This document shows, piece after piece, positions 1 to 64,000 of a stretch of DNA of 64,000 nt (its first letter is position 1; each line of letters opens with the position of its first letter). The stretch spans positions 170,632-234,631 of the IMG/VR virus record IMGVR_UViG_3300029258_003221. One strand, written 5' to 3'. The notes beneath the pieces are model-generated. The model searched no databases. It saw only the letters and a list, made by a program, of their open reading frames with translations, and was not told the origin of the DNA. Made by a program: the position numbers and the translations under genes.

Positions 1-222
1 TGGTTGAATTTCGGATGGCCAAAACTCTGGTTTATCGGGCCAAGTTGTCTTACAAATCTCTGACCAGACTCTGAGTATTGCTTGATAAAGCGGTTCTCCG
101 TCCTTCGGCTTGTGCCAGTTGTTGTAGTCAAGCACAAATCTGAATCGATCTTCTTCAAGAAGATAATAGACCGATTCAGTTCGTCCGTCGTTGTATTTAA
201 TTCGGGTTGTGTGTTGAATCAT
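1..222 (-). CDS. hypothetical protein (runs off window start)
   Basis: ATG at 222 overlaps the upstream stop; open frame MIQHTTRIKY... to the window edge. Confidence 0.7.
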   Translation of the reverse strand, partial: MIQHTTRIKYNDGRTESVYYLLEEDRFRFVLDYNNWHKPKDGEPLYQAILRVWSEICKTTWPDKPEFWPSEIQP

Positions 223-497
223 GCTTCACTCACAGGTGGGTTCCGTCTTGAGATAAGTCTCATTTCAGATATGTGGGTGTCACAAGTGACATCACCCCAC
301 CAAACCACATAACAATCGGGATCACCTTCCCGTGGTCCGTCTCCGTCAACAAAGGTCACATCAGGATTGTAATAATCAACATCGCTTCGTCTTCGGACTT
401 CGCCCAGTGTTCCCAACGGAACTTCCATGTCAGAATTAGGGTCTTCACTGACCAACCTTTGTGTGGCTTTGACGATATCGCCAATTTGGTATTGCAT
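219..497 (-). CDS. hypothetical protein
   Basis: 92-aa ORF in the packed minus-strand array. Confidence 0.75.
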   Translation of the reverse strand: MQYQIGDIVKATQRLVSEDPNSDMEVPLGTLGEVRRRSDVDYYNPDVTFVDGDGPREGDPDCYVVWWGDVTCDTHISEMRLISRRNPPVSEA

Positions 498-499
498 AT

Positions 500-736
500 T
501 TATCCCTCTGCTGGAAAACCCTGAGCCAACAAAACTTCAGCTACTTTTTTAGAGATCCTCAAGCCTTTGGATTCACCATCATGGTAAACGACATTAAGTC
601 GGCAACCATTGAATCCGGGCGGGAGACCCACTGTCACATGCTGCATTTTTGGAAGAATGCGAACGCCATCTGTGTGACAGGCATGTTCTGAGCTTGTTGA
701 AGGGAGGTTTTCATTCGGTTCAAACATTTGAAACAT
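500..736 (-). CDS. hypothetical protein
   Basis: 78-aa ORF with GGAG SD. Confidence 0.75.
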   Translation of the reverse strand: MFQMFEPNENLPSTSSEHACHTDGVRILPKMQHVTVGLPPGFNGCRLNVVYHDGESKGLRISKKVAEVLLAQGFPAEG

Positions 737-771
737 TTTTACTTCTCCAAAGGTAGAAGGGTGTCAAGAAA

Positions 772-1311
772 TTAAATTGCTACTTTGTCCCACCATTGAA
801 CATAAGTGCCATCAAGCATAGCGTTCCAGTCACGCCATGCAGCAGGATCAATTCTTTTGGACCATGCCATGCTTTCAGGTCCAGTTTTGAGAAAAGCCCG
901 GTACTTGGCGTAATTGTACTTCTCCTGTGCCAATTCCTCAACAGTTTTGTTGAGTGCTTTTTTGGCACCCTGTACTGAGATTGTGCAGGCCCGACTTTTC
1001 CAATTTGGATCAGCAAGATTGGTTTTAGATAATTCGATTTCTCGTTCAGCACGTTCAACAAAGTAATGCCAGACCTTTGCTTTATCGGCAGCTTGCTTAT
1101 CTGCTTCGGCAATTGCTTCACGAACTGTTCGGAATGCACCGATTGTTGACATTCCTTCACGGAGGACACAACGCTGATCTTCAGTCAGATGCCAGAGTTT
1201 ACGTTTGTCAGATAGTTTCGGTGTAATGATCGTGAAGTTTTCACATTCACTACGTCGAATGACGATCTCACAATTCTTTGTTTTCTCTTTCGCAGGCTGA
1301 CTGAATTTCAT
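772..1311 (-). CDS. hypothetical protein
   Basis: 179-aa ORF with GGAG SD. Confidence 0.8.
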   Translation of the reverse strand: MKFSQPAKEKTKNCEIVIRRSECENFTIITPKLSDKRKLWHLTEDQRCVLREGMSTIGAFRTVREAIAEADKQAADKAKVWHYFVERAEREIELSKTNLADPNWKSRACTISVQGAKKALNKTVEELAQEKYNYAKYRAFLKTGPESMAWSKRIDPAAWRDWNAMLDGTYVQWWDKVAI

Positions 1312-1339
1312 GTCAAAAGTTCTCCATTTGTTGCCAAGG

Positions 1340-1436
1340 GACCGGGTGCGAGCCGGACTGACTTCCCTACTCCCCCCCTGTCTGGGGGAGAGTCATCCCT
1401 ACCATAGTCAGCAATGGTCGCACTAAGGAAGCGGTC
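1340..1436 (-). ncRNA. candidate structured RNA (nested rod-like hairpin)
   Basis: nested stems GACCG/CGGTC, GTGCGA/TCGCAC, CTGACT/AGTCAG and 10-bp ACTCTCCCCC/GGGGGGGAGT; GC-rich intergenic with no ORF. Confidence 0.5.
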
Positions 1437-1651
1437 TATGCCTCATTCTCAGTGCTTAGGGTTTGTATCTTTTTCTGAATAGCTTCAACCACCTGATCCA
1501 TTGTTGGTGGAAGTGAGTCTTTGTGTTTTGTTGTTATGAAGGTGTCCACAGATGCAACCCATGTCTTCACAGTCCAACCTCCGGTTTGACCATCAGCTCG
1601 AAAGTGAACATCACCCACATTATCTCGTATCCAATCAGAGTGTTTCATCAC
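1436..1651 (-). CDS. hypothetical protein
   Basis: 71-aa ORF, ATGA overlap. Confidence 0.7.
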   Translation of the reverse strand: MMKHSDWIRDNVGDVHFRADGQTGGWTVKTWVASVDTFITTKHKDSLPPTMDQVVEAIQKKIQTLSTENEA

Positions 1652-1995
1652 TTTGCCTCTGGTTTCAAAATCACTTCAAAGTGCTTCAGAACATCTTTCA
1701 CCTTTTCAGGTGTCAAACCTGTCTTCTCAGCGACTTTGTTGATTCTTTTGTCATGAATTTCATTTAGGCTATTCATGTAGCCTTCATCAATGATGGTTTC
1801 AACATCAATGTCTTCTCCACCATATTCAGTTGGATGGTGAACAGAAGATGAATTCATCCACTGTTGAACTCCAGCATCACAAAGTGTTTTACCCATATTC
1901 AGACAACCCTCACGAGTGCAAGGGAATACCAGCTCAGGTTCACCACAATGGATTTTACCATCTTCAACGTCAAGGTAAGAAAACATATCACTCAT
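1648..1995 (-). CDS. hypothetical protein
   Basis: 115-aa ORF. Confidence 0.75.
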   Translation of the reverse strand: MSDMFSYLDVEDGKIHCGEPELVFPCTREGCLNMGKTLCDAGVQQWMNSSSVHHPTEYGGEDIDVETIIDEGYMNSLNEIHDKRINKVAEKTGLTPEKVKDVLKHFEVILKPEAK

Positions 1996-2004
1996 ATCAC
2001 TATC

Positions 2005-2562
2005 CTAATCCCGTGTTTGTTCTGAGACATATACGTGGGCACGTCGCCCAACGATGATGCGTTCGTTCTTTCCCGGAAATCTCAACGGAGGATGTGTTTC
2101 GTGAAAGATGAACTGCTTGTCATGATCTATCAGGTGTCCTTGAGGAAGTTCAGGGAACTTCGGTCCACGACCTTTAACAAGGGCAATGTCCCCCTGTCGC
2201 TGAACGATGTTGTTTGCTCGACCATTCCAAATCCATTGAAGAGCCGAAAACACTTGTCTACAATCAGAGGGAACACAATGTGAAAAGTAAGTCCCTGCCT
2301 CGTTTCTCCCAACGAGAAATACAGACTGTGAATGGTGAGGGCCGAACTTATAACTTCTGGCATAAATCCTCTTGCGATGAACGGCAATGAGACCTAACCC
2401 TGCGCCGCCCATATCACAAAATGGTGCCGACTCCGCTTTCTTGGGGGCAACAAAGTCAAGAGCCTTGGTTGTGTGATAATCACCCTTTGCACTTCCATGT
2501 TCATCATAGAATTGTTCTGCAAGACGAGCCAGCTTTAGTGTCCGTTGAACAGCAGTTGCCAT
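2005..2562 (-). CDS. hypothetical protein with RQGD motif (paralogous domain in 12349..13488)
   Basis: FLVGRNEAGTYF...QRQGDIALV aligns with YLIGQDE-GTYF...LRQGEWFFV. Confidence 0.75.
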   Translation of the reverse strand: MATAVQRTLKLARLAEQFYDEHGSAKGDYHTTKALDFVAPKKAESAPFCDMGGAGLGLIAVHRKRIYARSYKFGPHHSQSVFLVGRNEAGTYFSHCVPSDCRQVFSALQWIWNGRANNIVQRQGDIALVKGRGPKFPELPQGHLIDHDKQFIFHETHPPLRFPGKNERIIVGRRAHVYVSEQTRD

Positions 2563-2612
2563 GATATTTCCTTAGACAAAAATTTTGATTAGTCACTGAA
2601 TGATGATTTCCA

Positions 2613-2849
2613 TCATTCTCTTGACAAAATGAGATCCGTTCCATCATCCACCAATACGGTGTCTTTGCCATACTTAGCTTGGAGTCGTTCTTTAACTTCA
2701 TCAAAGTCTAAGTGAACACACATCTCTGCGGTAAATCCACCAGTGTAGCCAGTAACGAACTGGTATTTCCCATTGTTTCTGTAGTCAGGAGTAATCCGGG
2801 TCAATTCGCCGCCGAATAGACGGTCCATCGTGAGTTGTCTTTCACTCAT
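2613..2849 (-). CDS. hypothetical protein
   Basis: start moved to ATG 2849 (MSERQL...) after GGAG SD, which avoids overlap with the upstream gene. Confidence 0.7.
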   Translation of the reverse strand: MSERQLTMDRLFGGELTRITPDYRNNGKYQFVTGYTGGFTAEMCVHLDFDEVKERLQAKYGKDTVLVDDGTDLILSRE

Positions 2850-2850
2850 A

Positions 2851-3438
2851 TCACTCTCCAAGAATGAGCATTTTGTTGTCGATAGGAATAAATCCGGGAA
2901 TACCAACATCTTCAGCAACCCACCTGTAAATGGGTTCTGCCAGATTTCCCAGATGGTGAAGAGGCTGACTGGCAATCCAGCCAACACGTTGAGCACACAG
3001 GGTGTCATCATCTGTTTCAAACACAGACTGACAGTATGCTTTAACTGGCCCTTCAGGCAGCTTGTATTGATTTTGTTCCGGTGCGTGTGGTGGTGGAGGG
3101 AGCATGAATACTTCTTTCAGCCTATTACTTCCAAAGTCGTAGTTGGTATTGTTGGCTGTGTCCACAAAGATGTAGGGTTCAACATCCTCAAAGACCCATC
3201 GTGTAGGATCAACAAGGGTGTCCCCATCGATGATCCAACCATGATGATGAAACTCAAACCTGCCAAATCGGGAAGTTGGAGCAATCGGCCCACAATACTG
3301 ACCATAGACTGCCTTGCCGGGAATCAACTTGTGTTTGACCAGTTGACAGGCAATGCCGTAGCAATTGCCTGCCCACTCATCTAATGGCCAGCCGATAAAC
3401 TCAGCAGCTTTAGCTGGATTCAATGGGTGCTTTGACAT
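2851..3438 (-). CDS. hypothetical protein
   Basis: 195-aa ORF. Confidence 0.8.
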   Translation of the reverse strand: MSKHPLNPAKAAEFIGWPLDEWAGNCYGIACQLVKHKLIPGKAVYGQYCGPIAPTSRFGRFEFHHHGWIIDGDTLVDPTRWVFEDVEPYIFVDTANNTNYDFGSNRLKEVFMLPPPPHAPEQNQYKLPEGPVKAYCQSVFETDDDTLCAQRVGWIASQPLHHLGNLAEPIYRWVAEDVGIPGFIPIDNKMLILGE

Positions 3439-3441
3439 AAC

Positions 3442-3624
3442 TCAGATTCCATCTTCTTTTAGAGTTTCGTAATCTTTTCGCAAATTTTCTGCGTCTGTTT
3501 CAAAACCGTTTTTCAACGATGGAACTTTGAACTTGCGTCTTTGTTTTGGAGGAAACAACGTAAATGTTGCCATGCCCTCCATAATCGAAGCCATGCCTTT
3601 GAGGATGAACCGAAACCAATTCAT
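3442..3624 (-). CDS. hypothetical protein
   Basis: 60-aa ORF, ATGA overlap. Confidence 0.6.
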   Translation of the reverse strand: MNWFRFILKGMASIMEGMATFTLFPPKQRRKFKVPSLKNGFETDAENLRKDYETLKEDGI

Positions 3625-4208
3625 GCAATTGCCTTGCCGTCATGAAGTTGTTGAACATGAGCAGCAAATCGGAACTGATAATCATCAACCTGAATCAGAA
3701 CCAGATCAGCCGGGTTTTCAGCACTGTCGGCACAATACTTTTCACCCAAACAAAGTTCAGCATACTTTTCAGCAACTTGTTCGTCGTTCAACTTAGTGAT
3801 ATTGGGAATGAAAGAATCCAATTTTCCACAACGAACAACCTCAAGAGTGTTCTGTGGATCGTTGACAAGAACATCTCGCCAAAACTCAACCAACTCTGTT
3901 TTTGCCTGAGTAAGTGTGAGGATCTTGGTGTTTTTGAAGGATCGTCTTTCCTGAGCTTTCAGGAATTCATCCCAATTGTCGTAGTCTTCCAGTTCGATCT
4001 GGAAGGGGCCATCCCAGTCACGTATCCACTGAGGGGTGCAACCTTCGTTACGAAGAGCATTACGCCGCTCATGTTCTTCGTGAAAATCGAAGTCGATAAC
4101 ATTGACTGGCACAGACCAGATCAGGCATCTGTCGCCACCGGGGGAGACAATAGCCTTGTTTTCGGTCTCCCATGCTTGGGGAATGAATCGAAGTCGGATG
4201 GTGTTCAT
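3621..4208 (-). CDS. hypothetical protein
   Basis: 195-aa ORF. Confidence 0.8.
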   Translation of the reverse strand: MNTIRLRFIPQAWETENKAIVSPGGDRCLIWSVPVNVIDFDFHEEHERRNALRNEGCTPQWIRDWDGPFQIELEDYDNWDEFLKAQERRSFKNTKILTLTQAKTELVEFWRDVLVNDPQNTLEVVRCGKLDSFIPNITKLNDEQVAEKYAELCLGEKYCADSAENPADLVLIQVDDYQFRFAAHVQQLHDGKAIA

Positions 4209-4260
4209 GTTAATTTATCCTTTTGATAAAAGTGATTCGATGTTTGTTAGATGGGTGTCA

Positions 4261-4533
4261 TCAATAGTCGCTGGGCATCAAAATCGTAGTCACGCTTCGA
4301 TCCCATTCTGTGATGATCCATAGAGTGCCACCACTGGTATCAAAAGATGACATGACACGTGACCCATTTTCAAGAGCAGCATCGTTTAGCTTGATATCGC
4401 CTGTACTTTGATTGCCCCAATCACCAGCAAAATGACGATTGAGAAGTTCCCTTCCATCAATGCTGTGTTCTTCCATGAAGTCAACAGCATTGGATGTTGC
4501 CACAGTTTGTTCGGATGTGAATTTTGGAATCAT
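4261..4533 (-). CDS. conserved plasmid/phage small protein (RH..GDWG...WIITE.DRS.TTIL.P.DY family)
   Basis: LLNRHFAGDWG...LWIITEWDRSVTTILMPSDY matches a widespread mobile-element family of unknown function. Confidence 0.8.
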   Translation of the reverse strand: MIPKFTSEQTVATSNAVDFMEEHSIDGRELLNRHFAGDWGNQSTGDIKLNDAALENGSRVMSSFDTSGGTLWIITEWDRSVTTILMPSDY

Positions 4534-4590
4534 GCTGCTTTTTCCGCTGCTTTAGTTCTTTCAAGTCGGTGAAAAACTTTGATGTGCATT

Positions 4591-4848
4591 TTAGTTCACC
4601 AAAATAGCGTTACAGAAATTGAGAGCAACTCGTTGTTGGGTGTCCGTTTCCGGTGCATGGTAGTCAACAACAAGAAATTCATCCTTGCCATCAAACTCTG
4701 GTCCTTTGACCTTGCAGACCTTTGGTGCAATGCTGGTGACTTTACCAACCATACCGGGCTGGAACACGATTTTGGGAGTGATCCCATAACCGCTGTAATA
4801 TCCTTCCACGGGCAGCTTGCATGTCACTTTGTCACCAACACCAATCAT
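4591..4848 (-). CDS. hypothetical protein
   Basis: 85-aa ORF. Confidence 0.7.
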   Translation of the reverse strand: MIGVGDKVTCKLPVEGYYSGYGITPKIVFQPGMVGKVTSIAPKVCKVKGPEFDGKDEFLVVDYHAPETDTQQRVALNFCNAILVN

Positions 4849-5351
4849 TATTCTGCCTTTATCAAAGTTTTGATGTCATCGGGAACGTGCTGGATTTCTT
4901 CATCAATCCAAACAGACAATGACCATTCAGGCATTGTCGCTTTCACGTATTCTTCATAGGTGTCGTAACTGTTCGTTTTAGGCTTTGTTTCACCAACACC
5001 ATCATCGATGATTCTGGCATCAAAATGAACAGCCAGTGGTTCCCTTAGCTCACGTTCAACCCACCATAGAAAATTCCAGTTGTGACCATGCTGGAATTCA
5101 ATACAGGGCATCTCTGTGTAATCCTCAGCTTCCTGATATTCTTCATCAGGATTGAATGTCTTGCCTGTCCAGAACTGGAGAGCGATATGCTGTTCCAGCT
5201 TGTGTCGGAGGGTCCAGATTGTATAGGTTGGTTTCTCGTGACGAACCAACATGAATTGAGGGAACTTCTTACGAACGATGCCCTCGATGAATGAGTGAAT
5301 TTCATCATCAGAGGGCATCGTTTTTGGAATCACAGCAGCAAGATTTGCCAT
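4848..5351 (-). CDS. hypothetical protein
   Basis: 167-aa ORF. Confidence 0.8.
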   Translation of the reverse strand: MANLAAVIPKTMPSDDEIHSFIEGIVRKKFPQFMLVRHEKPTYTIWTLRHKLEQHIALQFWTGKTFNPDEEYQEAEDYTEMPCIEFQHGHNWNFLWWVERELREPLAVHFDARIIDDGVGETKPKTNSYDTYEEYVKATMPEWSLSVWIDEEIQHVPDDIKTLIKAE

Positions 5352-6119
5352 TTAGATATTCAGATCGAAGCCTGAAAACTCCTCAGAGTAAACTTCGTTT
5401 CCGTCCTTTCCTTCTTTTTCCTGTTCGGCGAGATACTGATCTCGTGCCCAGATGACGAACCAACTCTGAGCAATATCGGTCAGTCTCATCTCAAAGTAGT
5501 TCTCACCGTCGATGACAAAACTCACCAGTCGCTTTTTGACCTTAGCAATTCGTTCATCATCAACGAACTCATTACCTTTCATCTGGGTGTCAACAACTTG
5601 TTCCAAGGTGTTCTTGACGGCTTCTCGGAACTCTTCGTTATCGCCGTAATCACGGTCGTGACAAGCATTGTGAACAACCTGACCTGCCAATGGCAAAGAA
5701 TCCAACAGGTCACCATAACCATCGTCACCTTTGTCCTCGACCACATTAAACAGAGGCTTGTACAAAGCTCGTTTGTAATGCTCCCATGTCTTAGCGAAGC
5801 GAAGTGCTTCATCAAAGGTGTAGGGGCATTCTTCGTAGCGATAGCCGCCTCTGGAATCCCAGACCTGAACCTTGCCAGCAGCACTCTGCACTCGGAAAAA
5901 CTCTGAGATAGCATCCTTTGCTGCATCCTGTCGGGTGATTCGTTCGACAACGAGCGGTCGGAAATACTTCTCAAGGATTTCCCAAAACCGATCACCATCC
6001 AACACAGGCAGTTCTTCCATGTAGTGGCGAAAGGCTTTACCAAACTTGGCACCGACACGGTTGTATTCCAGTGCCAGTTCCTGTGCATCGATTGTTTCCA
6101 TATCAAACAGTTTGGTCAT
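5352..6119 (-). CDS. hypothetical protein
   Basis: 255-aa ORF. Confidence 0.8.
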   Translation of the reverse strand: MTKLFDMETIDAQELALEYNRVGAKFGKAFRHYMEELPVLDGDRFWEILEKYFRPLVVERITRQDAAKDAISEFFRVQSAAGKVQVWDSRGGYRYEECPYTFDEALRFAKTWEHYKRALYKPLFNVVEDKGDDGYGDLLDSLPLAGQVVHNACHDRDYGDNEEFREAVKNTLEQVVDTQMKGNEFVDDERIAKVKKRLVSFVIDGENYFEMRLTDIAQSWFVIWARDQYLAEQEKEGKDGNEVYSEEFSGFDLNI

Positions 6120-7089
6120 TGTTTTCCTCTCTTAGTTTGAATCGTGAATAGATGAATTCGCTGCCACTAAGCTTTTCATAATCAGGAAAATCATAGTAGT
6201 GCTCGAAATCCCAAGTGCCATGAGGAACATTCAGCTTCACAGTGTCCTGTTTGCTCTTCACTTCCTTGTACCGGGTGTCACCAATAGTATTGAGATCAGC
6301 GGCTTCCCATCGCCAGACATCAAGACAAAGTTCGCCAATCTTCTCATGCCCTTCAATCAGTCCGTATTCTTCCTTTTGATCTTCTGTAAGATCATTATAT
6401 TCCTCTTGAGACATATTATCGAAGATTTGATCCTGTTTGTAACAACACCCCATAATAATTGATGTAGAGTCATTAGGGTGCGTATAGATACCAACACTCA
6501 TGTTGCCCATTTGACCACAGGCTACATTTTGATCGGCTTTGTATTTTGTGACATTGATTCGGCCACGGATTGCGTTAAGAGACCAATCCTCAGTGTATTT
6601 CTTGTCCTTCGGACAATCATCAACGATTCTGAAAATGTTAGCAAATATCAACGGACTCTGAACATTGATGCTGCCAGTGAGTGGTCTTGGCTCATGCAAT
6701 TCACAAAGGGTGTCTAAAGGCACCTTCAGATGCTCTCTCTTTTCTGGATCGAAGTAACCACGAAGAGTCAATCTATCGCCATCAAAAACCCATTTGAGAT
6801 GACGCCCACAGTTAAAGCAAAAAACGCCATCTGAAGCCCAGTTTTCCTTAACTTCATCTCCCTCTTGCACCTGCTTGTCTAAAAGAAGCTGATAGTGTGA
6901 ACGCATCTGAGCATCAGATACATTTCTCCAATTGCCATCATTAGATCCATTTGCTAAAGCTACAGTGTCATCACAGTCTTCAATGAACCGCAATGGATTG
7001 ATGTTGTGACCTTGGGTGTCAAGAACAATAGAACCATCCTTGACTTTCTCAGCTATTTCCTGAAACCTCATACAAGCCTCGCTTTTCAT
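6103..7089 (-). CDS. hypothetical protein (CxxC-containing)
   Basis: ~328-aa ORF with FCFNCG; start set at ATG 7089. Confidence 0.8.
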   Translation of the reverse strand: MKSEACMRFQEIAEKVKDGSIVLDTQGHNINPLRFIEDCDDTVALANGSNDGNWRNVSDAQMRSHYQLLLDKQVQEGDEVKENWASDGVFCFNCGRHLKWVFDGDRLTLRGYFDPEKREHLKVPLDTLCELHEPRPLTGSINVQSPLIFANIFRIVDDCPKDKKYTEDWSLNAIRGRINVTKYKADQNVACGQMGNMSVGIYTHPNDSTSIIMGCCYKQDQIFDNMSQEEYNDLTEDQKEEYGLIEGHEKIGELCLDVWRWEAADLNTIGDTRYKEVKSKQDTVKLNVPHGTWDFEHYYDFPDYEKLSGSEFIYSRFKLREENNDQTV

Positions 7090-7097
7090 TTTCCATG

Positions 7098-7619
7098 TTA
7101 CCAATCCTCGTGATAGTCGTAATCACATTCGAGTTCAATGTCGTGAATCTGATCAGTGTAGAAGTCAAACAACTGCTCACCGACCTCCTTTGTCAGTTGA
7201 AGGGTGTCCCCATCGCATGTCGTGACATACGCATCGTCATACAATCTCTCATCATCCCCTTCTGGTGGATAACCTAGATTATCTGGACCACCATACATAC
7301 TTCCGGGATCGTTGAACCCGGAACTCAGAAAGTCGATGGTCAGTTCACCTTCAACAACAGGTGTGTGACAACGAAGTAGAGAGTTGGCGAGTCGCCTAAT
7401 CCAACTTTTGGATTGGAGGCAAGGTGACACAAAGTTGATTTCATTCCCATCAACATCGAACACCTTACCGTTGCCAATCATAGTGATTTCGATATTGAAC
7501 TGTCCCGATACGTTACGCCATTGAGTTTTCATCTTCCTGTCCTTTCGTAGTAGGATAGGATTGTATTGGGTGTCTTGTTTTAGGAACAGTTCTATTGTTG
7601 ATGGCATAAACTCACCCAT
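7098..7619 (-). CDS. hypothetical protein
   Basis: 173-aa ORF. Confidence 0.75.
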   Translation of the reverse strand: MGEFMPSTIELFLKQDTQYNPILLRKDRKMKTQWRNVSGQFNIEITMIGNGKVFDVDGNEINFVSPCLQSKSWIRRLANSLLRCHTPVVEGELTIDFLSSGFNDPGSMYGGPDNLGYPPEGDDERLYDDAYVTTCDGDTLQLTKEVGEQLFDFYTDQIHDIELECDYDYHEDW

Positions 7620-8238
7620 TAGGGTGATAGATGACTTGAAGAGCCTCCAGAATCTGTGTGCCTGTCAGTACGTCACCATAGTTTGCTCCGGTGACTTCAC
7701 GAAAAGACTTACAAGACCCTGATTCGTATCGTTCGCCCCATACTTTGAGTTCATATTGTGACTCTTTGCCCCAAATAGGACTTTCAGCAAGACTAAACTT
7801 ACCATTTCCTTCAAGAGAAATCACTTCAAACATATACAAAAATATACCATCGCCTGAGACAGCAACATAATTGTCGCCCAACTCATAACGAATAGCAGAA
7901 GCACATGGATAGGAGATTGACCAAATGCCAATCTTCTCAGAAGTAGAGATCGTCTCGTGCCACTGTTTCAGGATTGATGGATAATTGTTTACCCTTTCTT
8001 TGAACCACTTATCGTGGTCATCCATTCTTTGTTTGAAAGCAAGTTCTTTTTTGGCACTCAACCCAAAGTCTGGATCATCTTTGAGTTGTTCCAGAAGATC
8101 ATAGCGATCTGCCAAACCAAGTTGATCTGTGATTTCTTCAACGAAATCTTGAGGCGTTCCAGCAAGGTCCATGACTTTCTGTAAAGTCAAAGATTCGTCG
8201 CTGTAAATCGCATCAATAAATTCTTGGTTCAACTCCAT
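7612..8238 (-). CDS. hypothetical protein
   Basis: 208-aa ORF. Confidence 0.8.
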   Translation of the reverse strand: MELNQEFIDAIYSDESLTLQKVMDLAGTPQDFVEEITDQLGLADRYDLLEQLKDDPDFGLSAKKELAFKQRMDDHDKWFKERVNNYPSILKQWHETISTSEKIGIWSISYPCASAIRYELGDNYVAVSGDGIFLYMFEVISLEGNGKFSLAESPIWGKESQYELKVWGERYESGSCKSFREVTGANYGDVLTGTQILEALQVIYHPNG

Positions 8239-8266
8239 TTTTCAACTCCATTTTTCAACTCCAAAA
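8228..8266 (-). repeat. 13-bp tandem repeat x3 spanning SD and start codon
   Basis: TTCAACTCCATTT, TTCAACTCCATTT, TTCAACTCCAAAA on +. Confidence 0.9.
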
Positions 8267-8451
8267 ATGACACTGGCAGGACTGGTTACCTGCAATGCTT
8301 CTGGTGGACGTAGCTATCGTCATGTATATACCCTCCAGCTCCGCCTGTCATTGACGTTCTGGATTGTGGGGCAGCGACCCCCTTTGCACCTCCACAAACC
8401 TCTTCTCTGGATTTCTCCTCCAAGTGCGTTAGGTTTCCGCCACAGTGTCAT
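8267..8451 (-). ncRNA. candidate ~185-nt multibranch structured RNA
   Basis: 9-bp closing stem ATGACACTG/CAGTGTCAT; internal stems GGTTTGTGG/CCACAATCC, GCAGG/CCTGC, TGGA/TCCA, GACG/CGTC; followed by T-run. Confidence 0.55.
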
Positions 8452-8458
8452 GTACGCA

Positions 8459-8702
8459 TTATGTCGAATGAACGATTGCGATGCAACCCTCTCCGATCTC
8501 CATCACCCCATCATCAAGGGCAATTTCCAATTCATCTTCAGTCACATCAGGATTAACTGAACGGCACCACTGTCGAAACAGTGCTTGTGCCACCTGCACG
8601 TTTTCCGGGGTGTCCTCATAGGACACAAGTTCATCGATCAAAAAAATTCTCACTGTTCCTACAGTCAATAACATTGACTGTGCTGATTCGCTTGGCTGTC
8701 AC
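8459..8702 (-). pseudogene. small gene frameshifted at a T7 run (or programmed slippage)
   Basis: AGGAG + GTG at 8702 reads VTAKRISTVNVIDCRNSENFFDR*; one T fewer joins the 8459..8674 frame (ENFLIDELVSYEDTPEN...). Confidence 0.55.
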
Positions 8703-8755
8703 TTGATTGTCTCCTGATTCACTTCTTGGATTGAGAGCAATATCCCACAAAACAT

Positions 8756-9163
8756 TCATGAAACGATCTCCTGAACTCGTCTACCTGAAACAAGGTAGTC
8801 TTTCTTGTAGTAACGGACATACTGTCGTCGGTTATGACGAACACGCTGGTCTGCAATTTTGATGAGTGATTGCAGTTCGTTGATTCTATCTGAATCAATT
8901 TCAAACTCAATATGACAACCACCCATCATCAAACCAGAAGTTGCCTCAACTCGTATGCCATGTTCTTTAAGAACTTCATCCCGAAACATGGCTTCCAGCA
9001 TGTTGTCAACTGATTCAGTAGTGGGTGTTCTTGTTTTGGCAATACGATCACCTTGGAATGATGAACCAAGCTCCGTATACACCACATCCACGTCGGATTC
9101 AGGCCAAATCACATGCAGCTTGAAACCGATGTTGCCGAGTGTTGTTTGAACTGGTTTAGTCAT
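8756..9163 (-). CDS. hypothetical protein
   Basis: ATGA overlap start at 9163. Confidence 0.75.
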   Translation of the reverse strand: MTKPVQTTLGNIGFKLHVIWPESDVDVVYTELGSSFQGDRIAKTRTPTTESVDNMLEAMFRDEVLKEHGIRVEATSGLMMGGCHIEFEIDSDRINELQSLIKIADQRVRHNRRQYVRYYKKDYLVSGRRVQEIVS

Positions 9164-9750
9164 GCTGCGAAATCCAATGGGAAGTAGTATCGATGACAAG
9201 GATTGCCCCAGTCAAACCTCTGACGAGGGAGTTTGTATTTAGCTTTCAGCTTCCTGAACAACACTTTGTTGGGCGCTGTCCTCATGTTAGACAGATAAAA
9301 CTTCATGCCTTTGTTGCGATAGTATTCCGCAGCATAAAGCAACATCTGTTCCGCCAGTCCCTGACGACGAAATGGCTCATCGACACTGATGAATTCTTCA
9401 AAAGGTTTGTCCACGAAAAAATTCTGGAATGAACGAAAGTCATCTTGATGATGTTTGTTCATGTAAGCTAATGCTTCTTCACGGGACAGTTCCTTCCTGT
9501 GGTTAATCCATCCCCAGTATTCCGGCTTTCCACTTTCAAACTTTTCGACAGCACCACACCAGCCATTGACCTTATCCAAAAAGCTGACAATTCCAAGAGG
9601 ATAAAACTTGGGAATGTTCTCGTGAGGAATGTATGAGCACTTCAGATAGGCAATTTCTTCACCTTCATGGTGAACACTAACCCGATCCACAACCCAACCT
9701 CGATTGGGACGTTCTGTATCAAGTTTTATTGAGAAGTCATACATCAACAT
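9160..9750 (-). CDS. GNAT-family acetyltransferase
   Basis: motif A FISVDEPFRRQGLAEQML; LFRKL helix. Confidence 0.65.
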   Translation of the reverse strand: MLMYDFSIKLDTERPNRGWVVDRVSVHHEGEEIAYLKCSYIPHENIPKFYPLGIVSFLDKVNGWCGAVEKFESGKPEYWGWINHRKELSREEALAYMNKHHQDDFRSFQNFFVDKPFEEFISVDEPFRRQGLAEQMLLYAAEYYRNKGMKFYLSNMRTAPNKVLFRKLKAKYKLPRQRFDWGNPCHRYYFPLDFAA

Positions 9751-10301
9751 TTCCTCAGTGGAAAAAGTGAATAATCAACATCAACCCAAGTGATTTCGAT
9801 ATGAGGCACAAAGAACTCAGTTTCATGAGGGAAGATTTTGATCAATTTTCTCCACAGTGCTTGTGCTTCTGTTGTGGCACTGTGATATGATGTTTTCAGT
9901 TTGCCGTACTTTTTCAGTATGGTGCTGTAAGCCTTTGTTCCAATCCCACGACCAATTAGTCGGGTGTCATAAATGTCTGAGTGAATAAATCCACCACACA
10001 CTTCAAACAGACCAACCACGGATCGAAATCCTTTCGGGCATTTACCATCCTGAAACTGAAGCTGGAAAGACTCTTCATCTTCATGGTCAAGTTGAACCAA
10101 CTCTAACCGTTCCATGAAATCGTCCACCAAAGGCTTATACCTCACCTTTGGTGGACGCAATGAAGTGAAGCGGATTTTTTGACTCTTCAACCATTGACGG
10201 CACTCTGCTTTTGTGAAGAAGTACCTTGGTTGATCTTCAGTGACAAACCAGTCTTTGCCTGATTTGTATGACCAAAGATGTGATTCTCGAAAAGCCTTCA
10301 T
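9744..10301 (-). CDS. GNAT-family acetyltransferase-like protein
   Basis: motif A-like RLIGRGIGTKAY; TTEAQALWRKL. Confidence 0.6.
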   Translation of the reverse strand: MKAFRESHLWSYKSGKDWFVTEDQPRYFFTKAECRQWLKSQKIRFTSLRPPKVRYKPLVDDFMERLELVQLDHEDEESFQLQFQDGKCPKGFRSVVGLFEVCGGFIHSDIYDTRLIGRGIGTKAYSTILKKYGKLKTSYHSATTEAQALWRKLIKIFPHETEFFVPHIEITWVDVDYSLFPLRKC

Positions 10302-10310
10302 GATCCACCT

Positions 10311-10961
10311 TCAACAAAAGTCATTGATGTACTGGCAGATGGTCCATCCTTCAGCGCCTTTCAACGGGAAGTATTCATCGTAGGCATGAGTTTGCGTTCC
10401 GAATCCTTCTTCCCATGTGATGTTGCCGCCATCTTCAATAAACTTTTCAACAGCAGCAACAACCTCTTTAGGAGGCAGGTCTTCATCGGGCCATCTTATA
10501 TCGCCCCACGTATTGTGAAATCCCCAAGATTCGCCCTCTGGACTTTTGAGACAAAACCAATCGGAATTGTCACGCTCCCAGAGATAAGCAGCCTCTTGGT
10601 TTACTGCTTCAACCAAATCCCAGAAGTCTTTGGTTGTCGCATTATCATGTAGGGTGTCACCGGGAACTTCGGCATCCGATCCCTCGACAATTGAGGAAAC
10701 AGAAACACCCACTATTTCTTGTCCAGCGGCACGCATATCATCAAATGACCCAAGTTTCCCAAGATCATCGCAGTACAACCATATCGGATCATCTGCTTTC
10801 GGTCCATCACTGTAACACGGTCGTGCTGGGTGATCTCCCGGAAGGTTCTTGATCAGAAATCCGATACTTGGTCCACAGTCTGTGTATTTGTAGACCGTGC
10901 GGTAAATGTACCAAAGGTTGTCTGCACCAAATTCTTCAGCTAAATCCTGTACAAGTTTCAT
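10311..10961 (-). CDS. hypothetical protein
   Basis: 216-aa ORF with GGAG SD. Confidence 0.8.
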   Translation of the reverse strand: MKLVQDLAEEFGADNLWYIYRTVYKYTDCGPSIGFLIKNLPGDHPARPCYSDGPKADDPIWLYCDDLGKLGSFDDMRAAGQEIVGVSVSSIVEGSDAEVPGDTLHDNATTKDFWDLVEAVNQEAAYLWERDNSDWFCLKSPEGESWGFHNTWGDIRWPDEDLPPKEVVAAVEKFIEDGGNITWEEGFGTQTHAYDEYFPLKGAEGWTICQYINDFC

Positions 10962-10974
10962 GTCTTTTCTCCAA

Positions 10975-11160
10975 TGTTAGGTGTTGAGCCTAACGGTGGA
11001 GAACCGCTATTAACATTAGCAGCGACCCACAAACTGTACCGTGGTCCGTCCTTGCAAGCAGAGGGACTGCAACCATTGATCGGCCTTTATTTGCTCACCG
11101 GACTTTGGACTCTTTCGTTCCGATTTCCAGTGAATCCCCACCGATTCGGCAGGGACGGGA
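10975..11160 (-). ncRNA. candidate structured leader RNA
   Basis: long-range stem CCGTCCCTGC/GCAAGGACGG; hairpins GAATC/GATTC, GCAG/CTGC, GCTA/TAGC and GTTAGG/CCTAAC just before the SD. Confidence 0.5.
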
Positions 11161-11163
11161 AGA

Positions 11164-11190
11164 CTAGCGAGTGCGAGTGATCATAGTCAT
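11164..11190 (-). CDS. candidate leader peptide MTMITRTR
   Basis: AGGAG SD, 7-nt spacer, ATG, 8 codons, TAG, directly upstream of the structured region. Confidence 0.5.
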   Translation of the reverse strand: MTMITRTR

Positions 11191-11254
11191 GGCATGTCTC
11201 CTATGGGTTTGAGTTTGGAAGTTGATCAATATCTGGTTTGTTGTTGGGTGTCGC

Positions 11255-11443
11255 TTATTGCACTTTTCTGGCAATAGAAACAGCTACTTGTCGATTGGCC
11301 TCGGCAAGATTGTTCAATGATTCACTTATTTGCGAACCAGCCACAAGTAATGCTGCCGCTATGATCCTTGAATCTGATGACGCTATCGAAATTTTTTCAG
11401 AGACATGCTGATATGCCTCATCGAAATCATCTTTTTTAATCAC
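11255..11443 (-). CDS. hypothetical protein
   Basis: GGAGG SD + GTG start at 11443. Confidence 0.65.
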   Translation of the reverse strand: MIKKDDFDEAYQHVSEKISIASSDSRIIAAALLVAGSQISESLNNLAEANRQVAVSIARKVQ

Positions 11444-11930
11444 TATCAACCTCCCCTTCGATCTCTGGAACACCAACAAGCAACTCCCTGATTTGTTCCT
11501 GAGAGACTTTGATGTCAATTACCTTGAAAACCCCTTCCCCTTCCAGCTTTTCCTTTTCTTGTTTTTGCTTTTCAATGAACCACTCGGGACTTTCTTCATT
11601 AGTGTATTCATCAACGACAGCAAGTGCTTCAGGAGCATATTCGCCATCGTATGATTCATTGCGTTGGAAAAACAGAACGTGGAGTTTCATTGTTGGTTCC
11701 TCGTCTTCTTCGATAGGCGTTAGAAACGGGTCTTCTGTGTAAGCATGTTGCTCTCCCTCATCCAACAATGCTATCATGCCAACCATAAGAGCATGAAGAG
11801 CATGATGCTCTGGCTCCCTTTGTTTCCTAGTGAGTTGATCAAAAACCTCTTTCATTTGCACCAAATGATCATGGGCATCATGTTGGGTTTTGACGTACCC
11901 CATTGGAGTTTTAAGAAGTCTTGATTTCAC
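11436..11930 (-). CDS. hypothetical protein
   Basis: 164-aa ORF. Confidence 0.75.
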   Translation of the reverse strand: MKSRLLKTPMGYVKTQHDAHDHLVQMKEVFDQLTRKQREPEHHALHALMVGMIALLDEGEQHAYTEDPFLTPIEEDEEPTMKLHVLFFQRNESYDGEYAPEALAVVDEYTNEESPEWFIEKQKQEKEKLEGEGVFKVIDIKVSQEQIRELLVGVPEIEGEVDSD

Positions 11931-12349
11931 ACCATGACTCCACTTGGGATGTATCTGTCACAAACATCAGAAAGCATTGATGCCCAGCGTGCAGCCTCCA
12001 TCTCATCTGCACGTTCATTTGCGTTTTGACGTTGCAGGATTTTAAGCTGCACTTCCTCAAGTTCACGTCTGCGTTCTGAATCCGAAACAGCAAACTTTGA
12101 TTGATCTCTTGAGATCTCAAGCTGTACACGTTCCTGATCTTCTCTGAGTTGCTGAAGGGTGTCTATTTGTTTAAGACGCCTTTGAACCAGCTCATTTAAC
12201 TCAGATTGAATCTGTTGACAGGCATCATGCCAATGTCCTGCCTCACGAACAAGTCGAAGATTTGCTCGAATGTATTTGACCTGTGGATAGAAGGTCAAAT
12301 TTTCAAAAGCTATCCGATCCTGTTCGTCTTCCAGTTCTTCTTCTGTCAT
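11927..12349 (-). CDS. coiled-coil protein
   Basis: heptad-rich Q/E/L/R sequence. Confidence 0.7.
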   Translation of the reverse strand: MTEEELEDEQDRIAFENLTFYPQVKYIRANLRLVREAGHWHDACQQIQSELNELVQRRLKQIDTLQQLREDQERVQLEISRDQSKFAVSDSERRRELEEVQLKILQRQNANERADEMEAARWASMLSDVCDRYIPSGVMV

Positions 12350-13488
12350 CAATCAACTCCATCAACACTCACGCTACGAAGTGCAGTATTTTTGTGCAAA
12401 GCATACCAACCTTCAGGCTTCACGGTTGCATGATCATCGTGTTCCATCCTTGGATCGTGACAATAAATCGTGCCTTCATGAACCATGCCTTCGCCGAAAA
12501 GATAATGCCTGTTCGCATTTTCATCATCAATTGGCATAATGATGCTTTCTTCAAATAGAGCATCGCAACCAACTTCAGATGGCAAATTCTTTCTGGAAAC
12601 AGGAACAAAGAACCATTCACCTTGCCTCAGAACATTTCCTTTACGTGCTTCCGGTGGTTTCAAACACTCATAGGCATCTTCAACAGATGTAACTCGCTCA
12701 GGCAGAACACAACCGAAGTAAGTCCCTTCGTCCTGACCAATCAAATAAGTTTCGTCATTTTTGTTATTGTAAAGAACGACTGTTGCTGAACAGTGCCAAC
12801 AGTGACTAAGCAATGTAAAGCCCTGTTTAGGTGGCTTTAATTTGTATTCTGGCTTACCTGCTTTTAGATGTTCCTTGTCAGATTTACGGAGGTCAATTCT
12901 CTGATCAGGGATGTATGCAAGAATTGTCAATTCCATTGACCGCAACATCTTAACAACATCTTCAACATGGGCACCTGTCAGTTCGGAAAGACAACGAAAA
13001 CTAACAGTGGGCATAGCTTCCAATCCACTGTCTTCGGCAATGGGGTACTTACAGGAATTCTCTTCCATAGCCCCATCCCAACCTTCTTCTTCAGCGTCCC
13101 CATTGAGAACAACAACATGCTTGTGTTTCTTGTTGAATTTATTGACGGGGTATTCTTTGAGCAAAACAGCACTCGGGACTTGATCAAAAGACAATTCAAA
13201 GTCGCCATATTCAAATCCATAGAAAGCCCCATCGTACAATGCAACCAAATAATTGTCAGTAAGGTAAACAGGATAAACTGGTCCTTTTTGTTCTCGGTAG
13301 GGCCTCATTGCTAAATTGGTTGAAATATCTTCCAGCAGAAATCGCCCAAGATTCGTTCTCTTGTAAAGTTCCCTTCTCATGTCATCTGTGATATTACGAT
13401 AAACAAGCATCATCCCTTTATCACTGAGAACAAAAGGGTTTGATGTGAAAATGTCATGTTGTTTTTCGGCTTTTGTCAGACGTGGCAT
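12349..13488 (-). CDS. hypothetical protein with C-terminal RQGE domain
   Basis: 379-aa ORF; C-terminus homologous to 2005..2562. Confidence 0.8.
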   Translation of the reverse strand: MPRLTKAEKQHDIFTSNPFVLSDKGMMLVYRNITDDMRRELYKRTNLGRFLLEDISTNLAMRPYREQKGPVYPVYLTDNYLVALYDGAFYGFEYGDFELSFDQVPSAVLLKEYPVNKFNKKHKHVVVLNGDAEEEGWDGAMEENSCKYPIAEDSGLEAMPTVSFRCLSELTGAHVEDVVKMLRSMELTILAYIPDQRIDLRKSDKEHLKAGKPEYKLKPPKQGFTLLSHCWHCSATVVLYNNKNDETYLIGQDEGTYFGCVLPERVTSVEDAYECLKPPEARKGNVLRQGEWFFVPVSRKNLPSEVGCDALFEESIIMPIDDENANRHYLFGEGMVHEGTIYCHDPRMEHDDHATVKPEGWYALHKNTALRSVSVDGVD

Positions 13489-13499
13489 GATGAATGTCC

Positions 13500-14168
13500 T
13501 TAAAGTTGAATGTTTTTTGAATTTCCAATGAGTTCAAACGGCATAACCACGTTATCCGTCCACCCTTTGAGTTCACGCTCGGTGTCCAATAACAATTGGT
13601 CAAAAGAATAAGCTTCAAACCTCAGAGTTTTTTCTCCTATGAAACTCTGTCCGCTGTTATTTTTTGTGCATTTTATAGACGTGCCTCTTCCCCCGCTTCC
13701 GGGAAAGATAAGAAGACTGGACTCATAGAAGTCATATCGTTCACCGACCTTTGATTTCCAAAAGACAGTAACTCCTCTGTCAGTGACATAATCATCAATT
13801 CGTTGATCAGGCACAAATTGAACAAACGCATCCGAATAAAAAATGAACCATCCATGTTCAACAAAAATGTCGAATGAATTTCCTCTGACAATCAAGCTGT
13901 CAATGCCTCTGGACTCATCCCCATATTCACCAGTGAGATAATGAGTTTCAATTTTCCCATAGACATCTTTGTATGCACGACCACCGGCTTTTACATCATC
14001 TTCAAGAATGCGTAACGCTTCCTCAAAGTTAATGGATTCCCCATAGTATTTTTCTGATTCTCCCTCTTTCTCCAAAGAAAGGACACGAAGACCTCCACCA
14101 GAGCGGAATCCGTGCAACTTAAAGCCATCAAAGAGAGCGACTTGAATTGATTCACGCTTCGATTGCAT
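13500..14168 (-). CDS. hypothetical protein
   Basis: start set at ATG 14168 (MQSKRE...). Confidence 0.75.
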   Translation of the reverse strand: MQSKRESIQVALFDGFKLHGFRSGGGLRVLSLEKEGESEKYYGESINFEEALRILEDDVKAGGRAYKDVYGKIETHYLTGEYGDESRGIDSLIVRGNSFDIFVEHGWFIFYSDAFVQFVPDQRIDDYVTDRGVTVFWKSKVGERYDFYESSLLIFPGSGGRGTSIKCTKNNSGQSFIGEKTLRFEAYSFDQLLLDTERELKGWTDNVVMPFELIGNSKNIQL

Positions 14169-14580
14169 CAAGTTCAAAATCCTCCAGAACGTGTTCATCC
14201 ACAGCATCAGTGCGGATTTGTCCATTTGGGAACACGTTCAAAATGTAGAAGGTGTCTTCTTTGTGCAATTCTGATTGCATTAGATATGCCACCTGCTTGA
14301 CTGCATCTTCGTAGGAAAGGTGAGGGTATTCAGTGTCACCATCAATGCCCCACTGCATCAACTCACCAGAGCCACAGGCAGCAGCAACCCAAAATCCAAC
14401 CTGACCACAATCAGTCTGGTCAAGACAATCTTCTTCAAGATTGTGAGCAAAGACTTCTTCACAGTGGCCTTGATCTTCCCTGATCTCAATACAGGGAGCA
14501 ACTGTACTAAACTGAATGCCTTCGTCAACATCAATGTATGCCAAAAGGTGACCTGTATTGGTGCAAATCTTGAGTTTCAT
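14152..14580 (-). CDS. hypothetical protein
   Basis: 142-aa ORF. Confidence 0.75.
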   Translation of the reverse strand: MKLKICTNTGHLLAYIDVDEGIQFSTVAPCIEIREDQGHCEEVFAHNLEEDCLDQTDCGQVGFWVAAACGSGELMQWGIDGDTEYPHLSYEDAVKQVAYLMQSELHKEDTFYILNVFPNGQIRTDAVDEHVLEDFELDAIEA

Positions 14581-14852
14581 GCTACTGCCTTTTTGGTCAA
14601 AAGTTCAGCCACACCATAAGCGTATTTTGAAGTGTAATCAACGTGGCCTGATGAAGTGGTTTCAATGCGAAACAAATCTTCGACAGATGGGGGTTTCACC
14701 CCATTTTGTTCTGCCCATTTAATCGCAGCTTGATGAATGGCGTTTCTTTCATTTTCAATCCATTCATCGGACTCACATACTGAACGATACTCCTGTTCCG
14801 CAACAAGAGCATCGTACAAAGTCCGTGCTGGTTCAAAATGAGGACGGAACAT
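14577..14852 (-). CDS. hypothetical protein
   Basis: start set at ATG 14852 (MFRPHF...). Confidence 0.7.
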   Translation of the reverse strand: MFRPHFEPARTLYDALVAEQEYRSVCESDEWIENERNAIHQAAIKWAEQNGVKPPSVEDLFRIETTSSGHVDYTSKYAYGVAELLTKKAVA

Positions 14853-14862
14853 AGTTTTTCTT

Positions 14863-15237
14863 TCAGGCAACTTTGTCGTAAACGGCATCCAAAGCAGTTT
14901 CGATAGCCTCTTCGACAACCAGTTTGATATGACCTTCAACGGGTGTCCCCTTTTGTTCAAAAGCATTTACTAAAGCAAGAGTGAAACTCTCAATGGTGTT
15001 GAGAGCCGTGTTGTATTCAGCACGGGCGATAATTTCATCTTCAGATTCACTTGCTGAAGGATTGTATGCGTCGTGGGTATATTCAGCTTTTGATCCATCA
15101 CAACTGTAAAAACAATTTGATGTATCACAATGAGGGCAAACTTCACGATCCAAATCACTGACGATGGAACCGCCACCTTCGCCATCAGTGTCAATTGTCA
15201 GAGTCATGCCATGGCAGGAAAGGTTAATGATCTTCAT
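14863..15237 (-). CDS. hypothetical protein (CPHC..CFYSC zinc-binding-like)
   Basis: 124-aa ORF with GGAG SD. Confidence 0.75.
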   Translation of the reverse strand: MKIINLSCHGMTLTIDTDGEGGGSIVSDLDREVCPHCDTSNCFYSCDGSKAEYTHDAYNPSASESEDEIIARAEYNTALNTIESFTLALVNAFEQKGTPVEGHIKLVVEEAIETALDAVYDKVA

Positions 15238-15288
15238 GTTGTACTCCTTGTGAGAATTAAGTCATCAAGATCCATTAAATGGGTGTCT

Positions 15289-15729
15289 TCAAGCGTTGTT
15301 CACAATGTCGAGCAGCGGATTCTTCAACGGTTCAATTTCACGAACATCCTTCAGGTAATCCAACCACTCTGGTCGGTCATGGTTTCGGACATTCAGTTTG
15401 TTGTCTACCCATTTGGCAGCATCTTCCAATACCTGTTCTTTTGTGTCTACGAGATTCCATCCGGTGTCATGAATGAGACAATTGCTTTTGAAACGCCAAC
15501 CCCAACAGGTTTTGCGTTCTACGACCTGCGGGACAGAATCCCCAATGGATCGCTTGGGCAACTTAAAGTCAATTTGACAAACTTCGTCGCCAGCAGCGAT
15601 GACAATAAATGCTGGTTCAATGTGAATCCCAACTTGACTCTTTCGCTCATCGCTCATGTCAGCATCGACATAACCCCAGCGAACCCATTCACCATGTTTG
15701 ATCTGGATGTGCCAACCGTCTTCATTCAT
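15289..15729 (-). CDS. hypothetical protein
   Basis: 146-aa ORF. Confidence 0.75.
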   Translation of the reverse strand: MNEDGWHIQIKHGEWVRWGYVDADMSDERKSQVGIHIEPAFIVIAAGDEVCQIDFKLPKRSIGDSVPQVVERKTCWGWRFKSNCLIHDTGWNLVDTKEQVLEDAAKWVDNKLNVRNHDRPEWLDYLKDVREIEPLKNPLLDIVNNA

Positions 15730-15793
15730 GGTTTTTCCACGTTTCCTCGTCGAAAGATTGCATCAACTTTTTCATCATCGACGAAAGTTTTGG

Positions 15794-15952
15794 TCACTGA
15801 AATGCCACGTTGTTTTCGGTATTCCTGAATGTCAAGAACAGCCTGTCGCCAACGTGGATAAAGTGGATCGGGGCGGCATAGCCTATCTTGAGCATCGTGC
15901 CAATAAACGCTGTTGCATTGGCACAGGCTGAAATGAATGTTCTTCGTTTCAT
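15794..15952 (-). CDS. small ORF with twin-arginine-like N-terminus
   Basis: ATGA overlap; MKRRTFISACANATAFIGTMLKIGYAAP..., 52 aa; a competing open frame lacks a start. Confidence 0.35.
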   Translation of the reverse strand: MKRRTFISACANATAFIGTMLKIGYAAPIHFIHVGDRLFLTFRNTENNVAFQ

Positions 15953-16230
15953 GTCACGATTTCCTTAACTTGTTCCCAGTTGTATGGGGAGTCGCCAATA
16001 AAAATTGTCAATTCATCTTCCTGAATTTGACACAAAAGATTGTCAAGAACGATGTTATTACGACGATCTTCCATGATCAACCGAAGAACATCAAGATCAT
16101 CATCTGGAATTGAATCCCAGAGATTTCCATAGGCTGATCCGTAGTCATCGTAAATCCGATAACCAAAGGAAACATGCCCTGTTCTCACGTCTTCAAATTT
16201 AGTTGGCTCAATGCAAAGTCGGTTACTCAT
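15949..16230 (-). CDS. hypothetical protein
   Basis: 93-aa ORF. Confidence 0.75.
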   Translation of the reverse strand: MSNRLCIEPTKFEDVRTGHVSFGYRIYDDYGSAYGNLWDSIPDDDLDVLRLIMEDRRNNIVLDNLLCQIQEDELTIFIGDSPYNWEQVKEIVT

Positions 16231-16246
16231 TCAGATAGCTCCTGAT

Positions 16247-16519
16247 TTAGATTTTAGGCGAACGAGTTGTTACAGGAACACCTTTGAATTTCTTCTCAGT
16301 GTTCTTTGGAAGAATACCTGAAGTGATCAACTGATCTTCAATGTCTTCAAGCATGGAATCTATTTGATCGTCCATGTCGTTGTAGAAGAGAACACCACTC
16401 TCAATAACATCATGATTCAGATTGCCATGAATCTCTTCAATTTGATCTTGCGAGAGATTTAAACCATGTGCATCAGTGACAATCTGAATATCATCGATTG
16501 TAGTTTCCCAAGCTGACAT
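16247..16519 (-). CDS. hypothetical protein
   Basis: 90-aa ORF with AGGAG SD. Confidence 0.75.
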   Translation of the reverse strand: MSAWETTIDDIQIVTDAHGLNLSQDQIEEIHGNLNHDVIESGVLFYNDMDDQIDSMLEDIEDQLITSGILPKNTEKKFKGVPVTTRSPKI

Positions 16520-16537
16520 AAATTTCTCCTATTCTGA

Positions 16538-16693
16538 TTATCTGATCCCATCAAGCTTTTCTTGAAGAATGATTCTTTCTTTTTCGTATTCACCAATAGT
16601 CGCTTTATGTGATTGAGTTTTCACAAACAGCAACACAATGATTACAGCCAGCACAAGGATGAACAGGACATTTGATTTCAGCCAATTCCACAT
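16538..16693 (-). CDS. small single-pass membrane protein (below ORF-track cutoff)
   Basis: AGGAG SD; MWNWLKSNVLFILVLAVIIVLLFVK..., 51 aa. Confidence 0.75.
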   Translation of the reverse strand: MWNWLKSNVLFILVLAVIIVLLFVKTQSHKATIGEYEKERIILQEKLDGIR

Positions 16694-16702
16694 TGTTTTC
16701 TC

Positions 16703-16966
16703 CTATGCAACTGCGAGTTTTCTTACAAACTCTTCACGGGTGTCCCCAACTGTTTCCCAAAAAGACCGACCTTCAAATGAATCAAGTCTTTCTTTGACAC
16801 TGACGTTCTCAACATCAGACATCTTCAACCAACGACCGACAACATTTGCGTGTTCTTCAGATCGTGTCACAACACAAACAAAACGATCATTTGTGATATT
16901 GACAGCAACAACTGGAACACAGTTATCCAGCAAACATTTAAGTTTCAGCTCTGCAACCTGTGGCAT
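16703..16966 (-). CDS. hypothetical protein
   Basis: 87-aa ORF. Confidence 0.7.
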   Translation of the reverse strand: MPQVAELKLKCLLDNCVPVVAVNITNDRFVCVVTRSEEHANVVGRWLKMSDVENVSVKERLDSFEGRSFWETVGDTREEFVRKLAVA

Positions 16967-17009
16967 CTTGCCTTCTTTCAGTTAAAGTTTCCAAAACAAA
17001 AGGAATAGA

Positions 17010-17108
17010 CAACCGATGGCTTTGTTCTACCCGCTACGGCAGTTTTAACTATCTGGACTAGCCCTTTAGCATCAGGCACTGCTTACTTCATCCAGTTTTG
17101 CACGGTTG
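17010..17108 (-). ncRNA. candidate three-way-junction RNA
   Basis: P1 CAACCG/CGGTTG, P2 CTGGA/TCCAG, P3 CTGCC/GGTAG with A-rich joiners. Confidence 0.45.
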
Positions 17109-17117
17109 CTGATTCCA

Positions 17118-17855
17118 TTACGATTCTTCATCAGGTGTCTCATTTGGACCTTCCAGCTTCCCCTGATCATCGACATGAGGAAGCAGGAATTGCTCCAACT
17201 GATCTTTCAGGGCCTCAAGACCGAGTGCTTCAACCTTGCTGGTAAAGAACCCTTCAACCTCACCTTTTGCTTCAGTTACAGTTCGATCAATCGCCTCATT
17301 GAACTGACTCTGAATGAAAGGAACAGTTGATCGCAGCTTAGAGACAACAGCACCAACCATTCTGCGAAGTTCTTCTTTGTCTGCCTTCTTGATGGTGCCT
17401 TTTCGCTCCAGCAATTCAGCAATCTGAACCTCAAGTTCCATGGCCTGTTGTGTTGCTTCCTTAACGGTTGCGTCAAACTCGTCCTCGAATTTCTTACGCT
17501 GATTGGTGTCAGGACAATCATCAATCTTTTCACCATTCAGCCGATGAATGGTGCAGGGGATTCCATCTCCCATGTTGGGAGAGGTAATCAGGTCAATCAA
17601 CTGAGTGCCACTGATCAGCACTTCAATGTGAGGGTTCCGTTCGCCATAGTACCTGTCACTATTGAGATTTCGATACTTTGATGCAGGACGAATGGTCAGG
17701 CTGAAGACATTGGAGTGAGGAATAGACGATCCGAAAAGAATCGTTCCACCGGGATGAGTCTGGCGATTCAGACCGATCATCCCATAACATGGATGAGTCT
17801 CTTTAACACCCAACACATCAGCGTCTTCCTGAACCGGATCAATCTTGTTCGCCAT
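17118..17855 (-). CDS. conserved large-phage hypothetical protein
   Basis: HPCYGMIG...LFGSSIPH...NMGDGIPCTI motif pattern; C-terminal coiled coil. Confidence 0.8.
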   Translation of the reverse strand: MANKIDPVQEDADVLGVKETHPCYGMIGLNRQTHPGGTILFGSSIPHSNVFSLTIRPASKYRNLNSDRYYGERNPHIEVLISGTQLIDLITSPNMGDGIPCTIHRLNGEKIDDCPDTNQRKKFEDEFDATVKEATQQAMELEVQIAELLERKGTIKKADKEELRRMVGAVVSKLRSTVPFIQSQFNEAIDRTVTEAKGEVEGFFTSKVEALGLEALKDQLEQFLLPHVDDQGKLEGPNETPDEES

Positions 17856-19353
17856 CGCTATCATCACCTTCCTGATAACAAGCCCCAATGGACTCATAAA
17901 TCAAATCTTTGTTGTTTTGGATATGTTCCTTGGCCAGATCGTAATCTTCCGAGAAAACATCGTAAAAATGACTAACAAAGTAATTCAAAGCTGTTGGTGC
18001 CATCAGTCGATCTGATGTGAAACACGTTTCCACAACCTTCGTAGCCCAATCGACTACAGCATCTTCTTGGGTGTCTGAAAGTTTATGAGGGCATGAACCA
18101 GCAGGAGCGAGCACAAAATATGTCCCTCTGGTGGGACGTGGCACCCCTGCATTCAACGGGTCAGGCCGATCATAAATGTTCGGTTCGTGATTTTCTTCAG
18201 ATTCACTGCGTCTACGTCGCTTCTTGACCTTGGTTTCAATACCAAGTCGTTCAGCCTGTTTAGCAGCAGTCTGTGCTTTGAGTGGACGTGGCTGGAGATT
18301 CTTGGCCCAGTCTGTCTCCTCAATAGCAGCCCACAATTCACTCTGCCTGTTGAATTCCTGCTTGCTCTCAAGGTCATTGACAACCTGCTGAAACTCATCT
18401 TTGTCAACTTCGACTTTGGTGATGCCTTTGGTGCCTTTTGTCTTGACTTCAATGCCAAGTTCTCGGGCACGCTGATAAGCTACACCAGCAGTCAAAGGAC
18501 GTGGCTTGAGGTTCTTGGCCCAATCTGTTTCTTCAACTGCTTTCCAAAGACTTGAAAGCTTTTTGAATTCACGCTTGCTTTCAAGATCATTGACAACCTT
18601 CTGAAACTCATCTTTGTCAATGACGAGTTTTTCTTTAACGCCTCTGCCCTTGGAACTTTTGGTTTTGGTTTCAATGCCAAGTTCTCGGGCACGCTGATAA
18701 GCCACACCAGCAGTCAAAGGACGTGGCTTGAGGTTCTTGGCCCAATCAGAGTCTTCAACGGCCTGCCAAAGATCTGAAGCTTTGGTAAAGCTATGCTTAT
18801 CTTCCAGATCGTTGACGACCTGCTGAAACTCATCTTTATCGAGGACCAATTTTTGTTTTCCCCGACCAGCACCACCTTTACCTTTGGCACTTTTGGTTTT
18901 GGTTTCAATATCAAGCTCTCTTGCTCTCTGAATAGCAACGGCAACAGTCAACGGACGTGGCTGGAGATTCTTCGCCCAGTCTGTTTCTTCAACTGCTTTC
19001 CAAAGATCTGAAAGCCTTGTGAATTCCTGTTTGTCTTCCAGATCATTGACAACCTTCTGGAATTCATCTTTGTCGATGACGAGTTTTTGCCTTCCACGAG
19101 ACATGGAGTTTTTATTCTCGCCATTTCTCGGCTTAGCACTTTTGGTTTTAATCTCAATGCCAAGCTCCTGTGCTCGTTGAGAAGCAACAGAAGCAGTCAA
19201 CGGACGTGGCTCAAGATTTTTAGCCCAGTCTGTTCCTTCAACTGCTTTCCAGAGTTTGGAGAGCGTAGAAAAATTCTCAGACGATTCCAGATCACTGACG
19301 ACTTTCTGAAATTCATCTTTGTCAATAACCAGTTTTTGTCTTCCACGAGCCAT
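17839..19353 (-). CDS. protein with five tandem ~73-80-aa repeats plus a unique C-terminal domain; putative nucleic-acid binder
   Basis: repeat KLVIDKDEFQxVVNDLE...LWxAVExTDWAKNLxPRPLT...QRARELGIExKTK with basic linkers. Confidence 0.9.
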   Translation of the reverse strand: MARGRQKLVIDKDEFQKVVSDLESSENFSTLSKLWKAVEGTDWAKNLEPRPLTASVASQRAQELGIEIKTKSAKPRNGENKNSMSRGRQKLVIDKDEFQKVVNDLEDKQEFTRLSDLWKAVEETDWAKNLQPRPLTVAVAIQRARELDIETKTKSAKGKGGAGRGKQKLVLDKDEFQQVVNDLEDKHSFTKASDLWQAVEDSDWAKNLKPRPLTAGVAYQRARELGIETKTKSSKGRGVKEKLVIDKDEFQKVVNDLESKREFKKLSSLWKAVEETDWAKNLKPRPLTAGVAYQRARELGIEVKTKGTKGITKVEVDKDEFQQVVNDLESKQEFNRQSELWAAIEETDWAKNLQPRPLKAQTAAKQAERLGIETKVKKRRRRSESEENHEPNIYDRPDPLNAGVPRPTRGTYFVLAPAGSCPHKLSDTQEDAVVDWATKVVETCFTSDRLMAPTALNYFVSHFYDVFSEDYDLAKEHIQNNKDLIYESIGACYQEGDDSDGEQD

Positions 19354-19364
19354 GGTGTTTTTCC

Positions 19365-19592
19365 TCAAATTGGAAAGTCATTGAATTCAGAACGAGTTTC
19401 ATCCTGAACATCAAGAACTTCAATGTGATTGTGACCTGTTGATTCAATACAGATGCAAGTGCCATCAGTGAATCGAATGTTCAAACAATTTGATGACCGA
19501 TCAGTAGCTTCAATTGTTTTCCCTTCAAGGAAATCAATGGTGTCTGAACTGTACGGAACCATCTTGTATTTGTAAAATTCTGAGGGTTTCAT
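19365..19592 (-). CDS. hypothetical protein
   Basis: 75-aa ORF. Confidence 0.7.
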   Translation of the reverse strand: MKPSEFYKYKMVPYSSDTIDFLEGKTIEATDRSSNCLNIRFTDGTCICIESTGHNHIEVLDVQDETRSEFNDFPI

Positions 19593-19670
19593 TTAAGCTT
19601 CCTGATGACCACATGAATTACAGAAACCATCATCATCACAACTGGTCAAATGTTGATTTGATGTGCGACA

Positions 19671-19850
19671 TTAACTAATGTCCATGTAGCTGTCACAACC
19701 GGTTTCTTCCTCTGCCTGTGTTCTGAGAAAATCCTCAAAGGCAGAGTCAGAGTTTTGGTTTTCGATATACTGAAGACACAGTGACAGCTTAGAACTGTCA
19801 TTCCAGCCCTGTTCTTCGCCGATCTCATCAAGAATTGTTTCAGCGGACAT
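19671..19850 (-). CDS. hypothetical protein (below ORF-track cutoff)
   Basis: AGGA SD; MSAETILDEIGEEQGWND..., 59 aa. Confidence 0.7.
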   Translation of the reverse strand: MSAETILDEIGEEQGWNDSSKLSLCLQYIENQNSDSAFEDFLRTQAEEETGCDSYMDIS

Positions 19851-19861
19851 AGTGGTTCCTT

Positions 19862-20452
19862 TCAGCAGGTTTGTAGTTGTCTCTTCCCAGTAAGGTGTCT
19901 AAGACGGTCAAACCATGCTTTTTGAAAAGCATCAAAAGAGTGAGTAGTTTGGCTCAAGCCATCGACTTCTTCTGCCAACGCAGAAAGTCTGGACTTGTCA
20001 TCGCCTATTTTTAAAGATGATCGTTTGTAGATAGTGAATGCTGGCAGCCAAACAGCAGAAGCTACCACTTCAGAAACATTTGTTTCCAGTCCATAGTGAC
20101 GCATCAGAGAAATCTGGTACGCCCAACATCGTCCTTCACGAACCACGGATTGATCTGTTTGTGGCTCGTAACCCCAACTTGTCCCAATTTGCCAGAATTG
20201 GCCCTGTCCATAGCCCCAGCCACCATTGGGAAATTCTTCCAGCTTATCTTTTTCACGGTCAGCAAAGTGTCCCATTTCATGGAACAAATTTGGCATCTCT
20301 GGCTCTGGCCCAGCCCAAGGGCCAATAATGTAACGACCTTCATCATCAATTTCCTGTCCCTCAATCGATAAATCAATCTGAATTGCTGAATCAGATGGAA
20401 AGAAATCTCGTTTCACTTGAGAGACAAGAGGATGATTGAATGAGCGTGTCAT
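19862..20452 (-). CDS. HExxH putative zinc metallopeptidase
   Basis: LFHEMGHF with downstream E (VREGR). Confidence 0.55.
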   Translation of the reverse strand: MTRSFNHPLVSQVKRDFFPSDSAIQIDLSIEGQEIDDEGRYIIGPWAGPEPEMPNLFHEMGHFADREKDKLEEFPNGGWGYGQGQFWQIGTSWGYEPQTDQSVVREGRCWAYQISLMRHYGLETNVSEVVASAVWLPAFTIYKRSSLKIGDDKSRLSALAEEVDGLSQTTHSFDAFQKAWFDRLRHLTGKRQLQTC

Positions 20453-20727
20453 GATGTTTCATATATGTTGTTTAGTTGAATTGGAAAGGGACAAAACTCT
20501 TTGATGTGTTTCCACACACGTTCGGCATCAGTTTTGTTTCTAAACTTATACTGGACATCACGGCGTCCAAACCCCATTCCCGAACCAAGTCTTTCTGGTT
20601 CAGGAAACAAATCATCGACTAAACTATCAATGATCTGGTCTGGATGATCTGATTGATGGGTGTCTATATCTTCACCGGGATTACCATAGTACAGTTCAGC
20701 TTCGTAGCTGACAGATAGAGTAGCCAT
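20449..20727 (-). CDS. hypothetical protein
   Basis: 92-aa ORF. Confidence 0.75.
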   Translation of the reverse strand: MATLSVSYEAELYYGNPGEDIDTHQSDHPDQIIDSLVDDLFPEPERLGSGMGFGRRDVQYKFRNKTDAERVWKHIKEFCPFPIQLNNIYETS

Positions 20728-20735
20728 GTTTGCTC

Positions 20736-20909
20736 TCAGTGGGTGTCACCAAATGTTCTTGTTGCTTCGATCTTAAATTTCGTATTCATATCAGGGTTGA
20801 TGTGACTATCGATCATCCAGTCTTTTTCGACATAAACTCCGGTAGTCACAGTGCAACCCTGCATCATAGCAATAAGCATTACGCCGCCACAAAACATCCT
20901 TGAGAGCAT
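20736..20909 (-). CDS. small putative lipoprotein (below ORF-track cutoff)
   Basis: MLSRMFCGGVMLIAMMQGC lipobox-like signal, 57 aa. Confidence 0.6.
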   Translation of the reverse strand: MLSRMFCGGVMLIAMMQGCTVTTGVYVEKDWMIDSHINPDMNTKFKIEATRTFGDTH

Positions 20910-20918
20910 GTTGTTTCC

Positions 20919-21425
20919 CTACGAAAAAGGTTTATCGAGCAAGATACCAAAGAATTCTTTGATCTCTTTGTAGACCTTGCCGCTGGTACTGAAGCCAAAT
21001 CGACCAGTGGCTCGCTTTTTCACCCAATCCATTACATCACTGCCAAATTCAGATGATCTGGCTTTCCAGTCACAAACCATTTCAGCAACATAAACACGGG
21101 GCATTTCTTCAATGCCGTTCCATGCTTCTGGATGATGAAGGTTTGTAGTTGCATGAGACAACCAAGCAGCTTTAAATTCAGGAGTTCCCACCTGATCGTC
21201 ACGCAAGTGTTTGAATTCAAGCTGATTGTGGATTTTACTGGCATCATGGATCAACCCAAGTCCAATCAGGTCGATCCCCAATTGTGTTTCCCCGCCTTCA
21301 ATCAAACGAGTTCCCAACAGGTATGTGTCTTCACGAACACGATTGATGTGACGTAATACATTATGCAGGTGTCGAACATCTTCGACCGATTGATCGATCA
21401 GTTCTTCTTGAATGTCAGTTGTCAT
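20919..21425 (-). CDS. HD-like protein (DUF5662-type)
   Basis: IHDASK...HATTNLHHPEAW...AEMVCDWKARS; start set at ATG 21425. Confidence 0.6.
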   Translation of the reverse strand: MTTDIQEELIDQSVEDVRHLHNVLRHINRVREDTYLLGTRLIEGGETQLGIDLIGLGLIHDASKIHNQLEFKHLRDDQVGTPEFKAAWLSHATTNLHHPEAWNGIEEMPRVYVAEMVCDWKARSSEFGSDVMDWVKKRATGRFGFSTSGKVYKEIKEFFGILLDKPFS

Positions 21426-21762
21426 TAGATTTCTCCGACCAAGGATGAGGGGAATCAAAATGCCTTTCCCACCATTCCTTACCACGAATATCAAAGCCAA
21501 GGATGCTGTTGTCGTCCAAAACAACCTGTGCTTCTTCACAAAGTTCAACGAGCGATTCGTATTCCTCAACAAGTTGTTTGCCAATATCATCGGCAATTAA
21601 AGACTTGTCTTTCTCTGTTGCCTTCATGAAGGGTGTCAACTCTTTGATTCGATGGCGTGCAAATCCAGTAAAGCTACGGAGACTTGATTTGTCCCCGTAG
21701 CCTTCATTGGTGCCATTGCGAACACTGTCAATTCGATAGCGAAGTTCTTCAGGCATTGTCAT
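21415..21762 (-). CDS. hypothetical protein
   Basis: start set at ATG 21762. Confidence 0.7.
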   Translation of the reverse strand: MTMPEELRYRIDSVRNGTNEGYGDKSSLRSFTGFARHRIKELTPFMKATEKDKSLIADDIGKQLVEEYESLVELCEEAQVVLDDNSILGFDIRGKEWWERHFDSPHPWSEKSNDN

Positions 21763-21925
21763 AGCAAGGTTCTTTGACATCCTGAAGCTCCTTTCTCATA
21801 ACAGTTACATTCTTTGGTGCTTCAATGCCAATTTTTACCTGACTGTTTGTTGATCGAATCACAGTGATGACAATATCATCACCAATGACGATCCTTTCTC
21901 CGGCTTTTCTTGAAAGAACGAGCAT
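21749..21925 (-). CDS. csrA: carbon storage regulator CsrA
   Basis: MLVLSRKAGERIVIGDDIVITVI...QVKIGIEAPKNVTVMRKEL; AAGGAG SD. Confidence 0.95.
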   Translation of the reverse strand: MLVLSRKAGERIVIGDDIVITVIRSTNSQVKIGIEAPKNVTVMRKELQDVKEPCYDNA

Positions 21926-21958
21926 TTGTGATCTCCTTATCCAAAGGAAGTTGTTCAC

Positions 21959-21991
21959 CAAAAAATAAGGCCCGGTTTTGACGCCGGGCCT
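21959..21991 (-). terminator. intrinsic terminator
   Basis: AGGCCCGG/CCGGGCCT stem followed by T-run on minus strand. Confidence 0.75.
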
Positions 21992-22077
21992 CTGATGCGA
22001 TGGGCAAAGTTCCAATCCATCGCACATGACCCTATTTATGCTTCAGTCAGCCAACTTATCGGCTTTACAACCAAAAG

Positions 22078-22869
22078 TCAAGAATCTGTTGCACCATTCA
22101 CAACCGTTTCTCGCTGTTCTGCAAGAATCGTGTCAAGAATCGGCAATTCATTTGGTGGGTGTCCAATTCGGTTTTCAACATAAACCTTACCTTTGCTGCT
22201 CACATCCTTTTCGTAAACAGCACCTTCTGCCCCATTTTCCTGTTTGGCAAAAATGGTCACAGAGTATCCACCTGATGCTTGTGGGCATCCTTTGACAAAT
22301 TCCTCAGACGCACTGATCGCTGCATCTAAATCAGAAAATTCTTTAGTATTCTTTTCAGGTGGAGGACCAACCATTTCATGTTGACGACGTTCCATTTCTG
22401 CATAATCAACATCTTTGTAGTCAACACCTTCCCACAGCTTATCAGAAGCTTCTTCTGCTCGCTTCTTCCAAGCCTCCTGATCCTGCCAGCCTGTTGGAGT
22501 CAGATACCACTCATATTTTTGACCAAGTTCCATTGGATCATCGGACTTATCACGAACAATGATTCTGATCATGTCCACAATGTACGGCTGTTCTGGATCG
22601 TACTTTTCAACAAACTCCAGCTTGGTTGCACCAAAACCCTGATTAGGAGCATGTTCACTCGGAGTTTCATCCAGACGTTCTTCTGGCGTAGCTTTGAGGT
22701 AGCAAGAATTGTGCCATGCAGATGGGTCATACACGTCGCTGTGTCCAGCGTCAAAACCACCAGCGCAGCCAAACCCATCATAAGTACCACGGCAACCATT
22801 TAGACGAACTTCTTCACCTTCACAAAGTTCATGTCCACAACCTTTGCATTTCCAACTGAAGTAACCCAT
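22078..22869 (-). CDS. hypothetical protein (N-terminal CKGC zinc-binding-like)
   Basis: 263-aa ORF. Confidence 0.8.
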   Translation of the reverse strand: MGYFSWKCKGCGHELCEGEEVRLNGCRGTYDGFGCAGGFDAGHSDVYDPSAWHNSCYLKATPEERLDETPSEHAPNQGFGATKLEFVEKYDPEQPYIVDMIRIIVRDKSDDPMELGQKYEWYLTPTGWQDQEAWKKRAEEASDKLWEGVDYKDVDYAEMERRQHEMVGPPPEKNTKEFSDLDAAISASEEFVKGCPQASGGYSVTIFAKQENGAEGAVYEKDVSSKGKVYVENRIGHPPNELPILDTILAEQRETVVNGATDS

Positions 22870-22920
22870 GATATTTTCCTTAGAAAGAAGATTCGAGTTT
22901 TAATGCTTGGTCACAGGGTG

Positions 22921-23418
22921 TCAGATATTGGCCATGCAACCAGTTTTCAGCCATGTTCTCATATAAGTAACAAGCAAAGAGACTTCAGCTTTGTTAAGAG
23001 AGACTTCTCTCGTCCCAATTAACATTGCATCACCCTGTTGCCGAAGAATGTTTTGTGTTCCATGTTTTGGCAAATAACAACGCCATTCAAGAGCTTGGTT
23101 ATCTGACCAATTCCATTTTTCCAAAGCATCAACAAGTTCTGCAATTTCTTCACGATTCAAATGATGATCGTCGCCAACCCACAAAAAACTACTACCGGGT
23201 CTATCAAAAGAATCTTCGTAATCACCGATAGCAGAAGATTGTGCAACAACACGCCACCCATCAAAGCCATCACCTTTCATGAGGTACTCGAAATGACGAT
23301 CACTTTCGAGAAGAACCATGTCTATTTCAAGTTCTGTTGTTTCGGTATTGCGTGTTTTTGCAGCAGCAACGACACACAACAAAACTATCATGGCAACAAT
23401 AAGTGGTTCAATCGACAC
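22921..23418 (-). CDS. hypothetical protein with N-terminal membrane anchor
   Basis: PLIVAMIVLLCVVAAA hydrophobic segment. Confidence 0.75.
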   Translation of the reverse strand: MSIEPLIVAMIVLLCVVAAAKTRNTETTELEIDMVLLESDRHFEYLMKGDGFDGWRVVAQSSAIGDYEDSFDRPGSSFLWVGDDHHLNREEIAELVDALEKWNWSDNQALEWRCYLPKHGTQNILRQQGDAMLIGTREVSLNKAEVSLLVTYMRTWLKTGCMANI

Positions 23419-23429
23419 AATAATTCCCT

Positions 23430-23630
23430 TCAGAACATAGAGTGCATTGGATTTCGACTGCGATTAGATTCTGCCGCAGACAGAAATTTATTGATTGCTT
23501 CATCAAAGTCTGCTTGACTCACTCCCAAGTCTGCACAGATATCTGCTGCCCGATAACATGACAGAGCAATCAAATCACCGCTCATCACATTCTCTGTTAA
23601 ACCTTGCAGGAGGGACAAAAGGATCACCAT
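23430..23630 (-). CDS. hypothetical protein
   Basis: start set at ATG 23630. Confidence 0.55.
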   Translation of the reverse strand: MVILLSLLQGLTENVMSGDLIALSCYRAADICADLGVSQADFDEAINKFLSAAESNRSRNPMHSMF

Positions 23631-23931
23631 GTTTGTCCGCATTTTCTCGGAGGATTGCTCGTCGATCAGCGTTGAAAAGGGTGCTGGTACATCCCTGTCC
23701 AAACGCTGGACAGAGGTACCAGAGTGGTTGCTTAACGATCTCGTCGTAGATTCCGCATCCGAATCTGGGGTTTTCTTCTTCATCGGATGTGATCTCCACC
23801 AAATGCTTGCAAGCTGATTTATCCTCATTCCACTCACCGTATGGACATGGTGCTGTACGACAGCACATCCCTGATCCAACACATGACTGGACGAGGACAT
23901 CAAGATTCAAGGGATTCCTCGAACTGGTCAT
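23575..23931 (-). CDS. cysteine-rich metal-cluster protein (YkgJ-like)
   Basis: SCVGSGMCC...PC...C...CGIY...CP...GC. Confidence 0.6.
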   Translation of the reverse strand: MTSSRNPLNLDVLVQSCVGSGMCCRTAPCPYGEWNEDKSACKHLVEITSDEEENPRFGCGIYDEIVKQPLWYLCPAFGQGCTSTLFNADRRAILRENADKHGDPFVPPARFNRECDER

Positions 23932-24439
23932 ATTGTGCCTCAAATTCCAAAGGAGTCAGTGCAGCAGCCCATTGCGGCATTCCCTCCCAAGAATAAGTGC
24001 AAGGCCATGGCATTCCTTTGCCGTTCTGAATTCCCTCTATTCCATGAATGAACAAATTATCAGTATCGTATTGTGTCCCACAACCACTGGTTTGTGGCTC
24101 TGGAAGTTTGGGGTCGGTGTCATAGAATTTGCCATTCAGATCTACCCAACCTGCCCGATCAAATTCTTCACCGCCAATCATATCGCCTTTACCAACAGCA
24201 AAGGCATAGTCTCTATACTCACGTTCCTCGATTTTAACAAGGTGTCCGTAAGTATCGTTGTCAGCAAATTCATCAATTGCATCACTGGGTGAATCAGCTT
24301 CAACAACAAAGTATGAAGCTTCAAAACCCATGCTTACGGCAATCAACCATGTTTTGCCAAACCAGTCACCGGGGTTGATGACTGGAGCTGTAATCTTCTG
24401 GCCGTTGAGCGTGCCGTGGGCTGTAACTGGTCGAGACAT
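23900..24439 (-). CDS. hypothetical protein
   Basis: 179-aa ORF. Confidence 0.75.
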   Translation of the reverse strand: MSRPVTAHGTLNGQKITAPVINPGDWFGKTWLIAVSMGFEASYFVVEADSPSDAIDEFADNDTYGHLVKIEEREYRDYAFAVGKGDMIGGEEFDRAGWVDLNGKFYDTDPKLPEPQTSGCGTQYDTDNLFIHGIEGIQNGKGMPWPCTYSWEGMPQWAAALTPLEFEAQYDQFEESLES

Positions 24440-24641
24440 TGGGCTTCCCTTTCCATCCTTCCAATTGACGCTTCAACTGCATTTTGAGTGCAAACAGTTG
24501 CTTGTCGTCAAGCATGTTAGATTGGTCAATAGCAAAGACCAATTTCTCTGCCATCTCATAGTTGAGTGAAAGATTGATATCGAGTGGTGTTTCGATATTG
24601 AACCTTGGATTTTCTCGATCTCTATCGGTAGTCATAATCAT
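24366..24641 (-). CDS. hypothetical protein
   Basis: 91-aa ORF. Confidence 0.6.
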   Translation of the reverse strand: MIMTTDRDRENPRFNIETPLDINLSLNYEMAEKLVFAIDQSNMLDDKQLFALKMQLKRQLEGWKGKPNVSTSYSPRHAQRPEDYSSSHQPR

Positions 24642-24643
24642 TT

Positions 24644-24993
24644 TTAGCTTTCAAGGGATCTTTGTACTGCTCCGGGAGTCAGTTGATCGGAATTGGAATC
24701 GAGTACCAGTCCCTCAGTGTACCCGAATGGAAATTTGTGTTGGGTGTCCTTGATGACAAAAAGATGATACTGATTTGAAGTGTCAACTACCCGACTTTGT
24801 GCCGGGTACAATTCAACAGCTTCATTCTCTTCGCCAATCAACTCATTCTTGATTTTCATCATATGCCGCCAATCATGTCGTGGATGACGATCCATTGACT
24901 TAATTGACAACCACCACATTTCAGGCCAACCCTCCGAGATCGGCTGAAGAACACTGGCACACCGTTTGAACACTCCGTAGAGACCATTTTCAT
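24644..24993 (-). pseudogene. 3' part of IS-interrupted gene (WLSIK...HDWR...KNELIG...AVELYP...YHLF family)
   Basis: frame is open up to the IS left end with no native start; joins 26406..26523 in frame. Confidence 0.8.
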
Positions 24994-26405
24994 CTAATTT
25001 GCGGGCAGGAAACCCCTACGGCGAAGCCGCTAGGTTGCAAAGCGAGTGAGCGTAGCGAACGAGACTGCAACCTAGCCTCTTTAGGGTAGTGGGAGGAATG
25101 CCCGCCTCCAAAATAATTAGGACAAAATTGAAATAATTTACGGCAAAATCTGTTTCTACCTACTCTATATAAGAGTGGTATATGAAACAGATAAGAACCG
25201 TTAAACTGCAATTGAAAGTTGATAGCACAATGTTCAAGCCAACGCTTGAGGCATACACCAATGCTTTCAACTATGTATGTCAAACTGCTTGGGACAACCA
25301 AGAGTTTAACGGAGTTCGTCTGCACCACCTGACCTATCACCAAGTCCGTCAAAATACAGGACTTAAAAGCCAACTTGCCATTTCTGCCAGAGTCAAAGCA
25401 ACTGAAGCACTTGCGGCAGTCCAAGCAAGAAAGAAGAAAGGAAAGAAAGTTTCCTGTCCTCAAAGTAAATGCTCGGCAATTCGCTATGATGACCGAAGTT
25501 TGACGATTGACTTTGCTAAACGAACCATCAACATCTTGACGCTGGACGGCAGAGTCAGACTTCCCATCTTTGTTCCCAAATACTTTGAGCAATATCTTAC
25601 TTGGAAACGCTGTTCGGCAGACCTTTTCCAAGTCAAAGGTAAAACATTTTTGCATATTGTATTTGAGAAAGAAACCGAAGATGTTGTGCCTAACGGGAAG
25701 TTCGTGGGGATTGATCGTGGCATTAAAAAGATTGCTGTGGTTAGTGATAATAGGTTCTTCGGTGGTAGAAGAATTAAACAATTGAGTGAACGATATGAGA
25801 GGTTGAGGGGACAACTTCAAAGCAAGAAGTCCCGATCCGCAAAAAGACACTTGGCTAAAATCAGTCGAAGCGAACGGCTTATGCGGAAGGACATCAACCA
25901 TTGCATTACCAAACAAATTGTTGAAGGTCTTGAAGAAGGAACAACCATTGTTCTTGAAAAACTGACTGGTATTCGTGGTGGAGCAAGGAAACTTAACCAA
26001 GAACAAAGACTTGAAGGTAAAAAAACTTTGCGAAAACCACAACGCAAGGAAGTGAACAAGTGGAACTTCTTTCAGTTTGAGCAATTCCTTGCTTACAAAG
26101 CGATGGCTAAGAATTGCCAAGTTGTGTTTGTTGACGCACGATACACCAGCCAACGCTGTAGCAAGTGCGGACACATACACAAAGGCAATCGCCATAAGCA
26201 AAGTAAGTTCAAGTGCAGGAATTGTGGTTTCCAACTGAATGCAGACCTCAACGCTAGTAAAAATATCGTACTCAAATATCTGGACGCTACAAGCTATCCA
26301 GATTGGGCAACTGTCAATTTGCCTAACGGCGGCTTAACGGCTGCTAATGTTCCCGCTTAAAGTGGTGCAACAAGCCCCGCCGTCTTTAGCGGCGGGGTAA
26401 TTGAC
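24994..26405 (+). mobile_element. IS200/IS605 family, TnpB-only (IS1341-like) element
   Basis: left-end hairpin GCGGGCA...TGCCCGC (25001-25105); right-end hairpin CCCCGCCG/CGGCGGGG ending TTGAC at 26405; no tnpA; left boundary after (T)TCAT inferred. Confidence 0.9.
25182..26360 (+). CDS. tnpB: RNA-guided endonuclease TnpB
   Basis: RuvC-I GIDRG, RuvC-II VLEKL, zinc finger CSKCG/CRNCG, RuvC-III NADLNAS all intact. Confidence 0.95.
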   Translation: MKQIRTVKLQLKVDSTMFKPTLEAYTNAFNYVCQTAWDNQEFNGVRLHHLTYHQVRQNTGLKSQLAISARVKATEALAAVQARKKKGKKVSCPQSKCSAIRYDDRSLTIDFAKRTINILTLDGRVRLPIFVPKYFEQYLTWKRCSADLFQVKGKTFLHIVFEKETEDVVPNGKFVGIDRGIKKIAVVSDNRFFGGRRIKQLSERYERLRGQLQSKKSRSAKRHLAKISRSERLMRKDINHCITKQIVEGLEEGTTIVLEKLTGIRGGARKLNQEQRLEGKKTLRKPQRKEVNKWNFFQFEQFLAYKAMAKNCQVVFVDARYTSQRCSKCGHIHKGNRHKQSKFKCRNCGFQLNADLNASKNIVLKYLDATSYPDWATVNLPNGGLTAANVPA

Positions 26406-26421
26406 AATACTCTACATCATC
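26200..26421 (+). ncRNA. TnpB omega/reRNA (5' end approximate); guide = flank AATACTCTACATCATC
   Basis: TnpB reRNA is known to derive from the element right end plus ~16 nt of flank. Confidence 0.6.
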
Positions 26422-26523
26422 TGGCAGGATCATAGGGTTGCCATCAAGATAAACAACCCTTTCCCTTTCAAACAGTTTCCAATGAAGTCCTTTGGGTTTT
26501 TTCTTTTTGCCACGACGTGTCAT
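26406..26523 (-). pseudogene. 5' part of IS-interrupted gene
   Basis: AGGA SD; MTRRGKKKK...DDVEY runs into the IS right end. Confidence 0.8.
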
Positions 26524-26531
26524 GTTGTTCC

Positions 26532-26903
26532 TCAATAAAAAAGTACAGCAATCAGAACCATGACAATGCAACCAAAAAAACAAACAGAAAACACCATTTT
26601 TGAATCAGAGTCTATTTCAAACTTAGAAACTGTTTCAGAATTAAACGAAGCTGTTTGGTAGCCTCTTTCCAAAAGCTGTTTGAATTTTATCGTGCGAATT
26701 TCTTCTTCTGGAATTCGAGAAATGATATGAGCATTGTGTGCTGGTGCGTCCCAGTCAGGAACAGGTGACCAAAGTTGAGTTTTTAAATAAATGTCCCACC
26801 AAGGATATTCAAATGGATCATAATCAGTGAGATCTTCAGGAACTTCAATCAATGCTGCTTCAGCATGAGGCACCAATAATTCCGGGTGCGTGATCATTGT
26901 CAC
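26532..26903 (-). CDS. hypothetical protein with C-terminal membrane anchor
   Basis: hydrophobic C-terminus VFSVCFFGCIVMVLIAVLFY. Confidence 0.7.
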   Translation of the reverse strand: MTMITHPELLVPHAEAALIEVPEDLTDYDPFEYPWWDIYLKTQLWSPVPDWDAPAHNAHIISRIPEEEIRTIKFKQLLERGYQTASFNSETVSKFEIDSDSKMVFSVCFFGCIVMVLIAVLFY

Positions 26904-27499
26904 TCCTTAGTAGGTGTAACAACACGAACTCCCTTCCGGGTTGAATGGTAGTAAATTGATTCTGCAAATTCCTTTGCTGTGTAGTCTGTGAAAGTGCCCC
27001 CTGCTTTCTGTAAAAAATTCCTTGCCATGGTTAAACTCGGCATTGGTTCAGTACCTTCAGTCTCAGTGGCAAGAATACAAACGATTTCCCATTCACAATC
27101 AGTAGATCGCTCACCGCCATTTTCCACAAGGGCCTTAGCACTGTAACAAACGATTTCACAGAACTTAGCAGGTGTCCCCGTGAAACCAAGTGCCTTTGCA
27201 TCATCAAGGGTGATGTATGTTTCAATATACGGATCTTCCCCTTTCTGTCGATAGGTCACCCGTGCTTGAACAGGCATTCCTTCCCGAAGGGGCATACTTG
27301 GAGGACAGAAAAACCCATCAGCTTCAATAGGCACAAGCACCTTTCGGTGTATGCCAGTTTCACCTGTACCGGGAATTCTCTTATCGAAATTCTGCTGAAT
27401 TCGATCAATGACTTCATCTTCTGAGATAGTGAAGTAAGAATGACCTGAACTCGGCTGATGTCGATCACGAGCAAATTGTGACCATCCGATAGTTTGCAT
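26900..27499 (-). CDS. DUF3228-like protein
   Basis: VCYSAKAL...EWEIVCI...EPMPSLTMARNFL..AGGT resembles the DUF3228 pattern. Confidence 0.55.
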   Translation of the reverse strand: MQTIGWSQFARDRHQPSSGHSYFTISEDEVIDRIQQNFDKRIPGTGETGIHRKVLVPIEADGFFCPPSMPLREGMPVQARVTYRQKGEDPYIETYITLDDAKALGFTGTPAKFCEIVCYSAKALVENGGERSTDCEWEIVCILATETEGTEPMPSLTMARNFLQKAGGTFTDYTAKEFAESIYYHSTRKGVRVVTPTKE

Positions 27500-27515
27500 A
27501 TTTTTCTTTCGTGTT

Positions 27516-27549
27516 AAACAAAAGGGGGCAGGCTGCCTGCCCCCTTTGT
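27516..27549 (-). terminator. intrinsic terminator (possibly bidirectional)
   Basis: AAAGGGGGCAGG/CCTGCCCCCTTT stem with T-run. Confidence 0.85.
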
Positions 27550-27567
27550 ATGACCAACCGGCAAATG

Positions 27568-27984
27568 TCAGGCAACTCCCTTGAGCTGTTCCTGAACAGA
27601 TTCCACCGTCTCAATGAGACCCTGAAGCTCAGTGATCCGTGAGCGGACAGCACTGATGCCACCCATGCTCTTGACTTCGGCCAGAGCCTTGCCGAAATCA
27701 GTCACGGGATTTGTTGCAACAACCTGACGCCGACGACGAGTGGTCGTTGTCTTGGTTGACTTACCCGGCTTCCTGCCACGCTTGCCAATTGGCATGTTGC
27801 GTGACTTCTTCCAGTCGTTCTTGAACGAATTGAAGCGATTTGTTCCCTTTCCATGGTCACCATAGAAATACTCGTAAACAGTCTTGCCCTTCTTCTTCAG
27901 ATGGGATTCTGCTTCACTGCGGGTCAGATCGCCCTGAGCATCGAGTACGTCGAACAGAGCTTGCGTTGTTGGGCCTTTGGCCAT
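27568..27984 (-). CDS. small basic putative DNA-binding protein
   Basis: K/R/T-rich linker GKRGRKPGKSTKTTTTRRRR; start set at ATG 27984. Confidence 0.6.
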   Translation of the reverse strand: MAKGPTTQALFDVLDAQGDLTRSEAESHLKKKGKTVYEYFYGDHGKGTNRFNSFKNDWKKSRNMPIGKRGRKPGKSTKTTTTRRRRQVVATNPVTDFGKALAEVKSMGGISAVRSRITELQGLIETVESVQEQLKGVA

Positions 27985-28079
27985 AATTACACCTTCGCTT
28001 TCTGATGCGAATTTTCGTGGAACCGCCACGATAAACGGGCCGCTGTCCAACATTGGTCACGGCGTCAGGTTCTCTCAAC

Positions 28080-28109
28080 ATTCTACGATAGTGGTTTTGA
28101 TTGTAAAGC
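28080..28109 (-). promoter_or_regulatory. sigma70-like promoter, GCTTTACA-N14-CGTAGAAT
   Basis: TTTACA-16-TAGAAT; same extended motif at four other sites. Confidence 0.75.
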
Positions 28110-28206
28110 AAAACTCACTAAGATTTTCACCAAGAAGACATAAGTTGTAATTCTACAAGAACTTACAGGAGTAAGAATTCTTAGTGATTTTCTCTTGTGT
28201 TAGATT

Positions 28207-28602
28207 CTACAAGGGTGTCTTATATGGGAAAGTTTCATCGTCCCAAGTATTTGTTCCGTAAATGATTCCCTGATGAAACTTTTCGATAGCCCACGCACTC
28301 CATCTTTGGAAATAAGCAAACGCTTCTTCCATCGAATCATAGCGACAGCTTTCAATGAATTCATCAGTCCTCGACGAAGGCATTGGCTCATATTCCCAAC
28401 ACCCATCTTTGGCAAGACAAAGACTACCATACTTTTTGATAGCCCAAAGATCATCGCCTTCACGTTGTTTGTAGCGATCAATCGTCACCTCTTCACGATA
28501 CTCTTCTGAACATTCAGTGGCGAGCTTTCCGTGCGTCACAGGCATATGGCCTGCTATGAGGCTTTTGATTCGATCTTCAATGTTGGGAATCATCAAAATC
28601 AC
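28207..28602 (-). CDS. hypothetical protein
   Basis: 131-aa ORF. Confidence 0.75.
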   Translation of the reverse strand: MILMIPNIEDRIKSLIAGHMPVTHGKLATECSEEYREEVTIDRYKQREGDDLWAIKKYGSLCLAKDGCWEYEPMPSSRTDEFIESCRYDSMEEAFAYFQRWSAWAIEKFHQGIIYGTNTWDDETFPYKTPL

Positions 28603-28810
28603 CTCCAGAGACTTTCTTTGTAACCAATCTCAATCCAATCAATGCGACTGAAAGAAAGATTAGAAAAGAGTCAAAGAGAAAAACAAAACCCAAAATCGCT
28701 TTATCTTGTCGAGATTGAATTTTGATCTCTTCGACATTGACCTGCATATAAAAAAGCAAGCCAATCATAATGAACACGGAAATGCCCAGAATGGCAAACA
28801 GTTGTTTCAT
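28577..28810 (-). CDS. two-TM membrane protein
   Basis: two hydrophobic segments. Confidence 0.75.
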   Translation of the reverse strand: MKQLFAILGISVFIMIGLLFYMQVNVEEIKIQSRQDKAILGFVFLFDSFLIFLSVALIGLRLVTKKVSGGDFDDSQH

Positions 28811-29337
28811 CGGTCAAGCTCCCAAACAGTCACATTAACGATGTCGGAAACCCATTGGTCTTGAACCATTTCTTCTATGATCGCCCAGTCGCCTCCCGCA
28901 AGGCCACTCCCAAATTTGGGAGTGATGACCTCGATGTTGTGAACTGGGTAATGCTGATTGGAGAAGTTTCTCAGCATCATTCCAATCCCTTCGATACACT
29001 TGTAGAGCGGACCATATTTCACTGGCTTAGGATTGTCAGAGCTGACCGTGTCCCGTTGACCAATCATGTTGATGGCATAAGTCAGCGAGAACAAATCATC
29101 TCCACGCACCTTGACGGTCTGAAACTGTCCCAGCTTAAAAGGCTTACCGCTTTCAATGTCGATGCCCAAACGATGCCAATCATGATATCGTTGCTTGACC
29201 TGTGGCCAATGCTTAGCAACTGCACCAGCAAAGCCTGAGCCAAATCGGTCAACGTCATTACAACAATGAGGAACCAGTTTAATTGTTGGCGTGGTCCAAT
29301 CTGTTGAAAACAGATCGCCTTGTTTGTATTCAATCAT
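28807..29337 (-). CDS. macrodomain protein (ADP-ribose binding/hydrolase, Poa1p/TARG-like)
   Basis: MIEYKQGDLF...HCCN...FGSGFAGAV...PKFGSGLAGGDW. Confidence 0.9.
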   Translation of the reverse strand: MIEYKQGDLFSTDWTTPTIKLVPHCCNDVDRFGSGFAGAVAKHWPQVKQRYHDWHRLGIDIESGKPFKLGQFQTVKVRGDDLFSLTYAINMIGQRDTVSSDNPKPVKYGPLYKCIEGIGMMLRNFSNQHYPVHNIEVITPKFGSGLAGGDWAIIEEMVQDQWVSDIVNVTVWELDR

Positions 29338-29906
29338 CAGCTTTCTCTCCGTTCCATGGGCATTGTGGGTTGATGAGGATCTCCCGACCAATCAGGATCA
29401 TTATAATCCTCATCATACCCTTCGTCATAATCGTCGTAGTCATCATAATGGATGGGAACGCCATTTTCATCATAATCAACATAGTCACAGCCACCCCATC
29501 TTACGATTTTGGAATCCGGGTTAAAAGGCCAAGGTAAGTAATGGTCCCAAAATGGAGACCCACCTTCTTCCAGAAACTGTTGCCACCCGGCATCGTTTTT
29601 CATTTCAACAGTCGATACCAGATGAAAGAAAAACCATGGAATGGTAAGTGTCAAAAACGAACCAATCAGAGGGGCAATAATGCCAACGCCGATAACCATG
29701 TCAATTTGATCTTCCAGAGTACAAACCCCATCAGTATAGCTCCAACCGACTTTTCCCTGTGGGGGCATAATCATGTAAGTCCAAAGTCCACAAATTAGAA
29801 ATCCGGGCACACAACATCGCAGGAACATCACGATACGTGGTGTCCGATTGCGACGACCAGAATAACCATTGTGGTGACCATAGTCACGTTGATTAAGCCA
29901 AGACAT
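29337..29906 (-). CDS. membrane protein with acidic D/Y-rich tail
   Basis: two TM segments; YDDYDDYDEGYDEDY. Confidence 0.7.
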   Translation of the reverse strand: MSWLNQRDYGHHNGYSGRRNRTPRIVMFLRCCVPGFLICGLWTYMIMPPQGKVGWSYTDGVCTLEDQIDMVIGVGIIAPLIGSFLTLTIPWFFFHLVSTVEMKNDAGWQQFLEEGGSPFWDHYLPWPFNPDSKIVRWGGCDYVDYDENGVPIHYDDYDDYDEGYDEDYNDPDWSGDPHQPTMPMERRES

Positions 29907-30262
29907 TATGATACCTCTTTTAACTCCGACCAATCAATACCCAAAAGTGCAAAGTTCTGAGTATTGTTTTGATTGTAATCCAAATACAAACGAGCAGCTT
30001 TCATCATGAAGACTTGAAGTCCGATCAAATCCACTGGATCATCACCGAAAACTTCTACTTCAACTGGTGCTACAAACTTACGAGGTGTCCCATTTGGATT
30101 GATGATTTCTTTTAAATCGATAGTTCTTGGATCTGAAATGAGCATTGCGTCGTCTTCATTCATAGACCAACCATGACCAGTCCAAAACTCATTTTCATTT
30201 GCTGCAAGAATGAATCGACGATGCTGCAAACTTCCTTTAGGGACCAAAGACAGTGATTTCAT
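29906..30262 (-). CDS. hypothetical protein
   Basis: 118-aa ORF. Confidence 0.75.
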   Translation of the reverse strand: MKSLSLVPKGSLQHRRFILAANENEFWTGHGWSMNEDDAMLISDPRTIDLKEIINPNGTPRKFVAPVEVEVFGDDPVDLIGLQVFMMKAARLYLDYNQNNTQNFALLGIDWSELKEVS

Positions 30263-31761
30263 ATGTTGTTCCTTCTTTCAAATCTTGATGCGAAACCATG
30301 GAATTTCTCTGGTTGGTCGAGTGCCAGACGCTTGAGCTTAGCTCCCAGAGAGCAACACTCCTCGTGAAAATCATCTGTTGCATGATTTTTCACCTTGTCA
30401 TGTGCAAGCTCATGAATAATAAGCCCGTCAAGACGAGGCGTGAAGCCTTCTTCAAAGAACTTGTTGCCCATGGTGAACTTGTTGTAGTCCAGCACATTAT
30501 CGCCATAACAGGCAATCCATGATCTGCCAACAAAACTATGACACATCACAAACCGAACAATGATACCATGGTCCAGCAATTCTGAACCCAACCATCGAGT
30601 GTATTCCTCGATTAAACCCATAGCAGGTGTCCACTTTTCCCTTGGGATCACTTCCACTGGGGTTGCATTTGGGTCATCACTGTACGCTCCTTTGCCCTCC
30701 ATGGGAAAAGCCTGAGAACTGCTGAAAAGGGCACCTGCCATCTTGGCATTAGCTCGCTGACCTTTTGTCAGTCCATGTGACGAAATCATATTGTATCCAG
30801 CCGTAATGGCTGCACCGTTTGCATCCGGGTTAGTTGGGTCAATCGATACCCTCTTAGGCCCAAACCGTTTAGTCATAAACGAATGTGTGGCCTCATCTGA
30901 ACACCGTTCATCACTGGACGCTTCATTGACCCAAGCTTCAGTGGTATCATCCTGTTCAATTTTTTCATGCATTTCATTGAGCACATGAGTACGAACAGCT
31001 TTAAGATAAGAAGGGGTCACATTGTCACGATCTACATTCAGAGGAACTTTCTGCTGAATGCTGTAATGCCATTTATCCCCAGTTTCTACAACCGGAATAC
31101 CCAATTCATAGAGACTCGGCACCTCATCAGGAAGAACATCAAAAATCTGAATTTCACACTTTCGTGCAGATGTACGAAGATCTTCACCGATCTCAGTGAA
31201 AAGAGTTTGCTCAAAAGTGTGAATTGGCTTTCTGCCTTTGATTTCATCACCATTAACAAACAGTTTTAGACCGGGACGAACAATGATTTTGTTCATGTAC
31301 TCAATAAGTTCAGTGTACTGCTGACGAGTACATTCCATGAGTGCCCAGAACTCTGTTCCATTGTCTCGCTTCCGACGAGGGTATTCATGTCGCCCTTCAT
31401 CATTGAATTCAACTGTGCCGCTTGTTGTGTGAACACGAGCTTCTTTGCAGAAAGCCAGAGCCATCTTACAGCCGACATTGAACCGACCAGCTTTAGTAGG
31501 ATCATCTTTCTTCTCAGATGGAGCATAGACTGTCCAAGCATGAGACAGATCAGTGTAACCCGGACCATTGTCAATGACGCTGATTTCAATCAATGGCTTT
31601 CCGGGGATTATCGCCACCTTGATATGACATTCAGTTGCCTCTGTGTCCATGACGTTTTGATAAAGTTCTGCCCCGATGATCCCAAAAGAACGTCTTTCAA
31701 CGAGTCGCTTGGCGACCATACGAAGACCATCTTTGTGTGCCGTAAACCAATTCTTACTCAT
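30259..31761 (-). CDS. GHKL (Hsp90/MutL/MORC-like) ATPase fused to C-terminal HExxH domain
   Basis: ELYQNVMD, IDNGPG, GRFNVG motifs; IIHELAH near the C-terminus. Confidence 0.8.
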   Translation of the reverse strand: MSKNWFTAHKDGLRMVAKRLVERRSFGIIGAELYQNVMDTEATECHIKVAIIPGKPLIEISVIDNGPGYTDLSHAWTVYAPSEKKDDPTKAGRFNVGCKMALAFCKEARVHTTSGTVEFNDEGRHEYPRRKRDNGTEFWALMECTRQQYTELIEYMNKIIVRPGLKLFVNGDEIKGRKPIHTFEQTLFTEIGEDLRTSARKCEIQIFDVLPDEVPSLYELGIPVVETGDKWHYSIQQKVPLNVDRDNVTPSYLKAVRTHVLNEMHEKIEQDDTTEAWVNEASSDERCSDEATHSFMTKRFGPKRVSIDPTNPDANGAAITAGYNMISSHGLTKGQRANAKMAGALFSSSQAFPMEGKGAYSDDPNATPVEVIPREKWTPAMGLIEEYTRWLGSELLDHGIIVRFVMCHSFVGRSWIACYGDNVLDYNKFTMGNKFFEEGFTPRLDGLIIHELAHDKVKNHATDDFHEECCSLGAKLKRLALDQPEKFHGFASRFERRNNI

Positions 31762-32134
31762 TTTCAATCCTTTTCCAATCATCTGGACCTAATGCCTTGA
31801 TTTCTTCAAGCAGTGTCAACACTTGTTCGTTGACGCTTTTGTAACATCCGGTGTCATGTTTCCACTCAAAGATACACATTCCATACACTGTGGAACAATG
31901 ACCTTCCTCATCAATTGAACCTATGACATATGGATGAATCTTAATTGATCCGACATACAAAATATCATAGGGTTCTCCGATACACAGCATCAATCTTTTA
32001 ATGTATCTCAGAGCGTCCATGACCACATCATTCAATTCATCAGAATTTGTGGCGTAGAGCTGATCAAATGATCTCCCACGAAGCCCCATATCTGTTTGAT
32101 GCACAGCCTCAACGCTGAGTTCGTATGTGTTCAT
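31754..32134 (-). CDS. hypothetical protein
   Basis: 126-aa ORF. Confidence 0.7.
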   Translation of the reverse strand: MNTYELSVEAVHQTDMGLRGRSFDQLYATNSDELNDVVMDALRYIKRLMLCIGEPYDILYVGSIKIHPYVIGSIDEEGHCSTVYGMCIFEWKHDTGCYKSVNEQVLTLLEEIKALGPDDWKRIENE

Positions 32135-32145
32135 TATTGGGTGTC

Positions 32146-32814
32146 CTAAACAGTTTCAGCTAAACAGATCGAAAACCCTTCGTAACAGTATCCATTCCGA
32201 CCTTCCAAAAAGACCTTGGCACCATGGTAGTCCTGATCAGACAGGATGCGTTCTAACTCTTCTTCCTGTCTCATACTTTCCCTGTGTGAAGCTAATTTTT
32301 GGCGGTAATCACCCCACTGCTCTTCCACAGTCTTCTTGAGATGAGGATCATCCTCAAATTCATCTGGCCTGTGTTTTGGTTGCTCTGGTTCTTCGCTATA
32401 AGATTCGTAGTACCCTTCTTCTTTTCTCTCCTGAATTACTTTCAAGCAAGCACGACCAATATGCTCAGTGGTGTTCGCTGCAAAGTATCGTTCGCCATGT
32501 TTTTCTCGCAGAACGATAATGTACTGTCGATGCAAAGCCGAAACCAAATTGTCCCACTTCTTCTGAGAGAGAACCAACTTATCATCTGTAAGCGGATCTT
32601 TATTAGAAGATTGAAAATTAAGGAGTGAAGGGACAGGAACACATATGCGTACCCACTTGTCTGCTATTGGACAAAATTGCTCAAGCTTAAACCGACGAAC
32701 GTGATGTTTGTTATGTCGAACGTATGGATCAATTTCAACAAGACGAAACTTACCACTTTGATTTTCATTAAATTCACTGATCGTCATTCCAGCACTCCTA
32801 AAGGCATTCGCCAA
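32146..32814 (-). CDS. hypothetical protein
   Basis: 222-aa ORF. Confidence 0.75.
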   Translation of the reverse strand: MANAFRSAGMTISEFNENQSGKFRLVEIDPYVRHNKHHVRRFKLEQFCPIADKWVRICVPVPSLLNFQSSNKDPLTDDKLVLSQKKWDNLVSALHRQYIIVLREKHGERYFAANTTEHIGRACLKVIQERKEEGYYESYSEEPEQPKHRPDEFEDDPHLKKTVEEQWGDYRQKLASHRESMRQEEELERILSDQDYHGAKVFLEGRNGYCYEGFSICLAETV

Positions 32815-32840
32815 TTTACTTCGATTTCATTGGGTGTCCT

Positions 32841-32871
32841 AAAAGAAGGGGCAGGTTTCCCTGCCCCTTAA
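32841..32871 (-). terminator. intrinsic terminator
   Basis: AAGGGGCAGG/CCTGCCCCTT stem + T-run. Confidence 0.85.
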
Positions 32872-32872
32872 A

Positions 32873-34033
32873 TCATGCAGAATGTTTGGCGTATCGCCGC
32901 TCATCCATATATTCTGCTGTCACCTGATCACCGGCATGTTCAATGCCACGTCGATCCAGTTCGGCAAGCCCCGCTCTTGTTAGTGTGATACCACGACTGG
33001 TAGATACAACATACGGACCATTGCCTGCAACAGACATCAATGGAGGCAGAATCACACGCTCTAACGCCTCTGCCTTACAGTTTGCCACTCTTTGGAGATT
33101 ATCCTTGGAGATTGGACGACTGCCCAATGCTTCAAGAATCTTGACTTCTCGACGGTCCATGCCGAACTCATCAAGTCCCAGATTGTCAGCAACGATTCTG
33201 GCAGCAGTCTGCCAATCATTGCCGTGCTGATTTTTAGTCATCTCCATAAGTCGAGCGAAATCCTTCGCCAAACGAGGAACAATTCGATATTTGGCAACTG
33301 CGTTACACGCTTCTTCGGAGAAGTGCGGGTAATTAAGCTTGATGATCTGAGCGATCTCTTTCTTACCAGCAGGTTGCCATCTCAAAGTTGTACCCAATCG
33401 CTGTGCGAAAGCATCGAACAACTTACCTTCCTCAGTGGTAGCACCGACCCAACAAATTTCTCGGCAGTCCACTTTGAAAGTTCTAGTTTTCTTTCCTGTG
33501 CCGGTCGTGATCTTCATCCAACCGTCACCATACTCCATGCCGTTCAGAAGACCACCCTGCATGAGTGATTTACTTAAAGCATGTGCCTCATCAAAGAACA
33601 GAATACACGGAGGAATCTGATACTCATCTTTGGCAACTTCAACGATCTTGATGCCCTTCTTAGCAAAGGTTTCACAGATCAATTGAAACAAGTTGTAGGT
33701 GCTGGAAAGAGCATCCGCCTGTACAAAGACAAACGGAATACCAATAGTTTCGGCAAACTGCCGAACAATAAAAGTCTTACCTTGGCCAGATGTCGCATAA
33801 ATTGCAAATGACATCCCACGACAACTGTGATTCGGAAGACCAAATGCGTTGAATGCAAATGTCTTGAGGGTGCTCATATTACCCTCATTTTCCTTACTCA
33901 CAATTACTTTGTTGAGTGGACATTTTGGATGAGCCAAGGCTTCACGGATTTCTTCATCAGTTGGCCTATCTGGAAAGCCGCCCGGATTGAAGAACTGAAT
34001 TTGAAGCTGCTTAGCATATTTTTTCATTAACAT
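32873..34033 (-). CDS. ruvB: RuvB-like AAA+ ATPase
   Basis: Walker A ATSGQGKT, Walker B FFDEAH, VGATTEEGKL, PRLA, GLDEFGMD...E.VILPPL...TSRG winged-helix tail; start uncertain. Confidence 0.75.
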   Translation of the reverse strand: MLMKKYAKQLQIQFFNPGGFPDRPTDEEIREALAHPKCPLNKVIVSKENEGNMSTLKTFAFNAFGLPNHSCRGMSFAIYATSGQGKTFIVRQFAETIGIPFVFVQADALSSTYNLFQLICETFAKKGIKIVEVAKDEYQIPPCILFFDEAHALSKSLMQGGLLNGMEYGDGWMKITTGTGKKTRTFKVDCREICWVGATTEEGKLFDAFAQRLGTTLRWQPAGKKEIAQIIKLNYPHFSEEACNAVAKYRIVPRLAKDFARLMEMTKNQHGNDWQTAARIVADNLGLDEFGMDRREVKILEALGSRPISKDNLQRVANCKAEALERVILPPLMSVAGNGPYVVSTSRGITLTRAGLAELDRRGIEHAGDQVTAEYMDERRYAKHSA

Positions 34034-34089
34034 CCCTTTCTGTCGTTGAAACTTTCTTGTTACGACTTTGATGGGTGTCAACTATAGAT

Positions 34090-34983
34090 TTAGGCCACTT
34101 TCTCCTTAGCAAACACGTCTTTCACTTTTTTCAGTGCTCGATCATAGGCGTAAGTTGATGCCATGCGGCTCACAGAATGCTTCTTGGATACTTCTGATTT
34201 TTTGCCGCCACCCAGAACAGTATAAAGAACATCACGCTCCAGTTCTGACAAACCGACTTCTTCAATCACAGCTCGGACCTGATCGATTTCCATGGTCACT
34301 TCGCCATCGAAACTGCTGTAACTGTAACTTGATACAAAATCTTCCCAAGCTACCTCTGGCCCATCAACTGCCACGGCTAACGCTGAAAAGCATTCTTCAC
34401 GATCAGAATCATTGATCTCCAGTTTATTTGCGGCCTGCTCAAAAGAAAGACCTTTAGACATAAGGTCTCGCAGATCTGGGAGCATACGAAGAATTCGTTT
34501 TTTGACGCTTGAAAGGAAATGATCAGTGCGAATGTAATCGATCATTCGATTCCGAATGGCATTACAGGAATATGTATCAAATTTCGCATTGCCGCTATAG
34601 GCAAACATCGAATCGGAGATTGCCCAAATCCCCTCTTGAATGAAATCTTCAATATCGACAGCACGATGACGTAATCTGTGTGCTTTGTAGAAAGGCAGAA
34701 CAATACCGGGCACAAGGCGACAATAACCCTGAAGGACAGGATACTCAATTTCTTTGACAGAGTCCATCGTCTGTTTGACGTAATCTGTCAAAGTCTGAAG
34801 AGTTCCATTGTGATATCTACGCCGAAACTCTTTGATAGAGGGATTTTCGGTGTCAAATTCTTTTTCTGCCGCCGCACGAATAATTGGCTGTGCGTCAGCC
34901 ATAATTGAAGAATATTTCTGTTCTTCTTCTTCTGAGAGAGTACGAGGTTTAATACACCCAATCATGAGGAGATTCCCTTTCAT
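34090..34983 (-). CDS. sigma-70 family sigma factor
   Basis: region 2 EDFIQEGIWAI...KFDTYSCNAIRNRMIDYIR; region 4 LSELERDVL...SEVSK...ALKKVK. Confidence 0.8.
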   Translation of the reverse strand: MKGNLLMIGCIKPRTLSEEEEQKYSSIMADAQPIIRAAAEKEFDTENPSIKEFRRRYHNGTLQTLTDYVKQTMDSVKEIEYPVLQGYCRLVPGIVLPFYKAHRLRHRAVDIEDFIQEGIWAISDSMFAYSGNAKFDTYSCNAIRNRMIDYIRTDHFLSSVKKRILRMLPDLRDLMSKGLSFEQAANKLEINDSDREECFSALAVAVDGPEVAWEDFVSSYSYSSFDGEVTMEIDQVRAVIEEVGLSELERDVLYTVLGGGKKSEVSKKHSVSRMASTYAYDRALKKVKDVFAKEKVA

Positions 34984-35112
34984 CGATTACGGAAGTTATT
35001 TTCTTGATGGGTGTCTGACATGACAAACGCTGGCCATGTTCACATGGATCACCACATTCATAGAAAACTGTCTTCGAGTCGATTTACAGGGTGTCCTCTT
35101 TTGCACCAAATA

Positions 35113-35147
35113 GAAAAAGCCGCCAACCAGTTTCCCAGTAGACGACT
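35113..35147 (-). terminator. intrinsic terminator
   Basis: AGTCGTC/GGCGGCT G-U-containing stem, GAAA loop, T5 run. Confidence 0.6.
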
Positions 35148-35169
35148 TTTTCTCGGGGTGACGTTCCCT

Positions 35170-36363
35170 TTATTTCTTACGAACCCGAAGAGTTTTCGCT
35201 TCTTCCGCCTGAATCCTTTTTTCGGATTCTTCGCAAGCCTGTTCATACGTGATGTTCATACAGGCTGCCACACCTTTGCGGAATTCAGCATTGTCTTCAT
35301 CTGTCTGGTCGAACAATTTTTGCATTTCCTTGAGCGGAATCGGTTTCGCACGAGTTGATTGGCGTGCAGTTGATTCGCTGTAATGCTGCTCACCCAGAGC
35401 TTTTCGTGTAGCAGCAGTTAAGGTCATGCGACCAGATTCCAAATCAGCCCGGTCTTTATCTGTAAGACCAGTTGCTGGTTTGATGACTTCACCTGTTTCT
35501 TCGTCGATCCTTGCTTCTTTTCGAGGACGAAGCAGAGCCTCACGGTTTCTGACCGTGCCTTTCTTCTTCTGTCCGGGATAAAGATACTCAGCAATTTCTG
35601 TTAGGGTCCACTTCTTACCAGAAGCAGGATTGATTCTGGATCGGAAGTTTTTGTAGATCGCCGCTTCCTGAAGAGCAGTCAATCGTTTGTTGCTGAGATT
35701 TTCTTCGACTGAAATCAGGAAGCCTTCATCATCATTCACCTGTTTATTGGTGGCGATGACTTCTGCTGGATAAATTTTGGCACCTTCAACTTCATCCGCA
35801 ACATCAACACGACTTTTTGCGTGGTTGTACAAAGTTGCTGATGTTCGTCGATTTCCTGCCAACAGAGTGAAGTTGTAATTACCATCACTCAGTTTATTGC
35901 CTTTACGCACCATTACCGGATGGAACTGCCCATAACGGGCAAGACGACGTGCAAATGCAACAATAGATGAAGCAGGTGGGGTCACCTGTTTGGAATCTTC
36001 GTCCTCTACCGTTGCCACGTCCAGTTCCATTGGCTCACATTCATGTGTTTCAAACAGACTGACAACTTGTCGAACCACTTCAATGTCTTCTGACAGAGCC
36101 ATGTGGATCAGTGAATGTTCTTTGTCTGAAGAATCAACCAGCTTGTAACCAAGAGCAAACAGATTTTCTGGTTCATTCCGACAGTTATCCACTGCTGTGA
36201 TTCTTGACAGTGGAATCGTCCAATGGTCAATTTTGACCTGCTTGGCCTTTGGACGATTGTCAGATTTCTTTGTTCTTGTCTTAGCTGGCTTCTTCGTTTC
36301 GTCAGCTTGTTGGGTGTCAACAACTGTTTCTTCAGCAGGAGCTTCAGCGGTTTCGGCAGCCAT
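35170..36363 (-). CDS. ParB/Srx-family (ParB-like CTPase) protein with HTH
   Basis: GQFHPVMV...LLAGNRR (GxRR) and VEENLSNKRLTALQEAAIY...TLTEIAEYL; GGAG SD before ATG 36363. Confidence 0.8.
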   Translation of the reverse strand: MAAETAEAPAEETVVDTQQADETKKPAKTRTKKSDNRPKAKQVKIDHWTIPLSRITAVDNCRNEPENLFALGYKLVDSSDKEHSLIHMALSEDIEVVRQVVSLFETHECEPMELDVATVEDEDSKQVTPPASSIVAFARRLARYGQFHPVMVRKGNKLSDGNYNFTLLAGNRRTSATLYNHAKSRVDVADEVEGAKIYPAEVIATNKQVNDDEGFLISVEENLSNKRLTALQEAAIYKNFRSRINPASGKKWTLTEIAEYLYPGQKKKGTVRNREALLRPRKEARIDEETGEVIKPATGLTDKDRADLESGRMTLTAATRKALGEQHYSESTARQSTRAKPIPLKEMQKLFDQTDEDNAEFRKGVAACMNITYEQACEESEKRIQAEEAKTLRVRKK

Positions 36364-36418
36364 TGCGGCAAATCTCCATGAGATGTTTTGATGAAAACTA
36401 CACAGTGCCACAAAAAAC

Positions 36419-36437
36419 GACACACCGTGTCACACGG
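36419..36437. promoter_or_regulatory. overlapping inverted repeats at the ParB-like gene transcription start (candidate operator)
   Basis: GACAC-ACC-GTGTC (36419-36431) and CCGTGT-C-ACACGG (36425-36437), immediately downstream of the -10. Confidence 0.55.
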
Positions 36438-36442
36438 CTGTT

Positions 36443-36472
36443 ATTCTACGTCAGTTCCGTGGTCTGTAAAGC
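36443..36472 (-). promoter_or_regulatory. sigma70-like promoter GCTTTACA-N14-CGTAGAAT
   Basis: TTTACA-16-TAGAAT. Confidence 0.75.
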
Positions 36473-36654
36473 GTAAATCCAAAATTACTTGGCAGATTTG
36501 ACCCGAAGTTTGTATCCAGAGCGTTTCACCCCTTTGGAGACTGTGCCCAAAAGCCTCAAAACAGCCATGGCTTCATGACGTTTCATTTGACGTAAATCTA
36601 GGGTGAACTTGGACTTTTCTTTTTGCAGTGGATTTTCCCTCGCAATAATTTGCA

Positions 36655-37410
36655 GTGAGTATGTATGTTAAAACAATGGAGAATACAGTGAAAAACAAGC
36701 CCCTTGTGAGATTTACGATAGGATCAGTCACTAAATTTGGTTTTGACTGCTTAAAAAGAGCAATAAAACAAATACAAAAGTTGTATCCATGCGATATCAC
36801 TGTTTGTTTCAACTGTGATAAAAAACACGTTAAATATTTAAAAAAAGAATTAAACGTCTTTCTTTTTGATCAATCCGTACACCTAAACGATGACCTCACC
36901 CCAATGGGGGTAGCTTGGAAACTTTATCCTCCAAGGCTTGATATCAACCGTCATGAGATCATTATTGATAACGATATCATTTTGGAGTCAACAATCGATG
37001 AAATCGATGATTTTCTCTCTTGTGACGATCATTGTCTCATGCTTCAGGGAATCTCACGTACCTACGGGAGATTTGAAAAACACGTACCTGCCAATCTGAT
37101 GATCAACAGTGGTTTATTTGGTTTGCCGCCCGGATTCGATTTTGCGACTTATGTAAAAAATCACGCAGGAAATAATTGGGAAGAGAATGCTACGGGAATT
37201 CACTCTGAAAGTGTGACTTTTGACGAACAGGGACTTGTTGCTCTGATTTTATCAAACCAGAAACATTTTCTGATTCCCAACACAACAATTACAAATTGCG
37301 AAAGAAAACTTATGAGAGGAAAGGGAATGCACTTTATCGGTCTCAATAGATGGAAACGACATGAGCCATATTCAGAATGGCTCATGTCGCAACAAAAATT
37401 TCACCTTTAG
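36655..37410 (+). CDS. GT-A fold glycosyltransferase-like protein
   Basis: HEIIIDNDIIL DxD motif; INSGLFGLP, DEQG; the only non-IS plus-strand gene. Confidence 0.7.
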   Translation: MSMYVKTMENTVKNKPLVRFTIGSVTKFGFDCLKRAIKQIQKLYPCDITVCFNCDKKHVKYLKKELNVFLFDQSVHLNDDLTPMGVAWKLYPPRLDINRHEIIIDNDIILESTIDEIDDFLSCDDHCLMLQGISRTYGRFEKHVPANLMINSGLFGLPPGFDFATYVKNHAGNNWEENATGIHSESVTFDEQGLVALILSNQKHFLIPNTTITNCERKLMRGKGMHFIGLNRWKRHEPYSEWLMSQQKFHL

Positions 37411-37988
37411 GGCTTCTTGACAAATTCGTGGATGCGATCCAAATCTTTCTGTGAAAATCGAATGTTGTCCGGTCTTTTATCAAGTTTCCAAGGACTGCCT
37501 TCAACATACACATAACGATTTACTCGCTGACCTTTATGGAACTGACGATCTGCCTCTTTGTTAATAGAAGTATTTTGATTTGCCTGAAGGCCCAAGACAT
37601 GAGTTCGATGCATCAATTCTTTGTACCCATCTTCAAGGGCACCAATTCTTTTCTCGGTTTGAGCATCAATACTTGGTCTCAAATCATAACTTTCAGGTTC
37701 TGAATATGGCTGTGTGTATGATTGAGGTGGTTGTTGTGCATACAATTCATTTGAATTGTCTTTGTTCATGAGTGACCAAATTCCAAAAATGGTCGCCAAA
37801 GACAACATGGTTGCAAATGCTCCCAAAAACACTGTTGCACTATTGGACCCACTAGACCCACTAGACCCACTCTGTTCTGGCTGTGATTGTGCATAAACAG
37901 GTGCCGTAAACCTACGTGGCTGACTTGGCCTCGTTCCTGCTCTCACACCATTTTTGATCGTTTCTAAATCTTGTTGACTAAGTTTCAC
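37407..37988 (-). CDS. single-pass membrane protein
   Basis: TM VFLGAFATMLSLATIFGIWSL; GTG start with GGAGG SD. Confidence 0.75.
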   Translation of the reverse strand: MKLSQQDLETIKNGVRAGTRPSQPRRFTAPVYAQSQPEQSGSSGSSGSNSATVFLGAFATMLSLATIFGIWSLMNKDNSNELYAQQPPQSYTQPYSEPESYDLRPSIDAQTEKRIGALEDGYKELMHRTHVLGLQANQNTSINKEADRQFHKGQRVNRYVYVEGSPWKLDKRPDNIRFSQKDLDRIHEFVKKP

Positions 37989-38654
37989 CTATCCTCCTTT
38001 GGTCATTTCTTCTCGCCTAGTATTTATGAGATCTCGAAGCTCTTTTCTTGGCAACTTATCGTGATTGTTATGAAGACGCCTCAATTCCCTGCAATTTTCT
38101 AAACTTATGTCGTAAGCTCCCTTGAGGTTATTACAAACACTACACATTGTTTGGTAATTTCGTAATTCATCTTTGCCACCACGACTTTTTGCAAGAATAT
38201 GATCTTTTGTCATCAGGACCAATCGACTATTCTCTTCAGCATACAAATTAAAATGTGGAGATTGGTCACCGGGATTAATATCCAAGATCATTTTTGTGCC
38301 TTCCAAACCACATGAAACACATGAAGTATTGTCTCTAAACACAAAATAACGATCTGAATTCATTCGCACTTGGTAGATTTGTCCATCTACTTCGTACTCT
38401 TTTTTTACATCTTCTTCGGTAATGTAGGGAAAGACTTCATCGACACTGTAAGTCGCCAGATGTTCCAGCTTCTTACGTTCCTTCATCTTTGCTATGTCGA
38501 GTTGAACACCAAAACCTTCAAAATCATCCCCGTGTGGTTCACATTCGAGTATGCTTTCAAGTAATTTTTTGGCGTGCTTGAGACATTCAGCACGAGGTTT
38601 GTCTGAGTCGAATCTCCACGTTATCGTAGCTATAGCCTTGTAACTGGTCATCAC
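37989..38654 (-). CDS. HNH endonuclease-domain protein
   Basis: CVSCG...TKDHILAKSRGGKDELRNYQTMCSVCNNLKG. Confidence 0.85.
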   Translation of the reverse strand: MMTSYKAIATITWRFDSDKPRAECLKHAKKLLESILECEPHGDDFEGFGVQLDIAKMKERKKLEHLATYSVDEVFPYITEEDVKKEYEVDGQIYQVRMNSDRYFVFRDNTSCVSCGLEGTKMILDINPGDQSPHFNLYAEENSRLVLMTKDHILAKSRGGKDELRNYQTMCSVCNNLKGAYDISLENCRELRRLHNNHDKLPRKELRDLINTRREEMTKGG

Positions 38655-38696
38655 TACTATCTATTCCATTAGAAAAATATTTGCATCCTTGCGAAC

Positions 38697-38725
38697 AGTA
38701 TATACAAAAACTTAGTTTTGAGCAA
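38697..38725 (-). promoter_or_regulatory. sigma70-like promoter
   Basis: TTGCTC-17-TATACT upstream of the HNH gene. Confidence 0.6.
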
Positions 38726-38726
38726 A

Positions 38727-38760
38727 TAAAAAGCACCGGATGACTTGCACCCGGTGCTTT
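38727..38760 (-). terminator. intrinsic terminator
   Basis: AAAGCACCGG/CCGGTGCTTT + T-run. Confidence 0.85.
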
Positions 38761-38885
38761 CAACTTCTTTTGTGTTTGACACACATTCCGGGTCAAGCCC
38801 GTCCCGAGTGAAGTGGCCTCGGGGGAAGCGTGGTCCGAAGACCATCACCGCACCGCCACTCTGTGAGAAGGCACAGAGAACCTAA
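38727..38885 (-). ncRNA. candidate stand-alone small RNA with possible pseudoknot
   Basis: hairpins CTCTGTG/CACAGAG, TGGTC-UUCG-GACCA, CCCGAG/CTCGGG, GGG/CCC, TGTGT/ACACA; GTGGC can pair with loop GCCAC; upstream promoter and own terminator. Confidence 0.6.
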
Positions 38886-38890
38886 TTACA

Positions 38891-38919
38891 ATAGTAATCA
38901 CCAAGCATAATCTTGATAA
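38891..38919 (-). promoter_or_regulatory. possible sigma70-like promoter for the sRNA
   Basis: TTATCA-17-TACTAT. Confidence 0.45.
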
Positions 38920-39129
38920 TTAAGTCATTGCAAGAGCGTTAGAAGGAATTATAGCTGGAGTTTTGGGCCTTACGAAAAGACCAAAAGCTGCATGTGCAAC
39001 CACGCCACTTAAACAAGGTGTGGGCTCCCAATTTCGACTTACAGACGAGTAATAAACATCGCCCATTTGAATCATTTCGCCAACATTCAGAACTCTGAAT
39101 CCTTCCGGGCATTCTGGCACTTGGCTCAT
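38920..39129 (-). CDS. hypothetical protein
   Basis: 69-aa ORF. Confidence 0.7.
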   Translation of the reverse strand: MSQVPECPEGFRVLNVGEMIQMGDVYYSSVSRNWEPTPCLSGVVAHAAFGLFVRPKTPAIIPSNALAMT

Positions 39130-39138
39130 TTTGTTCCT

Positions 39139-39624
39139 TTACGTGTCAATGATTTTTACTCCGGGGAAAATTCCACCCAGAGAAATGTTGGAGATACATC
39201 TTGGAAATTCACCATGCATAACGCCCTCATAAAGAACTTTATGCATTTGACTTGCCGCAACTATGGCAGGAAGATTTTTACTTCGAGCCGATATCTGAAA
39301 TCCACCCCAAAAGCTGAATTTCCCCACAGAAACTTTATCTTCTACAACATCCATGTTCTCTTGGTTGGCATTGATGGACCAATTAAGAGAATTTTTATCT
39401 TCACTGTTCGTTGGAAAGAACACATGAAGATTGTCTTTGGGACTGTAAACACACGTCATGCCACTCTCTTCAATAGTGGCAATCATTCCATGTGTCAAAA
39501 TCTGGTGTCTTCGCAATGGCCATCCGCAACCGGGAATGAAAGACAGAAGCTTATAGAATCTGCCAATCAAATACCAAGTTGCAAAGATGGCATATGCAGC
39601 GGAATACTGTAGAAGTTTCTTCAT
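39139..39624 (-). CDS. hypothetical protein
   Basis: 161-aa ORF. Confidence 0.75.
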   Translation of the reverse strand: MKKLLQYSAAYAIFATWYLIGRFYKLLSFIPGCGWPLRRHQILTHGMIATIEESGMTCVYSPKDNLHVFFPTNSEDKNSLNWSINANQENMDVVEDKVSVGKFSFWGGFQISARSKNLPAIVAASQMHKVLYEGVMHGEFPRCISNISLGGIFPGVKIIDT

Positions 39625-39627
39625 GAT

Positions 39628-40188
39628 TTACTTCTTGTTGTAAATTCTTGAAGCACGATCCATCATCTCATGAATTGCTGGAACCATCGTGTGAGGAATG
39701 GATTTGTTGTTCATCAAATTCTTCTGAACTACCCTTACGGACTCAGCATGATCAATTGCCTTCCTGATGCCAACATGTCGGCTGAACTTGTCGTTCGGAT
39801 GGCACATGCTCCATCCAATAACAGCATCTATTTCAGACGGACCTGTATTGATGGAAATGACCACGCCAACAATTGGGGATCGACGTGAACGCCAATTTCG
39901 CCTGACAGAAGTGAAAGCCTTATTGAAGGCTGCTTCGTCTTTGAAGCTATCTTCACCAGACAGAATGGGTTCGAGAAGACGTTGAGCCACAGCGACACTC
40001 AAAGTGTCACCAAAAGAATTCAAAATCCCCCTGATGGCTTGTGTTTGTGCTGCATTGCAACCTTCAATTGGCCTTGATCGTTTTGCACGAACATAATTCA
40101 CGAGCATTCGTTTGCTCTGTGAATCAAAATGTTCACGAACAATGCGGCGACAATCTTCGATGTACTCTGAACGTGTATTTTGCGTCAT
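39628..40188 (-). CDS. hypothetical protein
   Basis: 186-aa ORF; IGWSMCHPNDKFSRHVG motif common in phage proteins. Confidence 0.8.
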   Translation of the reverse strand: MTQNTRSEYIEDCRRIVREHFDSQSKRMLVNYVRAKRSRPIEGCNAAQTQAIRGILNSFGDTLSVAVAQRLLEPILSGEDSFKDEAAFNKAFTSVRRNWRSRRSPIVGVVISINTGPSEIDAVIGWSMCHPNDKFSRHVGIRKAIDHAESVRVVQKNLMNNKSIPHTMVPAIHEMMDRASRIYNKK

Positions 40189-40227
40189 TAGGATACCCTT
40201 CCTCGAAAAAAGAAAAACACGCAGAGC

Positions 40228-40500
40228 TTAACCGGCCTTGCGTTTAAATTCTGCTGGCGAGATCAACTGATAGTTGAGGCCAACAGCTTTAGCCATTTTC
40301 CAGATAGTCATGTGTCTCGGATAACGAGTCTCACGTTTACCCAGTTTGGCCACAGTTGAATATGAGAGACCTGCTGCTTTTGCAAGTTCGCCCCATGTCC
40401 AATCTTTTACATCACAAGCTGCGATGAAGATTTCATCTGTCTTTTTGTGCAGGTCACGAAACTTTTTGTCCTGAACACTTCCAACAACTCGAAGAGTCAT
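40228..40500 (-). CDS. XRE/Cro-type HTH transcription regulator
   Basis: TWGELAKAAGLSYSTVAKL...P...TIWKMAKAVG. Confidence 0.85.
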   Translation of the reverse strand: MTLRVVGSVQDKKFRDLHKKTDEIFIAACDVKDWTWGELAKAAGLSYSTVAKLGKRETRYPRHMTIWKMAKAVGLNYQLISPAEFKRKAG

Positions 40501-40541
40501 GTCGTCTCCTTGGTAATCAAACGGACTTCACACCATCACAA

Positions 40542-40570
40542 ATAGTAACGATGCTTTTTTGATTGTGCAA
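40542..40570 (-). promoter_or_regulatory. sigma70-like promoter
   Basis: TTGCAC-17-TACTAT. Confidence 0.7.
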
Positions 40571-40585
40571 CCGAGTTTTGATAAA

Positions 40586-40653
40586 TGCTCGTGAGGGGAA
40601 TCGAACCCCTTGACTACACGAATTTAGAATTCGCTGTCTATCCATCCACGAGC
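40586..40653 (-). tRNA. atypical 68-nt tRNA-like element, anticodon CUA, no D-stem
   Basis: acceptor GCTCGTG/CACGAGC + A73; anticodon arm GCGAA-TTCTAAA-TTCGT; T-arm AGGGG-TTCGATT-CCCCT; only 12 nt in the D region; no encoded CCA. Confidence 0.7.
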
Positions 40654-40658
40654 TAAAA

Positions 40659-40698
40659 CTCCCTGCCATCTCATCGTCCGTATAGAAATGGCAGGGAG
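40659..40698 (-). terminator. 11-bp hairpin + T-run directly upstream of the tRNA-like element
   Basis: CTCCCTGCCAT/ATGGCAGGGAG. Confidence 0.65.
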
Positions 40699-40712
40699 CG
40701 GGCCGAATGCCA

Positions 40713-41021
40713 TTAGTTTTCCAATACTTCGATCACCTCAGATCGAGAAAATTCGACAATGTCACAACAAGTAATATCCATTTCAAATCGAGGGATATTG
40801 TCCAAAATTCCACGCAGTTCTTCGTCGTTGTTTTCAGCTATGCTAGTGACAAGCACCCACATGTATTCACACTTACCACATTTCGTCGGAAACGAAAGTT
40901 TAACATGCTTACCGGCAAAGAAATCCAAAGATTGTTCAACAAAGCGAGGATCAGGTGGCCTTGTGCCTTCAGAGACAATTCCAATATTGAATGCTGGTTC
41001 AATCAAGGGAACCTCCTTCAA
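40713..41021 (-). CDS. DUF2314-like protein
   Basis: EYMWVLV...GILDNIP...IVEF. Confidence 0.6.
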   Translation of the reverse strand: MKEVPLIEPAFNIGIVSEGTRPPDPRFVEQSLDFFAGKHVKLSFPTKCGKCEYMWVLVTSIAENNDEELRGILDNIPRFEMDITCCDIVEFSRSEVIEVLEN

Positions 41022-41779
41022 TCAATCAGGTGAGAACTGGCAATGCGACGACCACGAAGAAGAATGTCCACAAGGCGATCATCTCCCATTGCCCTAACAC
41101 GACTGATGATTTCTTCCAGATCACGTTCGATAGCAAGGTAGCCATCTGTATCTGATTCGTTGTGAATCAGTGATCGACCAGAAATTCGTTTGCTTTTACC
41201 AGCACCGGCTCTTGGCCCTGTATGCTGATTGGGATCAGGAGAATCCTTCATCTTTGAACGAACGCCCCTGACCAACTCAGGCTTCACCTCAAGACCATCC
41301 AATGCACAATATTCAATGATCTTTTTGGTTGAAAGATTCGGCTTTATTCGCATAGCACGCTCAACCATCGCTGACAGATTCAGCTTGCCGTTGTGTTCAG
41401 GAATTGGATCGTTTCCGTATCGCTTCCTGATTTGATTCTTGGCAAGATAGATCTCCTGCTTCTTCAACGGATTATTTGCATTCAGTTCACTCCAAATGCT
41501 GATCAATGTGTCATTGTCAGCATGAAGATTGTGAAGAACAAGATATCGAACCAACTTCGATTTGCTGTCTTTTCCTTTAGTCTTTCTCCCTGACTTGTTC
41601 AAAGAAGCTGCCGCACGATGCACGGTAGAAATATGAACTTTGTAAAACATAGCCAATTTTTGGCGACTGACTTCGGGAGTTTTCTTTAGGACATCCCGAA
41701 TCAACTGGGTTTTATTAGCACCCGGCTTTGCCTCTGGAAAGAAAAACCCAGTTTCATTGTCGTCTTTTGGGAAATGCAT
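41018..41779 (-). CDS. putative DNA-binding protein with repeated helical modules
   Basis: ANKTQLIRDVL...LAMFYKVHISTVHRAA (HTH-like); second module NLSAMVERAM. Confidence 0.6.
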   Translation of the reverse strand: MHFPKDDNETGFFFPEAKPGANKTQLIRDVLKKTPEVSRQKLAMFYKVHISTVHRAAASLNKSGRKTKGKDSKSKLVRYLVLHNLHADNDTLISIWSELNANNPLKKQEIYLAKNQIRKRYGNDPIPEHNGKLNLSAMVERAMRIKPNLSTKKIIEYCALDGLEVKPELVRGVRSKMKDSPDPNQHTGPRAGAGKSKRISGRSLIHNESDTDGYLAIERDLEEIISRVRAMGDDRLVDILLRGRRIASSHLID

Positions 41780-41793
41780 TTAAACACCTTTCG

Positions 41794-41970
41794 TTACATG
41801 CACCATTGACTATTGGCGTAAAATGTAGGCGATTCAATCCAACAACAAGCTTCCTCTCCAAGAATCTTGCGTTGTTGATCAGTCAGGTTTATTTGGTCAT
41901 ATAAACCCTGTTTCCGAAGCTGCCTCTGTTCCTCTGTCAACAAAGACAGTGCCTGTTGCTTGTCGAACAA
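41794..41970 (-). CDS. hypothetical protein (below ORF-track cutoff)
   Basis: AGGAG SD + TTG; LFDKQQALSLLTEEQRQ..., 58 aa. Confidence 0.6.
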   Translation of the reverse strand: MFDKQQALSLLTEEQRQLRKQGLYDQINLTDQQRKILGEEACCWIESPTFYANSQWCM

Positions 41971-41981
41971 TCGACCAACTC

Positions 41982-42857
41982 CTAAGCAGCGACAGTCAGG
42001 AATTTCTTGACTGACTCTTCCATACGTGCAGCACGCTTTTCTGGCTCTTCGCCAATAGCGAACTCAAAGTTCTGACACACGATGGTGATTTTGACAAATC
42101 GCAGCAGGTTTCGCAACTGTTCGACATTCTCACAGTAGCTGCAAGCTCGCTCCATGAAACCGTCCTTGATTTTCAGGACTTTATCCATAACGAGCAACCC
42201 ACGCTCTTCATCTGTGATAGGAGGCAGACTGACATTCTTTCTGCCTTTAGCGGGACTGGCATTAAAGTAACCAAGCAGTTTTTTTGCAAGGCCCTTCTCT
42301 GTCTCATCTTTGCTGTAGTAAAGCTTGTCGAAGCTTTTGATGAGATTAAGCTGACTTTCAATGATGAACTCAGCATCGCTTTCATCACCAGATTCAGCAA
42401 CGATCTTTTCAGCAGTCTTCTGAGAAAGACCCACAAGATCACTGGTGAGAGCAGCAATCACCACACTTTCAGGTGTTTCATCTTCCTGAAGTTCATCAGG
42501 TTTAGGGATGAAAGACGCAAGAGCGTTAGTTCGAAATTTCACCATGAAGAGAAACGACATGTCTCTCACCACGGCAGAATCTTTTTGAACGACAATTCGA
42601 GGATTTGGTGGAAGCTGTTTGTCATTCCACATAGCCTGCGTCCATCTTTCAAAAAGCTTGTTGCCAACAACAGCTTTCTTTTGCTTGACCACAGGATCAA
42701 TGACTTCTGCCACTGCTGCCGAACTGATCAGATCCCTGACATCATCAATCAATTCTGTGTCTGGGTTCCAAACAGTCTCGTTCTTCTTTTTAACGTCTGA
42801 AGACTTCTTCTTTGTTGCTTTGGAAGCAACCTGTTGCAGCAAATCCGGCTTTGCCAT
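41982..42857 (-). CDS. hypothetical protein
   Basis: 291-aa ORF downstream of a promoter. Confidence 0.85.
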   Translation of the reverse strand: MAKPDLLQQVASKATKKKSSDVKKKNETVWNPDTELIDDVRDLISSAAVAEVIDPVVKQKKAVVGNKLFERWTQAMWNDKQLPPNPRIVVQKDSAVVRDMSFLFMVKFRTNALASFIPKPDELQEDETPESVVIAALTSDLVGLSQKTAEKIVAESGDESDAEFIIESQLNLIKSFDKLYYSKDETEKGLAKKLLGYFNASPAKGRKNVSLPPITDEERGLLVMDKVLKIKDGFMERACSYCENVEQLRNLLRFVKITIVCQNFEFAIGEEPEKRAARMEESVKKFLTVAA

Positions 42858-42902
42858 TTTTCAACCCTCTTTCGTGAATGTTTGAAACTTGTTTACCCCA
42901 AC

Positions 42903-42933
42903 ATTCTACGGAAGATTTTTTGGGTTGTAAAGC
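42903..42933 (-). promoter_or_regulatory. sigma70-like promoter GCTTTACA-N15-CGTAGAAT
   Basis: TTTACA-17-TAGAAT. Confidence 0.8.
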
Positions 42934-42938
42934 AAATG

Positions 42939-43406
42939 TCAATTTTCAGACAAGAATTTTTGGTAATGATCCCAAACGCCCAAGTCTTTGATGAAGTGTT
43001 CGGCAAGATCCAAACTTTTCTTTGCTTCACTTTCGGGGACTTCTGTCTTTGGTGTTACATCCTTTTCTTTCTTGGGAGCAACCTCTTCGGTTGTTGTATT
43101 GGATGCAAAATCAAAGAGTTGATCAATTGCCAATTCCTGTCTGGCCAACATCAGTTTGGCTTTCAACATAACCGCTCTTTCCTGACACAGTTTACGTGTG
43201 TCAATGATGTCACGTTCACGTTGACGGAATTGATTTTTGATATCAAGCATCATGTCATAAGCTTCATGATCTTCAGGTGGCATTGGTGCCGACTTGATCA
43301 TTTCCATGAGATGATATTCTTGATTCCGACTGAGTTCCCAGTCGGTCAATGAATCAATGAGAGTTTCAATGTCTTCTCTTGAAAATGTAGATTCAAGCGA
43401 GGCCAT
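42939..43406 (-). CDS. hypothetical protein
   Basis: start set at ATG 43406. Confidence 0.75.
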   Translation of the reverse strand: MASLESTFSREDIETLIDSLTDWELSRNQEYHLMEMIKSAPMPPEDHEAYDMMLDIKNQFRQRERDIIDTRKLCQERAVMLKAKLMLARQELAIDQLFDFASNTTTEEVAPKKEKDVTPKTEVPESEAKKSLDLAEHFIKDLGVWDHYQKFLSEN

Positions 43407-43427
43407 CCTTGGTCCTTTCAAAAATAT

Positions 43428-45128
43428 TTAAGCAGCACCGAAACAACGAGTCACAGTCATGTCTTTAGACTGCAAATGGTGCTTTTCTGCAAAGTCATGT
43501 AGGTCGTAAGCGTGATTCAGTCCCTCCTGCTCTTTGTAGGCTTCCTGAACAGCTTGTCGGAAGTCCATGATGTCCACACCAGTTGATGTGCCTTCAAGAA
43601 CATCCCGTTTCAAAGCAATCATCTTGGCACTTTCTGAAATCTGCTTCAGCATAGCACCATTGATCGTATCGGCAAATGAGAAGTCATGTTCATTGTTGAT
43701 ACGATACAACAATCGACTTCTACTAAAGATATCAGCAACTGTTACTGCTAATACCTGCTTCTTATCACCTTTGAACGGTGTATTAGAAGTATGAATCGCC
43801 ATTATGTCAAGAGCAGCATCTTCATCAGGACGATCAATTTTGATGTGATGAGAAATTCTTTCAGCACGAATCACTGCCGGGTCCAAAATATCGATTCTAT
43901 TCGTCATCAAAATGACAATTGGATTTTCTTTTGTTTGCTCTTCGTCCACGCCATCCATCTCACCCAAAAACATGGGGACCAATGTGTCGGCAATATCACT
44001 GGAACGACGTGTACCACGTTGTGGCATAATTGCATCAGCTTCATCAATGGCCAACAAAGCTGGATAACCATGTTGCCTGTAATGTTCACGTCCTCTGGCA
44101 AACAATCCACGAATTTCACCTTCAGAATTCCCCACATACATGTCAAGGATTTCCGGGCCTTTGACAAACAGATAACCTGTATCGATCACCTCTTTGCCAT
44201 GCACTTCAGCAATCAACCAAGCACAAAGACGAGCCAATAAAGTTTTTCCACAACCCGGTGGCCCATGCAAAACTGCACCTTTGGGTCTGCTCATCCCATA
44301 ATGTTCAAAAAGCTCAGGCTGAGAATAAGGCAACTCCAAAAACTCTCTGATCATTTCTTTTGGACGTTCCAGCCCACCAATACTGTCCCAATTGATGTTT
44401 GACTGATGGCCAAGCGTATATCTTTTTCGATTGTCTTTATTGAGCTTTTTGACAACCATCAAATAACCAGAGTCAACAGCTATTTTATCTCCATCTTTCA
44501 GTTCAATACCTTGTGGATTATACACAAGGTAGCGTTCACCTTTGTTGTTTATTTCGACACACTGATCAACCACGCCTTCAACAGTGCATATGGGACCACT
44601 GTTGAGATCATATTCAGCATGACCCACAATTTGGTTTTTTTCGTTTACTTTAACGAAATCACCGGGAGACAGGTCATAAGCAGGATGTTCCAACTCCCAA
44701 AGTTTCCCATCAACAATAGCAACAACAAACCGCCCATCTGATTTTTCTGCTAGATGAATTTGCTGAGGCTCATTGAGACCTATGCTGTATTGACCTGAGC
44801 CATCTTCAAAAGCAACAGTGGCTATTCCATCATTAACCTCTGTAATAGAACCAACTTTTTTGTAGTTGGGAGCTTCCTCATCGATAACCATCACTCGATC
44901 ATCTGGTTGGAAGGCAGTAACATCTACTTTGTTGTGAACAGTATGAACAACAGCGTAGCGATAAGGAACAGAACCCAATTGTTGGATAACTTCATGTTGT
45001 TCAATTAGCTTATCTTGCTGTTCCTTCAAAATAGCTCTTAAAGAGGCGACTTCTTCATTATGACGCCTTCGTTCGCTGGAGAGCTTTCTCTGTACTTCAC
45101 GTTCAATATGTTGCTGTTGTTCGTCCAT
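43428..45128 (-). CDS. ARC/Mpa/PAN-like proteasomal AAA+ ATPase
   Basis: N-terminal coiled coil + OB-like region; GPPGCGKT, VKGPEILDMYVG, IDEAD, TNRIDILDPAVIR; C-terminus CFGAA lacks HbYX. Confidence 0.85.
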   Translation of the reverse strand: MDEQQQHIEREVQRKLSSERRRHNEEVASLRAILKEQQDKLIEQHEVIQQLGSVPYRYAVVHTVHNKVDVTAFQPDDRVMVIDEEAPNYKKVGSITEVNDGIATVAFEDGSGQYSIGLNEPQQIHLAEKSDGRFVVAIVDGKLWELEHPAYDLSPGDFVKVNEKNQIVGHAEYDLNSGPICTVEGVVDQCVEINNKGERYLVYNPQGIELKDGDKIAVDSGYLMVVKKLNKDNRKRYTLGHQSNINWDSIGGLERPKEMIREFLELPYSQPELFEHYGMSRPKGAVLHGPPGCGKTLLARLCAWLIAEVHGKEVIDTGYLFVKGPEILDMYVGNSEGEIRGLFARGREHYRQHGYPALLAIDEADAIMPQRGTRRSSDIADTLVPMFLGEMDGVDEEQTKENPIVILMTNRIDILDPAVIRAERISHHIKIDRPDEDAALDIMAIHTSNTPFKGDKKQVLAVTVADIFSRSRLLYRINNEHDFSFADTINGAMLKQISESAKMIALKRDVLEGTSTGVDIMDFRQAVQEAYKEQEGLNHAYDLHDFAEKHHLQSKDMTVTRCFGAA

Positions 45129-45169
45129 CCTTGGACTCCTTTAGAGAGTGGACTTTATTAGACAACAGC

Positions 45170-45198
45170 ACTCTAAGTTTGATACTTAAAAAGGTCAA
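45170..45198 (-). promoter_or_regulatory. sigma70-like promoter
   Basis: TTGACC-17-TAGAGT. Confidence 0.65.
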
Positions 45199-45212
45199 GA
45201 TGAATCTTAGAA

Positions 45213-45249
45213 CAAAAAAAGGGAATAGGCCAAAAACCTATTCCCTTTT
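45213..45249 (-). terminator. intrinsic terminator (bidirectional-looking)
   Basis: AAAAGGGAATAGG/CCTATTCCCTTTT. Confidence 0.85.
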
Positions 45250-45265
45250 GAAAACTCATTGAAAT

Positions 45266-46000
45266 TTACGGCTCGGTGATTTTTACACCATTGTCCGTAT
45301 TTTCAATATTGAATGAATCACCAGTCATATTGGCTTCATGGAGAGTCCTACGAGCAAGTCGAAGATCACCATTTCTTTCAATCTTTCGCTGATCAATAGA
45401 AAGGTAACCCTGAAGCCCACTTGTGATGTTTGTCAGCAGGATTTCACCGTCGTTGATCACAACATTGACAGTGTCATTTGGCTCAATTTCAGCTTCACGC
45501 AGAAATTGCGTTCGGATGAACAAACCACCTCGGCAATTGGTCTTATAGGTGCCATCATCCTGCTCACCGCCAACATCATCTGCATCGTCATCAGAACCAA
45601 GCGGGCTGCTACCGCTGATTCCTGCTGGTGCAGACGTACAAACTGTCGGTGAGGAAGTTTGAGCTGCGACAGGTGATGAAGTTGATTGACCTTTGGAGTA
45701 TGAATCGGCCATTGGCTCATACTGTGAAAGATCATAGCCATTTGGGTGATAAACAAGGACTTGCGTGCCATTATGCAGCGAAGTCAGTGTTTTGTCCCAA
45801 TCACCGAAATCATCACAAAGTTCAATGAGACTGGGAATTTCATGAATCCCCTGACGATTGGGACCATGACGCATTTGAACACCTTCCCGACGACGAGTCT
45901 CAACAGTGAGATCGTAACCACTGAAAGGTCTGCCCTGCTCAACAAAGGCATCGATTGTTTTTTCGTACAAAGCTTCAATATTTGAATCTAAACGGCACAT
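45266..46000 (-). CDS. protein with two C-terminal AbrB/SpoVT-like modules
   Basis: RGGLFIRTQFLREAEIEPNDTVNV and NGDLRLARRTLHEANM swapped-hairpin-like repeats. Confidence 0.55.
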   Translation of the reverse strand: MCRLDSNIEALYEKTIDAFVEQGRPFSGYDLTVETRRREGVQMRHGPNRQGIHEIPSLIELCDDFGDWDKTLTSLHNGTQVLVYHPNGYDLSQYEPMADSYSKGQSTSSPVAAQTSSPTVCTSAPAGISGSSPLGSDDDADDVGGEQDDGTYKTNCRGGLFIRTQFLREAEIEPNDTVNVVINDGEILLTNITSGLQGYLSIDQRKIERNGDLRLARRTLHEANMTGDSFNIENTDNGVKITEP

Positions 46001-46066
46001 TTGGTTTCCTCCATTAGAGTTTCTTTGTTATCGACAAGAGCAGGCAATTTCTGTAGGACTTCTTAC

Positions 46067-46097
46067 ATTCTACGACCAAAAAATTAAATTGTAAAGC
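46067..46097 (-). promoter_or_regulatory. sigma70-like promoter GCTTTACA-N15-CGTAGAAT
   Basis: TTTACA-17-TAGAAT. Confidence 0.8.
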
Positions 46098-46106
46098 AAC
46101 ATAGAT

Positions 46107-46379
46107 TCATTTAGATGATTCTACAACAAACTGGAGAGCATCTAACGCCTTTTGTTTGTTGCCTTCACAAACCTCAATTAACCGTTCTGCCGCTTTAATT
46201 CGTCGATTATGGGGCGTTGCACCCACCCCTCTCATTTTACTCCAAGCAACCTGAAAAGCTCGTTTACGTCCTATAAACTGAGGGTATGTTTGCACAAGGC
46301 AATTCCAAGCATCATTGGCATGAATAATTGATTTGTCTTTAAGGATATTTCTCAACCCTTCAGCAACACTCTTTGCCAT
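46107..46379 (-). CDS. small basic hypothetical protein
   Basis: start set at ATG 46379. Confidence 0.7.
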   Translation of the reverse strand: MAKSVAEGLRNILKDKSIIHANDAWNCLVQTYPQFIGRKRAFQVAWSKMRGVGATPHNRRIKAAERLIEVCEGNKQKALDALQFVVESSK

Positions 46380-46927
46380 CACTGAATCCAATTCATTTGA
46401 TTCACTAAATCATCAAGTTCCATACCAGCAGTTGCTTTGAAGTTATTCTGACGAAAAGCCTCAAAACCGCTATTTGGACCATAGTTCATGATATGAACAA
46501 GCACACTCCCCGAATTCTCTGAATCAATGTGTTCGCCGGTCAAAGAACACATGCGAATTCTCTTGAGTTCTTCGTATGGAACATGAATCCCAAAACAATG
46601 CTGACACATCTTACGCTCTTTGGTGCTGTAAGAGCCAACAAGATGCACTTTGTCGATAAGGTGCTGAATGTTATAATTGACTTCCTCTTGCACTTCCCGC
46701 ACCAAAGCTTCCCGCAAAGTCTCTTCCCCATCGACTTTGCCACCGGGAAAACCAAACGTGCCATCCCACCGCAACTGCATCATCACCGTGGGAATAACTG
46801 TATTTCGGTGGTTCTCAGAAACATCTTTGTAGTTCCTGTAAGGTTTGCCATCTTCTGCATAGAAGGCTGCAAAGACACAATGAAATGCACCGGGAACCAT
46901 TTCTTCATTGCCAATCCTTATGTACAT
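46379..46927 (-). CDS. Nudix hydrolase, NUDT16/U8-decapping-like
   Basis: MMQLRWDGTFGFPGG (NUDT16 has MQMRFDGxxGFPGG); intact Nudix box GKVDGEETLREALVREVQEEV. Confidence 0.85.
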   Translation of the reverse strand: MYIRIGNEEMVPGAFHCVFAAFYAEDGKPYRNYKDVSENHRNTVIPTVMMQLRWDGTFGFPGGKVDGEETLREALVREVQEEVNYNIQHLIDKVHLVGSYSTKERKMCQHCFGIHVPYEELKRIRMCSLTGEHIDSENSGSVLVHIMNYGPNSGFEAFRQNNFKATAGMELDDLVNQMNWIQ

Positions 46928-47289
46928 CAGAAATTTGCTCCGCTACGGTGAAGTTTGTCGTAGAGATCGTTCCAGTCAATTTTATGAAACCGCTCCAAAT
47001 GATCGACAACACCATCACCCAATTTTTCCATATCGGGCATTTCACCATTGCGAATTCGATAAGCAGGTGTAGCCACAAGGCTGCAAACTTCAGCAAGTGC
47101 CGTTTGCTGATAAGAAGACAGGATCAATTGTCCAGCCAGAGCCATTTTGATCTCACGAGCAAAAGCGTTCAACACAGCCATTGCCGTGCGGAGTTCTTGT
47201 GCCTCCATCTCACCTGCATGAAGCAAGACCTCCTGCTCATTGGTCCATCGTTCAATGACTTTGTCGATCTCAGTTATGTCTTTTGACAT
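46927..47289 (-). CDS. hypothetical protein
   Basis: 120-aa ORF. Confidence 0.7.
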   Translation of the reverse strand: MSKDITEIDKVIERWTNEQEVLLHAGEMEAQELRTAMAVLNAFAREIKMALAGQLILSSYQQTALAEVCSLVATPAYRIRNGEMPDMEKLGDGVVDHLERFHKIDWNDLYDKLHRSGANF

Positions 47290-47361
47290 CGAAGCACCTG
47301 TAGAAAAGATTGACGGGGTGTTGGGGTTTTTTAGTTACACAAGCGAAGCAGCAACCCCTAA

Positions 47362-47757
47362 CTAAAAACTACTCTGATTAGTCAAACCCGCCAATCTCAA
47401 AGTTTCATTGATTTGAAAAAAGCTGTTTCTGAAATTGATTGACTCTATGGGAAATGCCAACTCTCTCAAATCGATACCGACTGTTTTCTTATCTTGTGAG
47501 ATTGACACTTTCCGAAAAACAAGATGCAACTCAGTTTCCTGTGGCAAACAGGCCACAACTCCACGAGGTGGTTTTTTGAGAAAACCTAAGAACAATCCAC
47601 GAAATGTCACAGTCTTTGAATCATCAAAACCAAACTGTTCTCTAAACCATGGGATGATCGTATTCTCTTCGTTGACAACTTCAAACTCAGCCCACTTGTT
47701 GATGTACTTCTTATAATGACCATATAGCCAACCAAGAGATGGAGCATTAAAAGTCAT
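47362..47757 (-). CDS. hypothetical protein
   Basis: 131-aa ORF. Confidence 0.7.
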   Translation of the reverse strand: MTFNAPSLGWLYGHYKKYINKWAEFEVVNEENTIIPWFREQFGFDDSKTVTFRGLFLGFLKKPPRGVVACLPQETELHLVFRKVSISQDKKTVGIDLRELAFPIESINFRNSFFQINETLRLAGLTNQSSF

Positions 47758-47978
47758 TCGGCGTTTAACTTTCTACTTGTCCAATCATGGAGCCAAAAGG
47801 TAAATCGATGAGGAAATAGACCAATACACATGTGTGCAAAACAGTTGTGAAACAACCACCAACAGTGGTGTTGGATCAGTGGAAACCGTTTCCCTTTGGC
47901 TCTGAATTTGTCGATACGTTTGTAGAAACGGCCCCAACTGCCGAGTTCTTCCGCTTCTTCTTCCTCAAACCCAAACAT
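47754..47978 (-). CDS. hypothetical protein
   Basis: 74-aa ORF. Confidence 0.7.
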   Translation of the reverse strand: MFGFEEEEAEELGSWGRFYKRIDKFRAKGKRFPLIQHHCWWLFHNCFAHMCIGLFPHRFTFWLHDWTSRKLNAE

Positions 47979-48156
47979 TGATTTTTCCCTTCACCGATTT
48001 TCCTGATTGCAATCGACTTTCGAGTCGCTTGACAACACAAGTGCCACAAAGTGGACCACCATCTGATGTTTTGATTCTATTCCATGTCTCATCAGAAACA
48101 ACAACGCTGACTTTGTAAGTCTTGCCACAGTTCTCGCATCGATGATCACTCATCAA
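47965..48156 (-). CDS. small zinc-finger protein
   Basis: CENC...LCGTC. Confidence 0.7.
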   Translation of the reverse strand: MMSDHRCENCGKTYKVSVVVSDETWNRIKTSDGGPLCGTCVVKRLESRLQSGKSVKGKINVWV

Positions 48157-49809
48157 TTATCTCCAAGAAACTTCTGCAAGATATTTGATCATGTGACGAC
48201 CCTTTTTGTAGATAATGAACTCGTTATTGGCAAGGTAGCCACCACTCATGCCGCCCTTACCAAACACGTGGTGAGTTCCTTTGCTGGCTGTCATACTTCT
48301 GCCGCCACCTGTACCTGCAATATCCGGCATTCCAAGACAAACATCACAAAGCATCATAAAAGAATGACGACCAGAAATTCCACCATCACCAGCATACATT
48401 GAACCCGATGCTGAACAATACTGCGAAGATTTCTGCCAGTCGTCAGCAAAGTAAATTCCCTGACCAAATGCAGCACCATTTGTAGCTACATTGACAAGTT
48501 CCTGTGGGAATCGGAAATTCTCTCTCAAGATACCAGCAACATTTACCGAACGAGTTCCGTGGAACAAAGCGGCAGTATTGGTTTCCCAATACTTTCTCCG
48601 TTGAGCTGGAGTCAAATCAGGACGCTTTTTGTCCTGATGTAACGGACGATCACCATCAGAAAGCTTTTTCATTTCTGATTTAATTTGATCCTGTGACTTT
48701 GTGAAAGTCTTGTCATCGCCATGACGAAGGACTTCCCAAAGATGATGAACGGTCAAAGAACCACGACCACCATATCTATTTTTGGTAGCTTCTTTCCACC
48801 AAGCATAAAGATACTTGCCAATTTCTGAAGTCTTAGAAATATGCTTCATATCCAAAGGCATTCCCGCCATCGGATCATTACCATCATCTTCAATGGTGAA
48901 ATCGCCAGTCTTCAAAGCAGATTCAAAAGCATCAATTTCAAGTTCCCACTCATTGATGTTATTCGCTGAAAGAATCCATGAGCTTTCATGTGCATTGAGC
49001 GGTTTGATTTTAGGAATCAACCCATACAAAGCATAAGTGATCTGCTTCAATTCCTGATCATTGACCTGATTGTCAACATCACCACCAACTTTGCCAACAC
49101 GTTTAAGTGCAGCCTGAAGCAAATCTCGACCCTGATCCAGTGCTTTCTGTGACGGAACAGTGCCTCCTTGAAGTGTGGTACGAGCGTGCTGAATCGTACC
49201 GCCAAGAAGATCACGCATTAGTTTTGAGGTTTCAATATCGCAGCGATTTTTGCTCTTGGCTTTGGTTTTCTTTTTAGAACCGTTAGATGAAGCAGAAGAT
49301 TGAGTAGAACCATCGTCAGCAGAAAGATTACGGGCATCTGGAAGACCCGTATCACGTGAGACGAGCGGCCTCACAGCGTACAGATCTTTCAGCTTACCCT
49401 TGCTATCTTTCTTTGGCACGAACATATCGATGCCGCCAACTTTATCCCATACACCTCGGGATGTATTCTTGGATTTACACTGCTTGACAAAAGCAGCCAT
49501 TGCCTCATCTTTGCTGGAGCATTGCGTAAACTGGAATGTAGGATTATTTCCCACACGACCAAACTCAACATAAAGATACCAGTCCCCATCTGGATCACTC
49601 ACCACAGCAGCGTGATAAAATTTATTTGAATCAACCTTACGAGCGCTGCCATCTTTGGAAACACCCTTTTCTTCCTGCTGAAAACAGCCCATATCGGCCA
49701 GCATACAGCCTTCAAACTTTGTATCTTCAGTGGCGACAGGACCATGACACTTAAAGTCATCAGGACCAAGACCTTTTGGGTATTCTTTTTTGTCGAGTTT
49801 AGTAGCCAT
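48157..49809 (-). CDS. poly(ADP-ribose) polymerase-like protein (WGR + helical + ART domain)
   Basis: WGR-like YVEFGRVG; helical domain ...LYGLIP; H-Y-E triad LFHGT / FGQGIYFA / NNEFIIY. Confidence 0.9.
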   Translation of the reverse strand: MATKLDKKEYPKGLGPDDFKCHGPVATEDTKFEGCMLADMGCFQQEEKGVSKDGSARKVDSNKFYHAAVVSDPDGDWYLYVEFGRVGNNPTFQFTQCSSKDEAMAAFVKQCKSKNTSRGVWDKVGGIDMFVPKKDSKGKLKDLYAVRPLVSRDTGLPDARNLSADDGSTQSSASSNGSKKKTKAKSKNRCDIETSKLMRDLLGGTIQHARTTLQGGTVPSQKALDQGRDLLQAALKRVGKVGGDVDNQVNDQELKQITYALYGLIPKIKPLNAHESSWILSANNINEWELEIDAFESALKTGDFTIEDDGNDPMAGMPLDMKHISKTSEIGKYLYAWWKEATKNRYGGRGSLTVHHLWEVLRHGDDKTFTKSQDQIKSEMKKLSDGDRPLHQDKKRPDLTPAQRRKYWETNTAALFHGTRSVNVAGILRENFRFPQELVNVATNGAAFGQGIYFADDWQKSSQYCSASGSMYAGDGGISGRHSFMMLCDVCLGMPDIAGTGGGRSMTASKGTHHVFGKGGMSGGYLANNEFIIYKKGRHMIKYLAEVSWR

Positions 49810-49866
49810 AGTAATTCTCCTTTGTCGCCATTATCGAATGATCAGGTGTCAAACTTTACTGGTTTA

Positions 49867-50334
49867 TCAAGAAACCCGATCAACCGCCTGCTCAATAAGT
49901 GCTTTTAAAGTGTTACAAGGTGTCTCGTTCGTTCTTTTTTCATACATGCGATCAAGATACCTTGTTTTAGGAGCACCATCAGGGCGACCATAAACAAATC
50001 GACCACAATTCAAATACATGCCAAATTCCACATTGGTAGTGAAAGCTGGCATGTTTTCCAATTCTCGTGGCACCCAAGCAGCAATGCAGCCTCTTTGAGA
50101 AGACAAAACCAGTGCCGCATCTTCCCAATCAACTTGGTCAATGTAAGTTTGAACAACCATTCCAAAAACCTCTGGGACAAACACGGTTCCCTTGAACCCC
50201 GTTTCTTCCAAAAGTTTAATTGCCTCTGGTCTCCATGATGGCACGCTTGGGCTTCTTGGTGTTGGCCCTACCAAGAAGATACAAGGCATCTGTTCGTCGT
50301 CAACCAAATCGCCGGGACAGATAATTCTCATCAT
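49867..50334 (-). CDS. nucleoside 2-deoxyribosyltransferase-like (NDT/TIR-like fold) protein
   Basis: IFLVGPTPR...SWRPEA...VFVPE...QVDWE...WVPR...TTNVEFG. Confidence 0.8.
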   Translation of the reverse strand: MMRIICPGDLVDDEQMPCIFLVGPTPRSPSVPSWRPEAIKLLEETGFKGTVFVPEVFGMVVQTYIDQVDWEDAALVLSSQRGCIAAWVPRELENMPAFTTNVEFGMYLNCGRFVYGRPDGAPKTRYLDRMYEKRTNETPCNTLKALIEQAVDRVS

Positions 50335-50957
50335 GATCCACCACCCACATTCCCATCGACATCAAGGTAACGACCGGGTTTGCCACGTTTGCCCTTGAAG
50401 TGTTCATTGATTTCACGATAAGCCACCCAAACATCCTGATCGTAGAATTCAGTTATCGCTTTGTGAAAGAAGGGAACAGCTTTGTTTAACACATGTGGTC
50501 GAAAGTGGTTGACATCCACTCCTACGTTGAATGAGTTCAATTGAACTTTCCAAGCTGAATGAATGTGTCCAACGAGATTGAAACGGTCGGCTCGGCCCTG
50601 TGTTGGATAGTGCGTAATCCAACAAGGAACACCTTCTACATCAATTTCAAGACCATCGCCTTCAGCAACGATTTCATCGAAATATTTTGATAGCTGTTCG
50701 TCGGTAAACACTCGGTCATGATTTCCTCGAAAGAGGATTTTCCGACCATTGAAATGACTCACCTGTGAGAGAAATTCAGGCGTGTTTAGATTTACAGCAT
50801 CGCCAACGACGTAGACTGTATCATCAGGTTCAACGAGTTCATTGTGCAGGAAAATAAATTCATCAACCATGTGCTGGGCACTTACAAAACCCGGACGCCC
50901 CATGATTTCAAATCGATCTTCGCCAAGATGCCAGTCAGAAGTAATGAAATCTGTCAT
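50331..50957 (-). CDS. calcineurin-like metallophosphoesterase
   Basis: SDWH, VGD, GNHD, THYP, GHIH, NVGVD. Confidence 0.9.
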   Translation of the reverse strand: MTDFITSDWHLGEDRFEIMGRPGFVSAQHMVDEFIFLHNELVEPDDTVYVVGDAVNLNTPEFLSQVSHFNGRKILFRGNHDRVFTDEQLSKYFDEIVAEGDGLEIDVEGVPCWITHYPTQGRADRFNLVGHIHSAWKVQLNSFNVGVDVNHFRPHVLNKAVPFFHKAITEFYDQDVWVAYREINEHFKGKRGKPGRYLDVDGNVGGGS

Positions 50958-50958
50958 A

Positions 50959-51165
50959 TCAACCCCGATAATCCCATTCCCATCGTTCATCTACGAGTTG
51001 ATTGCCATCCTTGCGACAGGAGTAACAAGCCATGGCACCATAGTCTCCTTTGAGACTTTTGGCTTCTTTGTTGCTGTCGGCAGTGTCGAAAACAGATGCA
51101 TCTTCTGTCCCCTGATCACCGCAAGCACGACTGTCATACAGAATGTATGTTCTTTCTTCAGGCAT
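50959..51165 (-). CDS. hypothetical protein
   Basis: start set at ATG 51165. Confidence 0.65.
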   Translation of the reverse strand: MPEERTYILYDSRACGDQGTEDASVFDTADSNKEAKSLKGDYGAMACYSCRKDGNQLVDERWEWDYRG

Positions 51166-51388
51166 GTTTTGATCTCGGTTCCTCAAACTTGTTGCGAAAC
51201 TCTTCATACTCACGGTAGAGCGTTTCGTGAATTTCATCGTGCCTATCGGTGTTGCGATAGACATCCATATACCATTCGTCAATCTTCTCTGGAGTGGGGT
51301 CAAACTCCGAATCGAGATTGTAGAAAATCCACCATGTGACCAGATCACGTATCTGTGGCCAAAGCTTCATCTTTGCTGCTACTGCCAT
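51158..51388 (-). CDS. hypothetical protein
   Basis: 76-aa ORF with AGGAG SD. Confidence 0.7.
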   Translation of the reverse strand: MAVAAKMKLWPQIRDLVTWWIFYNLDSEFDPTPEKIDEWYMDVYRNTDRHDEIHETLYREYEEFRNKFEEPRSKHA

Positions 51389-51410
51389 GATATCTCCTAC
51401 AAACTTGAAG

Positions 51411-51791
51411 TTAAATCCAAGAACATTTTACGAACGAAAAGTTGGCTTGTAAAGCAAACTGAAGCGTCACATTCCATTTTTCATCACATGAAGCCTCATG
51501 AGTGATTCGCAGATGAAGATCGCTGCCTCTTTTGTGAACTACCCCGACCCTAAAGAGGTCGGGGTAGTTCACCCAATCCGGCCTCATATCAGGCTTGCCA
51601 TCTTCAATCCATAATGACAAAGCAAAACAAATGCCTTCACCAAAATCACCATCGCCACCAAATTTGATATCGAATTACGGCTCAAGATATCTGGCTAATG
51701 CATAAGCAATGTGCATTGCTTCTTCATTGTGTTCAACTCCATTTTCCCAACGATCTTCAATGCGTTTAGCATAAGATTCTTTTTTAGCCAT
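51411..51791 (-). pseudogene. 126-codon gene with an internal TAA
   Basis: MAKKESY...YLEP*FDIKFGGDGDFGE...; TAA at 51675-51677 is in frame. Confidence 0.65.
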
Positions 51792-52377
51792 TATGATACC
51801 AATCAGTGTATGCTTTGATTGTTGTGTTCTTTGTGTTTCTTACAGAAGAAAGTCCTCTACATGGCATTTCATCATCATTATGACAAGATAAAGAAACGCC
51901 TTCTTCATCGAACAGTTTGATCATATTTCTTGCAGATGGCAAACAACCTAAATTTTGAGCCACTGTCGCATCTTTGTTTTCACCATCTCTAAAAGGACAA
52001 GCTTGACATCGCCTTAATGAAAATCCCTTGGATTCAATACGTTCAATAATAAGACGACGAGCTTCTGTGGTTGGTGACCAATTGTTCATTTGTTTATCAG
52101 GAATTTCACGAAAAGCACCGCCCATCCATGTTACATTGAAATCACGATCTTCACATTCAAGAAAAATTTCTAAGTAACGTGTGAGCAAGTAACCAATTTT
52201 ATCGTAAAAAAACCGTACATGTCCGGTGCCAAGCGTGAAATCCTTTGGAATTTTTCCTTCAAGGACTGCACGTCCTGAACGCACAGCATTTGGAATACGA
52301 ACAATTTCACGATGTTCTGCAAGAAGCAATTTATCTGGAAGTTCAAAAGGATGAACCCCAGCATTGATGCGTGTCAT
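51784..52377 (-). CDS. denV: pyrimidine-dimer DNA glycosylase (T4 endonuclease V-like) with Cys-rich C-terminal extension
   Basis: MTRIN...LLAEHREIVRI...FTLGTGHVRFFYDK; catalytic Thr2 and Glu retained. Confidence 0.9.
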   Translation of the reverse strand: MTRINAGVHPFELPDKLLLAEHREIVRIPNAVRSGRAVLEGKIPKDFTLGTGHVRFFYDKIGYLLTRYLEIFLECEDRDFNVTWMGGAFREIPDKQMNNWSPTTEARRLIIERIESKGFSLRRCQACPFRDGENKDATVAQNLGCLPSARNMIKLFDEEGVSLSCHNDDEMPCRGLSSVRNTKNTTIKAYTDWYHNG

Positions 52378-52387
52378 GACTTCCCTT

Positions 52388-52657
52388 TCATGTCACAGAG
52401 AGAATTTCCTCAATCGCCTGTTTGTGGTTCATTGCATTTTTCCACTCAGTGCGAACGAACTCTTTGTTTTCTTCTCGTTTAGTGGGTGTCACATTTTGCC
52501 GACCTCCACAAAAAGACCAGCCACACCCTCCACAAATCCATGTGGAGGGGTGCCAGCCATATACTTTCACCAAAAATCGCCTTTTCTTTCTACATGTCGT
52601 GCATTTGCGAACAGCACGAGCCACAAAAGATTTTGGGCGATAAATGTAAAGATTCAT
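52388..52657 (-). CDS. small zinc-finger protein
   Basis: CTTC...CGGCG. Confidence 0.7.
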   Translation of the reverse strand: MNLYIYRPKSFVARAVRKCTTCRKKRRFLVKVYGWHPSTWICGGCGWSFCGGRQNVTPTKREENKEFVRTEWKNAMNHKQAIEEILSVT

Positions 52658-52929
52658 GCCTGTTCCTCGATAACCAAAGATTCGGATTGCTCTTCGGCCT
52701 CATTTGCCCAAGAATGTAAATTCTCAGCAAAATTTCTAGCTGTCTCAGTTGTCATCTGAAAACGAATTGTATTCGTGCGTTCAACATTCACCATGCTTCC
52801 ACCATGAAATTCCATTGCTTTATCAAATGTCGTGAGCACAGCTTCAATTTCTGGAACAGTCTTTTTGCCTTCTTTCGTCTCAATCATTGTGTGACGAATA
52901 TTTCTGGCAACAGTCATCAAAGATTCCAT
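52654..52929 (-). CDS. hypothetical protein
   Basis: 91-aa ORF. Confidence 0.75.
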   Translation of the reverse strand: MESLMTVARNIRHTMIETKEGKKTVPEIEAVLTTFDKAMEFHGGSMVNVERTNTIRFQMTTETARNFAENLHSWANEAEEQSESLVIEEQA

Positions 52930-52939
52930 TAGTCGTCTT

Positions 52940-53227
52940 TCATTCTTCAGTTTCGTCTTTGTCGTCTTCCAGTGGAATGTATTTGCTCAAGTTATACTTG
53001 CGATATGCAAAACAAAAGATCACTGCACCGATAATCGAAAACAGCAATCCTGCTGGACCAAATGAACCACCAGCAATCAACCAGTTAATCATACCACCTA
53101 TGAAACTTCCTGCAACCCCAATCACCAGAGTAGCAATTAAGCCACCCGGCTCAGGCCCCGGATGTATAGCTTTCCCAATCAGGCCCGCTACGAAACCAAT
53201 CACCAAAATCCAAATCAAATAAAACAT
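52940..53227 (-). CDS. GlsB/YeaQ/YmgE (transglycosylase-associated) membrane protein
   Basis: IWILVIGFVAGLIGKAIHPG...TLVIGVAGSFIGG...SIIGAVI. Confidence 0.85.
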   Translation of the reverse strand: MFYLIWILVIGFVAGLIGKAIHPGPEPGGLIATLVIGVAGSFIGGMINWLIAGGSFGPAGLLFSIIGAVIFCFAYRKYNLSKYIPLEDDKDETEE

Positions 53228-53319
53228 ATTAACTCTCCTTGTTGTTTTGAACCACTTTATTTTTGGTCCATGTATATAGATCTTTCGCCACCGCACAGCA
53301 TACAACGAGAACCATGCCT

Positions 53320-53988
53320 TTAACTATGTCTCTTATCATATGCTCTCCTTGGGGCTATCAAAGTGAACTCAAAAACATCTGATATTTTGAGTGCCCACTT
53401 CCAGTGATCCGAGCCAAACTCATTGCCACGTAAATCACCTGTGAAAGACCATGCTTTCATGAATATATCTAGGGCTACTATTCTCTCTTTGCCATATCCG
53501 GGATCTGCCAATGTGATTTTTTGCTCGTCATAACCAACAACCACAACATAATGCCATGTGTTCAAGCCACTCCTCACAAGTACAATAGTTGGACGATTTT
53601 GACTGACATAGTATTTCAAGTGGCCAATGTTGGATCTTTGAAGTTTGGCAGGTACACCAAAATCCTTAACTGTTCTTTCAACAAAGTCTGGAGAAGTCAT
53701 TCCTACAGACTTTTCTCCATATTTAAACCACTCTGTCTTGGCGTTTTTTGCTGCATCTTCGATGCTGACATCTTTGCCATAATATTGCAACAACATAGCA
53801 CATGAAGTTGGGCCACAGGTAATCCCATCAGGTTGTTTAAAAATCGGCGAAAAATCAATATGATGAGATGATGGATAATCAACTAAAACAAACTGTTCGT
53901 AATTTATTAAGACCACAAAAAACAAAAGCATTGTAGCCAATATGCTCCATTTCTTTCGTTTGAAAAAGTCTATAAAAAAAGCGTTCAT
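53320..53988 (-). CDS. C39-like cysteine peptidase with N-terminal anchor
   Basis: Q...TCGPTSCAMLL (C), HYVVVVG (H), LADPG (D). Confidence 0.85.
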   Translation of the reverse strand: MNAFFIDFFKRKKWSILATMLLFFVVLINYEQFVLVDYPSSHHIDFSPIFKQPDGITCGPTSCAMLLQYYGKDVSIEDAAKNAKTEWFKYGEKSVGMTSPDFVERTVKDFGVPAKLQRSNIGHLKYYVSQNRPTIVLVRSGLNTWHYVVVVGYDEQKITLADPGYGKERIVALDIFMKAWSFTGDLRGNEFGSDHWKWALKISDVFEFTLIAPRRAYDKRHS

Positions 53989-54033
53989 TCCTTATTTAGA
54001 AACGAACGCTTTTATTCCCCCGCCACCATTGAT

Positions 54034-54360
54034 TTAATCAGGCATATCTATGTCTTTTGTTGAAATCGAATTGTAAACTTCATACATCATAGATGATACT
54101 ATTTTCGACATACGATAAATTTCCGGGTCCATCAAAATTGCTGGGTGATTTTGAACATAATGTTCCCAGTTTTCTGCAACCATAAAACTTCTGTCAACTG
54201 CCTCGTGACAACCGAAAGTGTTTTTGCCAAAAAGCCTTTTGATTTCATCTTCTGAATCATATGTCTCCAGAGCTTTCTGGAGATCTTCCATTCGTTCCGC
54301 TTCAGCGTATTTAATTGCGGATTGTATAACTGATTGTTCTCGTTGAGAAAGTTCCATCAT
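54034..54360 (-). CDS. hypothetical protein
   Basis: 108-aa ORF. Confidence 0.75.
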   Translation of the reverse strand: MMELSQREQSVIQSAIKYAEAERMEDLQKALETYDSEDEIKRLFGKNTFGCHEAVDRSFMVAENWEHYVQNHPAILMDPEIYRMSKIVSSMMYEVYNSISTKDIDMPD

Positions 54361-54629
54361 TCACTTCCTAATGATTCTGTTGTTTTCAAATCCATTGTGC
54401 CCAATTTTTGCAAATCACCACATTCAGGACAATACATTTCAACTTTAGTATGCGGAAGCATGTAGTGTCGAACTCGCACATGAGTGTGCTTAATGTAATA
54501 AACAAGCAGTTCATTTTCAATAAAAGCAGGCTCTATTTTTTCATGTCTTGCTTTGATTTCAAAATGACCATAAGCATTGATGCCAATCAATGCAAAAATG
54601 AGCATAACTGAAATAATATATTTAACCAT
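54357..54629 (-). CDS. membrane-anchored protein with CPEC motif
   Basis: N-terminal hydrophobic segment; H..H...CPEC. Confidence 0.7.
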   Translation of the reverse strand: MVKYIISVMLIFALIGINAYGHFEIKARHEKIEPAFIENELLVYYIKHTHVRVRHYMLPHTKVEMYCPECGDLQKLGTMDLKTTESLGSE

Positions 54630-54638
54630 ATGACCTCC

Positions 54639-54917
54639 TTAGTCATTGTTTTCGACATAATCCTTTATGTCAGCTTGAAATCTCATGTATTCTTCTTTGC
54701 ATCTTTCGCACTCAGGAAACAACCCTTCATGTTTAGCAGCAAGATGCCAAGTAATCATCTCTGTTTGCATTACTGTGCCAAATTGATTGTTTGAAACCGT
54801 GATGAAATCTTCAATGAAATCTTCACGTTCAAGTTGCTGGTGTAAATTCCAGCCAGTCCATGCAACAGCAGTTATCTGCAAACAAATAAACAACAACCAT
54901 CCTATGGTTTTCTTCAT
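54639..54917 (-). CDS. membrane-anchored protein with CERC motif
   Basis: N-terminal hydrophobic segment; H...H...CERC, similar layout to 54357..54629. Confidence 0.7.
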   Translation of the reverse strand: MKKTIGWLLFICLQITAVAWTGWNLHQQLEREDFIEDFITVSNNQFGTVMQTEMITWHLAAKHEGLFPECERCKEEYMRFQADIKDYVENND

Positions 54918-54970
54918 GTTTACCTCCGTGTAAACTTAAATTTTAGTTAACTGTGATTAGAAGATCAAGA

Positions 54971-55570
54971 TCAATAAGAAACAGATTTCAGAACCGTTTC
55001 GATTCTTTGTCTGATTTTTTCAAACACAGGTCTTCCAAACTCAGCAATGATTTCGTCTTTTCTTGCCTCAAAAGCTTCAAACAGACCCTTTGCTCTGTAG
55101 AAATACTTTCGTGCATAACGCTTATCGCCAGAATTCAAATAATCTCTGACATTGCAAAGTCTGTCAGCAATCTTCACAACTAATGCAACAAGACTCTTGT
55201 TGATAAAATCTGCAAGATGCTCTGACTTTTCTTTCTGATAATCCTGTGGCGATTCATCAGGAAGACGATCTCGAAAAGTAAGCTCACCAACGTAATCAGC
55301 CACTTCTCTATTAAGCAAATCAGCTATCACTGATAGATCTTGATCTGTACCCTCATCGACATCGTGATTAAGAGCAGTAAGCCAAATATTGAGGTGCCGA
55401 GCATCTCTGATTCCGAAATGAAAAATCTCACGCATCACATCAAGCGGATGAATAAGATACGGAACCCTTAAATCGCCTTCACCGTTTCTGAAATCGCCAC
55501 CATGCGCTTTGGCAATAAAATCAATTGCAAAGGAAATGGCATCTTGTGGTGTGTTAAACTCTGTACTCAT
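54971..55570 (-). CDS. HD-domain hydrolase, SpoT/MESH1-like
   Basis: AH...R...PYLIHP...ALNHDVDEG...VKIADRLCN. Confidence 0.8.
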   Translation of the reverse strand: MSTEFNTPQDAISFAIDFIAKAHGGDFRNGEGDLRVPYLIHPLDVMREIFHFGIRDARHLNIWLTALNHDVDEGTDQDLSVIADLLNREVADYVGELTFRDRLPDESPQDYQKEKSEHLADFINKSLVALVVKIADRLCNVRDYLNSGDKRYARKYFYRAKGLFEAFEARKDEIIAEFGRPVFEKIRQRIETVLKSVSY

Positions 55571-55606
55571 GTTTGCATGGTACGGCAAAAAGATTTGGCT
55601 GTAAAG

Positions 55607-56722
55607 TCAGGACTTCAAAGAAATTTGAACCAATTCATTTGGCGATCTGGCATTTTCCACTGGAGGAGGAACGCAATTGAATGGCTTTGGGTAAGTAAGA
55701 GGAACATTCAAATCAATTGCTCTCTGCATCGCCTTATCTGCATTTCGTTCGAAAATCTCCACATTTTTATGGTTCAAAAGAATCTCGCCAAGAGAAACAT
55801 TGCCATTCTGATCATGTGTTGGAAGCATCACCATCTTGTCCACACCCAAATCAGCGGCAGTTTCCACCATATCTGTCATCTCGGAAACATTCAACAAATT
55901 GATGTTATTCCAAATTGTAGTGATATGTCTCTCTTTGCCTCCATGTTCTTCACGAAGTTCCATATAGTTTTTGATATTTTTGATGATGTTGTTGTAAGCA
56001 TCAATTCGACGTATCTTAATGAAAGTATCTGGTGTCGCTGCATCAATTGAAAAACTGATATCTGACCAACCAACTTCTGCAAAGAATCGTTCATTTATTT
56101 TTGGAATCAACAGAGTTGCATTAGTGTTAGTTTCAAACCTGATTTGATCACGATAACGTGGAAACTCCAACCATTCAAAAACCTGAAAAACCTGATCTTT
56201 CCAAAATGGCTCAGCGATACCCAAAACACACAGGTGCTTAAGAAAAGGCATAATCGGCCTTGCTTTATCACAAAGAAAACCAGTTAAATCTTCTTGCTTA
56301 GGTTTTCGATGGTTTCTGATGCACATAATGCAAGCCGGTTTTTCATCTGATGGAATCAACCCACCGATGTTGCAATGTGAATCGGGAAGACAAATTTCAA
56401 GATATGTTGGATAAGTAAACTTCTTGTAAGCTTTGAATGGCACTGGTTCCTTTTCTCTAACAAGAAAAGGACAAACATTCCAACTCTTGCAGATTGAATG
56501 CAATTCACCTTTCATTGTAGATTCACGAATGGCCTGAGCACGAGGGCTGTTCCAAATGTCTAAAATTTCATCGTCTATCAAACTACCAAGTTGTTCCAAT
56601 TGATAGCAACACGTTGAAACATTCCCATCTGCATTCAATATGCATTTCGTAAAAGGCAACCCACAGAAAGCTTGATGCTCAACAATATCTTCATGATGTA
56701 CTGGGTTTATTTTGAAGGTCAT
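55607..56722 (-). CDS. SPASM + radical SAM protein
   Basis: N-terminal C..PF...DGNV..CC...GSL...IWNS; cluster motif C-X13-CIMC; GIAEP. Confidence 0.85.
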   Translation of the reverse strand: MTFKINPVHHEDIVEHQAFCGLPFTKCILNADGNVSTCCYQLEQLGSLIDDEILDIWNSPRAQAIRESTMKGELHSICKSWNVCPFLVREKEPVPFKAYKKFTYPTYLEICLPDSHCNIGGLIPSDEKPACIMCIRNHRKPKQEDLTGFLCDKARPIMPFLKHLCVLGIAEPFWKDQVFQVFEWLEFPRYRDQIRFETNTNATLLIPKINERFFAEVGWSDISFSIDAATPDTFIKIRRIDAYNNIIKNIKNYMELREEHGGKERHITTIWNNINLLNVSEMTDMVETAADLGVDKMVMLPTHDQNGNVSLGEILLNHKNVEIFERNADKAMQRAIDLNVPLTYPKPFNCVPPPVENARSPNELVQISLKS

Positions 56723-57450
56723 ATGAACAAGGTGTCCTCAAAATAATGTGCCAAATCTGGACGATTTTCCATAACATATGAATACAACTCACGATAATTA
56801 CTGATCACTTCGCTTTGTCTTTTAGTTTGCTGTTTCACCATTGGTATCTTCAAAGCCTTGGGTTTTACTTCAAGAAAATACTGAACTTCATTGAAAATAC
56901 CTTGTGGAGATTCATCCATGTCTTCGTAAGTCACTTCCAATATCGGCACACCCTTCATCTCTTCACGTAAGTTTTGTTGCCATTCTCTGCTGCGATTCCA
57001 CGCAAACAAAAAATGCTCTGGAGTAATTTCAACAGTTGTTTTGTATTCTTGAAAACTCCAATTGTTCTCCTGATCAGCTAACAGTTGTGATGTCATTCTG
57101 TTTAACAAATTATTACGTGTGAGATGAATTACACTCCATTGTTCTTCACGCACGTGATCCCATAAACAACGCCAATCGGGTTTTCTCGCACAAACGTAAT
57201 TCAACTTAAACCCAACCGCTCTCAAGCCTTTGTTTTTTGCGTATGTAGACAGAACGTTTTTTATGTAATTGACAGGGTTACCATTGTCTTCCAAAACAGG
57301 TATTTGCTGATTGAATAAGCTCTTTTTTCTTATTGCTTTGTCGCTACCAAATATTTCTCCAAAACAAAAAATACCGGGATGAGAGTTTAAAGATGTCGCT
57401 AACATCTGATAACCCGAACGCAATTCAGCAACAATAACAAAATTTTTCAT
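56719..57450 (-). CDS. Stf0-like sulfotransferase
   Basis: RSG..L...LNSHP....GEIF; IHLTR.N....S; YED. Confidence 0.8.
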   Translation of the reverse strand: MKNFVIVAELRSGYQMLATSLNSHPGIFCFGEIFGSDKAIRKKSLFNQQIPVLEDNGNPVNYIKNVLSTYAKNKGLRAVGFKLNYVCARKPDWRCLWDHVREEQWSVIHLTRNNLLNRMTSQLLADQENNWSFQEYKTTVEITPEHFLFAWNRSREWQQNLREEMKGVPILEVTYEDMDESPQGIFNEVQYFLEVKPKALKIPMVKQQTKRQSEVISNYRELYSYVMENRPDLAHYFEDTLFI

Positions 57451-58520
57451 AACGTAATCTGAACCAATCTATCAGTCAGTCCCATATCCAGTGGTCTTAA
57501 AAAGTTGTACGGCACACCTAGTTTTTCACACTTCTCAATGATGTCTTCCTGTGCCTTTTTGAATTTGCCGCAATTCTTTTCGTTAACGAGAATAACGTGA
57601 TTAAAACCATCTGTGGGATTAAATTCTATGTATTCTACATTAGCCTTGGCAGCGATGTTAACCATATCCAAAACCTCATGTAAATTCATGACGTTGATAT
57701 TATTGTGGATTCTAAGGAACTGCCGCTCTCTGACACGAGCTTTTGAAAAAGCATAAAGGTGTTCCAACACAGTGTCAAAAACAGGAAGAATGCGAATCCC
57801 TTGATATGTTTCAGGGCTGGCTGCATCTATTGAAAAATTGGTGATAGAATATGGAGCACGTTTCAACCACTCTTCTCTTCTTTTTTTATTGAGGGGTATT
57901 CCATTGGTCGTTGTGCTCATTGTGATGCCATCAGAATATTTGTCATATTCAATTGCATCCATCATTTCGAAAATCATATCTTTCCAAAATGGCTCAGCAA
58001 TTCCTTGTATGTGTATTTGGTGTAAATTTGGAACAATGTGTTTAATTCGTTCCATCACTTCCATGATCCGATTTTCTTCGGGCTGGAACAAAGGGTTAGC
58101 ACGCTCGCACATTACACATGCTGGATGTTCTTCATTTGGATTTTGAAGCCCAACATTACAGTGTGTATTTGGAAGATCCACTTCAAGAAAATTTGGATAT
58201 TCATTGTACGTTATATTTTCTTTCGGATAAGGCAACTTCATCTTAGTGAACGGACAACCGGGAACCTGACAAAGAGAATGCAATTCTCCTTCCAGCGTTT
58301 TCTCCCTTATTTCTTCCGCTAAATCACCAAACCAAATTTCATCAAATGGTTGATCAAATACATTTCCAATATAAGGCGATTGAGGCGCATTGTTTGTTTT
58401 CAAATGCACTAAACCAGCATCAACACTGGGAGGACGCTGAAAACAACAAAAGGCCACATTGCCTTCGGCTGTGACTCTTGCACGATTAAACGGATATGGG
58501 CAGTAAGCTTCTACATACAT
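57447..58520 (-). CDS. SPASM + radical SAM protein (paralog of 55607..56722)
   Basis: YCPYPF...EGNVAFCC...IGNV; C-X13-CVMC; GIAEPFWK; FSIDAA. Confidence 0.85.
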   Translation of the reverse strand: MYVEAYCPYPFNRARVTAEGNVAFCCFQRPPSVDAGLVHLKTNNAPQSPYIGNVFDQPFDEIWFGDLAEEIREKTLEGELHSLCQVPGCPFTKMKLPYPKENITYNEYPNFLEVDLPNTHCNVGLQNPNEEHPACVMCERANPLFQPEENRIMEVMERIKHIVPNLHQIHIQGIAEPFWKDMIFEMMDAIEYDKYSDGITMSTTTNGIPLNKKRREEWLKRAPYSITNFSIDAASPETYQGIRILPVFDTVLEHLYAFSKARVRERQFLRIHNNINVMNLHEVLDMVNIAAKANVEYIEFNPTDGFNHVILVNEKNCGKFKKAQEDIIEKCEKLGVPYNFLRPLDMGLTDRLVQITL

Positions 58521-58542
58521 GCTTTAATATAGATATCCATAT

Positions 58543-58911
58543 TCAAAACTGAACTTCTTCTTTGGGCACTTCCAAGCCACAATATGGACAATGCTTCCAA
58601 TCCAATTCAATTTCCCCTTCGCAGCCTGAACAAGTCGGGTCGGCATCATCGTGCCAATGATCTTTTCGATGATAGAATATCTGGAGCAAAATAATTAAAA
58701 CTGGAACAAAAGAGGCAACTTGCTTCACGATAAAAAGAGTTGATGAATCATGCCAAGCTCTGATAAACAACAGAGAAAACCCAATCAAAAGAAAGATGTG
58801 GTATGTTATGGAAAGGTCACGAACTTCTCGATGTACGTGAATCTTCCAAACCTGCATGAAATAACCACCTGACAAAAATAATATTGCTAACCAAGGTAAG
58901 TATTCCCACAT
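58543..58911 (-). CDS. PQ-loop/SemiSWEET-like membrane protein with C-terminal zinc ribbon
   Basis: three TM segments, YFMQVWKI...VRDLS; CSGC...CPYCG. Confidence 0.7.
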   Translation of the reverse strand: MWEYLPWLAILFLSGGYFMQVWKIHVHREVRDLSITYHIFLLIGFSLLFIRAWHDSSTLFIVKQVASFVPVLIILLQIFYHRKDHWHDDADPTCSGCEGEIELDWKHCPYCGLEVPKEEVQF

Positions 58912-58925
58912 CTTATCCTCCTGAA

Positions 58926-59687
58926 TCATTCTCGCATGTTTTGCAAGAAGTCTTTATCTAAATCTATATGCTTCATTTTATCCACGCATATGTAACGAGT
59001 GTAATATTTCTTGTCTTCTGGAAGACAATCATCTGGCATCACTTCGCCATTGGTTGCATCAACATAACAATCAAAATCAACGTGATAATGACCAAAGAAA
59101 TGAATTTTAGGACGATGAAACGCAGCCATTACCTGTAGCAATTGAGCTGTTTTGGTTTTAATTACTGAATTAGAAAAGCCGAAATTAAATGCTATTCTGG
59201 GATTCGTCACATAAGGCACGACATTCAAAGGAGCATCATGTGAGATAACAAAATCAGGTTTGACTTCTTTGTAAAGCTTTAAAGCTTCCTCTCCCTGCTC
59301 TACAGTCAATTCTTCTTCTTCCCACCAATCAACACCAAGACTACGATTTACTTTATCTATGCTAAATGCACCTCGAATAAAAAACACATCACCAAATTCA
59401 GGGATTGTATGAACTCCAAAATCCCCCAAGAAATGAGGATAGTTTCCCATGATAGCATAGTTATCATGGTTGCCAGCTAACACTTTATGGTGCTGTGGAT
59501 CAAGTTCATCCAAAACATTATACATAAAACCCAAATCACCTATCTGAATGGTGTATTCGGGTTCGGATAAACCACTGGGGCTATGTCCTTTTGTTAATCT
59601 TCTATACCACTTATGATAGCCATGAATATCCCCGACGATGCGGAGAAAAGAAGTCTTATCATGGCTGAGAGTTCGATTGATTGTCAT
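58926..59687 (-). CDS. calcineurin-like metallophosphoesterase
   Basis: GDIHG, IGD, GNHD, ISHDAP, FGHYH. Confidence 0.9.
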   Translation of the reverse strand: MTINRTLSHDKTSFLRIVGDIHGYHKWYRRLTKGHSPSGLSEPEYTIQIGDLGFMYNVLDELDPQHHKVLAGNHDNYAIMGNYPHFLGDFGVHTIPEFGDVFFIRGAFSIDKVNRSLGVDWWEEEELTVEQGEEALKLYKEVKPDFVISHDAPLNVVPYVTNPRIAFNFGFSNSVIKTKTAQLLQVMAAFHRPKIHFFGHYHVDFDCYVDATNGEVMPDDCLPEDKKYYTRYICVDKMKHIDLDKDFLQNMRE

Positions 59688-59977
59688 TTTTTCCTTTTCA
59701 CAGTTCTCTGTGTTGCCTTTCTTTTCTTCTTAGTTGGTTTTTCTTCTGGTTCATCAATTTTAGCATCTTCTAATGGTTTGAGTCTATACGGATCGCTTAG
59801 ACCATTTTCACGATCAATAATATGAACCATACGTTTCTTTCCATGTTGTTCAAACATTTCATCTGCTTTAGATTTTGCCTCGGCCAGCTTCTCTGTTTCA
59901 AATTCATACGTTGAACAACACAAATCATCCAATTTCTGTAAACAGACAACGTATCGAGGCCCATCCTGAGTAGCCAT
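59684..59977 (-). CDS. hypothetical protein with basic tail
   Basis: GGAGGA SD + ATG 59977. Confidence 0.7.
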   Translation of the reverse strand: MATQDGPRYVVCLQKLDDLCCSTYEFETEKLAEAKSKADEMFEQHGKKRMVHIIDRENGLSDPYRLKPLEDAKIDEPEEKPTKKKRKATQRTVKRKK

Positions 59978-60032
59978 GATTCCTCCAAAAGAAAAGCCGC
60001 CCAATGGACGGCTTTTAGCGTCAATTGACAGT

Positions 60033-61295
60033 TTAAGCAGCCTTGGTTTTCTTGAGCAACGGTTTGTCACCCTTCACATGAGCAGCAGTGACACGTAAAG
60101 TTTTATCACCTGTGTACTCAGGAAGTTCAAACAGCCAATCGTTCATTAGTCCTTCAATGACAGACCTGAGTGCTCTTGCACCAGTTCCCTTTTCTTTGGC
60201 AACTCGTGCAATTTCCTCAAGAGCACCATCTGTAAAACTCAAATCAGCACCTTCATAAGCAAATCGCTTTCGATATTGCTTGATCAATGCATTCTTGGGT
60301 TCTGTCATGACTCTAATTAAATCAGCTTCAGACATTTCCTGCAAAGATGTGATCACAGGAAGTCGTCCGATTAGCTCGGGGATCAAACCGAACTTCTCAA
60401 GATCTTCTGGCTCAACTTGCGACATCAAACCAGTAATCTCTTCCTTTTCTGTCTTTGCCTCCTGATTGAAGCCAATGTTCCCACCGCCAACTCGGCGTTG
60501 GATAATTTCTGGAAGATGAACGAATGATCCACCACATATAAACAGCACATTCGATGTATCAAACTGAATGTATTGCTGCTCTGGATGCTTTCGCCCACCT
60601 TGAGGAGGCACATTGGCTACAGTTCCCTCAATGATCTTAAGCAAAGACTGCTGCACGCCTTCTCCGCTCACATCACGTGTGATGGAAACGTTATTATGTG
60701 TACTTCCAATCTTATCGATCTCATCGATAAAAATGATCCCTCGTTGGGCTTTATCGATATCGAAATCGCAAGCATGAAGAAGTTTGAGAAGAAGGTTTTC
60801 AACATCTTCTCCGACATAACCTGCTTCGGTTAATGTCGTTGAATCACCAATCGCAAGAGGAACATCCAGAAACTCTGACAATGTCTTTGCCAATAGTGTC
60901 TTTCCTGTTCCTGTTGGACCCATGAGAAGCACATTGGATTTTTCAATCTCAACATCTCGCAGTTCTTTGTCGGTAATTGTATTCGAATCAAGGTCTCGCA
61001 ACCTTCTGAAGTGGCTTGTTACAGCCACGGAAAGAACACGCTTAGCGTCTTCCTGACCGACAACGTACTGACTGAGGTGATCGTATACTTCTTTGGGCGT
61101 TGGAACGGTGAGAAGTCGGTTTCGAGCAACTGCTCTCTTCCTTAACTCTTCATTCAACACTTCTTCACACTGCTCAACACAATCTGCGCAAATGTGCACA
61201 GATTTCTCTTTTGCAACCTTTGTGCCAAAAATCCCCTCGATCATTGGCTCGTTGGGTTTGCCACAAAAATTGCAATGTTTTACTCGACTTGACAT
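60033..61295 (-). CDS. clpX: ATP-dependent Clp protease ATP-binding subunit ClpX
   Basis: C4 zinc domain, [12 protein letters not shown] pore loop, IDEIDK, RKH loop, IGF loop, GARALRS. Confidence 0.97.
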
Positions 61296-61329
61296 GTAAC
61301 CTCCTTTTGGGAAACCCCTGTATGCCTAC

Positions 61330-61360
61330 ATTTTACGTCAAAAATGGGTCTCTGTAAAGC
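61330..61360 (-). promoter_or_regulatory. sigma70-like promoter GCTTTACA-N15-CGTAAAAT
   Basis: TTTACA-17-TAAAAT upstream of clpX. Confidence 0.75.
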
Positions 61361-61377
61361 AGATTCTAAAATCCGAA

Positions 61378-62130
61378 TTAATCAAATTTTTTGTTGTGTT
61401 TATCGATTTTAGCTTGGAGGCTCTCCAGTGTATCTACGGAATTCGATAGAAGATTGACATTTTCGTTCTTCTCTTCGGCCTTTTTCACAGCTTCCAGTTC
61501 ACTTTGTCCAGCTAATGCAATGAAAATTGAAATCGCAATGAGCATCACATGGCCCATCATGAAACCAAAACCGGCAAGCAACACACAGCAAACCTGACCA
61601 ATTCGTGTTGCGTACAGAGTGGCTTTCAAACGAGGCAACTTAAACTGCAATGTTGCCCTCAACAATCTACCTCCATCCATGGGAAATATTGGAAGAAGAT
61701 TAAAGAACAAGATAACGATATTTACTGCTGCAATTTTGACCCAAATGGGTTCTGGTATAAATGGTATCGTTAAAAAAGAGAAAAATGGAATCAACAACAC
61801 GTTAACCAATGGACCCGCCGCAGAAACAACCAACTCCTCTTTTGGAACTGGTTGAAATTCCATGTAAGCTGCTCCCCCAATGGGGTAAAGGTAAATATGA
61901 TGAACTTTCCAGTGATAGTATTGAGCAGCTATACAATGGCCAAATTCATGAAGAATGACAATTAAGAACACGCCCAACAAAATGACTGAATTACTGGAAC
62001 TACTTTTCAAATCCACGAACAACAACAACCCAAAGAAGATGGTCCAGCTCCAATGCAAATAAACCGGAACTTTAAACCACTTCCCAAGAGGGATGGTAAG
62101 GTAATCAAAAATGTTCTTTTTAACTTCCAT
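61378..62130 (-). CDS. M50 site-2 membrane metalloprotease (SpoIVFB-like)
   Basis: HEFGH, IGG, AAGPLVN, NLLPIFPMDGG. Confidence 0.92.
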   Translation of the reverse strand: MEVKKNIFDYLTIPLGKWFKVPVYLHWSWTIFFGLLLFVDLKSSSSNSVILLGVFLIVILHEFGHCIAAQYYHWKVHHIYLYPIGGAAYMEFQPVPKEELVVSAAGPLVNVLLIPFFSFLTIPFIPEPIWVKIAAVNIVILFFNLLPIFPMDGGRLLRATLQFKLPRLKATLYATRIGQVCCVLLAGFGFMMGHVMLIAISIFIALAGQSELEAVKKAEEKNENVNLLSNSVDTLESLQAKIDKHNKKFD

Positions 62131-63112
62131 GTCTCACTCTTCCTTTTTCGAGATAATCTTTCCATCTGACCTGCATGTATTGATGGTTGAGATCAAACGT
62201 CTTCTTGACATCGATCTCACCTTCCTGTGAAACCTGCTTAATTGTCTTGTTGCCATAATGATGAACCAAAGGTGCGTGCAGGGCATACACTTTCAATCCA
62301 GCTTCTTTGAGCCTCAGACTCAAATCAGCATCCTCACAATATGCAAAAGTCAATTGCTTATTGAATAGACCATGCTCTTCGTAAGTGTCTCTGCTGAGAC
62401 AAAGACACCAACCCATGATGTAATCAACATCATAACCAAAACCAGAATCTACTCCCAATCCTGTTTCATTCAACATTCCGCCAAGCTGGCCCACAACTCC
62501 TACGTCTTCGTGTGTTTGAAGGAAAGCAATCATTGCCGAATCCCAACCTTCAAACACAACAGTGTCGCTGTTGAGAAGAATGATATAATCTCCATCTCCC
62601 CAACCAGCCAATTCATTGTTCGGCTTTATGAAGCCAATATTTTTCTCACTTCGCAACAGCTCGATTTCACCACTGACACTCAATTGTTCAAGATACTCAC
62701 GTGTAGGGGTGTCTGAACCGTTGTCCCAAACAAACAAACGATACTCAACAGTGTGTTCTTTGATGGACTTCAAACAATTTTGAACATATTCCAGTTGATC
62801 TTTGACAACAACAATGATGTCTTTAGTTGCAACATTATTATCCATCCACTCTGCTGTCAGGTCTAATTCTTCTCTAATTTGGCGTCCGTACAGAGCATAA
62901 GTGTTTTGTCTGGTTATTTCAGGCGATTCCGCAGCATTATCTTTCCACAAAGCTGTCCCGCACTCTTCACTACAAACTAATTTGTTGAGGACTTTATCTT
63001 TCCAACGTGTAAAACTTTGGCAATGATCACAAGCTCCCAAATCGCCTCTGACCATTACCGTATGACCAAAATCATGTGAACCTCCATCGGGATATCTCTG
63101 TTCAAACTTCAT
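62120..63112 (-). CDS. GT2 glycosyltransferase with N-terminal zinc-finger-like domain
   Basis: WDNGSD, NIGF...N, LLNSD, GWCL, EDADLSLR; N-terminal CDHC...CSEEC. Confidence 0.88.
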   Translation of the reverse strand: MKFEQRYPDGGSHDFGHTVMVRGDLGACDHCQSFTRWKDKVLNKLVCSEECGTALWKDNAAESPEITRQNTYALYGRQIREELDLTAEWMDNNVATKDIIVVVKDQLEYVQNCLKSIKEHTVEYRLFVWDNGSDTPTREYLEQLSVSGEIELLRSEKNIGFIKPNNELAGWGDGDYIILLNSDTVVFEGWDSAMIAFLQTHEDVGVVGQLGGMLNETGLGVDSGFGYDVDYIMGWCLCLSRDTYEEHGLFNKQLTFAYCEDADLSLRLKEAGLKVYALHAPLVHHYGNKTIKQVSQEGEIDVKKTFDLNHQYMQVRWKDYLEKGRVRHGS

Positions 63113-63884
63113 TGTTCCTCCAACTAAACCACTTTCCTTTTCCCTTACGCTGTTCTCTCACCTTTTTGAATTCTTCAAGTGGATCAATGTTTGGGTCGAT
63201 TTCCTCTTCTATTGTCTTATCGAAAGCATTTGTGATGGCAGAAAAACAAGCCATAAAAATAGCCAAGCCAACAACCATAAAGCCCATCACAATCAAACGA
63301 CCACCAACTGTAGCTGGAGAATGATCTCCATACCCAACAGTCGTTGCTGTTGTTTCCAAGAAGTAAAGCACAGTGAATAAATCACGAAACTCTTCCTGAT
63401 GTGGTCCTTCCACTTCATAAAGAGCAAACATGGTAAACATCACGACAATAAAAGTAGTGAACAACAGAGGCTTTAAATTAAACCACGATCTGTAAAACCC
63501 GAGAGCCATCAATTGAAGTGATCGGCTGTAACGGAAGAACTTGAGCATTCTCAGACATCTGAGTGTACGCACTAAGTGCAAAGAGCTTTGTGATGCAAGA
63601 AAGAATCCTGCCCAGAATGGCACAATAGATATCAGATCAATGATTCCAAAAGCAGAAAGCGGGTATTCAAGAAATTTCCCGCTTTTCTTCCATCGTAAAA
63701 CATATTCAATAGTCATTACACCTGCGACAAATCGCTCTGACCAAAGAAAAAACCAGTGTGATTCATGACTTGTTTCAGCACCGGCGTGTATTTCCAAGAA
63801 AAGCATGATGACTGAATACCAAACCAATGGCTTAGTCACTAATGCGATGTAATCAATAACCTTATCTCTTTTAGAAGTAGTCAT
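63102..63884 (-). CDS. 6-TM potassium channel / ion transporter
   Basis: selectivity filter TTVGYGD; S4-like RTLRCLRMLKFFR. Confidence 0.92.
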   Translation of the reverse strand: MTTSKRDKVIDYIALVTKPLVWYSVIMLFLEIHAGAETSHESHWFFLWSERFVAGVMTIEYVLRWKKSGKFLEYPLSAFGIIDLISIVPFWAGFFLASQSSLHLVRTLRCLRMLKFFRYSRSLQLMALGFYRSWFNLKPLLFTTFIVVMFTMFALYEVEGPHQEEFRDLFTVLYFLETTATTVGYGDHSPATVGGRLIVMGFMVVGLAIFMACFSAITNAFDKTIEEEIDPNIDPLEEFKKVREQRKGKGKWFSWRNNEV

Positions 63885-63999
63885 GATCTATTTCTGTCTC
63901 CGTGCCGGAATACAACATGTTCCCGGCTTTGTGGAATTTGACTTTAGAGAAAAACACATCGTCATCTTCATGTTTTTCACACCAATGTTTGTATTTTCG
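63872..63999 (-). CDS. 3' end of a gene entering from beyond the window
   Basis: open frame ...KYKHWCEKHEDDDVFF...HDYF* overlapping the channel start. Confidence 0.55.
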
Positions 64000-64000
64000 A

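What the first reader, a model, noticed from the sequence alone, without database searches (positions are those of the whole stretch)
55607..58929. Radical SAM pair with a CX13CX2C cluster motif flanking a sulfotransferase
Seen: two paralogous proteins with N-terminal SPASM and C-terminal radical SAM domains, both with exactly 13 residues between the first two cluster cysteines and GIAEP for GGEP. They overlap a Stf0-like sulfotransferase on either side, with a PQ-loop transporter upstream and GT2/GT-A genes nearby. Established: the canonical motif is CX3CX2C, rare expanded variants exist (e.g. CX14CX2C in some QueE), and rSAM/SPASM enzymes include sulfatase maturases and sugar-modifying enzymes. 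Inference: an undescribed pathway making sulfated or radically modified glycans on virion, host surface or DNA.
Basis: partly seen in the sequence, partly recalled or inferred. Interest (0 to 1): 0.65.

Follow-up and report, generated by a model that had tools for sequence, protein, structure and literature searches.

The report
Phage radical SAM pair with sulfotransferase
A huge freshwater phage carries two sister radical SAM enzymes with an unusually long iron-sulfur-binding loop, joined by a NodH-like sulfotransferase; they most likely tailor sugars, but the product is unknown and the loop is a changeable insertion, not a new cluster type.

Summary
Three translationally coupled genes on the minus strand encode rSAM-B (357 aa), a sulfotransferase (243 aa) and rSAM-A (371 aa). 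Both rSAMs have an N-terminal twitch-type Fe-S domain and a C-terminal radical SAM barrel. Both have CX13CX2C and GIAEP, and neither has a CX3CX2C.

Corrections:
- The spacing is not fixed. In 93 family members it is 13 (49), 12 (26), 14 (6), 11 (1), 5 (6) or 3 (5, two of them the outgroup). Short loops are nested inside long-loop clades, so this is a labile insertion in the canonical loop, as in QueE.
- The N-terminal domain has five invariant Cys, so it is a twitch domain, not a full SPASM.
- The sulfotransferase is NodH-like rather than Stf0-like.
- The PQ-loop call is weak.

The proteins belong to a virus-dominated, uncharacterised offshoot of NCBIfam N_Twi_rSAM, whose true members have CX3CX2C and GGEP.

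In related 130-690 kb phage contigs, rSAM-A and rSAM-B orthologues are conserved and the sulfotransferase is optional. It is present in 2 of 6 loci found through rSAM-B. Where present, it sits beside a family rSAM in 7 of 8 loci.

Neighbours and domain fusions point to sugar or glycan tailoring. The substrate is not established.

The parts
57447..58520 (-). rSAM-B: N-terminal twitch domain plus radical SAM barrel, 357 aa
   Evidence: ORF. Pfam SPASM 40.1 bits and Radical_SAM 29.7 bits. NF033640 gives 65 bits against a cut-off of 170. AF2 model has pLDDT 88.6. The barrel matches solved rSAM enzymes at Z 14-16. There are 239 homologues, many about 60% identical.
58107..58160 (-). rSAM-B cluster loop, CX13CX2C (C121, C135, C138)
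   Evidence: Translation. All three Cys are conserved in 33 of 33 sequences, and there is no CX3CX2C in the protein.
58254..58502 (-). rSAM-B twitch-type auxiliary Fe-S domain (C7, C25, C26, C84, C89)
   Evidence: Translation. Five invariant Cys. The family profile aligns to the BtrN twitch domain in the PDB.
56719..57450 (-). NodH-like PAPS-type sulfotransferase, 243 aa, ATGA-overlapped with both rSAM genes
   Evidence: Pfam Sulfotransfer_3 at E 6e-5, 23.8 bits, below cut-off. The family profile hits PDB 9vki NodH at E 1e-11. R11/G13 and H109/R112/S121 are invariant. Junction sequences.
55607..56722 (-). rSAM-A: paralogue of rSAM-B, 371 aa
   Evidence: 33% identical to rSAM-B, E 4e-64. Pfam SPASM 39.3 bits. 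NF033640 gives 69 bits. Orthologues are 48-81% identical in related phage contigs.
56321..56374 (-). rSAM-A cluster loop, CX13CX2C (C117, C131, C134)
   Evidence: Translation. Conservation.
56471..56665 (-). rSAM-A twitch-type auxiliary Fe-S domain (C20, C38, C39, C78, C84)
   Evidence: Translation. Conservation.
58543..58929 (-). Small membrane protein with three predicted helices and a C-terminal CxxC...CPYC zinc ribbon. It is possibly a single PQ-loop (SemiSWEET-like) unit.
   Evidence: Pfam PQ-loop at E 0.004, 17.3 against 22 bits. Orthologues are 47% identical in L004 and L008. The AF2 model shows three helices but only pLDDT 63. Inconclusive.
58926..59687 (-). Calcineurin-like metallophosphoesterase, conserved just upstream of rSAM-B in related phages
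   Evidence: Pfam Metallophos 26.6 bits. phrog_1649 at E 8e-23. Synteny.
54971..55588 (-). SpoT/RelA-type HD hydrolase domain protein, the conserved downstream neighbour of rSAM-A. It is probably a separate function.
   Evidence: Pfam HD_4 and TIGR00691 at E 7e-11. Synteny.
62120..63112 (-). GT2 glycosyltransferase, part of the conserved ion channel-GT2-M50-ClpX block upstream of the rSAM island
   Evidence: Pfam Glycos_transf_2 55.1 bits. Orthologues are 44-49% identical, and there are one to three GT2 genes in relatives.

Best explanation
The three overlapping genes are a co-translated tailoring unit inside a variable sugar/glycan-modification island of a clade of huge freshwater phages.

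rSAM-A and rSAM-B are functional radical SAM enzymes of an N-terminal-twitch architecture. Three invariant Cys bind the SAM-cleaving [4Fe-4S] cluster. The loop between Cys1 and Cys2 carries a 9-11-residue insertion into the canonical CX3C (CN[IV]GG...P...AC[IV]MC), which gives CX12-14CX2C. Four of the five invariant N-terminal Cys hold one auxiliary cluster.

I infer that each paralogue abstracts a hydrogen atom from a sugar C-H. This would give oxidation or epimerisation of the BtrN/DesII kind, with the auxiliary cluster taking or returning the electron. The NodH-like enzyme would then transfer sulfate from host PAPS to a hydroxyl of the same sugar or glycan.

The glycan scaffold would be built by the nearby GT2 enzymes. 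In sister phages it would be decorated instead, or in addition, by a NodU-like carbamoyltransferase, extra rSAM paralogues, or LicD with a cytidylyltransferase.

Shown: the genes, the motifs, their conservation, the fold, the synteny and the fusions. Inferred: the substrate class, the reaction type, the order of steps, and whether the glycan ends up on the host envelope or on the virion.
For: Enzymes intact:
- Eight invariant Cys, in a 5 + 3 split.
- Confident rSAM barrel model, pLDDT 88.6, with Z 14-16 to viperin, SuiB, BlsE, SkfB, DesII, anSME and MoaA.
- The N-terminal domain aligns to the BtrN twitch domain.

Loop is an insertion in the canonical motif:
- True N_Twi_rSAM members have CX3CX2C and GGEP.
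- Family members with 3-, 5- and 11-residue loops align at the same Cys.
- QueE is the precedent for CX14CX2C with a canonical cluster site (PMC4389238).

Coupling:
- ATGA overlaps at both junctions.
- The sulfotransferase is adjacent to a family rSAM in 7 of 8 loci.

Sugar context:
- The sulfotransferase profile matches NodH at E 1e-11.
- NodU-like carbamoyltransferase lies in the same slot in L004, L005, L008 and L009.
- One to three GT2 genes lie upstream in all relatives.
- LicD plus a cytidylyltransferase are in L052.
- Distant family members are flanked by GT25/GT1/GT9, or by Gly_transf_sug, WbqC, DegT, Sulfotransfer_4 and Galactosyl_T.
- Canonical N_Twi_rSAM triplets lie beside GT4 and AsnB in a bacterial MAG.
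- Family members P0149, P0156, P0166 and P0199 carry a 'GWAWDP' repeat domain. A search with P0166's copy finds it elsewhere fused to GT2, GT4, methyltransferase and sulfotransferase domains.
Against: - No member of this subfamily, nor of N_Twi_rSAM, has a known substrate.
- Structural neighbours include peptide-modifying and nucleotide-modifying rSAMs at the same Z as sugar-modifying ones.
- The sulfotransferase is absent from 4 of 6 related loci found through rSAM-B, so the rSAMs do not need it.
- In T4-like relatives the gene sits among tail-fibre genes with 2OG oxygenases, which also fits protein modification.
- No nucleotide-sugar synthesis genes and no PAPS synthesis genes were found in the 234 kb fragment, which is only 44% complete.
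- Cluster ligation by Cys1 is inferred from conservation.
Confidence: 0.5

Rival explanations
1. The rSAMs modify a protein or peptide: a virion protein such as a collagen-like fibre, or a RiPP-like peptide. The sulfotransferase would then sulfate that protein, or a glycan on it.
For: - SPASM/twitch rSAMs are typical peptide maturases, and SuiB, CteB and SkfB are among the top structural matches.
- In T4-like myovirus relatives the gene lies between collagen/S74 tail-fibre genes and sheath/neck genes, next to 2OG-Fe(II) oxygenases.
- A C39-family peptidase is conserved a few genes downstream.
- The sulfotransferase profile has weak partial hits to tyrosylprotein sulfotransferases, E about 1e-3.
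Against: - No precursor-like small ORF is conserved next to the rSAMs. The three genes overlap with no room for one.
- NodH is the best sulfotransferase match by eight orders of magnitude.
- The C39-like protein has an N-terminal membrane anchor and its only PHROG hit is an endolysin family, so it may be a lysis protein.
- The fusion partners of family members are shared with glycan enzymes.
Confidence: 0.2
2. The genes hypermodify phage DNA, by radical tailoring and sulfation of a base-linked group or sugar.
For: - Phages do use an rSAM in thymidine hypermodification: M6 gp53 (PMC8989533).
- In the distant homologue locus L030 the rSAM lies between a P-loop kinase with a PLP enzyme on one side and a DNA-methylase-like protein on the other, near DNA polymerase B.
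Against: - M6 gp53 is SPL-like with a canonical CX3CX2C, which is a different rSAM family.
- No thymidylate-synthase-like hydroxymethylase was found in the 234 kb record, although the record is incomplete.
- The immediate neighbours are a membrane protein, a phosphoesterase and an HD hydrolase, not DNA enzymes.
- Sulfated DNA has no precedent that I know of (own knowledge).
Confidence: 0.1
3. The rSAMs act on a free nucleotide or another small metabolite, in the manner of viperin or MoaA. This would link them to the adjacent metallophosphoesterase and SpoT-like HD hydrolase rather than to glycans.
For: - Viperin is among the top structural matches, Z 15.1.
- There are weak MoaA hits for rSAM-B.
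- A phosphoesterase and an HD hydrolase flank the island conservatively.
- PRPP synthetase and a nucleoside deoxyribosyltransferase lie nearby in relatives.
Against: - The Z scores do not discriminate between substrate classes.
- The sulfotransferase and carbamoyltransferase families present are sugar-tailoring types.
- The fusions and distant contexts point to glycan enzymes.
Confidence: 0.12
4. The long loop marks degenerate or non-catalytic proteins. Cys1 would not be a ligand and the proteins would not cleave SAM.
For: - Radical_SAM Pfam scores are at or below the cut-off.
- The GGE motif is altered to G[IV]AEP.
Against: - Cys1, Cys2 and Cys3 are invariant in 33 of 33 sequences that are 29-80% identical to rSAM-B.
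- About 100 cluster representatives at 50% identity keep the motif.
- QueE works with CX14CX2C.
- Multiple paralogues are retained in each genome.
Confidence: 0.03

Closest known systems
NCBIfam NF033640 N_Twi_rSAM (twitch domain-containing radical SAM protein; uncharacterised)
   Same: The domain order is the same: N-terminal twitch/half-SPASM, then the radical SAM barrel. It is the best NCBIfam hit for both proteins. True members also occur as tandem paralogues next to glycosyltransferases.
   Different: Scores of 69 and 65 bits are far below the 170-bit cut-off. True members have CX3CX2C and GGEP. The window proteins and their roughly 100 cluster representatives mostly have CX12-14CX2C and G[IV]AEP, and are mostly viral.
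QueE of Burkholderia multivorans (CX14CX2C)
   Same: It has an expanded loop between Cys1 and Cys2 of an otherwise canonical cluster site. Loop length varies between orthologues (PMC4389238; the B. subtilis QueE state is from my own knowledge).
   Different: There is no specific sequence or family relationship. QueE lacks a twitch domain and has a smaller barrel. The structural match to B. subtilis QueE is Z 10.6, lower than to many other rSAMs.
BtrN, DesII and BlsE (sugar-acting radical SAM enzymes; BtrN defines the twitch domain)
   Same: The family's N-terminal domain aligns to BtrN's auxiliary-cluster domain. The barrel matches DesII and BlsE at Z 13.7-14.8. The context is rich in sugar enzymes.
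   Different: The auxiliary domain comes before the barrel instead of after it. The cluster loop is expanded. Identity is only 14-17%, and no shared substrate-binding residues were established.
NodH / LPS sulfotransferase (PDB 9vki) and NodU carbamoyltransferase
   Same: The sulfotransferase profile matches NodH over about 195 residues at E 1e-11, with PAPS-binding motifs conserved. The cassette carbamoyltransferase's best NCBIfam hit is NodU. Both are sugar-hydroxyl tailoring enzymes.
   Different: Both are far below the equivalog cut-offs. They are phage-encoded, and no chitin-oligosaccharide synthase or acyltransferase context is present.
M6 gp53, the radical SAM isomerase of thymidine hypermodification
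   Same: It is a phage-encoded rSAM used for a tailoring step.
   Different: It is SPL-like, has a canonical CX3CX2C and no twitch domain. It is clustered with the 5-hmdU kinase, a transferase and a PLP decarboxylase (PMC8989533).

Membership tests
Radical SAM superfamily | Three-Cys motif (canonically CX3CX2C) on the loop after beta-1 that binds the SAM-cleaving [4Fe-4S] | tested here: met
   Met in a variant form. CX13CX2C is present in both proteins, the Cys are invariant in 33 of 33 sequences, and there is no CX3CX2C alternative. Homology of Cys1 with the canonical Cys1 is shown by family members with 3- and 5-residue loops.
Radical SAM superfamily | Partial TIM-barrel fold | tested here: met
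   AF2 model with pLDDT 88.6. Z 14-16 to about 16 solved rSAM enzymes over residues about 108-350. Foldseek E down to 1e-8.
Radical SAM superfamily | GGE-type SAM-binding motif | tested here: inconclusive
   G[IV]AEP replaces GGEP. G173 and E176 are invariant. Whether it binds SAM was not tested.
Radical SAM superfamily | Pfam PF04055 gathering score | tested here: inconclusive
   rSAM-B scores 29.7 against 29.5 (met). rSAM-A scores 17.6 (not met).
Radical SAM superfamily | Reductive cleavage of SAM | not testable with these tools
   This needs purified, reconstituted protein.
SPASM domain (two auxiliary clusters, 7-8 Cys, C-terminal) | Seven or eight Cys, and a position after the barrel | tested here: not met
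   Only five invariant Cys, and the domain lies N-terminal to the barrel. The Pfam SPASM model still hits at 39-40 bits because it covers the shared half.
Twitch domain (one auxiliary cluster, as in BtrN) | About four Cys in a beta-hairpin plus helix unit that aligns to BtrN's auxiliary domain | tested here: met
   The profile aligns to BtrN residues 166-245 at E 0.005, with matching Cys. Five invariant Cys. The domain's position is permuted relative to BtrN.
NCBIfam NF033640 N_Twi_rSAM | Score at or above the curated cut-off of 170 bits | tested here: not met
   69.1 and 65.0 bits. Bona fide members score 172-315 bits and have CX3CX2C and GGEP.
QueE (7-carboxy-7-deazaguanine synthase) | Family-level sequence match | tested here: not met
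   No QueE model appears among the NCBIfam or Pfam hits. The structural match is Z 10.6 only.
Anaerobic sulfatase-maturating enzyme | C-terminal full SPASM with two clusters, and a family-level match | tested here: not met
   No anSME model appears among the hits. The architecture differs. anSMEcpe gives Z 13.6, no better than unrelated rSAMs.
PAPS-dependent sulfotransferase (NodH-like) | 5'-PSB loop and 3'-PB motif, and a family-level match | tested here: met
   The RSG loop (R11, G13) and H109/R112/S121 are invariant in 17 homologues. The profile hits NodH 9vki at E 1e-11. The window protein alone is below Pfam's cut-off (23.8 against 27), but homologues carry PF13469.
Stf0 trehalose 2-sulfotransferase (NF047724) | Equivalog cut-off of 400 bits | tested here: not met
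   16.2 bits. PDB 1tex hits at E 0.017 only.
PQ-loop / SemiSWEET | Three-helix PQ-loop repeat reaching Pfam's cut-off | tested here: inconclusive
   17.3 against 22 bits. Three predicted helices, but the model has pLDDT 63, too low for a fold search. One orthologue (L004) carries a weak precomputed PQ-loop hit.

The most novel reading that the evidence does not exclude
This virus-dominated, expanded-loop, N-terminal-twitch rSAM subfamily would be a previously unrecognised class of radical sugar-tailoring enzymes. Together with phage-encoded NodH-like sulfotransferases and NodU-like carbamoyltransferases, it would let huge phages (and, with other partners, T4-like marine myoviruses) build sulfated or carbamoylated rare sugars on the infected cell's envelope or on virions. 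That would be the first phage pathway to combine radical chemistry with glycan sulfation. The loop insertion might serve as a docking surface for the permuted twitch domain or for a reductase.
Probability: 0.3. Interest if true: 0.7.

Novelty: new variant of a known kind. Interest (0 to 1): 0.5.

Why it matters
Radical SAM enzymology still treats departures from CX3CX2C as rare curiosities. Here a whole family of about 100 clusters at 50% identity, mostly viral, carries CX12-14CX2C and repeatedly reverts to 5- or 3-residue loops. That makes it a natural experiment on what the loop does.

Biologically, huge phages keeping two to four paralogues next to sulfo-, carbamoyl- and glycosyl-transferases suggests that phages remodel glycans by chemistry not yet described for viruses. 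That could bear on receptor masking, superinfection exclusion or virion stability.

No member of this subfamily or of its parent family has an assigned reaction, so one biochemical characterisation would annotate thousands of metagenomic genes.

Tried and rejected
- DNA (blastn) and protein (tblastn) searches of the INPHARED phage records with the locus, rSAM-A and a marine homologue gave no match. The family is therefore absent from deposited phage genomes at that sensitivity.
- PHROGs has no family for either rSAM or for the sulfotransferase.
- A single-sequence scan of genome contigs found nothing. The alignment-based scan found six loci in bacterial MAGs, five of them Bdellovibrionota or Bdellovibrionales and one labelled Chthonomonas.
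- P0210 looked like a natural sulfotransferase-rSAM fusion. Its N-terminal part has only non-significant sulfotransferase similarity: Pfam E 0.08, hhalign probability 2%, BLASTP nothing. I rejected it as evidence.
- The N-terminal extensions of bacterial members (P0162, P0171, P0175, P0180) have no Pfam match.
- Unknown cassette proteins in L003, L004, L005, L027 and L030 gave nothing informative in Pfam.
- P0301 (sulfotransferase plus GWAWDP domain) is not specifically related to the window's sulfotransferase.
- The AF2 model of the PQ-loop-like protein was too poor (pLDDT 63) to search with.
- The sulfotransferase scan of IMG/VR found only one other contig, the one that also holds L008. An earlier attempt with the wider alignment failed for lack of a conserved stretch.
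- I could not measure Cys-Cys distances, because model coordinates are not exposed to scripts.
- Literature searches for N-terminal twitch rSAMs, CX12CX2C or CX13CX2C rSAM motifs, and rSAM with sulfotransferase in phages found nothing on point.
I make no claim that the proteins bind each other.

Full report
WHERE IT IS. The window is the last 64 kb of a 234,631-base IMG/VR virus record that CheckV rates 44% complete, so it is a fragment of a very large phage. All genes in the region are on the minus strand. The same locus, 100% identical at protein level, is also on a 151 kb metagenome contig.

THE OBSERVATION. Three ORFs are joined by ATGA stop/start overlaps:
- rSAM-B, 57447-58520, 357 aa;
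- a sulfotransferase-like protein, 56719-57450, 243 aa;
- rSAM-A, 55607-56722, 371 aa.

A and B are paralogues, 33% identical with E 4e-64. Pfam places a SPASM hit at the N-terminus of each (39-40 bits, cut-off 21.5) and a weak Radical_SAM hit in the C-terminal two thirds. Both proteins read CX13CX2C and GIAEP. A regular-expression check finds no CX3CX2C in either.

IS IT MORE THAN CHANCE? A word-based search found 239 homologues of rSAM-B, many about 60% identical and 345-357 aa long, on contigs of up to 693 kb. In a 33-sequence alignment, with identities to rSAM-B of 29-80%, exactly eight Cys are conserved in every sequence. Five lie in the N-terminal domain: C7, C25, C26, C84 and C89 in rSAM-B numbering. 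The other three are the motif Cys: C121, C135 and C138. All other Cys are variable. The motif is under strong constraint.

WHAT THE MOTIF REALLY IS. The best NCBIfam match for both proteins is NF033640, N_Twi_rSAM (twitch domain-containing radical SAM protein), but at 65-69 bits against a cut-off of 170. I fetched bona fide members (172-315 bits) from bacterial MAGs. They have a canonical CX3CX2C and GGEP.

An exhaustive HMMER search with the family profile gave 192 representatives at E <= 1e-30, about 100 of them full-length matches. In 93 sequences, comprising the full-length representatives (300 aa or more), the window pair, related phage-locus proteins and two canonical outgroups, the Cys1-Cys2 spacing is distributed as follows:

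| Spacing | Sequences |
|---|---|
| 13 | 49 |
| 12 | 26 |
| 14 | 6 |
| 11 | 1 |
| 5 | 6 |
| 3 | 5 (two are the outgroup) |

In a FastTree phylogeny rooted on the canonical members, the 3- and 5-residue loops are scattered at six or more places inside long-loop clades. Branch supports were not examined.

So the long loop is an insertion of 9-11 residues, with the pattern CN[IV]GG...P...AC[IV]MC, into the ordinary CX3C loop. It is ancestral to this subfamily and has been lost repeatedly. 'Exactly 13' is incidental: most rSAM-B orthologues have 14, and small marine phage homologues have 12. The precedent is QueE, whose CX14CX2C forms a canonical cluster site with one extended loop (PMC4389238).

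STRUCTURE. AlphaFold2 with the 33-sequence alignment gives pLDDT 88.6 and pTM 0.86. Residues about 108-350 form a radical SAM barrel that matches many solved enzymes at Z 13.5-16 (Foldseek). These include DUF512, viperin, SuiB, BlsE, Mmp10, PFL-AE, NifB, SkfB, DesII, CteB, anSME and MoaA. Peptide-, nucleotide- and sugar-acting enzymes are tied, so fold alone does not give the substrate.

The N-terminal domain aligns to the twitch domain of BtrN. With five invariant Cys it should hold one auxiliary cluster, not the two of a full SPASM domain. Relative to BtrN and anSME, the auxiliary domain is permuted to the front. ESM Atlas look-alikes are clusters of 50-200 members, mostly Uroviricota. The family is absent from deposited phage genomes at BLAST sensitivity.

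THE SULFOTRANSFERASE. Alone it is below Pfam's cut-off (Sulfotransfer_3, 23.8 against 27 bits). Its homologues carry PF13469, and some sources name them 'LPS sulfotransferase NodH'. In 17 homologues, the RSG loop (5'-phosphosulfate binding) and the IHL.R.N.L....S block (3'-phosphate binding) are invariant. The family profile hits the solved NodH structure 9vki at E 1e-11 over about 195 residues. Stf0 (1tex) is hit only at E 0.017. It is an intact, NodH-like, presumably carbohydrate sulfotransferase.

CONTEXT AND CO-CONSERVATION. Related contigs of 130-690 kb from freshwater metagenomes share a syntenic block:
- ion channel, then one to three GT2 genes, M50 protease and ClpX;
- further on, a metallophosphoesterase, then in some phages the PQ-loop-like protein, then rSAM-B;
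- a variable cassette;
- rSAM-A, then a SpoT-like HD hydrolase;
- further on, a C39-like peptidase.

rSAM-A orthologues are 48-81% identical and rSAM-B orthologues 53-63%. Both groups are conserved, and genomes carry one to four paralogues.

The cassette varies between phages:
- the sulfotransferase in the window, L008, L050, L051, L052, L060 and L061;
- a NodU-like carbamoyltransferase in L004, L005, L008 and L009;
- extra rSAM paralogues in L005, L008 and L009;
- a LAGLIDADG endonuclease in L005;
- only small ORFs in L003.

Of six distinct phage loci found through rSAM-B, two have the sulfotransferase. Of eight loci found through the sulfotransferase, seven have it directly next to a family rSAM. 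The sulfotransferase therefore depends on the rSAM context, while the rSAMs do not depend on the sulfotransferase.

WHAT POINTS TO SUGARS.
(i) The NodH-like sulfotransferase and the NodU-like carbamoyltransferase are both sugar-hydroxyl tailoring families.
(ii) GT2 genes are always a few kb upstream. L052 adds LicD and a cytidylyltransferase, and L004 adds a GT1 fragment.
(iii) Distant family members (27-36% identical) in T4-like myoviruses sit in a module of DUF6734, a 255-aa paralogue family, the rSAM and 2OG oxygenases, with GT25 in one group of loci and GT1 plus GT9 in another. Another lineage places the rSAM near Gly_transf_sug, WbqC, DegT, Sulfotransfer_4 and Galactosyl_T.
(iv) Canonical N_Twi_rSAM triplets in a bacterial MAG lie beside a double GT4, AsnB and UbiA.
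(v) Four family members (P0149, P0156, P0166, P0199) carry a 'GWAWDP' repeat domain with no Pfam model. A search with P0166's copy finds the domain elsewhere fused to GT2, GT4, methyltransferase, CmcI-GT2 and Sulfotransfer_3 domains.
(vi) The upstream three-helix membrane protein resembles a single PQ-loop (SemiSWEET-like) unit, but only weakly.

MECHANISM PROPOSED. Shown: two intact rSAM paralogues with one SAM cluster and one auxiliary cluster each, and an intact sulfotransferase, all translationally coupled. Inferred: each rSAM abstracts a hydrogen from a sugar C-H and oxidises or epimerises it, as BtrN, DesII and related sugar rSAMs do (own knowledge of those families). The sulfotransferase then sulfates a hydroxyl using host PAPS, since no APS kinase is in the fragment. 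The glycan scaffold comes from the GT2 enzymes. The destination (host envelope, virion or a soluble product) is unknown. I put this at about 0.5.

RIVALS.
- Protein or peptide modification, about 0.2. For: the structural-module context in T4-like phages, the C39-like peptidase, and peptide maturases among the fold matches. Against: no precursor ORF, and a sulfotransferase of the NodH type.
- DNA hypermodification, about 0.1. The only characterised phage DNA-modifying rSAM, M6 gp53, is SPL-like with CX3CX2C (PMC8989533). No hydroxymethylase homologue is present in the fragment.
- Nucleotide or small-metabolite chemistry linked to the flanking phosphoesterase and HD hydrolase, about 0.12.
- Degenerate, non-catalytic proteins, about 0.03. 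This is contradicted by the conservation.

NOVELTY. The architecture is a curated but uncharacterised family, and expanded loops have the QueE precedent. I found no description of a CX12CX2C or CX13CX2C rSAM motif, or of this viral subfamily, in the searchable literature. I rate it a new variant of a known kind, of moderate interest. Interest would rise if the sugar-tailoring role or a function for the loop were shown.

Noticed in passing
L005:9057-10057 (also L006, L007, L010): In a sister phage, a LAGLIDADG homing-endonuclease gene sits on the opposite strand right after rSAM-B. It is followed by a second, 71%-identical copy of the last 62 codons of rSAM-B. This looks like an endonuclease insertion that brought its own 3' end of the target gene.
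   Followed up: partly
window:48157-49809 (-): A 550-aa protein has WGR and PARP catalytic domains. Related phage contigs carry PARP, ART-PolyVal and RNA-ligase genes in the same neighbourhood.
   Followed up: no
window:60033-63884 (-): A block of voltage-gated-type ion channel, GT2, M50 site-2 protease and ClpX with zinc finger is conserved in all related huge-phage contigs.
   Followed up: partly
window:54971-55588 (-): A stand-alone SpoT/RelA-type HD domain protein, possibly a small alarmone hydrolase, is the constant downstream neighbour of rSAM-A in this phage clade.
   Followed up: no
window:53320-53988 (-): A C39-family cysteine peptidase has an N-terminal membrane anchor. Its best NCBIfam match is the PA2778 family, and it has a weak endolysin PHROG hit. 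It could be a lysis enzyme or a leader peptidase.
   Followed up: no
L055:7377-13283; L053:2382-10611; L027:7390-11739: T4-like myovirus contigs share a module between collagen/S74 tail-fibre genes and sheath/neck genes. It holds a 295-aa protein (in L053 and L055), DUF6734, one to three paralogues of an unannotated ~255-aa family, the rSAM and 2OG-Fe(II) oxygenases. GT25 (L027) or GT1 plus GT9 (L053) are added. It may modify the fibres.
   Followed up: partly
P0166:335-657; P0149:336-446; P0199:326-435; P0156:1-128: A repeat domain of about 100 residues, with a GWAWDP...GIGDG.HGF signature, has no Pfam model. It is fused to family rSAMs and, in other proteins, to GT2, GT4, methyltransferase and sulfotransferase domains.
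   Followed up: partly
L036:7200-9023; P0162, P0171, P0175, P0180, P0226: Some bacterial members of the expanded-loop subfamily, including L036 from a Bdellovibrionales MAG, have N-terminal extensions of 230-310 residues without Pfam matches. Two (P0175, P0226) show an SDLDIGII-type nucleotidyltransferase-like motif. In L040 the rSAM is followed by a B12-binding rSAM.
   Followed up: partly
L059 (Ga0180432_10000069:51852-64580): The whole locus recurs on a 151 kb contig of a metagenome. All 17 query proteins are 100% identical except the GT2 (99.7%). The phage was therefore assembled independently at least twice.
   Followed up: no
L062:6001-6726: This is the one sulfotransferase homologue (43% identical) with no family rSAM in the 6 kb upstream or 2 kb downstream that were available. 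The locus contains only small unannotated ORFs.
   Followed up: no
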